Part shown: piece after piece, positions 1 through 24,428 of the stretch | How positions within the stretch are numbered: position 1 is the first letter of the stretch | Layout of the letters: each line of letters begins with the position of its first letter | IMG/VR virus record: IMGVR_UViG_2734482543_000012 | Origin: a virus | Taxonomy: Duplodnaviria; Heunggongvirae; Uroviricota; Caudoviricetes | Length of the DNA: 24,428 nucleotides | Strand: one strand, 5' to 3' | The notes under the pieces: model-generated | The model's database searches: none | The model's input: only the letters and a program-made list of their open reading frames with translations | Told to the model about the DNA's origin: nothing | Made by a program: the position numbers and the translations under genes

Positions 1-426
1 TTAGTGCGGAAATATTTGTGTAGTGTTCTGTATGTTCTCAGTAAAGAGTAATGAATTATCAAAGGTATAGTAATACCTTTTGTTTTCGTGGATATTTGTA
101 ATCCATCTGAAAACCCCTGCTGTAGCAAGATTTTTCCTGTATTCGTAAAATGATAACTCTCCTGATTTGAATCCTTTTAAGGTGGCTTCTATAAGGCATT
201 TATTTTTTGAAAATCTTACATTTACAACCTTACCCTGTCCTTTTATTAAAACCGTATTATCGTTTTCAAGAACAAGATGAATATTCTCTGTGGCTAAATA
301 GTAAATGTAATGTGAGACATTGTGACGTTTTAGTTCAGAATAAAACCAGTGATAGTTTAAATTATTTCGCACTTTATCGAATATTTGTTTAAAAATGGCA
401 ACCTGAGCCATTGTAGTACCTTCCAT
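1..426 (-). CDS. Hypothetical prophage protein, 141 aa from first ATG (136 aa if translation starts at the second ATG near 411, which has a GAAGG Shine-Dalgarno-like motif 7 nt upstream). No recognisable catalytic motif. Possibly a member of the YdfO/YbcV-like (DUF1398-type) family of lambdoid prophages, by size and position only.
   Basis: Complete minus-strand ORF in the six-frame track with its stop codon at positions 1-3. Sits in a strongly AT-rich segment where stop codons are frequent, so a 141-codon open frame is unlikely by chance. Lies immediately downstream of the 77-aa gene on the same strand. Family assignment is from memory, not alignment. Confidence 0.55.
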
Positions 427-468
427 GTGATATGAGGGGGCGTAGTCTGCACGATTATCTAAATTGCT

Positions 469-702
469 TCAATCTGGTCTAACCTGTTTTCTGAGCAATT
501 CAGTAATGTCACTCTTTTCTTTGTTTGCTTCAGGCGAAACTCTTTTTTCTGAGCACAGTCTCCGGCGGCAGGCTTCAATGACCCAGGCTGAGAAATTCCC
601 GGACCCTTTTTGAACAAGAGCGATGTTAATTTGTTCAATCATTTGGTTAGGAAAGCGGATGTTGCGGGTTGTTGTTCTGCGGGTTCTGTTCTTCGTTGAC
701 AT
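469..702 (-). CDS. Small DNA-binding protein with a predicted ribbon-helix-helix (Arc/MetJ/CopG-like) fold, 77 aa. Possibly YnfO/YlcI-like prophage protein.
   Basis: Minus-strand ORF MSTKNRTRRTTTRNIRFPNQMIEQINIALVQKGSGNFSAWVIEACRRRL... has a basic N-terminal tail, a short beta-strand (NIRF), helix A, a G-x-G turn and helix B, the typical RHH layout. It ends 42 nt before the start of the downstream 141-aa ORF on the same strand, suggesting an operon. Fold call is by eye. Confidence 0.6.
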   Translation of the reverse strand: MSTKNRTRRTTTRNIRFPNQMIEQINIALVQKGSGNFSAWVIEACRRRLCSEKRVSPEANKEKSDITELLRKQVRPD

Positions 703-859
703 GAGGTTGCCCTGTATTCAGTGTCGCTGATTTGTATTGTCTGAAGTTGTTTTTACGTTAAGTTGATGCAGATCAATTAATACGATACCTGCGTCATAAT
801 TGATTATTTGACGTGGTTTGATGGCGTAGATGCACGTTGTGACATGTAGATGATAATTA

Positions 860-1090
860 TTATCATTTTGCGGGTCCTTTCCGGCGATCCGACAGGTTAC
901 GGGGCGGAAGGCGCGCGGGTTTTCGCTATTTATGACAATTTTCCGGTTTAAGGCGTTTCCGTTCTTCTTCGCCGTAACCTAATGTTTTTATTTAAAACAC
1001 CCCCTGAAAAGAAAGGAAACGACAGGTGCTGAAAACGGGCTTTTTGGCCTCTGTCGTTTCCTTTCTCTGTTTTTGTCCGTGGAATGAACA
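860..1090. other. cos: cos DNA-packaging site (cosQ-cosN-cosB region). Putative 12-nt cohesive-end sequence at 902-913 (GGGCGGAAGGCG), with the cosB/Nu1-binding region extending to the nu1 start.
   Basis: The sequence ...GGGTCCTTTCCGGCGATCCGACAGGTTACG|GGGCGG......CGCGGGTTTTCGCTATTTATGACAATTTTCCGGTTTAAGGCGTTTCCGTTCTTCTTCG... matches the lambda right-end/left-end junction as I recall it, and sits directly upstream of nu1 as in lambda. The central overhang differs from canonical lambda GGGCGGCGACCT (see findings). Confidence 0.7.
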
Positions 1091-1610
1091 ATGGAAGTCA
1101 ACAAAAAGCAGCTGGCTGACATTTTCGGTGCGAGTATCCGTACCATTCAGAACTGGCAGGAACAGGGAATGCCCGTTCTGCGAGGCGGTGGCAAGGGTAA
1201 TGAGGTGCTTTATGACTCTGCCGCCGTTATAAGATGGTATGCCGAAAGGGATGCTGAAATTGAGAACGAAAAGCTGCGCCGGGAAGTTGAAGAACTGCGG
1301 CAGGCCAGCGAGACAGATCTCCAGCCAGGGACTATTGAGTACGAACGCCATCGACTTACGCGTGCGCAGGCCGACGCACAGGAGCTGAAAAATGCCAGAG
1401 ACTCCGCTGAAGTGGTGGAAACCGCATTCTGTACTTTCGTGCTGTCGCGGATCGCAGGTGAAATTGCCAGTATTCTCGACGGGATCCCCCTGTCGGTGCA
1501 GCGGCGTTTTCCGGAACTGGAAAACCGACATGTTGATTTCCTGAAACGGGATATCATCAAAGCCATGAACAAAGCAGCCGCGCTGGATGAACTGATACCG
1601 GGGTTGCTGA

Positions 1611-1636
<26 letters not shown>
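1091..1636 (+). CDS. nu1: Terminase small subunit Nu1 (181 aa)
   Basis: Translation MEVNKKQLADIFGASIRTIQNWQEQGMPVLRGGGKGNEV... is near-identical to lambda gpNu1 as recalled. N-terminal winged-HTH. Position immediately downstream of cos. Confidence 0.97.
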
Positions 1637-5317
<3,681 letters not shown>

Positions 5318-5337
<20 letters not shown>

Positions 5338-6637
5338 TCTCCCGCATATTGCCAGCATGGCTTTTAATGAGCCGCTGATGCTTGAACCCGCCTATGCGCG
5401 GGTTTTCTTTTGTGCGCTTGCAGGCCAGCTTGGGATCAGCTGCCTGACGGATGCAGTATCCGGCGACAGCCTGACTGCCGGAGAGGCACCCGCGGCGCTG
5501 GCGTTATCCGGTGATGATGACGGACCACGACAGGCCCGCAGTTATCAGGTAATGAACGGCATCGCCGTGCTGCCGGTGTCCGGCACGCTGGTCAGCCGGA
5601 CGCGGGCGCTGCAGCCGTACTCGGGGATGACCGGTTACAACGGCATTATCGCCCGTCTGCAACAGGCTGCCAGCGACCCGATGGTGGACGGCATTCTGCT
5701 CGATATGGACACACCGGGCGGAATGGTGGCGGGAGCATTTGACTGCGCTGACATCATCGCCCGTGTGCGTGACATAAAGCCGGTATGGGCGCTGGCCAAT
5801 GACATGAACTGCAGCGCAGGTCAGCTGCTTGCCAGTGCCGCCTCCCGGCGTCTGGTCACGCAGACCGCCCGGACAGGCTCCATCGGCGTCATGATGGCTC
5901 ACAGTAATTACGGCGCTGCACTGGAGAAACAGGGCGTGGAAATCACGCTGATTTACAGCGGCAGCCATAAGGTGGATGGCAACCCCTACAGCCATCTACC
6001 GGATGATGTCCGGGAAACATTGCAGTCCCGGATGGATGCAACCCGCCGGATGTTTGCACAGAAGGTGTCGGCATATACCGGCCTGTCCGTGCAGGCTGTG
6101 CTGGATACCGAGGCTGCAGTGTACAGCGGTCAGGAGGCCATTGATGCCGGACTGGCTGATGAACTTGTTAACAGTACCGATGCGATCACCGTCATGCGTG
6201 ATGCACTGGATGCACGTAAATCCCGTCTCTCAGGAGGGCGAATGACCAAAGAGACTCAATCAACAACTGTTTCAGCCACTGCTTCGCAGGCTGACGTTAC
6301 TGGCGTGGTGCAAGCGACGGAGGGCGAGAACGCCAGCGCGGCGCAGCCGGACGTGAACGCGCAGATCACCGCAGCGGTTGCGGCAGAAAACAGTCGCATT
6401 ATGGGGATCCTCAACTGTGAGGAGGCTCACGGACGCGAAGAACAGGCACGCGTGCTGGCCGAAACCCCCGGTATGACCGTGGAAACGGCCCGCCGTATTC
6501 TGGCCGCAGCACCACAGAGTGCACAGACGCGCAGTGACACTGCGCTGGATCGTCTGATGCAGGGGGCACCGGCACCGCTGGCTGCAGGTAACCCGGCATC
6601 TGATGCCGTTAACGATTTGCTGAACACACCAGTGTAA
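5318..6637 (+). CDS. C: Capsid maturation protease / scaffold gpC (439 aa), GTG start overlapping the 3' end of B
   Basis: ORF frame contains (V/M)TAELRNLPHIASMAFNEPLMLEPAYARVFF..., matching lambda gpC. GTG at 5318 gives the same 439-aa length as lambda C. ClpP/S49-like protease fold is expected for this family. Confidence 0.9.
6032..6637 (+). CDS. nu3: Scaffolding protein Nu3, an in-frame internal start within the 3' part of C (201 aa)
   Basis: Internal ATG (MDATRRMFAQKVSAYTG...) in the C reading frame, at the position corresponding to lambda Nu3 under the constant 900-nt offset seen for neighbouring genes. Not independently verifiable from sequence alone. Confidence 0.6.
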   Translation: MDATRRMFAQKVSAYTGLSVQAVLDTEAAVYSGQEAIDAGLADELVNSTDAITVMRDALDARKSRLSGGRMTKETQSTTVSATASQADVTGVVQATEGENASAAQPDVNAQITAAVAAENSRIMGILNCEEAHGREEQARVLAETPGMTVETARRILAAAPQSAQTRSDTALDRLMQGAPAPLAAGNPASDAVNDLLNTPV

Positions 6638-6646
6638 GGGATGTTT

Positions 6647-6979
6647 ATGACGAGCAAAGAAACCTTTACCCATTACCAGCCGCTGGGCAATAGTGACCCG
6701 GCTCATACCGCAACCGCGCCCGGCGGATTGAGTGCGAAAGCGCCTGCAATGACCCCGCTGATGCTGGACACCTCCACCCGTAAGCTGGTTGCGTGGGATG
6801 GCACCACCGACGGTGCTGCCGTTGGCATTCTTGCGGTTGCTGCTGACCAGACCAGCACCACACTGACGTTCTACAAGTCCGGCACGTTCCGTTATGAGGA
6901 TGTGCTCTGGCCGGAGGCTGCCAGCGACGAGACGAAAAAACGGACCGTGTTTGCCGGAACGGCAATCAGCATCGTTTAA
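6647..6979 (+). CDS. D: Capsid decoration protein gpD (110 aa)
   Basis: [43 protein letters not shown]... matches lambda gpD. The ORF track begins 2 codons upstream (MFM); the lambda-equivalent start is the ATG at 6647. Confidence 0.95.
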
Positions 6980-7034
6980 CTTTACCCTTCATCACTAAAG
7001 GCCGCCTGTGTGGCTTTTTTTACGGGATTTTTTT

Positions 7035-8060
7035 ATGTCGATGTACACAACCGCCCAGCTGCTGGCGGCAAATGAGCAGAAATTTAAGTTTGATCCGCTG
7101 TTTCTGCGTCTCTTTTTCCGTGAGAGCTATCCCTTCACTACGGAGAAAGTCTATCTCTCACAAATTCCGGGACTGGTAAACATGGCGCTGTACGTTTCGC
7201 CGATTGTTTCCGGTGAGGTTATCCGTTCCCGTGGCGGCTCCACCTCTGAATTTACGCCGGGATATGTCAAACCCAAGCATGAGGTGAATCCGCAGATGAC
7301 CCTGCGTCGCCTGCCGGATGAAGATCCGCAGAATCTGGCGGACCCGGCTTACCGCCGCCGTCGCATCATCATGCAGAACATGCGTGACGAAGAGCTGGCC
7401 ATTGCTCAGGTCGAAGAGATGCAGGCAGTTTCTGCCGTGCTCAAGGGCAAATACACCATGACCGGTGAAGCCTTCGATCCGGTTGAGGTGGATATGGGCC
7501 GCAGTGCGGCGAACAACATCACACAGTCCGGCGTCACGGAGTGGAGCAAGCGTGACAAGTCCACGTATGACCCGACCGACGATATCGAAGCCTACGCGCT
7601 GAACGCCAGCGGTGTGGTGAATATCATCGTGTTTGACCCGAAAGGCTGGGCGCTGTTCCGTTCCTTCAAAGCCGTCAAGGAGAAGCTGGATACCCGTCGC
7701 GGCTCTCATTCCGAGCTGGAGACAGCGGTAAAAGACCTGGGCAAAGCGGTGTCCTATAAGGGAATGTATGGCGATGTGGCCATCGTCGTGTATTCCGGAC
7801 AGTACGTGGAAAACGGCGTCAAAAAGAACTTCCTGCCGGACAACACGATGGTGCTGGGGAACACTCAGGCTCGCGGTCTGCGCACCTATGGCTGCATTCA
7901 GGATGCGGACGCACAGCGCGAAGGCATTAACGCTTCTGCCCGTTACCCGAAAAACTGGGTGACCACCGGCGATCCGGCGCGTGAGTTCACCATGATTCAG
8001 TCAGCACCGCTGATGCTGCTGGCTGATCCTGATGAGTTCGTGTCCGTTCAACTGGCGTAA
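7035..8060 (+). CDS. E: Major capsid protein gpE (341 aa)
   Basis: MSMYTTAQLLAANEQKFKFDPLFLRLFFRESYPFTTEKVYLSQIPGLVNMALYVSP... is near-identical to lambda gpE. The ORF track extends 9 codons upstream; the lambda-equivalent start is used. Confidence 0.97.
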   Translation: MSMYTTAQLLAANEQKFKFDPLFLRLFFRESYPFTTEKVYLSQIPGLVNMALYVSPIVSGEVIRSRGGSTSEFTPGYVKPKHEVNPQMTLRRLPDEDPQNLADPAYRRRRIIMQNMRDEELAIAQVEEMQAVSAVLKGKYTMTGEAFDPVEVDMGRSAANNITQSGVTEWSKRDKSTYDPTDDIEAYALNASGVVNIIVFDPKGWALFRSFKAVKEKLDTRRGSHSELETAVKDLGKAVSYKGMYGDVAIVVYSGQYVENGVKKNFLPDNTMVLGNTQARGLRTYGCIQDADAQREGINASARYPKNWVTTGDPAREFTMIQSAPLMLLADPDEFVSVQLA

Positions 8061-8101
8061 TCATGGCCCTTCGGGGCCATTTTCTCTCTGTGGAGGAGTT
8101 C

Positions 8102-8500
8102 ATGACGAAAGATGAACTGATTGCCCGTCTTCAGGAGCTGGGTGAGCAATTGAACCGCGATGTCAGTTTGACGGGAACGAAAGAAGAACTGGCGCTTCGT
8201 GTGGCAGAGCTGGAAGAAGAGCTTGATGACACGGATGAAACTGCCGGTCAGGACACCCCTCTCAGCCGGGAAAATGTGCTGACCGGGCATGAAAATGAGG
8301 TGGTATCAGCGCAGCCGGATACCGTGATTCAGGATACGGCTGAACTGGTCACGGTCGTGGCACTGGTGACGCTGCATACTGATGCACTTCACGCCACGCG
8401 GGATAAACCTGTGGCATTTGTGCTGCCGGGAACGGCGTTTCGTGTCTCTGCCGGTGTGGCAGCCGAAATGACAGAGCGCGGCCTGGCCAGAATGCAATAA
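8102..8500 (+). CDS. FI: DNA-packaging / head assembly protein FI (132 aa)
   Basis: MTKDELIARLQELGEQLNRDVSLTGTKEELALRVAELEEELDDTDE... matches lambda gpFI. The ORF track extends upstream; internal ATG chosen by homology. Confidence 0.9.
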   Translation: MTKDELIARLQELGEQLNRDVSLTGTKEELALRVAELEEELDDTDETAGQDTPLSRENVLTGHENEVVSAQPDTVIQDTAELVTVVALVTLHTDALHATRDKPVAFVLPGTAFRVSAGVAAEMTERGLARMQ

Positions 8501-8511
8501 CGGGAGGCGCT

Positions 8512-8865
8512 GTGGCTGATTTCGATAACCTGTTCGATGCTGCCATTGCCCGCGCCGATGAAACGATACGCGGGTACATGGGAACGTCAGCCACCATGAC
8601 ATCCGGTGAGCAGTCAGGTGCGGTGATACGTGGTGTTTTTGATGACCCTGAAAATATCAGCTATGCCGGACAGGGCGTGCGCGTTGAAGGCTCCAGCCCG
8701 TCCCTGTTTGTCCGGACTGATGAGGTGCGGCAGCTGCGGCGTGGAGACACGCTGACCATCGGTGAGGAAAATTTCTGGGTAGATCGGGTTTCGCCGGATG
8801 ATGGCGGAAGTTGTCATCTCTGGCTTGGACGGGGCGTACCGCCTGCCGTTAACCGTCGCCGCTGA
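8512..8865 (+). CDS. FII: Head-tail connector protein FII (117 aa), GTG start
   Basis: MADFDNLFDAAIARADETIRGYMGTSATMTSGEQSGAVIRGVFDDPENISYAGQG... matches lambda gpFII. Confidence 0.92.
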   Translation: MADFDNLFDAAIARADETIRGYMGTSATMTSGEQSGAVIRGVFDDPENISYAGQGVRVEGSSPSLFVRTDEVRQLRRGDTLTIGEENFWVDRVSPDDGGSCHLWLGRGVPPAVNRRR

Positions 8866-8876
8866 AAGGGGGATGT

Positions 8877-9455
8877 ATGGCCATAAAAGGTCTTGAGCAG
8901 GCCGTTGAAAACCTCAGCCGTATCAGCAAAACGGCGGTGCCCGGTGCCGCCGCAATGGCCATTAACCGCGTTGCTTCATCCGCGATATCGCAGTCTGCGT
9001 CACAGGTTGCCCGTGAGACAAAGGTACGCCGGAAACTGGTAAAGGAAAGGGCCAGGCTGAAAAGGGCCACGGTCAAAAATCCGCAGGCCAGAATCAAAGT
9101 TAACCGGGGGGATTTGCCCGTAATCAAGCTGGGTAATGCGCGGGTTGTCCTGTCCCGCCGCAGGCGTCATAAAAAGGGGCAGCGTTCATCCCTGAAAGGT
9201 GGCGGCAGCGTGCTTGTGGTGGGTAACCGTCGTATTCCCGGCGCGTTTATTCAGCAACTGAAAAACGGCCGGTGGCATGTTATGCAGCGTGTGGCCGGGA
9301 AAAACCGTTACCCCATTGATGTGGTGAAAATCCCGATGGCGGTGCCGCTGACCACGGCGTTTAAACAGAATATTGAACGGATACGGCGTGAACGTCTTCC
9401 GAAAGAGCTGGGCTATGCGCTGCAGCATCAACTGAGAATGGTAATAAAGCGATGA
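8877..9455 (+). CDS. Z: Tail completion protein gpZ (192 aa)
   Basis: MAIKGLEQAVENLSRISKTAVPGAAAMAINRVASSAISQSASQVARETKVRRKL... matches lambda gpZ. Confidence 0.93.
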   Translation: MAIKGLEQAVENLSRISKTAVPGAAAMAINRVASSAISQSASQVARETKVRRKLVKERARLKRATVKNPQARIKVNRGDLPVIKLGNARVVLSRRRRHKKGQRSSLKGGGSVLVVGNRRIPGAFIQQLKNGRWHVMQRVAGKNRYPIDVVKIPMAVPLTTAFKQNIERIRRERLPKELGYALQHQLRMVIKR

Positions 9456-9847
9456 AACATACTGAACTCCGTGCAGCCGTACTGGATGCACTGGAGAAGC
9501 ATGACACCGGGGCGACGCTTTTTGATGGTCGCCCCGCTGTTTTTGATGAGGAAGATTTTCCGGCAATTGCCGTTTATCTCACCGGCGCTGAATACACGGG
9601 CGAAGAGCTGGACAGCGATACCTGGCAGGCGGAGCTGCATATTGAAGTTTTCCTGCCTGCTCAGGTGCCGGATTCAGAGCTGGATTCGTGGATGGAGTCC
9701 CGGATTTATCCTGTGATGAGCGATATCCCGGCACTGTCAGATTTGATCACCAGTATGGTGGCCAGCGGCTATGACTACCGGCGCGACGATGATGCGGGCC
9801 TGTGGAGTTCAGCCGATCTGACTTATGTCATTATCTATGAAATGTGA
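9452..9847 (+). CDS. U: Tail tube terminator protein gpU (131 aa)
   Basis: [54 protein letters not shown]... matches lambda gpU. Start overlaps the Z stop. Confidence 0.95.
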
Positions 9848-9854
9848 GGACGCT

Positions 9855-10595
9855 ATGCCTGTACCAAATCCTACAATGCCGGTGAAAGGTGCCGGGACCA
9901 CCCTGTGGGTTTATAAGGGGAGCGGTGACCCTTATGCGAACCCGCTTTCAGACGTTGACTGGTCGCGTCTGGCAAAAGTTAAAGACCTGACGCCCGGCGA
10001 ACTGACCGCTGAGTCCTATGACGACAGCTATCTCGATGATGAAGATGCAGACTGGACTGCGACCGGGCAGGGGCAGAAATCTGCCGGAGATACCAGCTTC
10101 ACGCTGGCGTGGATGCCCGGAGAGCAGGGGCAGCAGGCGCTGCTGGCGTGGTTTAATGAAGGTGATACCCGTGCCTATAAAATCCGCTTCCCGAACGGCA
10201 CGGTCGATGTGTTCCGTGGCTGGGTCAGCAGTATCGGTAAGGCGGTGACGGCGAAGGAGGTGATTACCCGCACGGTGAAGGTCACCAATGTGGGACGTCC
10301 GTCGATGGCAGAAGATCGCAGCACGGTGACGGCGACGACCGGCATGACGGTGACACCCGCCAGTGCTTCCGTAGTGAAAGGGCAGAGCACCACGCTGACC
10401 GTGGCATTCCAGCCGGATGGCGCAACCGACAAGAGCTTCCGTGCGGTGTCTGCGGATAAAACAAAAGCCACCGTGTCGGTCAGTGGTATGACCATCACCG
10501 TGAAAGGTGTTGCTGCAGGCAAGGTCAACATTCCGGTCGTATCTGGTAATGGTGAGTTTGCTGCGGTTGCAGAAATCAACGTCACCGCCAGTTAA
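9855..10595 (+). CDS. V: Major tail tube protein gpV (246 aa), including the C-terminal Ig-like domain
   Basis: [54 protein letters not shown]... matches lambda gpV. The ORF track extends 10 codons upstream; the lambda-equivalent ATG is used. Confidence 0.95.
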
Positions 10596-10610
10596 TCCGG
10601 AGAGTCAGCG

Positions 10611-11033
10611 ATGTTCCTGAAAACCGAATCATTTGAACATAACGGTGTGACCGTCACGCTTTCTGAACTGTCAGCCCTGCAGCGTATTGAGCATCTCGAC
10701 CTGATGAAACGGCAGGCAGAACAGGCGGAGTCAGACAGCAACCGGAAGTTTACTGTGGAAGACGCCATCAGAACCGGCGCTTTTGTGGTTGCGATGTCCC
10801 TGTGGCATAACCATCCGAAGAAGACGCAGATGCCGTCCATGAATGAAGCCGTTAAACAGATTGAGCAGGAAGTGCTTACCACCTGGCCCACAGAGGCAAT
10901 TTCTCATGCTGAAAACGTGGTGTACCGGCTGTCCGGTATGTATGAGTTTGTGGTGAATGATGCTCCTGAACAGGCAGAGGACGCCGGGCCTGCAGAGCCT
11001 GTTTCTGCGGGAAAGTGTTCGACGGTGAGCTGA
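10611..11033 (+). CDS. G: Tail assembly chaperone gpG (140 aa)
   Basis: MFLKTESFEHNGVTVTLSELSALQRIEHLDLMKRQAEQAESDSNRKFTVEDAIR... matches lambda gpG. Confidence 0.93.
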   Translation: MFLKTESFEHNGVTVTLSELSALQRIEHLDLMKRQAEQAESDSNRKFTVEDAIRTGAFVVAMSLWHNHPKKTQMPSMNEAVKQIEQEVLTTWPTEAISHAENVVYRLSGMYEFVVNDAPEQAEDAGPAEPVSAGKCSTVS

Positions 11034-11449
11034 GTTTTGCCCTGAAACTGGCGCGTGAGATGGGGCGACCCGACTGGCGCGCCATGCTTGCCGGGATGTC
11101 ATCCACGGAGTATGCCGACTGGCACCGCTTTTACAGTACCCATTATTTTCATGATGTTCTGCTGGATATGCACTTTTCCGGGCTGACGTACACCGTGCTC
11201 AGCCTGTTTTTCAGCGATCCGGAGATGCATCCGCTGGATTTCAGTCTGCTGAACCGGCGCGAGGCTGACGAAGAGCCTGAAGATGATGTGCTGATGCAGA
11301 AAGCGGCAGGGCTTGCCGGAGGTGTCCGCTTTGGCCCGGACGGGAATGAAGTTATCCCCGCTTCCCCGGATGTGGCGGACATGACGGAGGATGACGTAAT
11401 GCTGATGACAGTATCAGAAGGGATCGCAGGAGGAGTCCGGTATGGCTGA
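10611..11449 (+). CDS. T: Tail assembly chaperone G-T fusion, made by a programmed -1 ribosomal frameshift at the G GGA AAG slippery heptamer near the 3' end of G. The T-frame part runs from about 11015 to 11449.
   Basis: The slippery sequence GGGAAAG lies at about 11009-11015, at the end of the G frame (..SAGKCSTVS). The -1 frame is open from there (VFDGELSFALKLAREMGRPDWRAMLAGMSS...) and matches lambda gpT. This arrangement is conserved in lambda-like tail operons. Confidence 0.8.
11009..11015 (+). other. Programmed -1 frameshift slippery heptamer (G GGA AAG) for G-T synthesis
   Basis: An exact X XXY YYZ heptamer positioned so that a -1 slip joins the G frame to the T frame. Coordinates read by eye, accurate to about 1-2 nt. 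Confidence 0.75.
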
Positions 11450-14040
11450 ACCGGTAGGCGATCTGGTCGTTGATTTGAGTCTGGATGCGGCCAGATTTGA
11501 CGAGCAGATGGCCAGAGTCAGGCGTCATTTTTCCGGTACGGAAAGTGATGCGAAAAAAACAGCGGCAGTCGTTGAACAGTCGCTGAGCCGACAGGCGCTG
11601 GCTGCACAGAAAGCGGGGATTTCCGTCGGGCAGTATAAAGCCGCCATGCGTATGCTGCCTGCACAGTTCACCGACGTGGCCACGCAGCTTGCAGGGGGGC
11701 AGAATCCCTGGCTGATCCTGCTGCAACAGGGTGGTCAGGTTAAGGACTCCTTCGGCGGGATGATCCCCATGTTCAGGGGGCTTGCCGGCGCGATCACCCT
11801 GCCGATGGTGGGGGCCACCTCGCTGGCGGTGGCGACCGGTGCGCTGGCGTATGCCTGGTATCAGGGCAACTCAACCCTGTCCGATTTCAACAAAACGCTG
11901 GTCCTTTCCGGTAATCAGGCGGGACTGACGGCAGATCGTATGCTGGTCCTGTCCAGAGCCGGGCAGGCGGCAGGGCTGACGTTTAACCAGACCAGCGAGT
12001 CACTCAGCGCACTGGTTAAGGCGGGGGTAAGCGGTGAGGCTCAGATTGCGTCCATCAGCCAGAGTGTGGCGCGTTTCTCCTATGCATCCGGCGTGGAGGT
12101 GGACAAGGTCGCTGAAGCCTTCGGGAAGCTGACCACAGACCCGACGTCGGGGCTGACGGCGATGGCACGCCAGTTCCATAACGTGACGGCGGAGCAGATT
12201 GCGTATGTTGCTCAGTTGCAGCGTTCCGGCGATGAAGCCGGGGCATTGCAGGCGGCGAACGAGGCCGCAACGAAAGGGTTTGATGACCAGACCCGCCGCC
12301 TGAAAGAGAACATGGGCACGCTGGAGACCTGGGCAGACAGGACTGCACGTGCATTCAAATCCATGTGGGATGCGGTGCTGGATATTGGTCGTCCTGATAC
12401 CGCGCAGGAGATGCTGATTAAGGCAGAGGCTGCGTTTAAGAAAGCAGACGACATCTGGAATCTGCGCAAGGATGATTATTTCGTTAACGATGAAGCACGG
12501 GCGCGTTACTGGGATGATCGTGAAAAAAAACGCCTGGAGCGGGATGCAGCCCAAAAGAGGGTAGATCAACAGCGTCAACAGGACAAAAATGCGCAGCAGC
12601 AGAGCGATACCGAAGCGTCACGGCTGAAATATACCGAAGAGGCGCAGAAGGCTTACGAACGGCTGCAGACGCCGCTGGAGAAATATACCGCCCGTCAGGA
12701 AGAACTGAACAAGGCACTGAAAGACGGAAAAATCCTGCAGGCAGATTACAACACGCTGATGGCGGCGGCGAAAAAGGATTATGAAGCGACGCTGAAAAAG
12801 CCGAAACAGTCCGGCGTGAAGGTGTATGCGGGCGATCGTCAGGAAGACAGTGCTCATGCGGCCCTGCTGACGCTTCAGGCAGAACTCCGGACGCTGGAGA
12901 AGCATGCCGGAGCGAATGAGAAAATCAGCCAGCAGCGCCGGGATTTGTGGAAGGCAGAAAGTCAGTTCGCGGTACTGGAGGAGGCGGCACAACGTCGCCA
13001 GCTGTCCGCACAGGAGAAATCCCTGCTGGCGCATAAAGACGAGACGCTGGAGTACAAACGCCAGCTGGCTGCACTTGGTGACAAGGTTACGTATCAGGAG
13101 CACCTGAATGCGCTGGCGCAGCAGGCGGATAAATTCGCACAGCAGCAACGGGCAAAACGGGCAGCCATTGATGCGAAAAACCGGGGGCTGACTGACCGGC
13201 AGGCAGCGCGGGAAGCCACGGAACAGCGCCTGAAGGAACAGTATGGCGATAATCCTCTGGCGCTGAATAACGTCATGTCAGAGCAGAAAAAGACCTGGGC
13301 GGCTGAAGACCAGCTTCGCGGGAGCTGGATGGCAGGCCTGAAGTCCGGCTGGAGTGAGTGGGAAGAGAGCGCCACGGACAGTATGTCACAGGTTAAAAGT
13401 GCAGCCACGCAGACCTNNNNNNNNNNNNNNNNNNNNNNNNNNNNNNNNNNNNNNNNNNNNNNNNNNNNNNNNNNNNNNNNNNNNNNNNNNNNNNNNNNNN
13501 NNNNNNNNNNNNNNNNNNNNNNNNNNNNNNNNNNNNNNNNNNNNNNNNNNNNNNNNNNNNNNNNNNNNNNNNNNNNNNNNNNNNNNNNNNNNNNNNNNNN
13601 NNNNNNNNNNNNNNNNNNNNNNNNNNNNNNNNNNNNNNNNNNNNNNNNNNNNNNNNNNNNNNNNNNNNNNNNNNNNNNNNNNNNNNNNNNNNNNNNNNAC
13701 CGGCGGCAAATATGAGCCAGCGGGGATTGTTCACCGTGGTGAATTTGTCTTCACGAAGGAGGCAACCAGCCGGATTGGCGTGGGGAATCTCTACCGGCTG
13801 ATGCGCGGCTATGCGGAAGGTGGTTATGTGGGCGGTGCCGGAAGTCCGGCGCAGATGCGGCGGGCTGAAGGCATTAATTTTAATCAGAACAATCACGTGG
13901 TGATTCAGAACGACGGTACGAATGGTCTGCCAGGTCCACAGATGATGAAGGCCGTGTATGACATGGCCCGCAAGGGTGCCCGTGATGAAATTCAGACACA
14001 GATGCGTGATGGTGGCCTGTTCTCCGGAGGTGGACGATGA
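11442..14040 (+). CDS. H: Tail tape-measure protein gpH, interrupted by an N-run (13417-13698). The two halves are in different frames because the gap length is arbitrary.
   Basis: N-terminal part MAEPVGDLVVDLSLDAARFDEQMARVRRHFSGTESDAKK... and C-terminal part ...GGKYEPAGIVHRGEFVFTKEATSRIGVGNLYRLMRGYA...QTQMRDGGLFSGGGR both match lambda gpH. The stop overlaps the M start as in lambda. Confidence 0.9.
13417..13698. other. Assembly gap / masked sequence (282 N) inside the tape-measure gene
   Basis: Continuous run of n characters. By comparison with lambda H length, roughly 245 nt of real sequence would be expected here, so the gap size is not exact. Confidence 0.95.
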
Positions 14041-14366
14041 AAACCTTCCGCTGGAAAGTGAAACCCGGTATGGATGTGGCTTCGGCCCCTTCTGTAAGAA
14101 AGGTGCGCTTTGGTGATGGCTATTCCCAGCGAGCGCCTGCCGGGCTGAATGCCAACCTGAAAACGTACAGCGTGACGCTTTCTGTCCCCCGTGAGGAGGC
14201 CATGGTACTGGAGTCGTTTCTGGAAGAGCACGGGGGCTGGAAAGCCTTTCTGTGGACGCCGCCTTATGAGTGGCGGCAGATAAAGGTGACCTGCGCAAAA
14301 TGGTCGTCGCGGGTCAGTATGCTGCGTGTTGAGTTCAGCGCAGAGTTTGAACAGGTGGTGAACTGA
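14037..14366 (+). CDS. M: Tail tip assembly protein gpM (109 aa)
   Basis: MKTFRWKVKPGMDVASAPSVRKVRFGDGYSQRAPAGLNANLKTYSVTLSVPREE... matches lambda gpM. Confidence 0.95.
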   Translation: MKTFRWKVKPGMDVASAPSVRKVRFGDGYSQRAPAGLNANLKTYSVTLSVPREEAMVLESFLEEHGGWKAFLWTPPYEWRQIKVTCAKWSSRVSMLRVEFSAEFEQVVN

Positions 14367-15064
14367 TGCAGGATATCCGGCAGGAAACACTGAATGAATG
14401 CACCCGTGCGGAGCAGTCGGCCAGCGTGGTGCTCTGGGAAATCGATCTGACAGAGGTCGGTGGAGAACGTTATTTTTTCTGTAATGAGCAGAACGAAAAA
14501 GGTGAGCCGGTCACCTGGCAGGGGCGACAGTATCAGCCGTATCCCATTCAGGGGAGTGGTTTTGAACTGAATGGCAAAGGCACCAGTACGCGCCCCACGC
14601 TGATGGTTTCTAACCTGTACGGTATGGTCACCGGGATGGCGGAAGATCTACAGAGTCTGGTCGGCGGAACGGTGGTCCGGCGTAAGGTTTACGCCCGTTT
14701 TCTGGATGCGGTGAACTTCGTCAACGGAAACAGTGACGCCGATCCGGAGCAGGAGGTGATCAGCCGCTGGCGCATTGAGCAGTGCAGCGAACTGAGCGCG
14801 GTGAGTGCCTCTTTTGTACTGTCCACGCCGACGGAAACAGATGGCGCTGTTTTTCCGGGACGTATCATGCTGGCCAACACCTGCACCTGGACCTATCGCG
14901 GCGATGAGTGCGGTTATCACGGTCCGGCGGTCGCGGATGAATATGACCAGCCAACGTCCGACATCACGAAGGATAAATGCAGCAAATGCCTGAGTGGCTG
15001 TAAGTTTCGCAATAACGTCGGCAACTTTGGCGGCTTCCTTTCCATTAACAAACTTTCGCAGTAA
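14366..15064 (+). CDS. L: Tail tip protein gpL (232 aa)
   Basis: MQDIRQETLNECTRAEQSASVVLWEIDLTEVGGERYFFCNEQNEKGEPVTWQGRQYQPYPIQG... matches lambda gpL, including C-terminal cysteines consistent with its Fe-S cluster. Start overlaps the M stop (TGATG). Confidence 0.95.
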   Translation: MQDIRQETLNECTRAEQSASVVLWEIDLTEVGGERYFFCNEQNEKGEPVTWQGRQYQPYPIQGSGFELNGKGTSTRPTLMVSNLYGMVTGMAEDLQSLVGGTVVRRKVYARFLDAVNFVNGNSDADPEQEVISRWRIEQCSELSAVSASFVLSTPTETDGAVFPGRIMLANTCTWTYRGDECGYHGPAVADEYDQPTSDITKDKCSKCLSGCKFRNNVGNFGGFLSINKLSQ

Positions 15065-15069
15065 ATCCC

Positions 15070-15813
15070 ATGACAGAGACAGAATCAGCGATTCTGGCGC
15101 ACGCCCGGCGATGTGCTCCAGCGGAGTCGTGCGGCTTCGTGGTAAGAACGCCGGAGGGGGAAAGATATTTCCCCTGCGTGAATATCTCCGGTGAGCCGGA
15201 GGCGTATTTCCGTATGTCGCCGGAAGACTGGCTGCAGGCAGAGATGCAGGGTGAGATTGTGGCACTGGTCCACAGCCACCCCGGTGGTCTGCCCTGGCTG
15301 AGTGAGGCCGACCGGCGGCTGCAGGTGCAGAGTGATTTGCCGTGGTGGCTGGTCTGCCGGGGGGCGATTCACAAGTTCCGCTGTGTGCCACATCTTACCG
15401 GGCGGCGCTTTGAGCACGGGGTGACGGACTGTTACACGCTGTTCCGGGATGCTTACCATCTGGCGGGGATTGAGATGCCGGATTTTCATCGTGAGGATGA
15501 CTGGTGGCGTCACGGTCAGAATCTCTATCTGGATAATCTGGAGGCCACAGGGCTGTATCAGGTGCCGTTGTCAGCGGCGCAGCCGGGCGATGTGCTGCTG
15601 TGCTGTTTTGGTTCATCGGTGCCGAATCATGCCGCCATTTACTGTGGTGACGGCGAGCTGCTGCACCATATTCCTGAACAACTGAGCAAACGAGAGAGGT
15701 ATACCGACAAATGGCAGCGACGCACACACTCCCTCTGGCGTCACCGGGCATGGCACGCATCTGCCTTTACGGGGATTTGCAACGATTTGGCCGCCGCATC
15801 GACCTTCGTGTGA
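15070..15813 (+). CDS. K: Tail tip assembly protein gpK, full-length 247-aa form with an N-terminal JAB/MPN (JAMM) domain and a C-terminal NlpC/P60-like Cys-His domain. The classical 199-aa lambda annotation corresponds to the internal ATG near 15214.
   Basis: ORF starts 5 nt after the L stop. Contains the JAMM-type motif HSHPGGLPWLSEAD with an upstream Glu, plus Cys (DCYTLFRDAYHLAG) and His (NHAAIYCGDGELLHH) typical of NlpC/P60. The C-terminal 199 aa match lambda gpK. 103-nt overlap with I as in lambda. Confidence 0.85.
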   Translation: MTETESAILAHARRCAPAESCGFVVRTPEGERYFPCVNISGEPEAYFRMSPEDWLQAEMQGEIVALVHSHPGGLPWLSEADRRLQVQSDLPWWLVCRGAIHKFRCVPHLTGRRFEHGVTDCYTLFRDAYHLAGIEMPDFHREDDWWRHGQNLYLDNLEATGLYQVPLSAAQPGDVLLCCFGSSVPNHAAIYCGDGELLHHIPEQLSKRERYTDKWQRRTHSLWRHRAWHASAFTGICNDLAAASTFV

Positions 15814-16382
15814 AAACGGGTGCCGAAGCCATCCGGGCGATGGCCACACAGCTCCCTGCGTTTCGTCAGAAGCTGAGCGACGGCTGGTATCAGGTGCGTA
15901 TTGCCGGGCAGGATGTTAGCACGTCCGGATTAACGGCACAGTTACATGAGGCTCTGCCTGACGGCGCTGTGATTCATATTGTTCCCAGAGTCGCCGGGGC
16001 CAAGTCAGGTGGTGTATTCCAGATTGTCCTGGGAGCAGCCGCCATTGCCGGATCATTCTTTACCGCCGGAGCCACCCTTGCAGCATGGGGGGCTGCCATT
16101 GGTGCCGGTGGTATGACCGGCATTCTGTTTTCTCTCGGTGCCAGTATGGTGCTCGGCGGTGTGGCTCAGATGCTGGCACCGAAAGCCAGAACTCCCCGCA
16201 CACAGACAACGGATAACGGTAAGCAGAACACCTATTTCTCCTCACTGGATAACATGGTTGCCCAGGGCAATGTTATGCCTGTTCTGTATGGTGAAATGCG
16301 CGTGGGGTCACGTGTGGTATCTCAGGAGATCAGCACGGCAGACGAAGGGGACGGTGGTCAGGTTGTGGTGATTGGTCGCTGA
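15711..16382 (+). CDS. I: Tail tip assembly protein gpI (223 aa)
   Basis: MAATHTLPLASPGMARICLYGDLQRFGRRIDLRVKTGAEAIRAMATQLPAFRQK... matches lambda gpI. Confidence 0.95.
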   Translation: MAATHTLPLASPGMARICLYGDLQRFGRRIDLRVKTGAEAIRAMATQLPAFRQKLSDGWYQVRIAGQDVSTSGLTAQLHEALPDGAVIHIVPRVAGAKSGGVFQIVLGAAAIAGSFFTAGATLAAWGAAIGAGGMTGILFSLGASMVLGGVAQMLAPKARTPRTQTTDNGKQNTYFSSLDNMVAQGNVMPVLYGEMRVGSRVVSQEISTADEGDGGQVVVIGR

Positions 16383-16442
16383 TGCAAAATGTTTTATGTG
16401 AAATCGCCTCCGGGCGGTTTTATCGTTTATGGAGCATGACGA

Positions 16443-19400
16443 ATGGGTAAAGGCAGCAGTAAGGGGCATACCCCGCGCGAAGCGAAGGACAACCTGAAGT
16501 CCACGCAGCTGCTGAGTGTGATCGATGCCATCAGCGAAGGGCCGGTTGAAGGTCCGGTGGATGGATTAAAAAGCGTGCTGCTGAACAGTACGCCGGTGCT
16601 GGACAGTGAGGGGAATACCAACATCTCCGGCGTCACGGTGGTGTTCCGGGCAGGTGAGCAGGAGCAGTCACCGCCGGAGGGATTTGAATCCTCCGGCTCC
16701 GAGACGGTGCTGGGTACGGAAGTGAAATATGACACGCCGATCACCCGGACCATCACGTCGGCAAACATTGACCGACTGCGTTTTACCTTCGGTGTACAGG
16801 CACTGGTGGAAACCACCTCAAAGGGAGACAGGAATCCGTCTGAAGTTCGCCTGCTGGTTCAGATACAGCGTAACGGTGGCTGGGTGACGGAAAAAGACAT
16901 CACCATTAAGGGCAAAACCACCTCGCAGTATCTGGCCTCGGTGGTGGTGGATAACCTGCCGCCGCGCCCGTTTAATATCCGGATGCGCAGAATGACGCCG
17001 GACAGCACCACAGACCAGCTGCAGAACAAAACGCTCTGGTCGTCATACACCGAAATCATCGATGTGAAACAGTGCTACCCGAACACGGCACTGGTCGGCG
17101 TACAGGTGGATTCGGAGCAGTTCGGCAGCCAGCAGGTGAGCCGTAATTATCATCTTCGCGGGCGCATTCTGCAGGTGCCGTCGAACTATAATCCGCAGAC
17201 GCGGCAATACAGCGGTATCTGGGACGGAACGTTAAAACCGGCATACAGCAACAACATGGCCTGGTGTCTGTGGGATATGCTGACCCATCCGCGCTATGGC
17301 ATGGGGAAACGTCTTGGTGCGGCAGATGTGGATAAATGGGCGCTGTATGTCATCGGCCAGTACTGTGACCAGTCGGTGCCGGACGGCTTTGGCAGCACGG
17401 AGCCGCGCATCACCTGTAATGCCTGGCTGACCACACAGCGCAAGGCGTGGGATGTGCTCAGTGATTTCTGCTCGGCGATGCGCTGTATGCCGGTATGGAA
17501 CGGGCAGACGCTGACGTTCGTGCAGGACCGACAGTCGGATAAGGTGTGGGCCTATAACCGCAGTAATGTGGTGATGCCGGATGATGGCGCGCCGTTCCGC
17601 TACAGTTTCAGCGCCCTGAAAGACCGCCATAATGCCGTTGAGGTGAACTGGATTGACCCGGATAACGGCTGGGAGACGGCGACAGAGCTTGTGGAGGATA
17701 CGCAGGCCATTGTCCGTTACGGTCGTAACGTCACGAAGATGGATGCCTTTGGCTGTACCAGCCGGGGGCAGGCACACCGCGCCGGGCTGTGGCTGATTAA
17801 AACGGAACTGCTGGAGACGCAGACCGTGGATTTCAGCGTGGGTGCTGAAGGGCTTCGTCATGTACCGGGCGATGTCATTGAAATCTGCGATGATGACTAT
17901 GCCGGTATCCGCACCGGCGGGCGCGTGCTGGCGGTGAACAGCCAGACCCGGACGCTGACGCTCGACCGTGAAATCACGCTGCCATCCTCCGGCACCACGC
18001 TGATAAGCCTGGTTGACGGGCAGGGGAATCCGGTCAGCGTGGAGGTCCAGTCCGTCACCGACGGCGTGAAGGTAAAAGTGAGCCGTGTTCCTGACGGTGT
18101 TGCTGAATACAGCGTGTGGGGGCTGAAGCTGCCGACGCTGCACCAGCGATTGTTCCGCTGCGTGAGTATCCGTGAGAACGACGACGGCACGTATGCCATC
18201 ACCGCCGTGCAGCATGTGCCGGAAAAAGAAGCCATCGTGGATAACGGGGCGCACTTTGACGGCGACCAGAGCGGCACGGTGAATGGTGTCACGCCGCCAG
18301 CGGTGCAGCACCTGACTGCCGAAGTCACCGCAGACAGCGGGGAATATCAGGTGCTGGCGCGCTGGGACACGCCGAAGGTGGTGAAGGGCGTGAGCTTCCT
18401 GCTCCGTCTGACCGTAACAGCGGATGACGGCAGTGAGCGGCTGGTCAGCACGGCCCGGACGACGGAAACCACTTACCGCTTCACACAACTGGCGCTGGGG
18501 AACTACAGGCTGACAGTCCGGGCAGTAAATGCGTGGGGGCAGCAGGGCGATCCGGCGTCGGTATCGTTCCGGATTGCCGCACCGGCAGCGCTGTCGCGGA
18601 TTGAGCTGACGCCGGGCTATTTTCAGATAACCGCCACGCCGCATCTTGCGGTTTATGATCCGACGGTACAGTTTGAGTTCTGGTTCTCGGAAAAGCGGAT
18701 TGCGGATATCAGGCAGGTTGAAACCACAGCACGCTATCTTGGCACGGCGCTGTACTGGATAGCCGCCAGTATCAATATCAAACCGGGCCATGATTATTAC
18801 TTTTATATCCGCAGTGTGAACACCGTTGGCAAATCGGCATTCGTGGAGGCTGTTGGTCAGCCGAGTGATGATGCATCCGGTTATCTGGATTTTTTCAAAG
18901 GCGAGATAGGGAAAACCCATCTGGCTCAGGAGCTGTGGACGCAGATTGATAACGGTCAGCTTGCGCCTGACCTGGCTGAAATCAGGACGTCCATTACGGA
19001 TGTCAGCAATGAAATCACGCAGACCGTCAATAAGAAACTGGAAGACCAGAGTGCGGCAATTCAGCAGATACAGAAGGTTCAGGTTGATACAAATAATAAC
19101 CTGAACAGCATGTGGGCTGTGAAGCTGCAGCAGATGCAGGACGGACGCCTTTATATCGCGGGTATTGGTGCCGGTATTGAGAACACCCCTGACGGCATGC
19201 AGAGTCAGGTGCTGCTGGCGGCGGACAGGATTGCGATGGTTAATCCTGCGAATGGCAACACAAAACCGATGTTTGTTGGTCAGGGCGATCAGATATTCAT
19301 GAACGACGTGTTCCTGAAACGCCTGACGGCCCCCACCATTACCAGCGGTGGAAATCCATCGGCATTTTCCCTGACTCCGGACGGAAAGCTGACCGCTAAA

Positions 19401-19940
19401 AATGCGGATATCAGTGGCAGTGTGAATGCGAACGCCGGGACGCTCAACAATGTCACGGTAAATGAAAACTGTACGATTAAGGGCATGCTGGAGGCGACTC
19501 AGGTCAGAGGTGACTTCGTTAAAGCTGTATCCAAATCATTTCCGAAACAGGCTGGTACGTGGGGTAACACGGAAACACCAAACGGGACGGTTACAGTCAC
19601 CATAAGCGATGATCATAACTTTGACCGCCAGATTATTATTCCGCCCATTATTTTTAACGGTATAGCGTATGACGATCCGGGGAGCGGAAATAACCCAGGA
19701 GGCACGCGATACACGGGTTATGGTTTTGAAGTTCGCAAAAACGGCGTATTAATCGCATCCAGAGAAACTAAAGGTGCCATTCCCGGTAGTTACAGTGCAG
19801 TTATTGATATGCCTAGTGGTGGTGGTAGCGTCACTCTGGAGTTTAAGATTTTCCAGAAAGGCAATCAGGGGGCAGGCAATATCACCGACTGTACGGTGAT
19901 TGTGACCAAAAAAGCGGCTTCCGGCATCAGTATTCGTTGA
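16443..19940 (+). CDS. J: Central tail fibre / tip attachment (host-specificity) protein gpJ, 1165 aa. The N-terminal roughly 800 aa are lambda-like; the distal C-terminal receptor-binding region diverges from lambda J.
   Basis: [54 protein letters not shown]... and most of the body are near-identical to lambda gpJ (1132 aa in lambda). The C-terminal about 150 aa (..[32 protein letters not shown]...[10 protein letters not shown]) do not match my recollection of the lambda LamB-binding C-terminus. Confidence 0.95.
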
Positions 19941-19962
19941 AATATTTATAACCCCAATAAAT

Positions 19963-19987
19963 GGCGTCAGGAATGACGCCTTTTTTA
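19963..19987 (+). terminator. Rho-independent terminator-like hairpin downstream of J
   Basis: GGCGTCA-GGAA-TGACGCC inverted repeat followed by TTTTTTATT, about 20 nt after the J stop. Coordinates by eye, within 2 nt. Confidence 0.6.
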
Positions 19988-20010
19988 TTGCAGAAAAGCG
20001 AGAGGTAATT

Positions 20011-20819
20011 ATGCGTAAAGTTTGTGCAGCCATTTTGTCCGCAGCCATTTGCCTGGCCGTATCCGGTGCGCCTGCATGGGCGTCTGAACATCAGTCCACG
20101 CTGAGCGCGGGGTATCTTCATGCCCGGACCAACGTTCCCGGCAGTGATGATCTGAACGGGATTAACGTGAAATACCGTTATGAGTTTACGGATACGCTGG
20201 GGCTGGTGACGTCATTCAGCTATGCAGGAGACAAGAATCGCCAGCTGACCCGTTACAGCGATACCCGCTGGCATGAAGATTCCGTGCGTAACCGCTGGTT
20301 CAGCGTGATGGCGGGGCCGTCTGTGCGCGTGAATGAATGGTTCAGCGCGTATGCGATGGCGGGTGTGGCTTACAGCCGTGTGTCGACTTTTTCCGGGGAT
20401 TATATCCGCGTAACTGACAATAAGGGGAAAACGCACGATGTGCTGACCGGAAGTGATGACGGTCGCCACAGCAACACGTCTCTGNNNNNNNNNNNNNNNN
20501 NNNNNNNNNNNNNNNNNNNNNNNNNNNNNNNNNNNNNNNNNNNNNNNNNNNNNNNNNNNNNNNNNNNNNNNNNNNNNNNNNNNNNNNNNNNNNNNNNNNN
20601 NNNNNNNNNNNNNNNNNNNNNNNNNNNNNNNNNNNNNNNNNNNNNNNNNNNNNNNNNNNNNNNNNNNNNNNNNNNNNNNNNNNNNNNNNNNNNNNNNNNN
20701 NNNNNNNNNNNNNNNNNNNCCCGACCGAATCCGTGGCCATTGATATTGCTTATGAAGGCTCCGGCAGTGGCGACTGGCGCACTGACGGTTTCATCGTGGG
20801 TGTCGGTTATAAGTTCTGA
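20011..20819 (+). CDS. lom: Outer-membrane beta-barrel protein of the Lom/Ail/PagC/OmpX family (lysogen-expressed moron), interrupted by an N-run. The N-terminal part diverges from lambda Lom; the C-terminal 32 aa are lambda-like.
   Basis: N-terminal signal peptide (MRKVCAAILSAAICLAVSGAPAWA), alternating-hydrophobic beta-strand segments (GINVKYRYEFTDTLGLVTSFSYAG, WFSAYAMAGVAYSRV), and C-terminal ...VAIDIAYEGSGSGDWRTDGFIVGVGYKF ending in aromatic F, as in lambda Lom. Position between J and stf as in lambda. The frame differs across the gap (gap artefact). Confidence 0.85.
20485..20719. other. Assembly gap / masked sequence (235 N) inside lom
   Basis: Continuous run of n characters. Alignment of the flanking Lom segments to lambda Lom suggests only about 10 codons are missing, so the run length is not informative, or extra sequence is hidden. 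Confidence 0.95.
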
Positions 20820-20844
20820 TTAGCCAGGTAACACAGTGTTATGA

Positions 20845-20873
20845 CAGCCCGCCGGTTCAGGCGGGCTTTTTTG
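20845..20873 (+). terminator. Rho-independent terminator-like hairpin downstream of lom
   Basis: AGCCCGCC-GGTTCA-GGCGGGCT GC-rich inverted repeat followed by TTTTTTG, about 25 nt after the lom stop. Coordinates by eye, within 2 nt. Confidence 0.65.
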
Positions 20874-20883
20874 TGGGGTGAAT

Positions 20884-23844
20884 ATGGCAGTAAAGATTTC
20901 AGGTGTACTGAAAGACGGCACAGGAAAACCGGTACAGAACTGCACAATCCAGCTGAAAGCAAAACGTAACAGCACCACGGTGGTGGTGAACACGCTGGCC
21001 TCAGAAAATCCGGATGAAGCCGGGCGTTACAGCATGGACGTTGAGTACGGTCAGTACAGCGTTATTCTGTTGGTGGAAGGATTCCCGCCGTCACATGCCG
21101 GGACCATCACCGTGTATGAAGATTCCCGACCCGGTACGCTGAATGATTTTCTCGGTGCCATGACGGAGGATGATGCCCGTCCGGAGGCTCTGCGCCGTTT
21201 TGAACTGATGGTGGAAGAGGTGGCGCGTAACGCGTCCGCGGTGGCACAGAACACGGCAGCCGCGAAGAAGTCAGCCAGTGATGCCGGCACATCTGCCCGT
21301 GAGGCGGCAACCCATGCGACTGATGCTGCAGGCTCAGCGCGTGCAGCCAGCACGTCAGCCGGACAGGCCGCGACTTCGGCTCAGGAGGCGTCTTCCAGCG
21401 CAGGAACGGCATCAACAAAGGCCACTGAAGCATCAAAAAGTGCTGCCGCTGCAGAGTCCTCAAAAAGCGCGGCGGCCACCAGTGCCGGTGCGGCGAAAAC
21501 GTCAGAAACGAATGCTGCAGCGTCACAAAAATCAGCAGCCACTTCTGCATCCACTGCGACAACGAAAGCGTCAGAAGCCGCCACTTCAGCCAGAGATGCG
21601 GCGGCCTCCAAAGAGGCGGCAAAATCATCAGAAACGAACGCCTCCACAAGCGCCAGCAGTGCAGCCTCCTCGGCAACGGCGGCAGGAAATTCCGTGAAGG
21701 CGGCAAAAACGTCCGAGACGAATGCTAAGTCTTCTGAAACGGCAGCGGAACAGAGCGCCTCAGCTGCGGCAGACTCTGAGACAGCAGCTGCATCATCGGC
21801 CCGTGAGGCGTCCATTAAGGCAGAGGAGGCAGCAGTCAGTGCCACCGCCGCCGGAAAATCGGCAGAAAGCGCCGCATCATCCGCTTCAACAGCCACAACG
21901 AAGGCTGGCGAAGCCACTGAACAGGCCAGCGCAGCAGCGAGGTCTGCTTCCGCAGCGAAGACATCCGAAACGAACGCGAAAGCGTCGGAAACCAGCGCAG
22001 AATCCTCAAAAACGGCTGCCGCATCGTCCGCCAGTTCGGCGGCGTCATCGGCATCATCTGCGTCTGCTTCAAAAGATGAGGCGACCAGACAGGCGTCAGC
22101 AGCGAGGGGCAGCGCCACGACGGCATCCACGAAGGCGACAGAGGCTGCTGGCAGTGCGGCAGCGGCAGCACAGAGCAAAAGTACGGCGGAATCCGCGGCA
22201 ACGCGCGCCGAGACAGCAGCAAAACGGGCAGAGGATATTGCATCCGCCGTGGCGCTTGAGGATGCGAGCACGACGAAAAAGGGGATAGTACAGCTCAGCA
22301 GTGCGACCAACAGCACTTCCGAGTCACAGGCGGCAACGCCAAAAGCCGTTAAGGCCGCGTATGACCTGGCTAACGGGAAATACACCGCACAGGATGCAAC
22401 GACAGCACAGAAAGGGATAGTTCAGCTCAGCAGTGCGACTAACAGCACTTCCGAGTCACAGGCGGCAACGCCAAAAGCCGTTAAGGCCGCGTATGACCTG
22501 GCTAACGGGAAATACACCGCACAGGACGCTACGACAGCACAAAAAGGAATTGTCCAGCTCAGTAGTGCAACCAACAGCACATCTGAAACGCTTGCTGCGA
22601 CACCGAAAGCAGTGAAAGCAGCTAATGACAATGCGAATGGTCGGGTACCTTCTGCCCGTAAGGTGAATGGTAAGGCGCTTTCAGCGGATATAACACTGAC
22701 GCCGAAAGATATTGGTACGCTTAACTCAACAACAATGTCATTCAGCGGTGGTGCTGGTTGGTTCAAATTAGCAACGGTAACCATGCCACAGGCGAGTTCT
22801 GTTGTTTCAATTACGTTGATTGGTGGCGCTGGATTTAACGTGGGGTCACCTCAACAGGCAGGTATATCTGAACTTGTTTTACGTGCAGGTAATGGTAATC
22901 CGAAGGGGATTACTGGTGCTTTATGGCAGCGCACATTGACAGGGTTTACAAATTTTGCCTGGGTTAATACATCTGGTGATACTTACGATATTTACGTTGC
23001 AATCGGAAATTATGCGACTGGTGTAAATATTCAATGGGATTATACCAGTAATGCCAGCGTGACGATTCATACGTCACCAGCATATTCTGCTAATAAGCCG
23101 GAAGGGTTAACGGACGGTACAGTTTATTCACTCTATACGCCATCAGAGCAGTTTTATCCGCCTGGCGCACCAATCCCGTGGCCATCAGATACCGTTCCGT
23201 CTGGCTATGCCCTGATGCAGGGGCAGGCTTTTGACAAATCTGCATACCCGAAACTTGCAGCGGCTTATCCGTCAGGCGTGATCCCTGATATGCGTGGCTG
23301 GACGATTAAGGGCAAACCTGCCAGTGGTCGGGCCGTATTGTCTCAGGAACAGGACGGCATTAAATCGCATACCCACAGCGCCAGCGCATCCAGTACGGAT
23401 TTGGGGACGAAAACCACATCGTCGTTTGATTACGGCACTAAATCCACGAATAACACTGGTGCGCATACCCATAGTTTAAGTGGCAGCACGAATGCAGCTG
23501 GTAATCACAGCCATAGAGATGGCCGTCGATTTAACCCCAGTGTTTTTAAAGATACTTATCAATATGGTTATACAAGCTCAGGTCAAAATACCTGGGGTGT
23601 ACAAGGCTCAGTAGGTATGTCTACGGGGTGGTTAGCGAATACCAGTATAGATGGTAATCATAGCCATTCACTGTCCGGCACAGCAGCATCTGCAGGTGCA
23701 CACGCGCATACTGTCGGTATTGGTGCTCATACGCACTCCGTTGCGATTGGTTCACATGGACACACCATCACCGTTAACGCTGCTGGTAACGCGGAAAACA
23801 CCGTCAAAAACATCGCATTTAACTATATTGTGAGGCTTGCATAA
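20884..23844 (+). CDS. stf: Side tail fibre protein Stf, intact, 986 aa from the ATG at 20884. Lambda-like N-terminal anchor, a long Ala/Ser/Thr-rich fibrous shaft, three tandem about 44-aa tail-fibre repeats, a tail-collar-like domain and a C-terminal His-rich (HxH) tip.
   Basis: N-terminus [62 protein letters not shown]... matches the lambda Stf (orf-401) N-terminus. Repeats [43 protein letters not shown] x3. Tail-collar-like segment [34 protein letters not shown]. HxH motifs (HTHS, HSHS, HAHT, HGHT) resemble the T4 gp37-type tip. The ORF track starts at a GTG 2 codons upstream; the ATG with GGGG upstream is preferred. Confidence 0.9.
22270..22650 (+). repeat. Tandem in-frame coding repeat, period 132 bp (44 aa), about 2.9 copies, within stf. 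Copies 1 and 2 are nearly identical at nucleotide level; copy 3 has diverged.
   Basis: Direct repetition of ..ACGACAGCACAGAAAGGGATAGTTCAGCTCAGCAGTGCGAC(C/T)AACAGCACTTCCGAGTCACAGGCGGCAACGCCAAAAGCCGTTAAGGCCGCGTATGACCTGGCTAACGGGAAATACACCGCACAGGA.. visible in the sequence, encoding the repeated peptide. Boundaries approximate. Confidence 0.8.
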
Positions 23845-24428
23845 TGGCATTCAGAATGAGTGAACAACCACGGACCATAAAAATTTATAATCTGCTGGCC
23901 GGAACTAATGAATTTATTGGTGAAGGTGATGCATATATTCCGCCTCATACAGGTCTGCCAGCAAACAGTACCGATATTGCACCGCCAGATATTCCGGCTG
24001 GCTTCGTGGCTGTTTTCAACAGTGATGAGTCATCGTGGCATCTCGTTGAAGATCATCGGGGTAAAACGGTTTATGACGTGGCTTCCGGCGACGCGTTATT
24101 TATTTCTGAACTCGGTCCGTTACCGGAAAATGTTACCTGGTTATCGCCGGAAGGGGAGTTTCAGAAGTGGAACGGCACAGCCTGGGTGAAGGATACGGAA
24201 GCAGAAAAACTGTTCCGGATCCGGGAGGCGGAAGAAACAAAAAACAACCTGATGCAGGTAGCCAGTGAGCATATTGCGCCGCTTCAGGATGCTGCAGATC
24301 TGGAAATTGCAACGGAGGAAGAAATCTCGTTGCTGGAAGCATGGAAAAAGTATCGGGTATTGCTGAACCGTGTTGATACGTCAACTGCACCTGATATTGA
24401 GTGGCCTACGAACCCTGTCAGGGAGTAA
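23844..24428 (+). CDS. tfa: Tail fibre assembly protein Tfa (194 aa); its start overlaps the stf stop (TAATG)
   Basis: [61 protein letters not shown]... matches lambda Tfa. Complete ORF ending at the last base of the window. Confidence 0.93.

Follow-up and report, generated by a model that had tools for sequence, protein, structure and literature searches.

The window that we analyzed opens on a short segment that is far richer in A+T than the DNA downstream of it, which raises the question of what this segment is and how it came to be carried there. The window is a 24,428-nt stretch of DNA from a virus of the class Caudoviricetes (IMG/VR record IMGVR_UViG_2734482543_000012), and it represents the left arm of a lambda-type genome. 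A preliminary description of the same DNA, made from its letters alone, had proposed that the first 430 to 470 nt are horizontally acquired moron DNA and a typical target of H-NS silencing. With a probability of roughly three in four, we read the island as a DUF1398 gene, that is, an optional, moron-type cassette of lambdoid phages whose AT-richness is old and stable, and which would be silenced by H-NS and conditionally expressed. Both the gene and the place where it sits have been described and annotated before. It is an ordinary accessory gene of lambda-type phages and not a new element.

The compositional discontinuity is strong. G+C content is 31.7% over positions 1 to 426 and 32.9% over positions 1 to 468, and 200-nt windows remain at 28 to 35% up to about position 400. 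Past position 1100, 426-nt windows have a mean G+C content of 56.2% when runs of N are excluded (standard deviation, 4.1; minimum, 43.2%). The first 426 nt lie about 6 standard deviations under that mean (z about -6) and form the true G+C minimum of the window. The sliding-window profile therefore bears out the contrast that had been drawn between about 30% G+C at the start and the mid-50s in the structural region. A maximum-likelihood fit with two breakpoints placed steps near 395 and 1125, which delimit segments of 30.4%, 43.7%, and 54.2% G+C. The first of these steps falls within 15 to 30 nt of the start of the open reading frame, in keeping with a transition that had been placed near the boundary of a gene of 136 or 141 amino acids. 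The island does not abut GC-rich DNA as described, however. An intermediate zone of about 660 nt and 44% G+C (positions 427 to 1090), which contains the DUF3950 gene, regulatory DNA, and cos, separates it from the structural genes (Table 1). The island also differs from other parts of the window in finer measures: G+C by codon position is 37/27/30% in the DUF1398 reading frame versus 58/44/61% in terL, and the frequency of TpA steps is 0.10 versus 0.03 for the rest of the window.

Table 1. Positions of the features discussed in the text, numbered from the first nucleotide of the window.
Feature	Position	Strand	Remarks
DUF1398 coding sequence (YbcV/YdfO/lambdap78 family)	1-426	-	Equals the AT-rich island; stop codon at 1-3
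H-NS-like motif TCGATAAAGT	371-380	-	One mismatch from the high-affinity motif TCGATAAATT; weak, circumstantial
Spacer from DUF3950 stop to DUF1398 start	427-468	-	Candidate -10 element GATAAT at 454-459
DUF3950 (YlcI/YnfO family) gene	469-702	-	77 amino acids; 44% G+C; the "RHH gene" of the preliminary description
PdhR-like box TGGTCTAACC	475-484		One core mismatch versus TGGTCTGACC
FNR box TTGATGCAGATCAA	763-776		Perfect; 61-74 nt upstream of the DUF3950 start codon
cosN, 12-nt cohesive-end site	902-913	+	Reads GGGCGGAAGGCG; from alignment with the annotated cos of phage DE3
Nu1 small terminase gene	1091-1636	+	Pfam Phage_Nu1, 2.4e-101; first gene of the GC-rich structural arm
Large terminase	1611-3536		

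Two other apparent AT-rich islands, near 13.4 kb and 20.5 kb, were rejected as artifacts of N runs at positions 13417 to 13698 and 20485 to 20719. These runs (282 nt and 235 nt) lie within the tape-measure gene and a lom-like gene, respectively. Counted as non-GC, they give an apparent G+C content of 18 to 30% in profiles; they read as X in translations, and open reading frame calls are truncated there.

The window begins right at the stop codon of the DUF1398 reading frame, and the left edge of the island lies outside the window. We located that edge in a prophage of E. coli 582 (locus L001) that is 99.2% identical to the window over positions 1 to 1090. There, 600 nt of left flank have a G+C content of 45 to 52%, and KilA-N and lysis genes follow farther to the left. 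The island thus has an edge on either side and equals the DUF1398 coding sequence. Across related loci, the G+C minimum over 400 nt in the 2 kb next to cos is about 0.30 and falls on the gene wherever DUF1398 is carried, versus 0.38 to 0.41 in loci that lack it.

The reading frame is a real gene. Its product matches the Pfam family DUF1398 (PF07166) over the entire model (positions 1 to 119 of 119; 3e-43; 147 bits versus a gathering cutoff of 22) and also matches PHROG 413. The protein is about 80% identical to YdfO of E. coli (PDB 2HH8; E value, 1.4e-69) and 76% identical to lambdap78 of phage lambda. A structural model of the window protein, which consists of a duplicated helix-helix-three-strand unit (the YdfO fold), matches the fold of 2HH8. 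The preliminary description had argued that a long minus-strand frame in such AT-rich DNA is unlikely to be open by chance, and this proved correct: in addition to the Pfam match and the solved structure of a homologue, dN/dS between alleles is 0.21 to 0.34, a stop-free run of at least 141 codons arose in only 3 of 20,000 shuffles, and the analytic probability of a stop-free run in this frame is 1.6e-5. Counted from the ATG at position 426, the open reading frame has 141 codons. The true start is likely the ATG at position 411, judging from a GGAAGG Shine-Dalgarno sequence at 419 to 424 that precedes it; this start would give a protein of 136 amino acids, and RefSeq annotates the 136-amino-acid form as a "DUF1398 domain-containing protein." The residues F, Y, M, I, N, and K make up 41% of the protein.

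The gene lies between the lysis genes and cos, is oriented leftward and antisense to the late operon, and sits just downstream of the DUF3950 gene on the same strand. Given the position of cosN, nucleotides 1 to 901 form the rightmost part of the chromosome in the virion, and the island is located 476 to 901 nt from that end. In lambda, the right cohesive end is packaged last and injected first. The cosN of the window is a variant that differs from the lambda sequence GGGCGGCGACCT at 6 of 12 positions, all in the second half. Among 74 IMG/VR loci with a readable site and a Nu1 at least 99% identical to that of the window, 7 have GGGCGGAAGGCG and 67 have a lambda-type cosN; the variant is also found in the prophage of E. 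coli 582.

Close relatives of the window do not always carry the gene. We retrieved 80 IMG/VR loci that encode a Nu1 at least 99% identical to that of the window, and the 71 of them with enough upstream DNA were counted. Both DUF1398 and DUF3950 were found in 26 loci, DUF3950 only in 30, and neither gene in 15. DUF1398 is thus absent from 45 of the 71 loci (about 63%), with flanks that are conserved on both sides. Specifically, in the class that has only DUF3950, window positions -67 to 539 are swapped for about 104 nt. The junctions at -68 and 540 are clean, and the sequences flanking them (-175 to -68, and 540 onward) are 94 to 95% identical. In the class with neither gene, homology picks up only at about 845 to 900, beside cos. 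Some loci have other cargo at the site, such as an open reading frame with a TonB_C domain. On a broader scale, the DUF1398 protein is encoded by only 43 of 50,697 records in the phage database, and 166 phage records match the region from 1 to 1090, where most of those without DUF1398 are Stx phages. Among 5,426 complete E. coli genomes, DUF1398 occurs at 3,411 places in 2,717 genomes, and nu1 occurs at 6,258 places in 4,119 genomes.

These distributions bear on the use of the term moron, which goes back to Hendrix and, as reviewed, denotes extra DNA with deviant GC content and its own promoter and terminator (PMC3594210). The segment is present or absent at a single site between conserved flanks, and its composition (31.7% G+C) deviates from that of its immediate flanks (44 to 52%) as well as from that of the structural arm (56%). 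Our results support the view that the DUF1398 segment behaves as an optional moron-type cassette, and its variable presence (26 loci with it versus 45 without) answers the comparison with related prophages that the preliminary description had suggested.

The same counts weigh on whether it is the DNA, as opposed to the protein, that matters. The AT-rich tract could be functional in its own right, as a site of H-NS nucleation, an insulator, or a bendable aid to cos recognition, with the reading frame being secondary. The maintenance of AT-richness at synonymous sites in old alleles (GC3 of 30%) would fit such a role, as would the near-consensus H-NS motif and the proximity of the island to cos. 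Yet, a dN/dS of 0.21 to 0.34 indicates selection on the protein, and the segment is missing from about 63% of the contigs that share this Nu1 and cos, so that it is not needed for packaging. Furthermore, knockdown of lambdap78 had no effect on plating. We regard a function of the DNA itself as very improbable.

A second alternative concerns the neighboring gene. If DUF3950 encoded a ribbon-helix-helix antitoxin followed by DUF1398 as the toxin, the two genes could form a module resembling a type II toxin-antitoxin system that serves prophage stabilization or abortive infection. In profile searches, DUF3950 was the sole match for the upstream protein even at E values up to 10, with no match to an RHH family; BLASTP returned no alignment with Arc of phage P22, and a sequence search of the PDB returned no match. 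The two genes are not a conserved pair: 30 of 71 loci have DUF3950 but no DUF1398, and ybcW intervenes between them in lambda and DE3. We rejected the toxin-antitoxin reading for lack of a conserved pair and consider it highly improbable.

The intervening gene, lambdap79, is ybcW-like (2197 to 2403 in the DE3 locus, L119) and is absent from the window. It sits between DUF1398 and DUF3950 in lambda and DLP12, in the opposite orientation, and encodes 68 amino acids with no Pfam match. CRISPRi directed at lambdap79 cut lambda plating (3e-4), though the gene is listed as nonessential; the effect may be a polar one on nearby cos and Nu1.

How old is the cassette? In complete E. coli genomes, nucleotide identity to the window allele is bimodal, with 1,063 records at 99% or more, 1,650 at 80 to 90%, 2 at 90 to 95%, and none at 95 to 99%, while nearly all nu1 copies are at least 95% identical. 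Comparisons of the window allele with other alleles gave dS values of 0.38 to 0.68, together with the low dN/dS reported above. The alleles are old, and the protein is under purifying selection. Every DUF1398 allele, at 74 to 100% amino acid identity, has a G+C content of 31 to 32%. Because the same composition is found at dS values of 0.38 to 0.68, low G+C is a long-maintained trait of the family. The gene is found in lambda, HK629, HK630, DE3, DLP12 (ybcV), and Qin (ydfO), and the exact window allele is 100% identical in phages PhiR49_1, Kati, Chlobot, and ev099 and occurs in over 1,000 E. coli genomes. Two homologues outside prophages, with 34 to 38% identity and in clusters named Klebsiella aerogenes and Raoultella, are chromosomal. 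Both are GC-poor for their surroundings, one at 43% versus 57% and the other at roughly 35 to 41% versus 55 to 62%.

These data allow us to evaluate whether the island is foreign, low-GC DNA that was acquired recently and whose composition has yet to ameliorate toward that of phage and host. A strong discontinuity confined to one gene and a variable presence among close relatives are what such an event would leave behind. Nevertheless, a G+C content of 31 to 32% has been kept across dS values of 0.38 to 0.68, and the gene occupies the same position in lambda, DLP12, Qin, and 2,717 of 5,426 E. coli genomes. The exact allele recurs, without a single difference, in several independently isolated phages, and the distant chromosomal homologues are GC-poor too. 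Recent acquisition is unlikely and already largely refuted; the DUF1398 gene is old and circulates within the pool of accessory genes of lambdoid phages. The proposal of horizontally acquired moron DNA thus holds for an optional, moron-like cassette and fails for a recent arrival. Likewise, the prospect raised in the preliminary description, that all relatives might share the segment at the same composition, is realized for composition (31 to 32%) and not for presence (26 of 71 loci).

Some matches recovered in these searches require a different reading. A frameshifted DUF1398 pseudogene lies at 6001 to 6400 of a locus (L037) on the chromosome of E. coli ECGI0523, within a region of 25 to 40% G+C; its high-scoring segment pairs have 49 to 88% identity across different frames, as in a decayed copy of the family. 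Apparent homologues in assemblies of Pseudomonas, Kitasatospora, Flavobacterium, Bradyrhizobium, the Bacillus group, and others reside on contigs of about 48.4 kb or about 3.55 kb, and they are 76% identical to the window protein, the same value as for lambda. They look like contamination with lambda control DNA, including the sequencing control amplicon of about 3.6 kb. The taxonomic spread from the genome-contig search was set aside as uninformative, as its matches were mostly of this kind.

Silencing of the DUF1398 gene by H-NS is plausible. The tract is well under the G+C content of the host, with 31.7% over 426 nt versus about 50.8% for the E. coli genome. TCGATAAATT is the high-affinity (nucleation) motif of H-NS, and TCGATAAAGT is the only match to it with two or fewer mismatches in positions 1 to 1100, which corresponds to 2.3 matches per kb in the island versus 0.44 per kb elsewhere in the window. 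Published expression data for homologous genes point indirectly in the same direction. When H-NS was perturbed by overproduction of the T4 protein MotB, the ybcV homologue of lambda-DE3 rose from 0 to 319 reads, in an experiment that also induced DE3 late genes, such that read-through could have raised the counts unless the library was strand specific (PMC7827196 and its supplementary table). According to the same supplementary table, the DE3 ybcV homologue was upregulated by T7 gp5.5, an inhibitor of H-NS, and ybcW was upregulated in an hns/stpA deletion (PMC7827196).

A silenced gene may be expressed under particular conditions, and the DNA between cos and the gene holds candidate sites for such control. 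The FNR box lies within a 24-mer, TTAAGTTGATGCAGATCAATTAAT (positions 758 to 781), that is identical to sequences at nohB and nohA/ydfO, which are FNR ChIP-chip targets in E. coli K-12 (PMC1802558). The box is conserved in lambda and in every relative that retains DUF3950, and its presence implies that leftward transcription beside cos would be responsive to oxygen. In line with this, ybcV was upregulated (log2 of 1.67) under microaerobic conditions (PMC8910356). The PdhR-like box is located about 50 to 70 nt upstream of both candidate start codons of DUF1398, and the version with the intact core, TGGTCTGACC, occurs in the prophage of E. coli 582 and in the gSELEX sites of K-12 at ybcV/ybcW and ynfO/ydfO. 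In K-12, PdhR binding was reported, and ybcV mRNA was 10-fold lower in a pdhR mutant (PMC7660256). Overall, the literature on the K-12 homologues describes ybcV and ydfO transcripts that respond to PdhR, low oxygen, and an ionic liquid. Lambda and the window are homologous across the gene, the spacer, and the PdhR-like box, up to about position 487, where the similarity breaks off and lambda carries ybcW; this suggests that the cassette may come with a 5' region of its own.

Scanning for consensus signals revealed neither a sigma-70 promoter nor a terminator on the minus strand at the gene, and no canonical intrinsic terminator directly follows the DUF1398 stop codon. In the prophage of E. coli 582, a hairpin and then a U-rich run are found about 60 to 90 nt past the stop codon, with a fold z-score of only -0.97. 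Folding of the 3' flank was indistinguishable from that of shuffled sequences, and Rfam models searched against the region and the flank to its left yielded only chance-level miRNA matches. Immediately to the left of the cassette is a noncoding segment of about 108 nt (6825 to 6932 in L001; window positions -175 to -68) that is 90 to 96% conserved in most loci lacking DUF1398, with or without DUF3950. On the minus strand, it closes with a hairpin and then CGTTTTTGATTATT, and it may be a candidate terminator shared by leftward transcripts. The segment itself had no Rfam match, and its fold was no better than those of shuffles.

Taken together, phages whose terminase and cos are all but identical carry one of a few deeply diverged alleles of the gene, or none. 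Its AT-richness is an old, stable trait of the family and does not mark a recent transfer. In a lysogen, H-NS bound to the AT-rich DNA would keep the gene largely silent. Conditional expression could then start from one or more leftward promoters near the FNR box and the PdhR-like box, where low oxygen or a change in pyruvate status may be the trigger, and the product would be a small, soluble cytoplasmic protein of benefit to the lysogen.

The properties of the protein agree with a soluble product. It has no hydrophobic segment (maximum 19-residue hydropathy, 0.39), and the YdfO homologue is a soluble monomer whose structure was solved in solution by NMR (2HH8). The product is therefore soluble, and the labels "envelope protein" and "head protein" are unsupported. 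Its fold has no informative relatives, and NCBIfam matches were far under their cutoffs. With PADLOC, the only hit was to Csx23 at a nonsignificant E value of 0.025, and no known defense or counterdefense family was matched. The subfamily is small: in 1.84 billion proteins, phmmer recovered 196 representatives (50% level), of which many are fragments, and the full-length distant members in organism-named clusters are enterobacterial.

Both the location of the gene and its allelic structure could also be read as signs that it acts early, upon entry, as an antidefense or host-modifying protein during infection instead of in the lysogen. The gene is 476 to 901 nt from cosN and points leftward, away from the end that is injected first, so that it could be the first DNA to be exposed; its allelic classes, deep and discrete, are reminiscent of genes under conflict. 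Opposing this are a dN/dS well below 1 and the lack of a match to known defense or counterdefense families. In addition, lambdap78 is dispensable for plaque formation on K-12, with a CRISPRi efficiency of plating of 1.9 (PMC10695390), and defective prophages, which never inject their DNA, have kept the gene and transcribe it. A role confined to entry is very unlikely. A bolder possibility combines several of these ideas: AT-richness might be actively maintained, and the H-NS-silenced gene might fire anaerobically via FNR, or on first entry, to produce a conflict or host adaptation factor with a fold of its own. This proposal is doubtful and has little probability in our judgment. If true, such a role would explain why discrete, anciently diverged alleles are found beside near-invariant terminase genes.

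One report has credited overexpression of YdfO with raising resistance to oxidative stress (PMC4077768). We rejected that assignment, which is a mis-citation of YfdO from prophage CPS-53; the paper cited for it (PMC3105296) never mentions ydfO. A similar slip between the names yfdO and ydfO appears in PMC9181523. The sole functional claim in the literature for this gene, which lambda itself carries and which is present in about half of E. coli genomes, thus rests on a confusion of gene names.

Our preferred reading, that of an old and optional accessory gene probably under H-NS control, gains definition when the locus is set against known systems. The closest counterparts are in lambda, DE3, HK629, and HK630, whose genes belong to the same Pfam family. 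In lambda, the gene is annotated as lambdap78, a "putative envelope protein" (complement of 47042 to 47575; gene match at 47048 to 47452). The genes of this group occupy the same place between bor/Rz and cos, run leftward, and have a G+C content of about 32%. Between lambda and the window, the start region of DUF3950, the FNR box, and the cos region align at about 90%, and the two DUF1398 genes differ at a dS of about 0.47, with 76% amino acid identity. Lambda has an extra segment of about 560 nt with lambdap79 between DUF1398 and DUF3950, which the window lacks, and lambda has the standard cosN, whereas the window has the variant. The K-12 genes for YdfO (Qin) and YbcV (DLP12) have 81 to 85% nucleotide identity to the window, but they reside in defective prophages, unlike the gene described here, which accompanies a full set of head and tail genes. 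Classical morons include bor and lom of lambda and gene 15 of HK97, and phenotypes are established for Bor (serum resistance) and HK97 gp15 (superinfection exclusion). For the window cassette, candidate promoter elements are GATAAT, the PdhR-like box, and the FNR box upstream of DUF3950. [quoted passage not shown] Such xenogeneic DNA forms islands of multiple kilobases, whereas the island in the window is a single gene of 0.4 kb.

Follow-up and report, generated by a model that had tools for sequence, protein, structure and literature searches.

GGGCGGAAGGCG, a natural and very probably working cosN allele in a lambda-type cos site

The stretch of viral DNA analyzed here, 24,428 nucleotides of a caudoviricete genome (IMG/VR record IMGVR_UViG_2734482543_000012; hereafter the window), contains a lambda-type cos site with the cohesive-end sequence GGGCGGAAGGCG in place of that of lambda. 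We propose that GGGCGGAAGGCG is a natural cosN allele and that it very probably works. The basis for this proposal is the sequence itself, the recurrence of the same 12-mer in other genomes, the lack of co-variation in the terminase and the conservation of the other cos subsites. From the literature come the mechanism that anchors nicking and the finding that base changes in the right half are tolerated; both would apply to the window by analogy.

The variant overhang

A first-pass annotation of the window had noticed, within positions 895–920, a 12-nt overhang differing from the canonical one of lambda. Alignment with a lambda-derived DE3 record, in which the 'cos site' is annotated, placed the overhang at 902–913, where the window has GGGCGGAAGGCG and lambda has GGGCGGCGACCT; the canonical sequence given in the annotation is right. 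In the window the local context is ...CGACAGGTTACG/GGGCGGAAGGCG/CGCGGGTTTTCGC... and the longer context is ...GGGTCCTTTCCGGCGATCCGACAGGTTACG/GGGCGGAAGGCG/CGCGGGTTTTCGCTATTTATGACAATTTTCCGG... (slashes delimit the overhang). All differences from lambda within the overhang fall in bp 7–12, where AAGGCG replaces CGACCT: positions 7, 8, 9, 10 and 12 (window 908–911 and 913) are mismatched and C11 is unchanged. Both nick-flanking dinucleotides are present (CG at 900–901 and at 914–915). The coordinates of the cos elements and of the neighboring genes are given in Table 1.

The flanks are lambda-like. An alignment of 350 bases round cos shows 22 differences between the window and lambda, and five of these sit within the six-base block. 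With a background rate of 4.9% the probability of finding at least five differences in six bases works out at 1.7e-6 for a single block and at about 6e-4 once all blocks are taken into account. Because the probability is this low even over all blocks, the clustering of five differences in 6 nt, as described in the annotation, is real.

By direct reading the rotational symmetry of the 16-bp cosN amounts to 8 positions in the window and to 10 in lambda, the pairs 3/10 and 6/7 having been lost and the pair 4/9 gained. The twofold symmetry of cosN is a descriptive feature and not a required one; as to sequence, the right half is functionally dispensable (PMC4669245).

Table 1. Positions of the cos elements and adjacent genes in the window
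Feature	Position	Strand	Basis or remark
DUF1398 protein, 141 aa	4–426	−	E = 3e-43; upstream of cos
DUF3950 / YlcI-YnfO-like protein, 77 aa	472–702	−	E = 2e-20; upstream of cos
cosQ heptamer GGGTCCT (packaging termination signal), 24–30 bases upstream of the top-strand nick	872–878	+	lambda-identical in alignment
cosN, 12-bp cohesive-end sequence plus the CG beside each nick (CG/GGGCGGAAGGCG/CG)	900–915	+	read directly; lambda alignment
Left half of overhang, GGGCGG, same as lambda	902–907	+	lambda alignment
Right half of overhang, variant block AAGGCG	908–913	+	lambda alignment
cosB (R3, IHF site I1, R2, R1), TerS binding region	950–1068 (approximate bounds)	+	placed via lambda alignment
Nu1 (TerS), 181 aa, 98.3% identity to lambda, 3 differences	1091–1636	+	protein comparison
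gpA (TerL, cosN-nicking nuclease), 641 aa, 99.4% identity to lambda	1611–3536	+	protein comparison

The other elements of the cos site

The differences from lambda that come closest to cosQ, which acts as the packaging termination signal (PMC4669245; PMC9026076), are at −32 and −17, both outside the heptamer. R3 (CGTTTCCGTT, at 954–963), in which bp 55–63 of lambda are the contact for TerS (PMC9026076), is the same as in lambda, and so are the repeats R2 and R1. From cosQ through cosN to R3 the alignment with lambda contains no insertion or deletion, so that the lambda spacing is kept; that R3, I1, R2 and R1 should follow cosN at a critical distance was taken from PMC9026076. Downstream of cosN the window and lambda differ at +35, +71, +73, +78, +97, +102, +134 and +137. 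The variant site shows no change in cosQ, in the left half GGGCGG, in the CG pairs beside the nicks, in the spacing or in the R3 core.

The first of these downstream differences, A to C at window position 936 (lambda bp 35; ATGAAAAT to ATGACAAT), affects the spacer that separates cosN from R3 and that is invariant apart from this change. Locus L077 and the L139/L177 lineage share it, whereas most of the remaining variant loci lack it.

Published tolerance of the right half and the proposed nicking of the variant

In 2015 Feiss et al. reported that differences in bp 7–12 are common among lambda-like phages (PMC4669245). TerL of lambda nicks right-half mutants efficiently, and many of these mutants have a minimal phenotype; C11G is without phenotype, but G2C, its symmetric counterpart in the left half, carries a cost of about 10-fold (PMC4669245). 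Right-half variants are cut normally by lambda terminase, and the reason given is that TerS at cosB anchors the bottom-strand nick (PMC4669245). Selection acts on the highly conserved flanking CG pairs, on the left half and on cosQ, not on bp 7–12 (PMC4669245). Lambda carrying the cosN of N15 yields 132 pfu per cell, compared with 120 for the wild type (PMC4669245). We read the overhang of N15 as GGGCGGCGTCCG, with G at position 12 as in the window allele; since N15 has this G, G at position 12 has already been tested with the lambda terminase. In the literature we found no tests in lambda of the five changes together or of the particular bases that the window has at positions 7, 8 and 10, and a search with the 12-mer, its complement and longer strings yielded no paper naming this 12-mer.

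In the window Nu1 would bind to cosB and would so position gpA for nicking. As in lambda, the nicks made by gpA would fall between bp 12 and bp 13 on the bottom strand and immediately 5' of bp 1 on the top strand, and the products would be 12-base 5' overhangs, GGGCGGAAGGCG at the left end and the complement CGCCTTCCGCCC at the right end. The contact of Nu1 with R3 would anchor nicking in the right half and would make it insensitive to the identity of the bases, so that a change in the terminase would not be needed. This exact 12-mer is thus presumably cut at the canonical positions. Counted against the reading as a working allele were the drop in symmetry, a rare substitution in gpA (L404R, see below), the result that none of the phage records searched starts at GGGCGGAAGGCG, and the fact that the window covers 24.4 kb of a 25-kb contig and includes two runs of N.

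As to the history of the allele, six unconstrained sites amid strongly constrained neighbors may have become saturated between anciently diverged lambda-like lineages, and mosaic recombination may then have spread one version onto lambda-type backgrounds. Saturation and mosaic recombination together would give five clustered differences in near-identical flanks without damage or selection.

Occurrence of the allele in other genomes

The same 12-mer is found in 78 IMG/VR stretches (complete count) that come from many isolate genomes and several metagenomes. A second genome with the 12-mer (L177) is 99.8% identical to the window across 11.6 kb. The 12-mer is also present in the closed E. coli chromosomes of APEC E14033 (L003), SBF22 and CFSAN018748 (the latter two L221 and L222), on the 46-kb protelomerase plasmid pEC21Z151-46K (L220) and, among deposited phage genomes, in PhiR46_1 (PV340565; L001) and YDC107_1 (CP025712; L002). 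At least 86 complete E. coli genome records match a 70-mer of the window round cosN at ≥95% identity, of which five were read and one of the five had AAGGCT instead of AAGGCG; a canonical site cannot reach 95% over the 70-mer because it has at least five mismatches. These many independent genomes, an isolated phage among them, carry the allele with the same lambda-type terminase and thus support the tolerated natural variant that the first-pass annotation had listed as one of three explanations.

A scan of genome contigs with a 21-mer gave one true match, in Escherichia sp. E1V33. Eight other matches to the 21-mer were rejected as chance; they are from unrelated, mostly high-G+C lineages, and seven of the eight are without lambda-like flanks.

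The allele is found before more than one type of cosB. At 18 loci (L007, L046, L100 and 15 others in IMG/VR), which are about 90% identical to the cos of phage 21, the variant overhang precedes a phage-21-like cosB and the small terminase begins MKVNKKKLAEIF; at four loci (L069, L130, L174 and L182) it precedes a third, unrelated type of cosB and small terminase. The phage-21-like cosB is also found with the canonical allele. The presence of AAGGCG on several cosB types indicates that the allele has moved among packaging-specificity groups by recombination.

Right-half alleles and a possible role in cohesive-end compatibility

Pattern scans of IMG/VR in which the flanks were fixed and the right half (bp 7–12) was left open revealed 12 right-half alleles: the canonical CGACCT (at least 113 sites), AAGGCG of the window (78 sites, complete count), AGACCT (7), CAGGCG (4), CAGACG (3), GAGCGT (3), TGACCT (2) and CGACCG, CTGACG, AAGCGT, AAGGCT and CAACCT (1 each). 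Among the sites listed in the open scan the variant accounts for 7 of 120. AAGGCG is the commonest non-canonical allele and the second overall; with five differences it is tied as the most divergent from lambda, and two of its one-step neighbors, CAGGCG and AAGGCT, are present. In all alleles the G+C content stays at 9–11 of 12, and the predicted stability of the duplex is similar. Judged from this spectrum, the right half of cosN is a hypervariable island.

At 331–342 of L223 (chromosome of E. coli O111:H8 SF4-1) the overhang reads GGGCGGAAGGCT, followed by CGCGGA instead of CGCGGG. This allele is one step from that of the window and keeps the T of lambda at position 12.

That two alleles dominate and the other ten are present in at most seven copies each could mean that the dimorphism is kept as a cohesive-end compatibility type, an explanation that would add to that of a working natural allele and would not replace it. 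When a chromosome is packaged, its left end is derived from one cos site and its right end from the next; the ends of a single-crossover hybrid would therefore mismatch at 5 of 12 positions, and such hybrids would be poorly infectious and probably could not cyclise. A mismatch of only two bases at the ends already lowers the yield about 4-fold (PMC4669245), and the narrow range of G+C content in all alleles would also fit. If true, the two common alleles would form a partial hybrid-incompatibility barrier among lambda-like phages, maintained as a balanced dimorphism.

The terminase genes, however, point in another direction. They were compared in the fetched loci that have a lambda-type cosB and intact ORFs of 181 aa and 641 aa, 33 with AAGGCG and 29 with CGACCT. 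Over the coding sequence of Nu1 and gpA the r2 between allele and site reaches its maximum of about 0.4 in the first 0.5 kb and has a mean of 0.02–0.05 past 1 kb; in the non-coding flank strong yet imperfect linkage to the allele is seen only at +71 and +97. Two gpA and four Nu1 protein sequences are identical across both alleles. From the fast decay of linkage and the shared terminases it follows that the two classes frequently exchange genes and that a barrier, if there is one, has little strength at the level of populations. Moreover, neutral drift at six unconstrained sites plus mosaic recombination explains the pattern without selection. We therefore regard maintenance of the dimorphism as a compatibility type as rather unlikely.

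An isolated phage with the allele and the constraint on the adjoining terminases

PhiR46_1 has the exact overhang GGGCGGAAGGCG and a lambda-type cosB, and its gpA is 3 aa from that of lambda. Its whole genome (L205) is that of an N15-like linear plasmid prophage with telL/telR ends, ParAB and lambda-type late genes; the host according to the GenBank record is ECOR13. The PhiR phages are reportedly described by Brenes and Laub in 2025. PhiR46.1 is an isolated temperate phage (phage table in PMC13190303). Since PhiR46.1 can be isolated and is propagated, it must package its DNA.

This finding bears on the suggestion, also made in the first-pass annotation, that the variant is a crippled nicking site which a lambda-type terminase cuts poorly, leaving a packaging-defective, cryptic prophage. 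The suggestion had its reasons: the nuclease site has five changes in only 12 bp, the nick in the bottom strand lies right beside position 12, and the number of symmetric positions decreases from 10 to 8 of 16. Yet, besides its presence in PhiR46.1, the allele is spread over at least three cosB/TerS backgrounds, which is hard to square with a dead site, and right-half changes including T12G are without measurable effect with lambda terminase (PMC4669245). The terminases that adjoin the variant are full length, and their ratio of synonymous to non-synonymous changes is as at canonical sites: the polymorphic codons of gpA number 124 synonymous-only versus 35 amino-acid-changing on the variant side, and 119 versus 27 on the canonical side. 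Given these tallies the terminase is under the same purifying selection beside both alleles. A crippled, packaging-defective site thus finds no support and is very unlikely.

The approximately 46-kb N15-like linear phage-plasmids with the allele (PhiR46_1, pEC21Z151-46K and YDC107_1) have a protelomerase, telL/telR, ParAB, a CyRepA1 primase and a lambda-type head-tail module. Several further 46-kb 'plasmid' records are among the best E. coli matches.

Among the phage records searched only PhiR46_1 and YDC107_1 have the allele, and both were deposited in prophage orientation. Queries with the lambda-type, the 21-type and the third-type cosB gave no deposited phage genome that begins at the variant overhang.

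Terminase identity and co-variation

The genes for Nu1 and gpA adjoin cos and start about 190 bp downstream, as in lambda-type sites. The two proteins had been called almost identical to those of lambda, which was borne out by differences at only 3 of 181 and 4 of 641 residues, respectively. The changes in gpA are T151S, D185E, L404R and T466I; at the codon level there are 22 synonymous and 4 non-synonymous differences between window and lambda.

A substitution that compensates for the altered overhang would be expected if the two alleles marked a switch in specificity, with AAGGCG and CGACCT terminases each preferring their own cosN. In the full-length terminases, 33 of them linked to the variant and 29 to the canonical allele, no residue of Nu1 or gpA was found that tracks the allele. 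The strongest association is that of gpA residues 9 and 21 (p = 3e-4), which could be taken as a weak sign of such a switch, but both residues are polymorphic among the variant-linked proteins, and at both the gpA of the window is in the 'canonical' state. The identical gpA and Nu1 proteins beside both alleles likewise speak against it, the decay of r2 past 1 kb is what plain linkage predicts, and the terminases of lambda and N15 are without cosN specificity (PMC4669245). A switch in specificity with compensating changes in gpA is therefore extremely unlikely.

The substitution L404R (window 2820–2822) is found in 3 of the 33 gpA sequences linked to the variant and in none of the 29 linked to the canonical allele, and it has no general tie to the cosN allele. 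Residue 404 is presumably close to residues implicated in the nuclease center.

The window and its surroundings

The first 13.4 kb of the window are 100% identical to the IMG/VR contig UViG_2667527914_000011 (L139). The window contains two runs of N, at 13417–13698 (282 bases) and at 20485–20719 (235 bases), which mark it as part of a draft assembly. Such a draft contig might give rise to a local error of assembly or consensus, the third explanation in the first-pass annotation. This explanation is refuted by the presence of the same 12-mer in independent sequences, namely the 78 IMG/VR stretches, several closed E. coli genomes and two phage genomes.

The first run of N interrupts gene H, which codes for the tape measure, and the second lies within ORF 20011–20823 downstream of J. 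A frameshift in gene H as a sign of prophage decay was considered and rejected; it is the 282-base run of N that splits the ORF (757 aa + 228 aa). Downstream of cos there are full-length lambda-like head and tail genes, and the best matches among phages are 96% identical to the window and span 96% of it. Where the window has the genes for the DUF1398 and DUF3950 proteins, lambda has other genes; this region is highly mosaic among the phages bearing the variant.

Significance

With respect to mechanism the import of the allele is small; it fits the published cosB-anchored nicking that leaves bp 7–12 free to vary. In practice, annotation pipelines and predictors of cos ends that look for the exact lambda 12-mer miss such sites; in IMG/VR this concerns at least 78 contigs, and among complete E. 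coli genomes at least 86 records. For cosmids, in vitro packaging tools and assays based on the ligation of ends, lambda-compatible ends should not be assumed for phages of this kind. The two-allele distribution also provides a cheap natural system in which to test how far a lambda-like phage tolerates mismatched cohesive ends.

Comparison with known cos sites

The type of variation seen in the window and its mechanistic basis have already been published, and the window allele obeys every rule of the right-half-variant class: it occurs in the isolated phage PhiR46.1, and the same gpA and Nu1 proteins are found with both alleles. With the canonical cos site of lambda the variant shares the cosQ heptamer, GGGCGG, the CG pairs, the spacing, the order R3/I1/R2/R1 and the terminase. 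It differs from it in the right half, which is CGACCT in lambda and AAGGCG in the window, and in the symmetry of cosN (10/16 versus 8/16).

The natural variants described previously are those of N15 (changes at positions 9 and 12), phiD326 (9 and 12) and Gifsy-1 (8, 9 and 11) (PMC4669245). As in these phages, the changes in the window are restricted to bp 7–12, the left half and the CG pairs are kept, and a change of terminase is not needed. Whereas N15, phiD326 and Gifsy-1 differ from lambda at two or three positions, the window does so at five, and its variant overhang precedes a cosB and a terminase of the lambda type, not of the N15 or Gifsy type.

PhiR46_1, YDC107_1 and pEC21Z151-46K share with the window the 12-base overhang, the lambda-type cosB, Nu1 and gpA. 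Unlike the window they are plasmid prophages with protelomerase and ParAB, and they differ from it at −10, −5 and +35; the window, unlike these phage-plasmids, has the DUF1398 and DUF3950 (YlcI-like) genes upstream of cos. The relative in APEC E14033 (L003) is an integrated lambdoid prophage, in which a YlcI-like gene is also located upstream of cos.

Follow-up and report, generated by a model that had tools for sequence, protein, structure and literature searches.

Gene organization at the K locus

The window, that is, the whole stretch of 24,428 nucleotides analysed in this study, contains a lambda-like late operon (Nu1-A-W-B-C-D-E-...-H-M-L-K-I-J-stf). The position of gene K between L and I-J (M-L-K-I-J) is shared by lambda, an E. 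coli prophage and other contigs. The following features were located in K and at its borders:

14366-15064, + strand: gene L, minor tail / tail tip protein of 232 aa, directly 5' of K (ORF list)
15065-15069, + strand: L-K spacer ATCCC, 5 nt (sequence reading)
15070-15813, + strand: full-length gene K, 247 aa, predicted JAB/MPN+ domain followed by NlpC/P60 domain (ORF list, Pfam, homologues, model, Foldseek)
15070-15213, + strand: N-terminal extension of 48 codons, missing from the 199-aa lambda annotation; predicted to supply the JAMM fold with its helix 1 and strands 1-2 (Pfam, PHROG, codon bias, model)
15124-15126, + strand: Glu19 codon GAG, predicted JAMM catalytic glutamate, Glu in 80/81 homologues of the 81-sequence alignment (motif, PMC300881)
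15198-15202, + strand: GGAGG within the coding sequence (Pro-Glu-Ala codons), 11 nt 5' of the internal ATG; possible Shine-Dalgarno site of the legacy start
15204, + strand: G without counterpart in J02459/NC_001416, falling between reference positions 14266 and 14267 (alignment)
15214-15216, + strand: internal ATG (Met49), legacy 199-aa start, equal to lambda 14276
15271-15312, + strand: HSHPGGLPWLSEAD, residues 68-81, predicted JAMM zinc-ligand motif H-S-H-x7-S-x2-D (homologue alignment)
15400-15741, + strand: predicted NlpC/P60 (C40) papain-like peptidase domain, residues 111-224 (Pfam, conservation, Foldseek)
15711-16382, + strand: gene I, encoding a plug protein of tail tip assembly whose N-terminal domain is predicted to be ubiquitin-like, overlapping the 3' end of K (ORF list, Pfam)

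According to both the ORF list and direct reading of the sequence, the K frame runs uninterrupted over 247 codons from the ATG at 15070 to a TGA ending at 15813. The stop codon of L (TAA) occupies 15062-15064, and the claim of the earlier note that a 247-aa K frame is open from 5 nt after this stop was verified for the ORF, the ATCCC spacer and the ATG alike. An in-frame TAA is present upstream at 15046-15048, and ATG, GTG and TTG codons were sought in the K frame between this stop and position 15070 and none was found; thus, ATG 15070 is the sole possible start of the long form. Residues 1-48, which are encoded only in this form, include the peptides AESCGFVVR and YFPCVNISGEPEAYFR. At the 3' end of K, the product of the overlapping gene I matches the Pfam family Lambda_tail_I over its residues 14-97.

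A Shine-Dalgarno-like sequence was sought upstream of ATG 15070 and none was found, suggesting that K is probably translated by coupling to the termination of L. The L-K junction was compared with that of distant relatives from Phytobacter, Rahnella, Hafnia, Erwinia, Enterobacter, Pantoea, Atlantibacter and Citrobacter, where the stop codon of the upstream gene overlaps the K ATG (TGATG or ATGA) or abuts it, with gaps ranging from -4 to +11 nt, the non-overlapping case being a gap of 11 nt. A K start abutting L is therefore a conserved arrangement. Whereas no Shine-Dalgarno sequence precedes ATG 15070, GGAGG is found 11 nt before the internal ATG 15214 and is annotated in OM418626 as the ribosome binding site for K, so that initiation may also take place internally.

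Domain architecture of the K product

The earlier note had described gpK as a protein with two domains, JAB/MPN and NlpC/P60, and this description is supported by Pfam, structure prediction and Foldseek. Taking the Pfam gathering scores as cutoffs (25 bits for PF14464, Prok-JAB, and 23 bits for PF00877, NLPC_P60), the 247-aa K matches Prok-JAB with 52.6 bits over residues 4-98 (profile positions 4-103 of 114) and NLPC_P60 with 49.2 bits over residues 111-224 (profile positions 1-105 of 105). Both domains exceed their cutoffs in the long form only. The 199-aa form reaches 22.9 bits with Prok-JAB, below the 25-bit cutoff, and covers profile positions 63-103 only, in agreement with the proposal that the short version would be devoid of the beginning of the JAMM domain. 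The 48-aa piece alone aligns to positions 3-41 of the same profile, PHROG tail families match the N-terminal 48 residues, and PDB entry 2kks aligns from K residue 7 in a sequence search.

The JAMM motif has been defined as E-x(n)-H-S/T-H-x7-S-x2-D (PMC300881). It is complete in the long form only, with E19, H68-S69-H70, S78 and D81 at the respective positions, and its second part, HSHPGGLPWLSEAD at residues 68-81, lies downstream of the extension, as had been pointed out earlier. In the second domain, the predicted catalytic residues of the NlpC/P60 type are Cys121 (15430-15432), His187 and His199.

An AlphaFold2 model of K, computed from an alignment of 81 sequences, reached a pLDDT of 96.6 and a pTM of 0.91. 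Residues 1-50 are modelled with a pLDDT of 97-98 and are predicted to form a helix (3-15) and two strands (21-27 and 30-36). Together with Glu19 and five conserved positions, these elements correspond to the start of the JAMM fold that the earlier note had assigned to the extra 48 aa. When the model was compared with the PDB by Foldseek, the JAMM side matched PfJAMM1 (5ld9/5lda; target TM 0.66-0.69, rmsd 2.5-2.7 A), Rpn11, CSN5, AMSH and 2kks, and the NlpC/P60 side matched MepS (8xup), Spr (2k1g), Acd33800 (9ubf) and 7v6s (target TM 0.55-0.69). Profile matches and predicted structure thus indicate that K comprises a complete JAB/MPN+ (JAMM) domain (about residues 3-105) and, C-terminal to it, an NlpC/P60 domain (about residues 111-224). 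In terms of activity, these are predicted to be a JAMM zinc metallo-isopeptidase and a papain-like cysteine peptidase, respectively.

Conservation of the N-terminal extension

The comparison with K homologues suggested in the earlier note was carried out at two depths. A total of 836 close homologues were found; most of the complete proteins among those listed (Escherichia, Shigella, Salmonella, Citrobacter and Edwardsiella) have a length of 242-249 aa and carry PF14464 and PF00877, and shorter, fused and partial entries are also present. A distant search of a representative library of 1.84 billion proteins (E <= 0.001) yielded 2776 proteins, and most of the distant members listed align from query residues 1-15. 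The 79 members chosen from this list for alignment have a length of 229-271 aa and identities of 34-59%, and the N-termini of 79/80 homologues are found between -8 and +7 residues relative to Met1. RefSeq PGAP likewise annotates 744-nt homologues, named 'C40 family peptidase', in E. coli prophages.

Besides Glu19, five positions of the extension are conserved in 94-100% of the 81 aligned homologues: G22 and N38 are found in 81/81 sequences, and P17, C21 and F47 in 76/81. Among the downstream JAMM residues, H68, H70 and D81 are invariant (81/81), and S69 and S78 are Ser in 77/81, the other 4 having Thr. The residues of the NlpC/P60 domain are similarly maintained, with C121, H187 and H199 each present in 80/81 sequences and H200 in 76/81. 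At the nucleotide level, 16 distinct close DNA sequences showed 10, 7 and 27 variable sites at codon positions 1, 2 and 3, respectively, within nt 1-144 of K, and 36, 21 and 95 in the rest of the gene. Synonymous changes dominate in the K frame only, being far fewer in the two alternative frames. Conservation of the K protein reaches Xanthomonas, with 44% identity.

These data bear directly on a reading in which the upstream 144 nt would be non-coding and open by chance, K truly starting at Met49. Such a reading would agree with the legacy annotation and with the lack of a Shine-Dalgarno sequence before ATG 15070, but it is at odds with the third-position bias and the far commoner synonymous changes in the K frame, with conservation as far as Xanthomonas, including six nearly invariant residues, and with the fact that Pfam, PHROG, PDB and structural matches all span the stretch. 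It is scarcely credible, and these comparisons effectively refute it. Every test run, whether on sequences or on the model, indicates that the N-terminal extension is coding and functional.

A different question is whether the internal start is used in addition to the upstream one. Two products would then be made, one of 247 aa from ATG 15070 and another of 199 aa, essentially the NlpC/P60 domain only, from ATG 15214 by means of GGAGG, in a nested-gene arrangement like that of lambda C/Nu3 or S107/S105. The position of GGAGG 11 nt before the internal ATG, as well as its annotation in OM418626, would favour this possibility, and Met49 is kept in those relatives that were examined from Escherichia, Shigella, Salmonella and Citrobacter. 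Across the 81-sequence alignment, however, position 49 is Met in 13 sequences and Ile in 51, and Ile, Leu or Val replaces Met in 64 of the 81, indicating that the internal start is not a feature of the family. Furthermore, GGAGG is equally accounted for by the Pro-Glu-Ala codons, and, judging from the model, the 199-aa product would contain about half a JAMM domain, from which the catalytic Glu would be missing along with helix 1 and strands 1-2, and its folding would probably be poor. Two products are thus considered unlikely. A narrower version, in which the K genes of lambdoid phages from Escherichia, Shigella and Salmonella would be nested and encode two isoforms (GGAGG-N11-ATG, 15198-15216) with differing roles in gpI processing, is regarded as quite improbable as well. 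A single 247-aa product starting at ATG 15070 is the preferred reading.

A single-base difference from the lambda reference

In the lambda reference (NC_001416 and J02459), L is annotated at 13429..14127, K at 14276..14875 (199 aa) and I at 14773..15444. The lambda coordinates used in the earlier note, as well as its offsets of 937 up to the L stop and 938 from the internal K start onward, proved correct against these records: window and reference differ by 937 at M and L, and by 938 at both the internal ATG and the stop of K. A difference of 1 nt within the stretch had been tentatively suggested from this shift, and it was located by aligning window positions 14990-15330 with NC_001416. The alignment contains seven substitutions and one indel, the latter being G15204 of the window, within GGAGGC[G]TATTTCC, which is absent from the reference. 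The alternative that lambda is identical in this interval and its upstream frame is also open was examined at the same time: one indel was found and the reference frame is broken. Vendor notes on commercial lambda sequence presumably list an insertion of G at 14266 relative to J02459; the coordinate derived here for the missing base agrees with such an entry.

In the reference, the ORF beginning 5 nt downstream of L encodes MTQTES...GEPEA (MTQTESAILAHARRCAPAESCGFVVSTPEGERYFPCVNISGEPEA), then leaves the K frame and comes to a stop after 76 codons. With the upstream frame closed by the absence of the G, only the internal Met could be annotated, and hence gpK was given 199 aa. The explanation offered earlier for the short reference annotation is therefore upheld. 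However, the resequenced lambdas OM418626 and EU078592 have the G, yet their K is annotated as 199 aa, so that part of the discrepancy is pure inheritance of the annotation. Gene callers or curators pick the 199-aa start on some sequences with the G, and another lambda record, PV340536, annotates a 744-nt K. The accessible literature was searched for papers reporting the missing G or a gpK of 247 aa, and none was found.

Distribution of the two versions among sequenced genomes

The occurrence of both versions was surveyed in several collections. A 63/64-nt probe matched 108 phage records, of which the version without the G was found exactly in 4 (J02459, NC_001416, OR474059 and OR974322) and the version with the G exactly in 38. 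OR474059 is an UNVERIFIED, unannotated engineered strain, and OR974322 is a 48,496-bp 'isolate' from chicken swabs whose annotation is identical to that of RefSeq; both are apparently derived from the reference. The G is present in the laboratory lambdas LC730321 (48,503 bp), PV340536 and KT232076, which were independently sequenced, as well as in lambda imm21, imm434, h434 imm21, the BL21 prophage DE3 and DN1. In mEp460, a BLAST span of 63 of the 64-nt query appeared as a candidate second deletion; it was rejected, the record annotating an intact 744-nt K.

A scan of 5,426 complete E. coli genomes gave 6,641 matching places in 3,913 genomes (3929 records). The version without the G was not found at >=99% identity among the best matches in these records; the best match to it was at most 98.4% in every E. 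coli record, the top matches differing from it by the single gap. In a further scan with one genome per species, 57 K loci were detected, of which 24 contained the 22-mer with the G and 0 the 22-mer without it. The 76-aa frameshift product was absent from a collection of 15 billion proteins by exact look-up, a weak indication given that gene callers may skip such an ORF. The exact long lambda K protein occurs on at least 1000 contigs (under the name 'MULTISPECIES: C40 family peptidase [Bacteria]'), and the exact K protein of the window also occurs on at least 1000, named as a C40 family peptidase of Shigella.

Ten contigs from unrelated organisms, including Neobacillus, Pseudomonas, Shewanella, Chromatium, Leeuwenhoekiella, Paenibacillus, Desulfosporosinus and Bradyrhizobium, also contain an exact copy of the long lambda K (744 nt); their length is about 48.4-48.5 kb in three cases. 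They are evidently lambda spike-in or contaminant DNA, though not necessarily of the cI857 Sam7 stock sequenced in 1982. Another 10 contigs, assembled de novo, had received a gene call identical to the 199-aa lambda K. Each of them keeps a base at the position of the G, nine reading GGCGTAT and one, a wild lambdoid, GGGTTAT. Natural deletions were considered for contigs with 199-aa calls whose gap from L to the ATG is 147, 148 or 150 nt, and were rejected, as the length changes lie elsewhere. Four such contigs have GGGGG shortened to GGGG, CCCC lengthened to CCCCC or the loss of a TG, and in one contig the L-K spacer is 4 nt long; the indels that break the long frame in these contigs look like typical long-read assembly errors.

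The reference is thus an outlier, and the G is present in all independent sequences of lambda or lambdoid phages that were examined. To judge from the counts of both versions across the collections, the base was most likely missed in 1982 when a GC-rich stretch was read; at most, its absence is a mutation peculiar to the clone that was sequenced. Programmed frameshifting that would rescue the reference frame was also considered, and was dropped as unnecessary since the deletion is seen in no independent sequence.

The missing G could alternatively be a genuine mutation of the lambda sequenced in 1982, a laboratory lesion, in which case a 199-aa K would suffice and the JAMM domain would be dispensable. 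K is an essential tail gene and the reference lambda is viable, and laboratory lambda (PaPa) has another known frameshift, in stf (PMC10721106), both of which would fit such a lesion, as would the deletion shared by OR474059 and OR974322. However, these two records look reference-derived, all other laboratory lambda derivatives examined and the 10 independent assemblies of lambda contaminants have the G, and the JAMM residues are strongly conserved, which makes a genuine lesion of this kind very unlikely. An error in reading, or at most a change private to one clone, is the explanation retained below.

Proposed origin and function of the 247-aa K

Taken as a whole, the account in which the K of the window is the normal, full-length form of 247 aa, and the 199-aa gpK stems from a reference lacking one G, is proposed with high confidence. 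It builds on the gene structure, as read directly, and on both folds and the conservation of both active sites, for which the model and the homologues argue here. Ribosomes terminating on L would most likely reinitiate 5 nt downstream, at ATG 15070. In the reference, the missing G would close this upstream frame and would have led the annotators of 1982 to the internal Met49. Since the missing G is most likely an error or a private mutation, real lambda would also make a 247-aa gpK.

As for function, processing by K of the adjacent ubiquitin-like protein I was proposed by Iyer, Burroughs and Aravind in 2006 (PMC1779556). Previous studies of lambda virions did not detect gpK by mass spectrometry or cryo-EM (PMC10721106, PMC12617516), and of gpI only residues 135-223 are seen in the lambda tail tip (PMC10721106). 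Both observations, the absence of gpK from virions and the visibility of gpI 135-223 alone in the tip, are consistent with the processing of I by K. K may act transiently during tail-tip assembly without being kept in the virion; the ubiquitin-like N-terminal domain of protein I would probably be processed by the JAMM domain of K, perhaps with the participation of the papain-like domain.

The K of the window is an ordinary, typical K homologue that is already known, its RefSeq form having 247 aa. The value of these results is therefore curatorial: NC_001416/J02459 and the UniProt entry TIPK_LAMBD (P03729) still list a gpK of 199 aa, and a recent review gives its length as '199 in total' (PMC7291167). 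This form has neither the predicted catalytic glutamate nor approximately the first 40% of the JAMM domain, so that a lambda K taken from the reference for cloning, for modelling or for testing JAMM cleavage of the ubiquitin-like domain of gpI would be a crippled construct.

Comparison with known systems

The predicted JAMM domain of K has its fold and full motif in common with the JAMM/MPN+ isopeptidases that remove ubiquitin-like modifiers, such as the desampylases PfJAMM1/HvJAMM1, Rpn11, CSN5 and AMSH. Unlike in those enzymes, however, the JAMM domain of K is fused to NlpC/P60, and its presumed substrate is protein I of the phage in place of SAMP or ubiquitin. Residues 3-114 of K match the NCBIfam desampylase model with 29 bits, far under the equivalog cutoff of 130 bits, indicating that K is not a desampylase orthologue. 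In the second domain, the predicted papain-like fold and the Cys-His-His triad are common to K and to E. coli MepS/Spr (C40). Whereas MepS/Spr is a periplasmic autolysin, the role assigned to K is in tail-tip assembly, and gpK is undetected in virions.

The closest counterpart is lambda gpK itself (P03729 TIPK_LAMBD, NP_040598, AAA96551), which shares the L-K-I-J position, the JAMM motif and the NlpC/P60 domain. In its reference form, lambda gpK starts at Met49 and is without helix 1, strands 1-2 and Glu19, all of which are present in the K of the window. When the long lambda K of resequenced genomes is taken instead, the identity is 97% over 247 residues. The JAB plus NlpC/P60 architecture of TAPK proteins was published in 2003-2006, and TAPK, the 'C40 family peptidase' of RefSeq, has the same architecture, the same ubiquitin-like neighbour TAPI and a similar length (about 229-271 aa), with no material difference from the K described here.

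Start site of gene I

The gene for the tail tip assembly protein, which overlaps the 3' end of K, offers a choice of three candidate starts:

15711-16382, + strand: gene I, with possible starts at ATG 15711, ATG 15750 (MARICLYGDL...) and GTG 15810

The annotation problem of this gene is the reverse of that of K. In the lambda annotation, I encodes 223 aa from the ATG corresponding to window position 15711, which gives an overlap of 103 nt with K. RefSeq PGAP, the resequenced lambda record PV340536 and Goulet 2020 have a shorter protein instead, of 190 aa, that begins at GTG 15810. In the long form, residues 14-97 align with positions 2-83 of the Pfam Lambda_tail_I profile, which describes the ubiquitin-like domain. 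Because the 190-aa form spans only profile positions 26-83, it probably cuts into this domain. A start at ATG 15711 or ATG 15750 is likelier than one at GTG 15810.

Antisense ORF and masked stretches

One open frame lies opposite the genes L and K:

14648-15391, - strand: 247-aa ORF overlapping L and K

That K also encodes 247 aa is a coincidence, and the antisense frame appears to be no more than a shadow ORF in GC-rich coding DNA. Two genes of the window, H and the ORF at 20011-20823, cannot be read through because of masked runs:

13417-13698: 282 masked bases (N) within the tape-measure gene H
20485-20719: 235 masked bases (N) within the ORF at 20011-20823, downstream of J

Lambda reference and lambda DNA in public assemblies

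Gene M is located at 13099..13428 in the resequenced lambdas OM418626 and LC730321, but at 13100..13429 in the reference J02459. Upstream of K, the coordinates of resequenced lambdas are thus shifted by -1 against those of J02459, and register is restored past the extra G that the reference lacks. J02459 therefore appears to contain a second 1-nt discrepancy, a surplus base that would lie upstream of M (reference position < 13100), within the first 13.1 kb.

The scan of genome contigs for K loci also recovered low-coverage contigs of roughly 1.5-48.5 kb (L023-L034) that correspond to whole or partial lambda genomes, three of them of ~48.4-48.5 kb. The assemblies that contain them belong to unrelated bacteria, among them Neobacillus, Pseudomonas, Shewanella, Chromatium, Leeuwenhoekiella and Bradyrhizobium; the contigs are evidently contaminating spike-in or control DNA that was deposited together with these genomes.

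Kind of phage

In public sources, the exact K protein of the window goes under the name of a Shigella sonnei/flexneri protein. Rather than being lambda itself, the window is thus probably a lambdoid prophage of Shigella or E. coli. Two further genes were compared with their lambda counterparts:

16443-19940: J, 1165 aa
20878-23844: side-tail-fibre ORF, intact, 988 aa

J is 1165 aa long in the window and 1132 aa in lambda, and whereas stf is frameshifted in laboratory lambda, the side-tail-fibre ORF of the window is intact.

Follow-up and report, generated by a model that had tools for sequence, protein, structure and literature searches.

Gene content around J

The window, a 24,428-nucleotide stretch of DNA from the virus IMGVR_UViG_2734482543_000012, contains a late operon in the lambda gene order: nu1, A, B, C, D, E ... 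H, M, L, K, I, J, lom, stf and tfa. The order and sizes of the open reading frames (ORFs) agree with the lambda annotation, with J between I and lom; lom, stf and tfa were named by Pfam. The features around the 3' end of J are as follows.

16443-19940, + strand: J, the tip attachment (central tail fibre) protein; intact ORF of 1165 aa, from the ORF list and translation
19963-19986, + strand: terminator-like hairpin 3' of J, GGCGTCA-GGAA-TGACGCC followed by six T, read from the sequence
20011-20484, + strand: 5' part of lom (Ail/Lom outer membrane protein) of the 434/ev099 type; Pfam Ail_Lom, E = 5e-95

Six Pfam models match J above their curated cut-offs and in the order expected for the lambda gpJ family: FNIII-A_GpJ, Phage-tail_3, Ig_J, Ig_J_second, Phage_Tail_Tip (aa 872-1000) and Ig_GpJ_C. 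Ig_GpJ_C, the C-terminal receptor-binding domain, covers aa 1029-1164 with 89 bits, and J is accordingly a predicted member of the gpJ family of tip attachment proteins. In the record of phage 434 a terminator is annotated at the position equivalent to the hairpin, 3' of J.

The readable part of lom is directly followed by a mask of 235 N (20485-20719). A foreign insert 3' of J, suggested by a G+C content of 0.147 at 20400-20700, was rejected on account of this run, and a frameshift in the split tape measure gene H was rejected on account of a 282-N mask at 13417-13698, where lambda has 245 nt.

Apparent breaks in H (ORFs 11442-13715 and 13354-14040), the odd lom ORF, and an internal lom deletion in the Shigella sonnei loci that carry an identical J could be taken to mean that J is a relic of a defective prophage, its specificity having no present function. 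We regard this as extremely improbable: both breaks, in H and in lom, fall at the N masks; the ORFs compared, from nu1 to tfa, are at least as long as their lambda counterparts, masked H excepted; and J is uninterrupted, with the identical 1165-aa protein indexed in 4293 blocks of an assembly collection. One example is the record HE616528.1 (Shigella sonnei 53G), and 100%-identical partial J proteins are labelled Shigella sonnei. Loci with an identical J have 0-2 mismatches over 13443-20484 and only ~94% identity beyond the lom mask.

Divergence from lambda along J

The lambda J used as the reference (NC_001416 15505-18903) is 1132 aa long. Nucleotide comparison with lambda divides the region into five segments, three of which are divergent.

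15711-18850, + strand: I gene and 5' part of J, 95.5% identity
18851-19285, + strand: shaft module, 65% identity, plus 84 gap columns
19286-19460, + strand: conserved island, 92% identity
19461-19940, + strand: receptor-binding domain, 55.7% identity
19941-20484, + strand: intergenic region and lom, 56% identity

The breakpoints lie at about 18851, 19285 and 19461. On the left, mismatches to lambda set in at ~18851, about 50 nt earlier than the position of 18900 given in the initial annotation of this DNA. Compared with the upstream part, the divergent segments give Fisher p values from 3e-59 to 2e-112 (3e-59 for the shaft module and 4e-105 for the receptor-binding domain), and the divergence does not end at the J stop codon but extends over the intergenic region into lom, at least as far as 20484.

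The aligned proteins show the same pattern. Residues 1-805 are 97% identical to lambda J, in agreement with the near-identity over roughly the first 800 residues that had been noticed beforehand; aa ~804-948 are ~51-52% identical and include 28 extra residues (at aa ~836-870); aa ~946-1005 return to 92%; and aa 1006-1165 fall to 40%, with several indels—at positions aligned to lambda 1011-1012, the 1040s and ~1100-1110—that leave a net 5 extra residues. The excess of 33 aa (1165 vs 1132), recorded correctly in the initial annotation, is therefore mostly in the shaft and not in the distal domain. That annotation also described a C-terminus unlike that of lambda. This stands, the last 160 aa having 40% and not high identity to lambda J; a single continuous replacement does not, as the conserved island at 19286-19460 splits the divergent part into two modules. 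With this level of identity and these indels, the receptor-binding domain does not appear to be of the lambda (LamB-binding) type.

Local G+C content was examined along with the breakpoints. It drops from 0.588 (GC3 0.712) in the N-terminal part of J to 0.507 in the first divergent block, rises to 0.550 in the island and falls to 0.471 (GC3 0.456) in the receptor-binding domain, so that the lower G+C suspected for the end of J is real; the equivalent part of lambda has 0.546. Across the whole window, 6.5% of 480-nt intervals have a G+C content equal to or below that of the receptor-binding domain.

Modular composition of the distal part of J

Six J proteins were compared module by module: those of this prophage, lambda, 434, ev099, ev087 and Chlobot. 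The parts of J delimited by the breakpoints are as follows.

16443-18850, + strand: N-terminal part (hub, FNIII/Ig domains), aa 1-803; 97-99% amino acid identity among the six J proteins
18851-19285, + strand: module 1, 'long' shaft (alpha-helical shaft and upper straight fibre), aa ~804-948; 140 aa vs 112 aa in lambda and 434
19286-19460, + strand: conserved island (lower straight fibre), aa ~949-1005; DNA 92% identical to lambda, 91% to 434 and 89% to ev099
19461-19937, + strand: module 2, 434-type receptor-binding domain (tip), aa 1006-1165; 94% amino acid identity to 434 and 96% to ev099, no indels

The shaft falls into two types in these proteins. Lambda and 434 have the short shaft of 112 aa and are 99% identical to each other in it; the shaft of this J is 51-52% identical to theirs (DNA 65%, with 84 gap columns) and 99-100% identical to those of ev099, ev087 and Chlobot, with 98.4% DNA identity to ev099. 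Using tblastn, the long shaft was found at 95% protein identity or more in 65 phage records, including VT1-Sakai and cdtI.

Terminal domains are of three types: that of lambda; that of 434, shared by this J, ev099 and 434 itself (94-96% mutually identical); and a third in ev087 and Chlobot. The tip of this J is 40% identical to that of lambda and 43-46% to the A8/ev087 type. An assignment to the A8 type is disfavoured by the values of 46% to Chlobot and 43% to ev087, and by differing lengths. Near-identity to the C-terminal ~160 aa of 434 J, with no indels, places it instead as a putative 434-type (h434) receptor-binding domain. At the nucleotide level 19461-19940 is 95.0% identical to 434, and a finer mosaic is visible inside the tip, ev099-like at 19511-19604 and 434-like at 19628-19826. 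With the receptor-binding domain as query, tblastn finds 434-type tips at 90% identity or more in 74 phage records—including 434, mEp460 and many Stx1a/Stx2c phages—and lambda at 38.6%. The mosaic J with an exchanged distal host-range module that the initial annotation had proposed is thus borne out by the contrast between 434 (94%) and ev099 (96%) on one side and lambda (40%) on the other.

The adjoining DNA is of the same type. Positions 19941-20484, the intergenic region and lom, are 94-95% identical to 434 and ev099 vs 56% to lambda, and lom, judged by these identities, is of the 434/ev099 type and co-inherited with module 2.

Protein identity in the island between the two modules is 82-95% across the six J proteins, and ev099-like and 434-like informative sites are intermixed in it; the island is likely the crossover zone between the two modules. 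Four combinations of shaft and tip are seen—short with lambda, short with 434, long with 434, and long with A8—and since all four occur, the two blocks are separate modules. Among the best 120 natural homologues, 434-type tips (at least 90% identity) are found on at least four shaft types, with at least 98, ~83, ~60 and ~41% identity to this shaft, and shafts of this type carry tips of at least three types. The homologues thus show independent assortment of the shaft and tip modules.

Correspondence with solved tail fibres

Names of the shaft and fibre parts of J were taken from the lambda structure paper (PMC11101478). Lambda J is built of hub domains and a pair of FNIII domains, an alpha-helical shaft, a straight fibre formed by a beta-sheet prism, and a receptor-binding domain that is Ig-like and contacts the receptor through four loops; on LamB binding, shaft residues 841-861 refold into strands (PMC11101478). 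The first divergent block of this J corresponds in the alignment to the shaft and the uppermost part of the prism, and its 28 extra residues immediately precede the segment that matches lambda 841-861.

Sequence matches in the PDB are best for A8 gpJ (9wca, E = 9e-105), followed by lambda gpJ (8xcj, E = 3e-96), and at the level of sequence the homology of J to these solved fibres is decisive; the PDB matches include no solved structure of a 434-type tip. A single-chain AlphaFold2 model of aa 801-1165 has helices at J 811-823, 826-837 and 841-888, predicted with moderate-to-low confidence; over the whole model the mean pLDDT is 57. Foldseek with this low-confidence model returns J fibres at the top—9wca, 8xcj and 9wcb, the last a complex of A8 gpJ with OmpC—at low TM-scores of 0.3, a ranking that is largely sequence-driven, and none of our conclusions depends on the model.

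The longer helical shaft, by 28 residues or four heptads, may have a function of its own as a module, giving the fibre a longer reach or altering the transmission of the receptor signal, while the tip loops could tune the OmpC alleles used; we consider this conceivable but on balance unlikely. If true, one use of a longer shaft could be access to OmpC beneath a thicker layer of O-antigen or capsule, such as that of Shigella sonnei.

Receptor prediction

The receptor of phage 434 bears directly on that of this J. A review of the lambda-LamB interaction states that a lambda in which J is replaced by the 434 tail fibre gene binds OmpC, the receptor of 434 (PMC3509688); Hantke 1978, as cited elsewhere, has 434 using protein Ib; and a 2025 study describes the 434 central tail fibre as OmpC-targeting (PMC12502783). 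We compared lambda h434 imm21 (OM418627) with its parents and found that the lambda-like sequence extends to record position 17619, and that 434-like sequence takes over at 17637, at J codon ~711, and continues through lom and the side tail fibre gene. Because the lambda and 434 shafts are 99% identical, the host-range difference within J lies essentially in the terminal domain; lom and the side tail fibre genes of 434 are present in the hybrid as well, and the classical genetics consulted here therefore does not, taken alone, distinguish the receptor-binding domain from these genes.

Brodel et al. 2024 reported that natural J C-termini grafted after lambda aa 964 suffice for a switch from LamB to OmpC, in particles in which the OmpC-binding lambda side fibre had been swapped for an LPS-binding P2 chimera (PMC11338833). 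Lambda aa 964 aligns with G992 of this J, inside the conserved island. Direct transduction data exist for two OmpC-binding J variants, of which A8 also has a solved structure; both have other tip types, 43-46% identical where measured. This tip was considered as the A8 or the 1A2 variant of Brodel et al. and rejected as either, the C-terminal ends being different and the A8 type only 43-46% identical.

A tip that still recognises LamB, or the LamB variant of the natural host, with the divergence from lambda being allelic variation among LamB binders, was left open in the initial annotation and would fit the fold family, which is that of lambda by both Pfam (Ig_GpJ_C) and the PDB matches. We nevertheless consider it very unlikely. 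In lambda J, Maddamsetti et al. found specificity hot spots, which are also sites of lineage-defining indels, around 1012 and 1107 (PMC6646904), and it is at sites aligned to 1012 and 1107 that this tip has indels relative to lambda, on a background of 40% identity; moreover, it is 94% identical to the J of 434, whose host range is OmpC. The earlier suggestion that the receptor is probably not a lambda-type LamB is in this way supported, and narrowed to OmpC by 434 homology and the literature: the tip of J very probably uses OmpC instead of LamB.

Differences from 434 within the tip amount to 9 or 10 of 160 residues, some of them in polymorphic stretches aligned to the lambda hot spots, and preference among OmpC alleles could therefore differ. 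Among 42 distinct 434-type tails, polymorphic positions cluster at 1032-1047, 1077-1078 and 1127-1143, which in the alignment fall at the lambda hot spots near 1012 and 1107. These clusters, together with the different sets of OmpC alleles accepted by two other natural J variants, A8 and 1A2 (PMC11338833), lend some weight to the idea that the loop differences from 434 have shifted specificity to another outer-membrane protein, such as OmpF, or to particular OmpC alleles only. This we think unlikely, in that at each polymorphic position of the receptor-binding domain this J has a residue that is common among the 42 tails, phages with a near-identical J grow on E. coli K-12 (several of the 15 phages with the same architecture, listed below, give K-12 strains as host), and nothing seen points to a receptor other than OmpC. 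A literature search found no published receptor for a phage with exactly this shaft and tip (mEp332, Ayreon, phi458, ev099 or PhiR34), and papers using the PhiR phages report no porin receptor.

The explanation we strongly favour is a three-part recombinant J with a 434-type, OmpC-docking tip. J is a natural recombinant in which a lambda-like portion comprising the hub and Ig domains (aa 1-803) is joined to a 'long' shaft module of the ev099/cdtI/VT1-Sakai type (aa ~804-948) and, past the island crossover zone, to a 434-type receptor-binding domain (aa 1006-1165), which was acquired together with the adjoining 434-type lom. To the observed mosaic, breakpoints, module identities and allele frequency we add OmpC binding and a trigger mechanism, both of which we infer from homology and published work: OmpC, a trimeric porin, and not LamB is the most likely docking site of the trimeric Ig-like domain at the C-terminus, and docking would then trigger tail opening as shown for lambda J on LamB.

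Distribution and significance

This J allele is already known, ordinary and widespread, and represents no new element. The 434 host-range allele belongs to classical genetics, grafts at the conserved island have been published (PMC11338833), and a 2018 study described the J specificity region as reassorting independently, with a set of related phages that includes cdtI, Ayreon and mEp460 (PMC6646904). The J described here is one more case of this known modular exchange, of little import beyond annotation. The prediction of OmpC vs LamB as receptor aids forecasts of host range and superinfection in Shigella and E. coli, and the picture of two modules around a conserved island may guide the engineering of lambda-based delivery particles, although such grafting has already been done.

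Comparison with known systems

Lambda J (NP_040600; structures 8IYK, 8XCK and 8XCJ with LamB) is of the same family and has the same domain order, with LamB as its receptor. Its shaft is 28 aa shorter, and its tip, with indels, has 40% identity to this one; F924, the HepS trigger residue of lambda, is kept as F952 in this J.

A8 gpJ, solved in a closed form (9wca) and in an open form with OmpC of E. coli EDL933 (9wcb), also has an OmpC-using tip. That tip is 46% identical to the one described here, is 5 aa shorter and has a different C-terminal end. In Chlobot, a terminal domain matching the 9wca chain ('A8 gpJ 713') is joined to the same long shaft as in this J.

The J of phage 434 (OL657226 15505-18918) is 98% identical in the N-terminal part and 94% identical over the 160 aa of the tip without indels, and is followed by the same type of lom; it differs in its short, lambda-type shaft, whose 112 aa are 52% identical to the 140 aa of this J.

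The J of ev099 has the same architecture and the same length (1165 aa, aligned), with the shaft 99% and the tip 96% identical. Altogether 15 phage records have the full architecture at 100% coverage and 95.3-96.4% nucleotide identity to this J, with only allelic differences: ev099, phi458, Kati, PhiR34_1, cdtI, Ayreon, PhiR68_2, PhiR42_1, ev243, phiSTEC1575-Stx2k, mEp332 and vB_EcoS-569R4, some of which have been deposited twice.

Mosaicism and a rare residue in the J tail

The receptor-binding domain of J, the tail-tip protein, is of the phage 434 type (window 19461-19937), and at a finer scale it is itself a patchwork: the 12 informative sites between 19511 and 19604 are ev099-like, and the next 22, between 19628 and 19826, are 434-like. 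This switch indicates that 434-type alleles are still recombining with one another. A single rare substitution is present within the last 220 residues of J, namely S973 (19359-19361), which is Pro in 40 of 42 distinct 434-type J tails; the island around it is otherwise conserved. The Phe corresponding to lambda J F924 is conserved as F952 (19296-19298). Mutation of lambda F924 gives escape from HepS, a prophage-encoded abortive-infection nuclease (PMC13043305), and by the criterion of this residue, which is retained, the J protein described here would be a HepS trigger.

The following feature separates J from lom, the Ail/Lom outer membrane protein gene:

19963-19986, hairpin rich in G+C, with a run of T after it

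The phage 434 record has an annotated terminator at the matching site.

lom and the masked segments

The lom gene (in 19941-20823) is of the 434/ev099 type, with 94-95% DNA identity to these, versus 56% to the lambda type. It is interrupted by one of the two N runs in the window, at 20485-20719 (235 bases); the other, at 13417-13698 (282 bases), lies inside the tape measure gene H, which is falsely split into two orfs as a result. The lom mask likewise generates an artificial 270-aa orf, and the apparent fall in G+C to 0.15 is an artefact of this mask as well. At both masks the N counts differ from the lengths in relatives, and they do not give the length of the hidden sequence: lambda has 245 nt at the H site, and at the lom site Chlobot has 26 nt and 434 approximately 27 nt, as judged from the protein.

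In the Shigella sonnei assembly loci with an identical J (L006-L011), lom (at approximately 6569-7051 of the loci) is internally deleted and encodes a 160-aa product, whereas the window retains a normal lom 3′ end past the mask. Past the mask, identity to these loci is only about 94%, and together these differences place an additional recombination junction at or near the mask.

Window ends and the side tail fibre region

At the left end (1-1090), nu1 is preceded by approximately 900 bases, by comparison with where the lambda virion map begins, which fits a prophage (circularly permuted) order. Phages PhiR49_1, Chlobot and Kati carry the matching segment at 98% identity, and their annotation assigns hypothetical proteins to it.

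The right end contains two genes:

20878-23844, side tail fibre orf, 988 aa, uninterrupted; Pfam phage_tail_N, Phage_fiber_2 repeats and Collar
23844-24428, tail fibre assembly gene, 194 aa, after the side tail fibre orf

Similarity of the side tail fibre region to known phages is patchy, with coverage of at most 83%, so that this second host-range determinant is, like J, mosaic. The lambda reference has two orfs in this region, orf-401 and orf-314, in contrast to the single 988-aa orf found here.

Follow-up and report, generated by a model that had tools for sequence, protein, structure and literature searches.

The window (the whole stretch of DNA that was analysed, 24,428 nt) ends with a side tail fibre gene, stf, and with tfa, which encodes a tail fibre assembly chaperone. 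The order of genes at this end of the late operon is J-lom-stf-tfa, and lambda and the phage PhiR42_1 are alike in this respect. The set of lambda-type head and tail ORFs is complete in the window, from terminase through J. Judged from its sequence, stf encodes the side tail fibre of a lambda-like E. coli prophage, and its frame is intact. The successive parts of its product and the neighbouring features are listed in Table 1.

Table 1. Features at the stf locus; nucleotide positions are those of the window and residues those of the product.
Feature	Positions	Strand	Residues	Evidence
J, all lambda J domains	16443..19940	+	1165 aa	ORF list, Pfam
lom	20011..~20819	+		ORF list, Pfam
Terminator-like hairpin and T-run in the lom/stf interval, just 5' of the stf RBS	20846..20877	+		Consensus scan
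stf, side tail fibre gene, intact	20884..23844	+	986 aa	ORF list, Pfam, nucleotide matches
N-terminal attachment domain	20884..21183	+	1-100	Pfam PF08400, PDB 9e7m
Ala/Ser/Thr-rich shaft, predicted coiled coil, ~50 unbroken heptads (xxSAxxA)	21202..22248	+	~107-455	Autocorrelation, register
Shaft segment missing from Ur-lambda, 105 aa	21793..22107	+	304-408	Global alignment
Three tandem 44-aa Phage_fiber_2 repeats	22252..22647	+	457-588	Pfam, TRF
Middle module, predicted beta-sandwich, in place of the lambda hinge and distal segment	22711..23148	+	~610-755	AF2 model
T4 gp37-type collar and needle tip, seven HxH motifs	23149..23841	+	756-986	PDB 2XGF, Pfam
Variable tip segment between HxH 3 and HxH 4, 48 aa, predicted receptor-contact region	23515..23658	+	878-925	Alignment
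tfa, tail fibre assembly chaperone	23844..24428	+	194 aa	Pfam Caudo_TAP, E 3.8e-44

The stf frame and its neighbourhood

The open frame to which stf belongs (20878..23844) has no internal stop, the 986 aa being counted from the ATG at 20884. This ATG is the likely start, because the N-terminus of the product, MAVKISGV, is identical to that of the lambda Stf chain in PDB 9e7m and because GGGGTG is found immediately 5' of it. An earlier note on this DNA had described stf as a single continuous frame, where the stf of laboratory lambda is frameshifted. Our re-reading bears this out, as neither a frameshift nor a stop is present within the open frame and stf contains no N base. The note had also placed the cognate tfa immediately downstream, and this is verified: the TAA stop of stf (23842-23844) shares bases with the ATG of tfa (TAATG), and the encoded Tfa is 94.8% identical to lambda Tfa. 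A dedicated chaperone gene is thus located directly 3' of the fibre gene, as is typical of needles of the T4 gp37 type. The stem of the hairpin that precedes stf counts 8 pairs, of which 7 are G-C, and TTTTTGTGGG comes after it; this is a consensus match only.

The J protein of the window carries every lambda J domain, including the C-terminal receptor-binding domain, and is to be compared with a lambda J of 1132 aa.

Two other genes of the window are interrupted by N-runs, one at 13417-13698 (282 N) in the tape-measure gene H, where a relative has 245 nt, and one at 20485-20719 (235 N) in lom, where the corresponding stretch of a relative is 26 nt long. As the lengths of these N-runs do not match those of the relatives, the apparent frame breaks of H and lom are uninformative, and the functional side fibres that the earlier note had held likely are a possibility only. 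A split of H by a frameshift was considered and rejected, the 282 N standing for 245 nt in the relative.

The annotation of E. coli 1585m1, whose stf is near-identical to that of the window, gives a frameshift for a closely related tape-measure gene (locus L084, 301-2863), which contains one base more than the window gene within its first 1976 nt.

N-terminal domain and predicted coiled-coil shaft

The N-terminal part of the fibre is recognised both as a prophage tail fibre N-terminal domain (PF08400, residues 1-134, E 1.3e-71) and by its match to the Ur-lambda tail fibre (PDB 9e7m, residues 1-94, E 1.5e-51). In Ur-lambda Stf, for which the architecture of the whole fibre has been given, this domain forms a collar around the tail (PMC12617516). 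When the domain was used as a query against a database of 5.8 billion proteins, short fragments only were recovered, which gave no length distribution.

The shaft that follows is composed of 37% Ala, 22% Ser and 12% Thr. Its identity autocorrelation peaks solely at multiples of 7, with values of about 0.4 vs about 0.18 elsewhere, and Ala occupies register 6 in 47 of 53 heptad rows and register 3 in 34 of them. The best register is 3, with short slips to 2 and no sustained phase change before about residue 429. The recurring KTSETNA-like motifs that had been noticed earlier are indeed present, at residues 205, 247, 275, 282, 359 and 366. This heptad periodicity predicts a coiled coil, and it agrees with the coiled coil that makes up the proximal part of Ur-lambda Stf, at residues 102-393 (PMC12617516).

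Over the same region, the antisense ORF 21381..22385 (334 aa) and the stop-free ORFs of other frames were rejected as genes and are regarded as by-products of GCN-rich repetitive coding.

The shaft segment that is missing from Ur-lambda corresponds to exactly 15 heptads, and the register is therefore kept. Given the rise of about 0.15 nm per residue in a coiled coil, this segment would lengthen the fibre by about 15 nm.

Comparison with Ur-lambda Stf

To obtain a full-length lambda protein, the Ur-lambda Stf was rebuilt by restoring the missing C in lambda stf, which gave the expected length of 774 aa. In a global alignment, the window Stf is 212 aa longer than this reconstruction, in good agreement with the excess of about 200 aa that had been proposed earlier. 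The excess had been attributed to the Ala/Ser/Thr-rich shaft, and this is correct for 105 of the 212 aa; the remainder is made up of two additional 44-aa repeats (88 aa) and of a different middle module. The middle regions of the two proteins differ, from about residue 590 to 750 in the window Stf and from about 394 to 524 in lambda. Part of this gain is cancelled by the slightly longer tip of lambda, in which one SFDYGTKTTG unit and one IGAHQHPVV motif are additional. The alignment thus recovers both the shaft expansion relative to lambda and a tip that is not identical to that of lambda Stf.

Both fibres have in common the N-terminal domain, the type of coiled coil, one Phage_fiber_2 repeat, the collar and HxH needle (the tips are 75% identical), the gene order and a Tfa that is 95% identical. 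Ur-lambda Stf differs in having 15 heptads fewer, a single repeat vs three in the window Stf, a hinge and distal segment where the window Stf has its predicted beta-sandwich module, eight HxH motifs vs seven, another tip segment and the added SFDYGTKTTG unit. Because the module replaces the hinge and distal region of lambda, the geometry of the fibre may differ from that of lambda.

Phage_fiber_2 repeats and middle module

The Phage_fiber_2 repeats are detected as three stretches of PF03406 (E 9.2e-55) and as a 132-nt period at the nucleotide level. In relatives that are otherwise identical, this unit of 44 aa (132 nt) is present in 2, 3 or 4 copies, giving proteins of 942, 986 and 1030 aa, respectively. 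The number of units is therefore polymorphic, which suggests that they are gained and lost through recombination between repeats.

The middle module has no match in Pfam or among PDB sequences, with an E threshold of up to 10, and leads on its nature come from fold search only. It matches several PHROG tail-fibre families, and homologues are found in fibres of E. coli and Salmonella, where they are fused to differing distal parts. A search of the database of 5.8 billion proteins returned mostly fragments, yet these were diverse enough for an alignment. The AF2 model, which was built as a monomer from a 21-sequence alignment, is all-beta with a mean pLDDT of 76, and the module is well conserved, with invariant and near-invariant alignment columns. 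We read it as a probable structural knob, a role in glycan binding being a lesser possibility.

The G+C content is 44.7% in the middle module, 61.6% in the shaft and 55.3% in the window. The low value of the module is consistent with a separate origin, amino-acid composition also contributing to it.

Collar, needle and variable tip segment

Residues 744-986 match the needle of T4 gp37 (PDB 2XGF) with an E value of 1.4e-84, and a Collar domain (PF07484, residues 761-808, E 1.4e-11), which aligns with the collar of 2XGF, lies ahead of the needle. The seven HxH motifs are arranged as three (829, 861 and 875) and four (926, 940, 949 and 958) around the tip segment. The earlier likening of the HxH-rich C-terminal domain to fibre tips of the T4 gp37 type is thus confirmed, with the same seven motifs in both. 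The window tip and the T4 needle are 68% identical over 228 aligned residues; they agree in the collar and in the 3 + 4 arrangement, and their C-terminal strands are identical. Outside the needle, T4 gp37 is unrelated to the window Stf, and its chaperone is gp38 rather than Tfa. Along the T4 gp37 needle, seven iron atoms are bound by the HxH motifs (PMC6957217); the conservation of the motifs points to metal binding in a trimeric tip of the window Stf as well.

The T4 gp37 residues that contact LPS and OmpC belong to the part of the tip that separates the two sets of HxH motifs (PMC6957217). The tip segment of the window Stf aligns to about residues 932-965 of T4 gp37, which is the region of the receptor-contact mutants (PMC6957217). 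The segment counts 48 aa in the window Stf, 45 aa in lambda and 34 aa in T4, and that of the window is clearly divergent from the lambda one and unrelated in sequence to the T4 one. The divergence that had been claimed for the distal region is found in the predicted receptor-contact segment.

Distribution among E. coli prophages

Among complete E. coli genomes of RefSeq, 274 records match stf with an identity of at least 99%, and 1426 E. coli RefSeq genomes cover at least 80% of the gene. The best matches, which carry the annotation prophage tail fibre, extend along the entire gene with 99.7% nucleotide identity. This protein is thus already present in public databases, annotated and widespread. 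The wide maintenance of an intact stf is consistent with a function.

The lengths of related fibres were compared in a sample from IMG/VR, in which 80 loci with the first 100 residues 99-100% identical to those of the window gave 64 complete Stf ORFs, a sample biased by the near-identical N-terminus through which it was drawn. These ORFs range from 652 to 1252 aa, most of them exceeding 1000 aa, and in nearly all of them the first repeat begins at residue 466, which indicates the same 50-heptad shaft. Thus, the fibre that the earlier note had called expanded is so with respect to lambda, but not with respect to its family. A shaft expansion relative to related prophages is not borne out either: about 50 heptads are the usual form among the 64 N-terminus-matched relatives, and it is lambda that is short.

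The exact 986-aa architecture is found in 6 of the 64 ORFs. One of the six, from UViG_2667527914_000011, is identical to the window protein. The same architecture is found in WP_072034704.1, from E. coli WP3-S18-ESBL-09, with 4 residues differing from the window Stf; this copy of stf is located at the ydfJ (Qin-type) site and is followed by tfaQ and pinQ. In both WP3-S18-ESBL-09 and UViG_2667527914_000011, tfa is of the 191-aa tfaQ form, whereas the window tfa encodes 194 aa with a lambda-like C-terminus.

At least seven families of tip segments can be distinguished among the 52 ORFs that have a gp37-type C-terminus (NYIVRLA), and the variant of the window is the commonest of them (about 20 of the 52). 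The cultured lambdoid phages PhiR42_1, mEp460_ev081 and PhiR26_1 have the N-terminus, the 50-heptad shaft and the tip as in the window. The tip segment of PhiR42_1 is one residue off that of the window, but its Stf counts 1025 aa, with two repeats and another middle module.

Exchange of distal modules with other phages

The distal part of the fibre is shared with phages of other types. In the P1-like phage JL22, a myovirus, the S protein (annotated stf) has the same middle module and gp37-like tip, and tfa is shared as well, with about 90% nucleotide identity in the aligned part. At the protein level, S is 74% identical over residues 587-986 of the window Stf and Tfa is 90% identical, whereas the N-terminal two thirds of S differ from the window Stf. 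In the T5-like Salmonella phage Kenya-K18, residues ~318-465 of a fibre of 1071 aa, annotated as 'chaperone of endosialidase', are 61% identical to the middle module, which in this fibre comes directly after the coiled coil (locus L085, 4432-4908). That temperate and virulent phages trade parts of their fibres has long been known (PMC3945230).

In JL22, the shared cassette belongs to a Cin-invertible C segment, with 602-nt inverted repeats that contain cix cores and with a cin invertase. The inverted repeats are located at 2887-3488 and 7749-8350 (locus L086), the distal fibre cassette starting right after one of them, and an alternative S/U pair is oriented opposite to the shared cassette. 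A location of the window stf in an invertible segment of the Gin/Cin/Pin type was considered and rejected, as the gene contains no crossover core: the cix/gix-like core AAACCNNGGTTT has no match within 20884-24428, the window ending at the tfa stop.

Discussion

All these results, taken together, indicate that stf and tfa very probably encode the side tail fibre of a lambda-like E. coli prophage and its chaperone, with a trimeric structure, a metal-containing needle and a role in adsorption that are proposed by homology. Ur-lambda Stf is a trimeric fibre, present in four copies per virion, which binds OmpC and speeds adsorption (PMC12617516). If the homologous Ur-lambda Stf and T4 gp37 are taken as models, three Stf chains would associate into each fibre, and four fibres would form the collar at the tail tip, each docking on the tail through its N-terminal domain (residues 1 to ~100). 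The Ala-zipper coiled coil, of about 50 heptads, would then hold the tip off the tail together with the three 44-aa repeats and the beta-sandwich module, while the C-terminal collar and needle would be held together by metal ions bound to the seven HxH motifs. Through the 48-aa variable tip, the fibre could first bind reversibly to a receptor in the outer membrane and would so speed adsorption before J engages its own receptor, and Tfa may assist the folding of the tip.

By analogy, and as the earlier note reasonably suggested, the receptor could be a porin such as OmpC or, alternatively, the LPS core, to which the Stf of Gifsy-1 binds. The tip segment of the window Stf differs from those of both OmpC binders, lambda and T4, a point that counts against such an assignment.

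It could be argued that stf is intact but that the prophage is defective, so that the fibre is never mounted and stf-tfa persists mainly as a recombination cassette for incoming lambdoid phages. Lambda is indeed able to recombine with the stf-tfa genes of the defective prophages Rac and Qin (PMC3945230). Moreover, the near-identical copy of WP3-S18-ESBL-09 resides at a Qin-type site beside tfaQ-pinQ, and the related tape-measure gene of 1585m1, a strain with the same stf, is annotated as frameshifted. However, the head and tail ORFs of lambda type form a full set in the window, what looks like a break in H is accounted for by an N-run whose length is unlike that of the relatives, and the same tip is present in cultured phages. 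We therefore hold this explanation to be unlikely, although it is the most probable of the alternatives.

Another possibility is that the fibre contains two recognition sites, the gp37-like tip acting on a porin or on the LPS core and the beta-sandwich module on a glycan of the O-antigen or capsule. This would be in line with a module that is conserved and that moves between the fibres of lambdoid, P1-like and T5-like phages. Nevertheless, its fold similarity is moderate only, with 10-18% sequence identity and no binding-site residues identified, and its model is that of a monomer with a pLDDT of 76. Furthermore, the module is well conserved, unlike the hypervariable tip, which better fits a structural knob or hinge than a determinant of specificity. 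Two recognition sites are thus improbable, and we see a slimmer chance still for the more specific proposal that the tip variant reads a receptor other than the OmpC of K-12 while the module independently binds a surface glycan. If this were true, the phage could reach hosts that bear an O-antigen.

Finally, the long frame could be an artefact of Ala-rich and GC-rich repeats or of misassembly rather than a real gene of such length, as the Ala-rich region leaves long frames elsewhere too (such as the antisense one of 334 aa) and 132-nt tandem repeats could collapse or expand in assembly; but each segment of stf has specific homologues in the same frame, and this reading is refuted, as far as sequence data allow, because the 986-aa length recurs in many complete RefSeq genomes and in the IMG/VR loci, one of them identical.

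The side tail fibre of a lambda-like prophage, as we propose it, is mainly of descriptive value. The length of the shaft changes by whole heptads, the 44-aa repeat occurs in 2, 3 or 4 copies, and P1-like and T5-like phages share the distal cassette with this fibre. The tip combines a fixed scaffold of seven HxH motifs with a swappable segment, of which there are at least seven variants. These rules for heptads, repeats and tips may help when lambda-based delivery particles are engineered for new host ranges, and they imply that, within this family of fibres, lambda Stf is to be regarded as a short form and not as the reference form.
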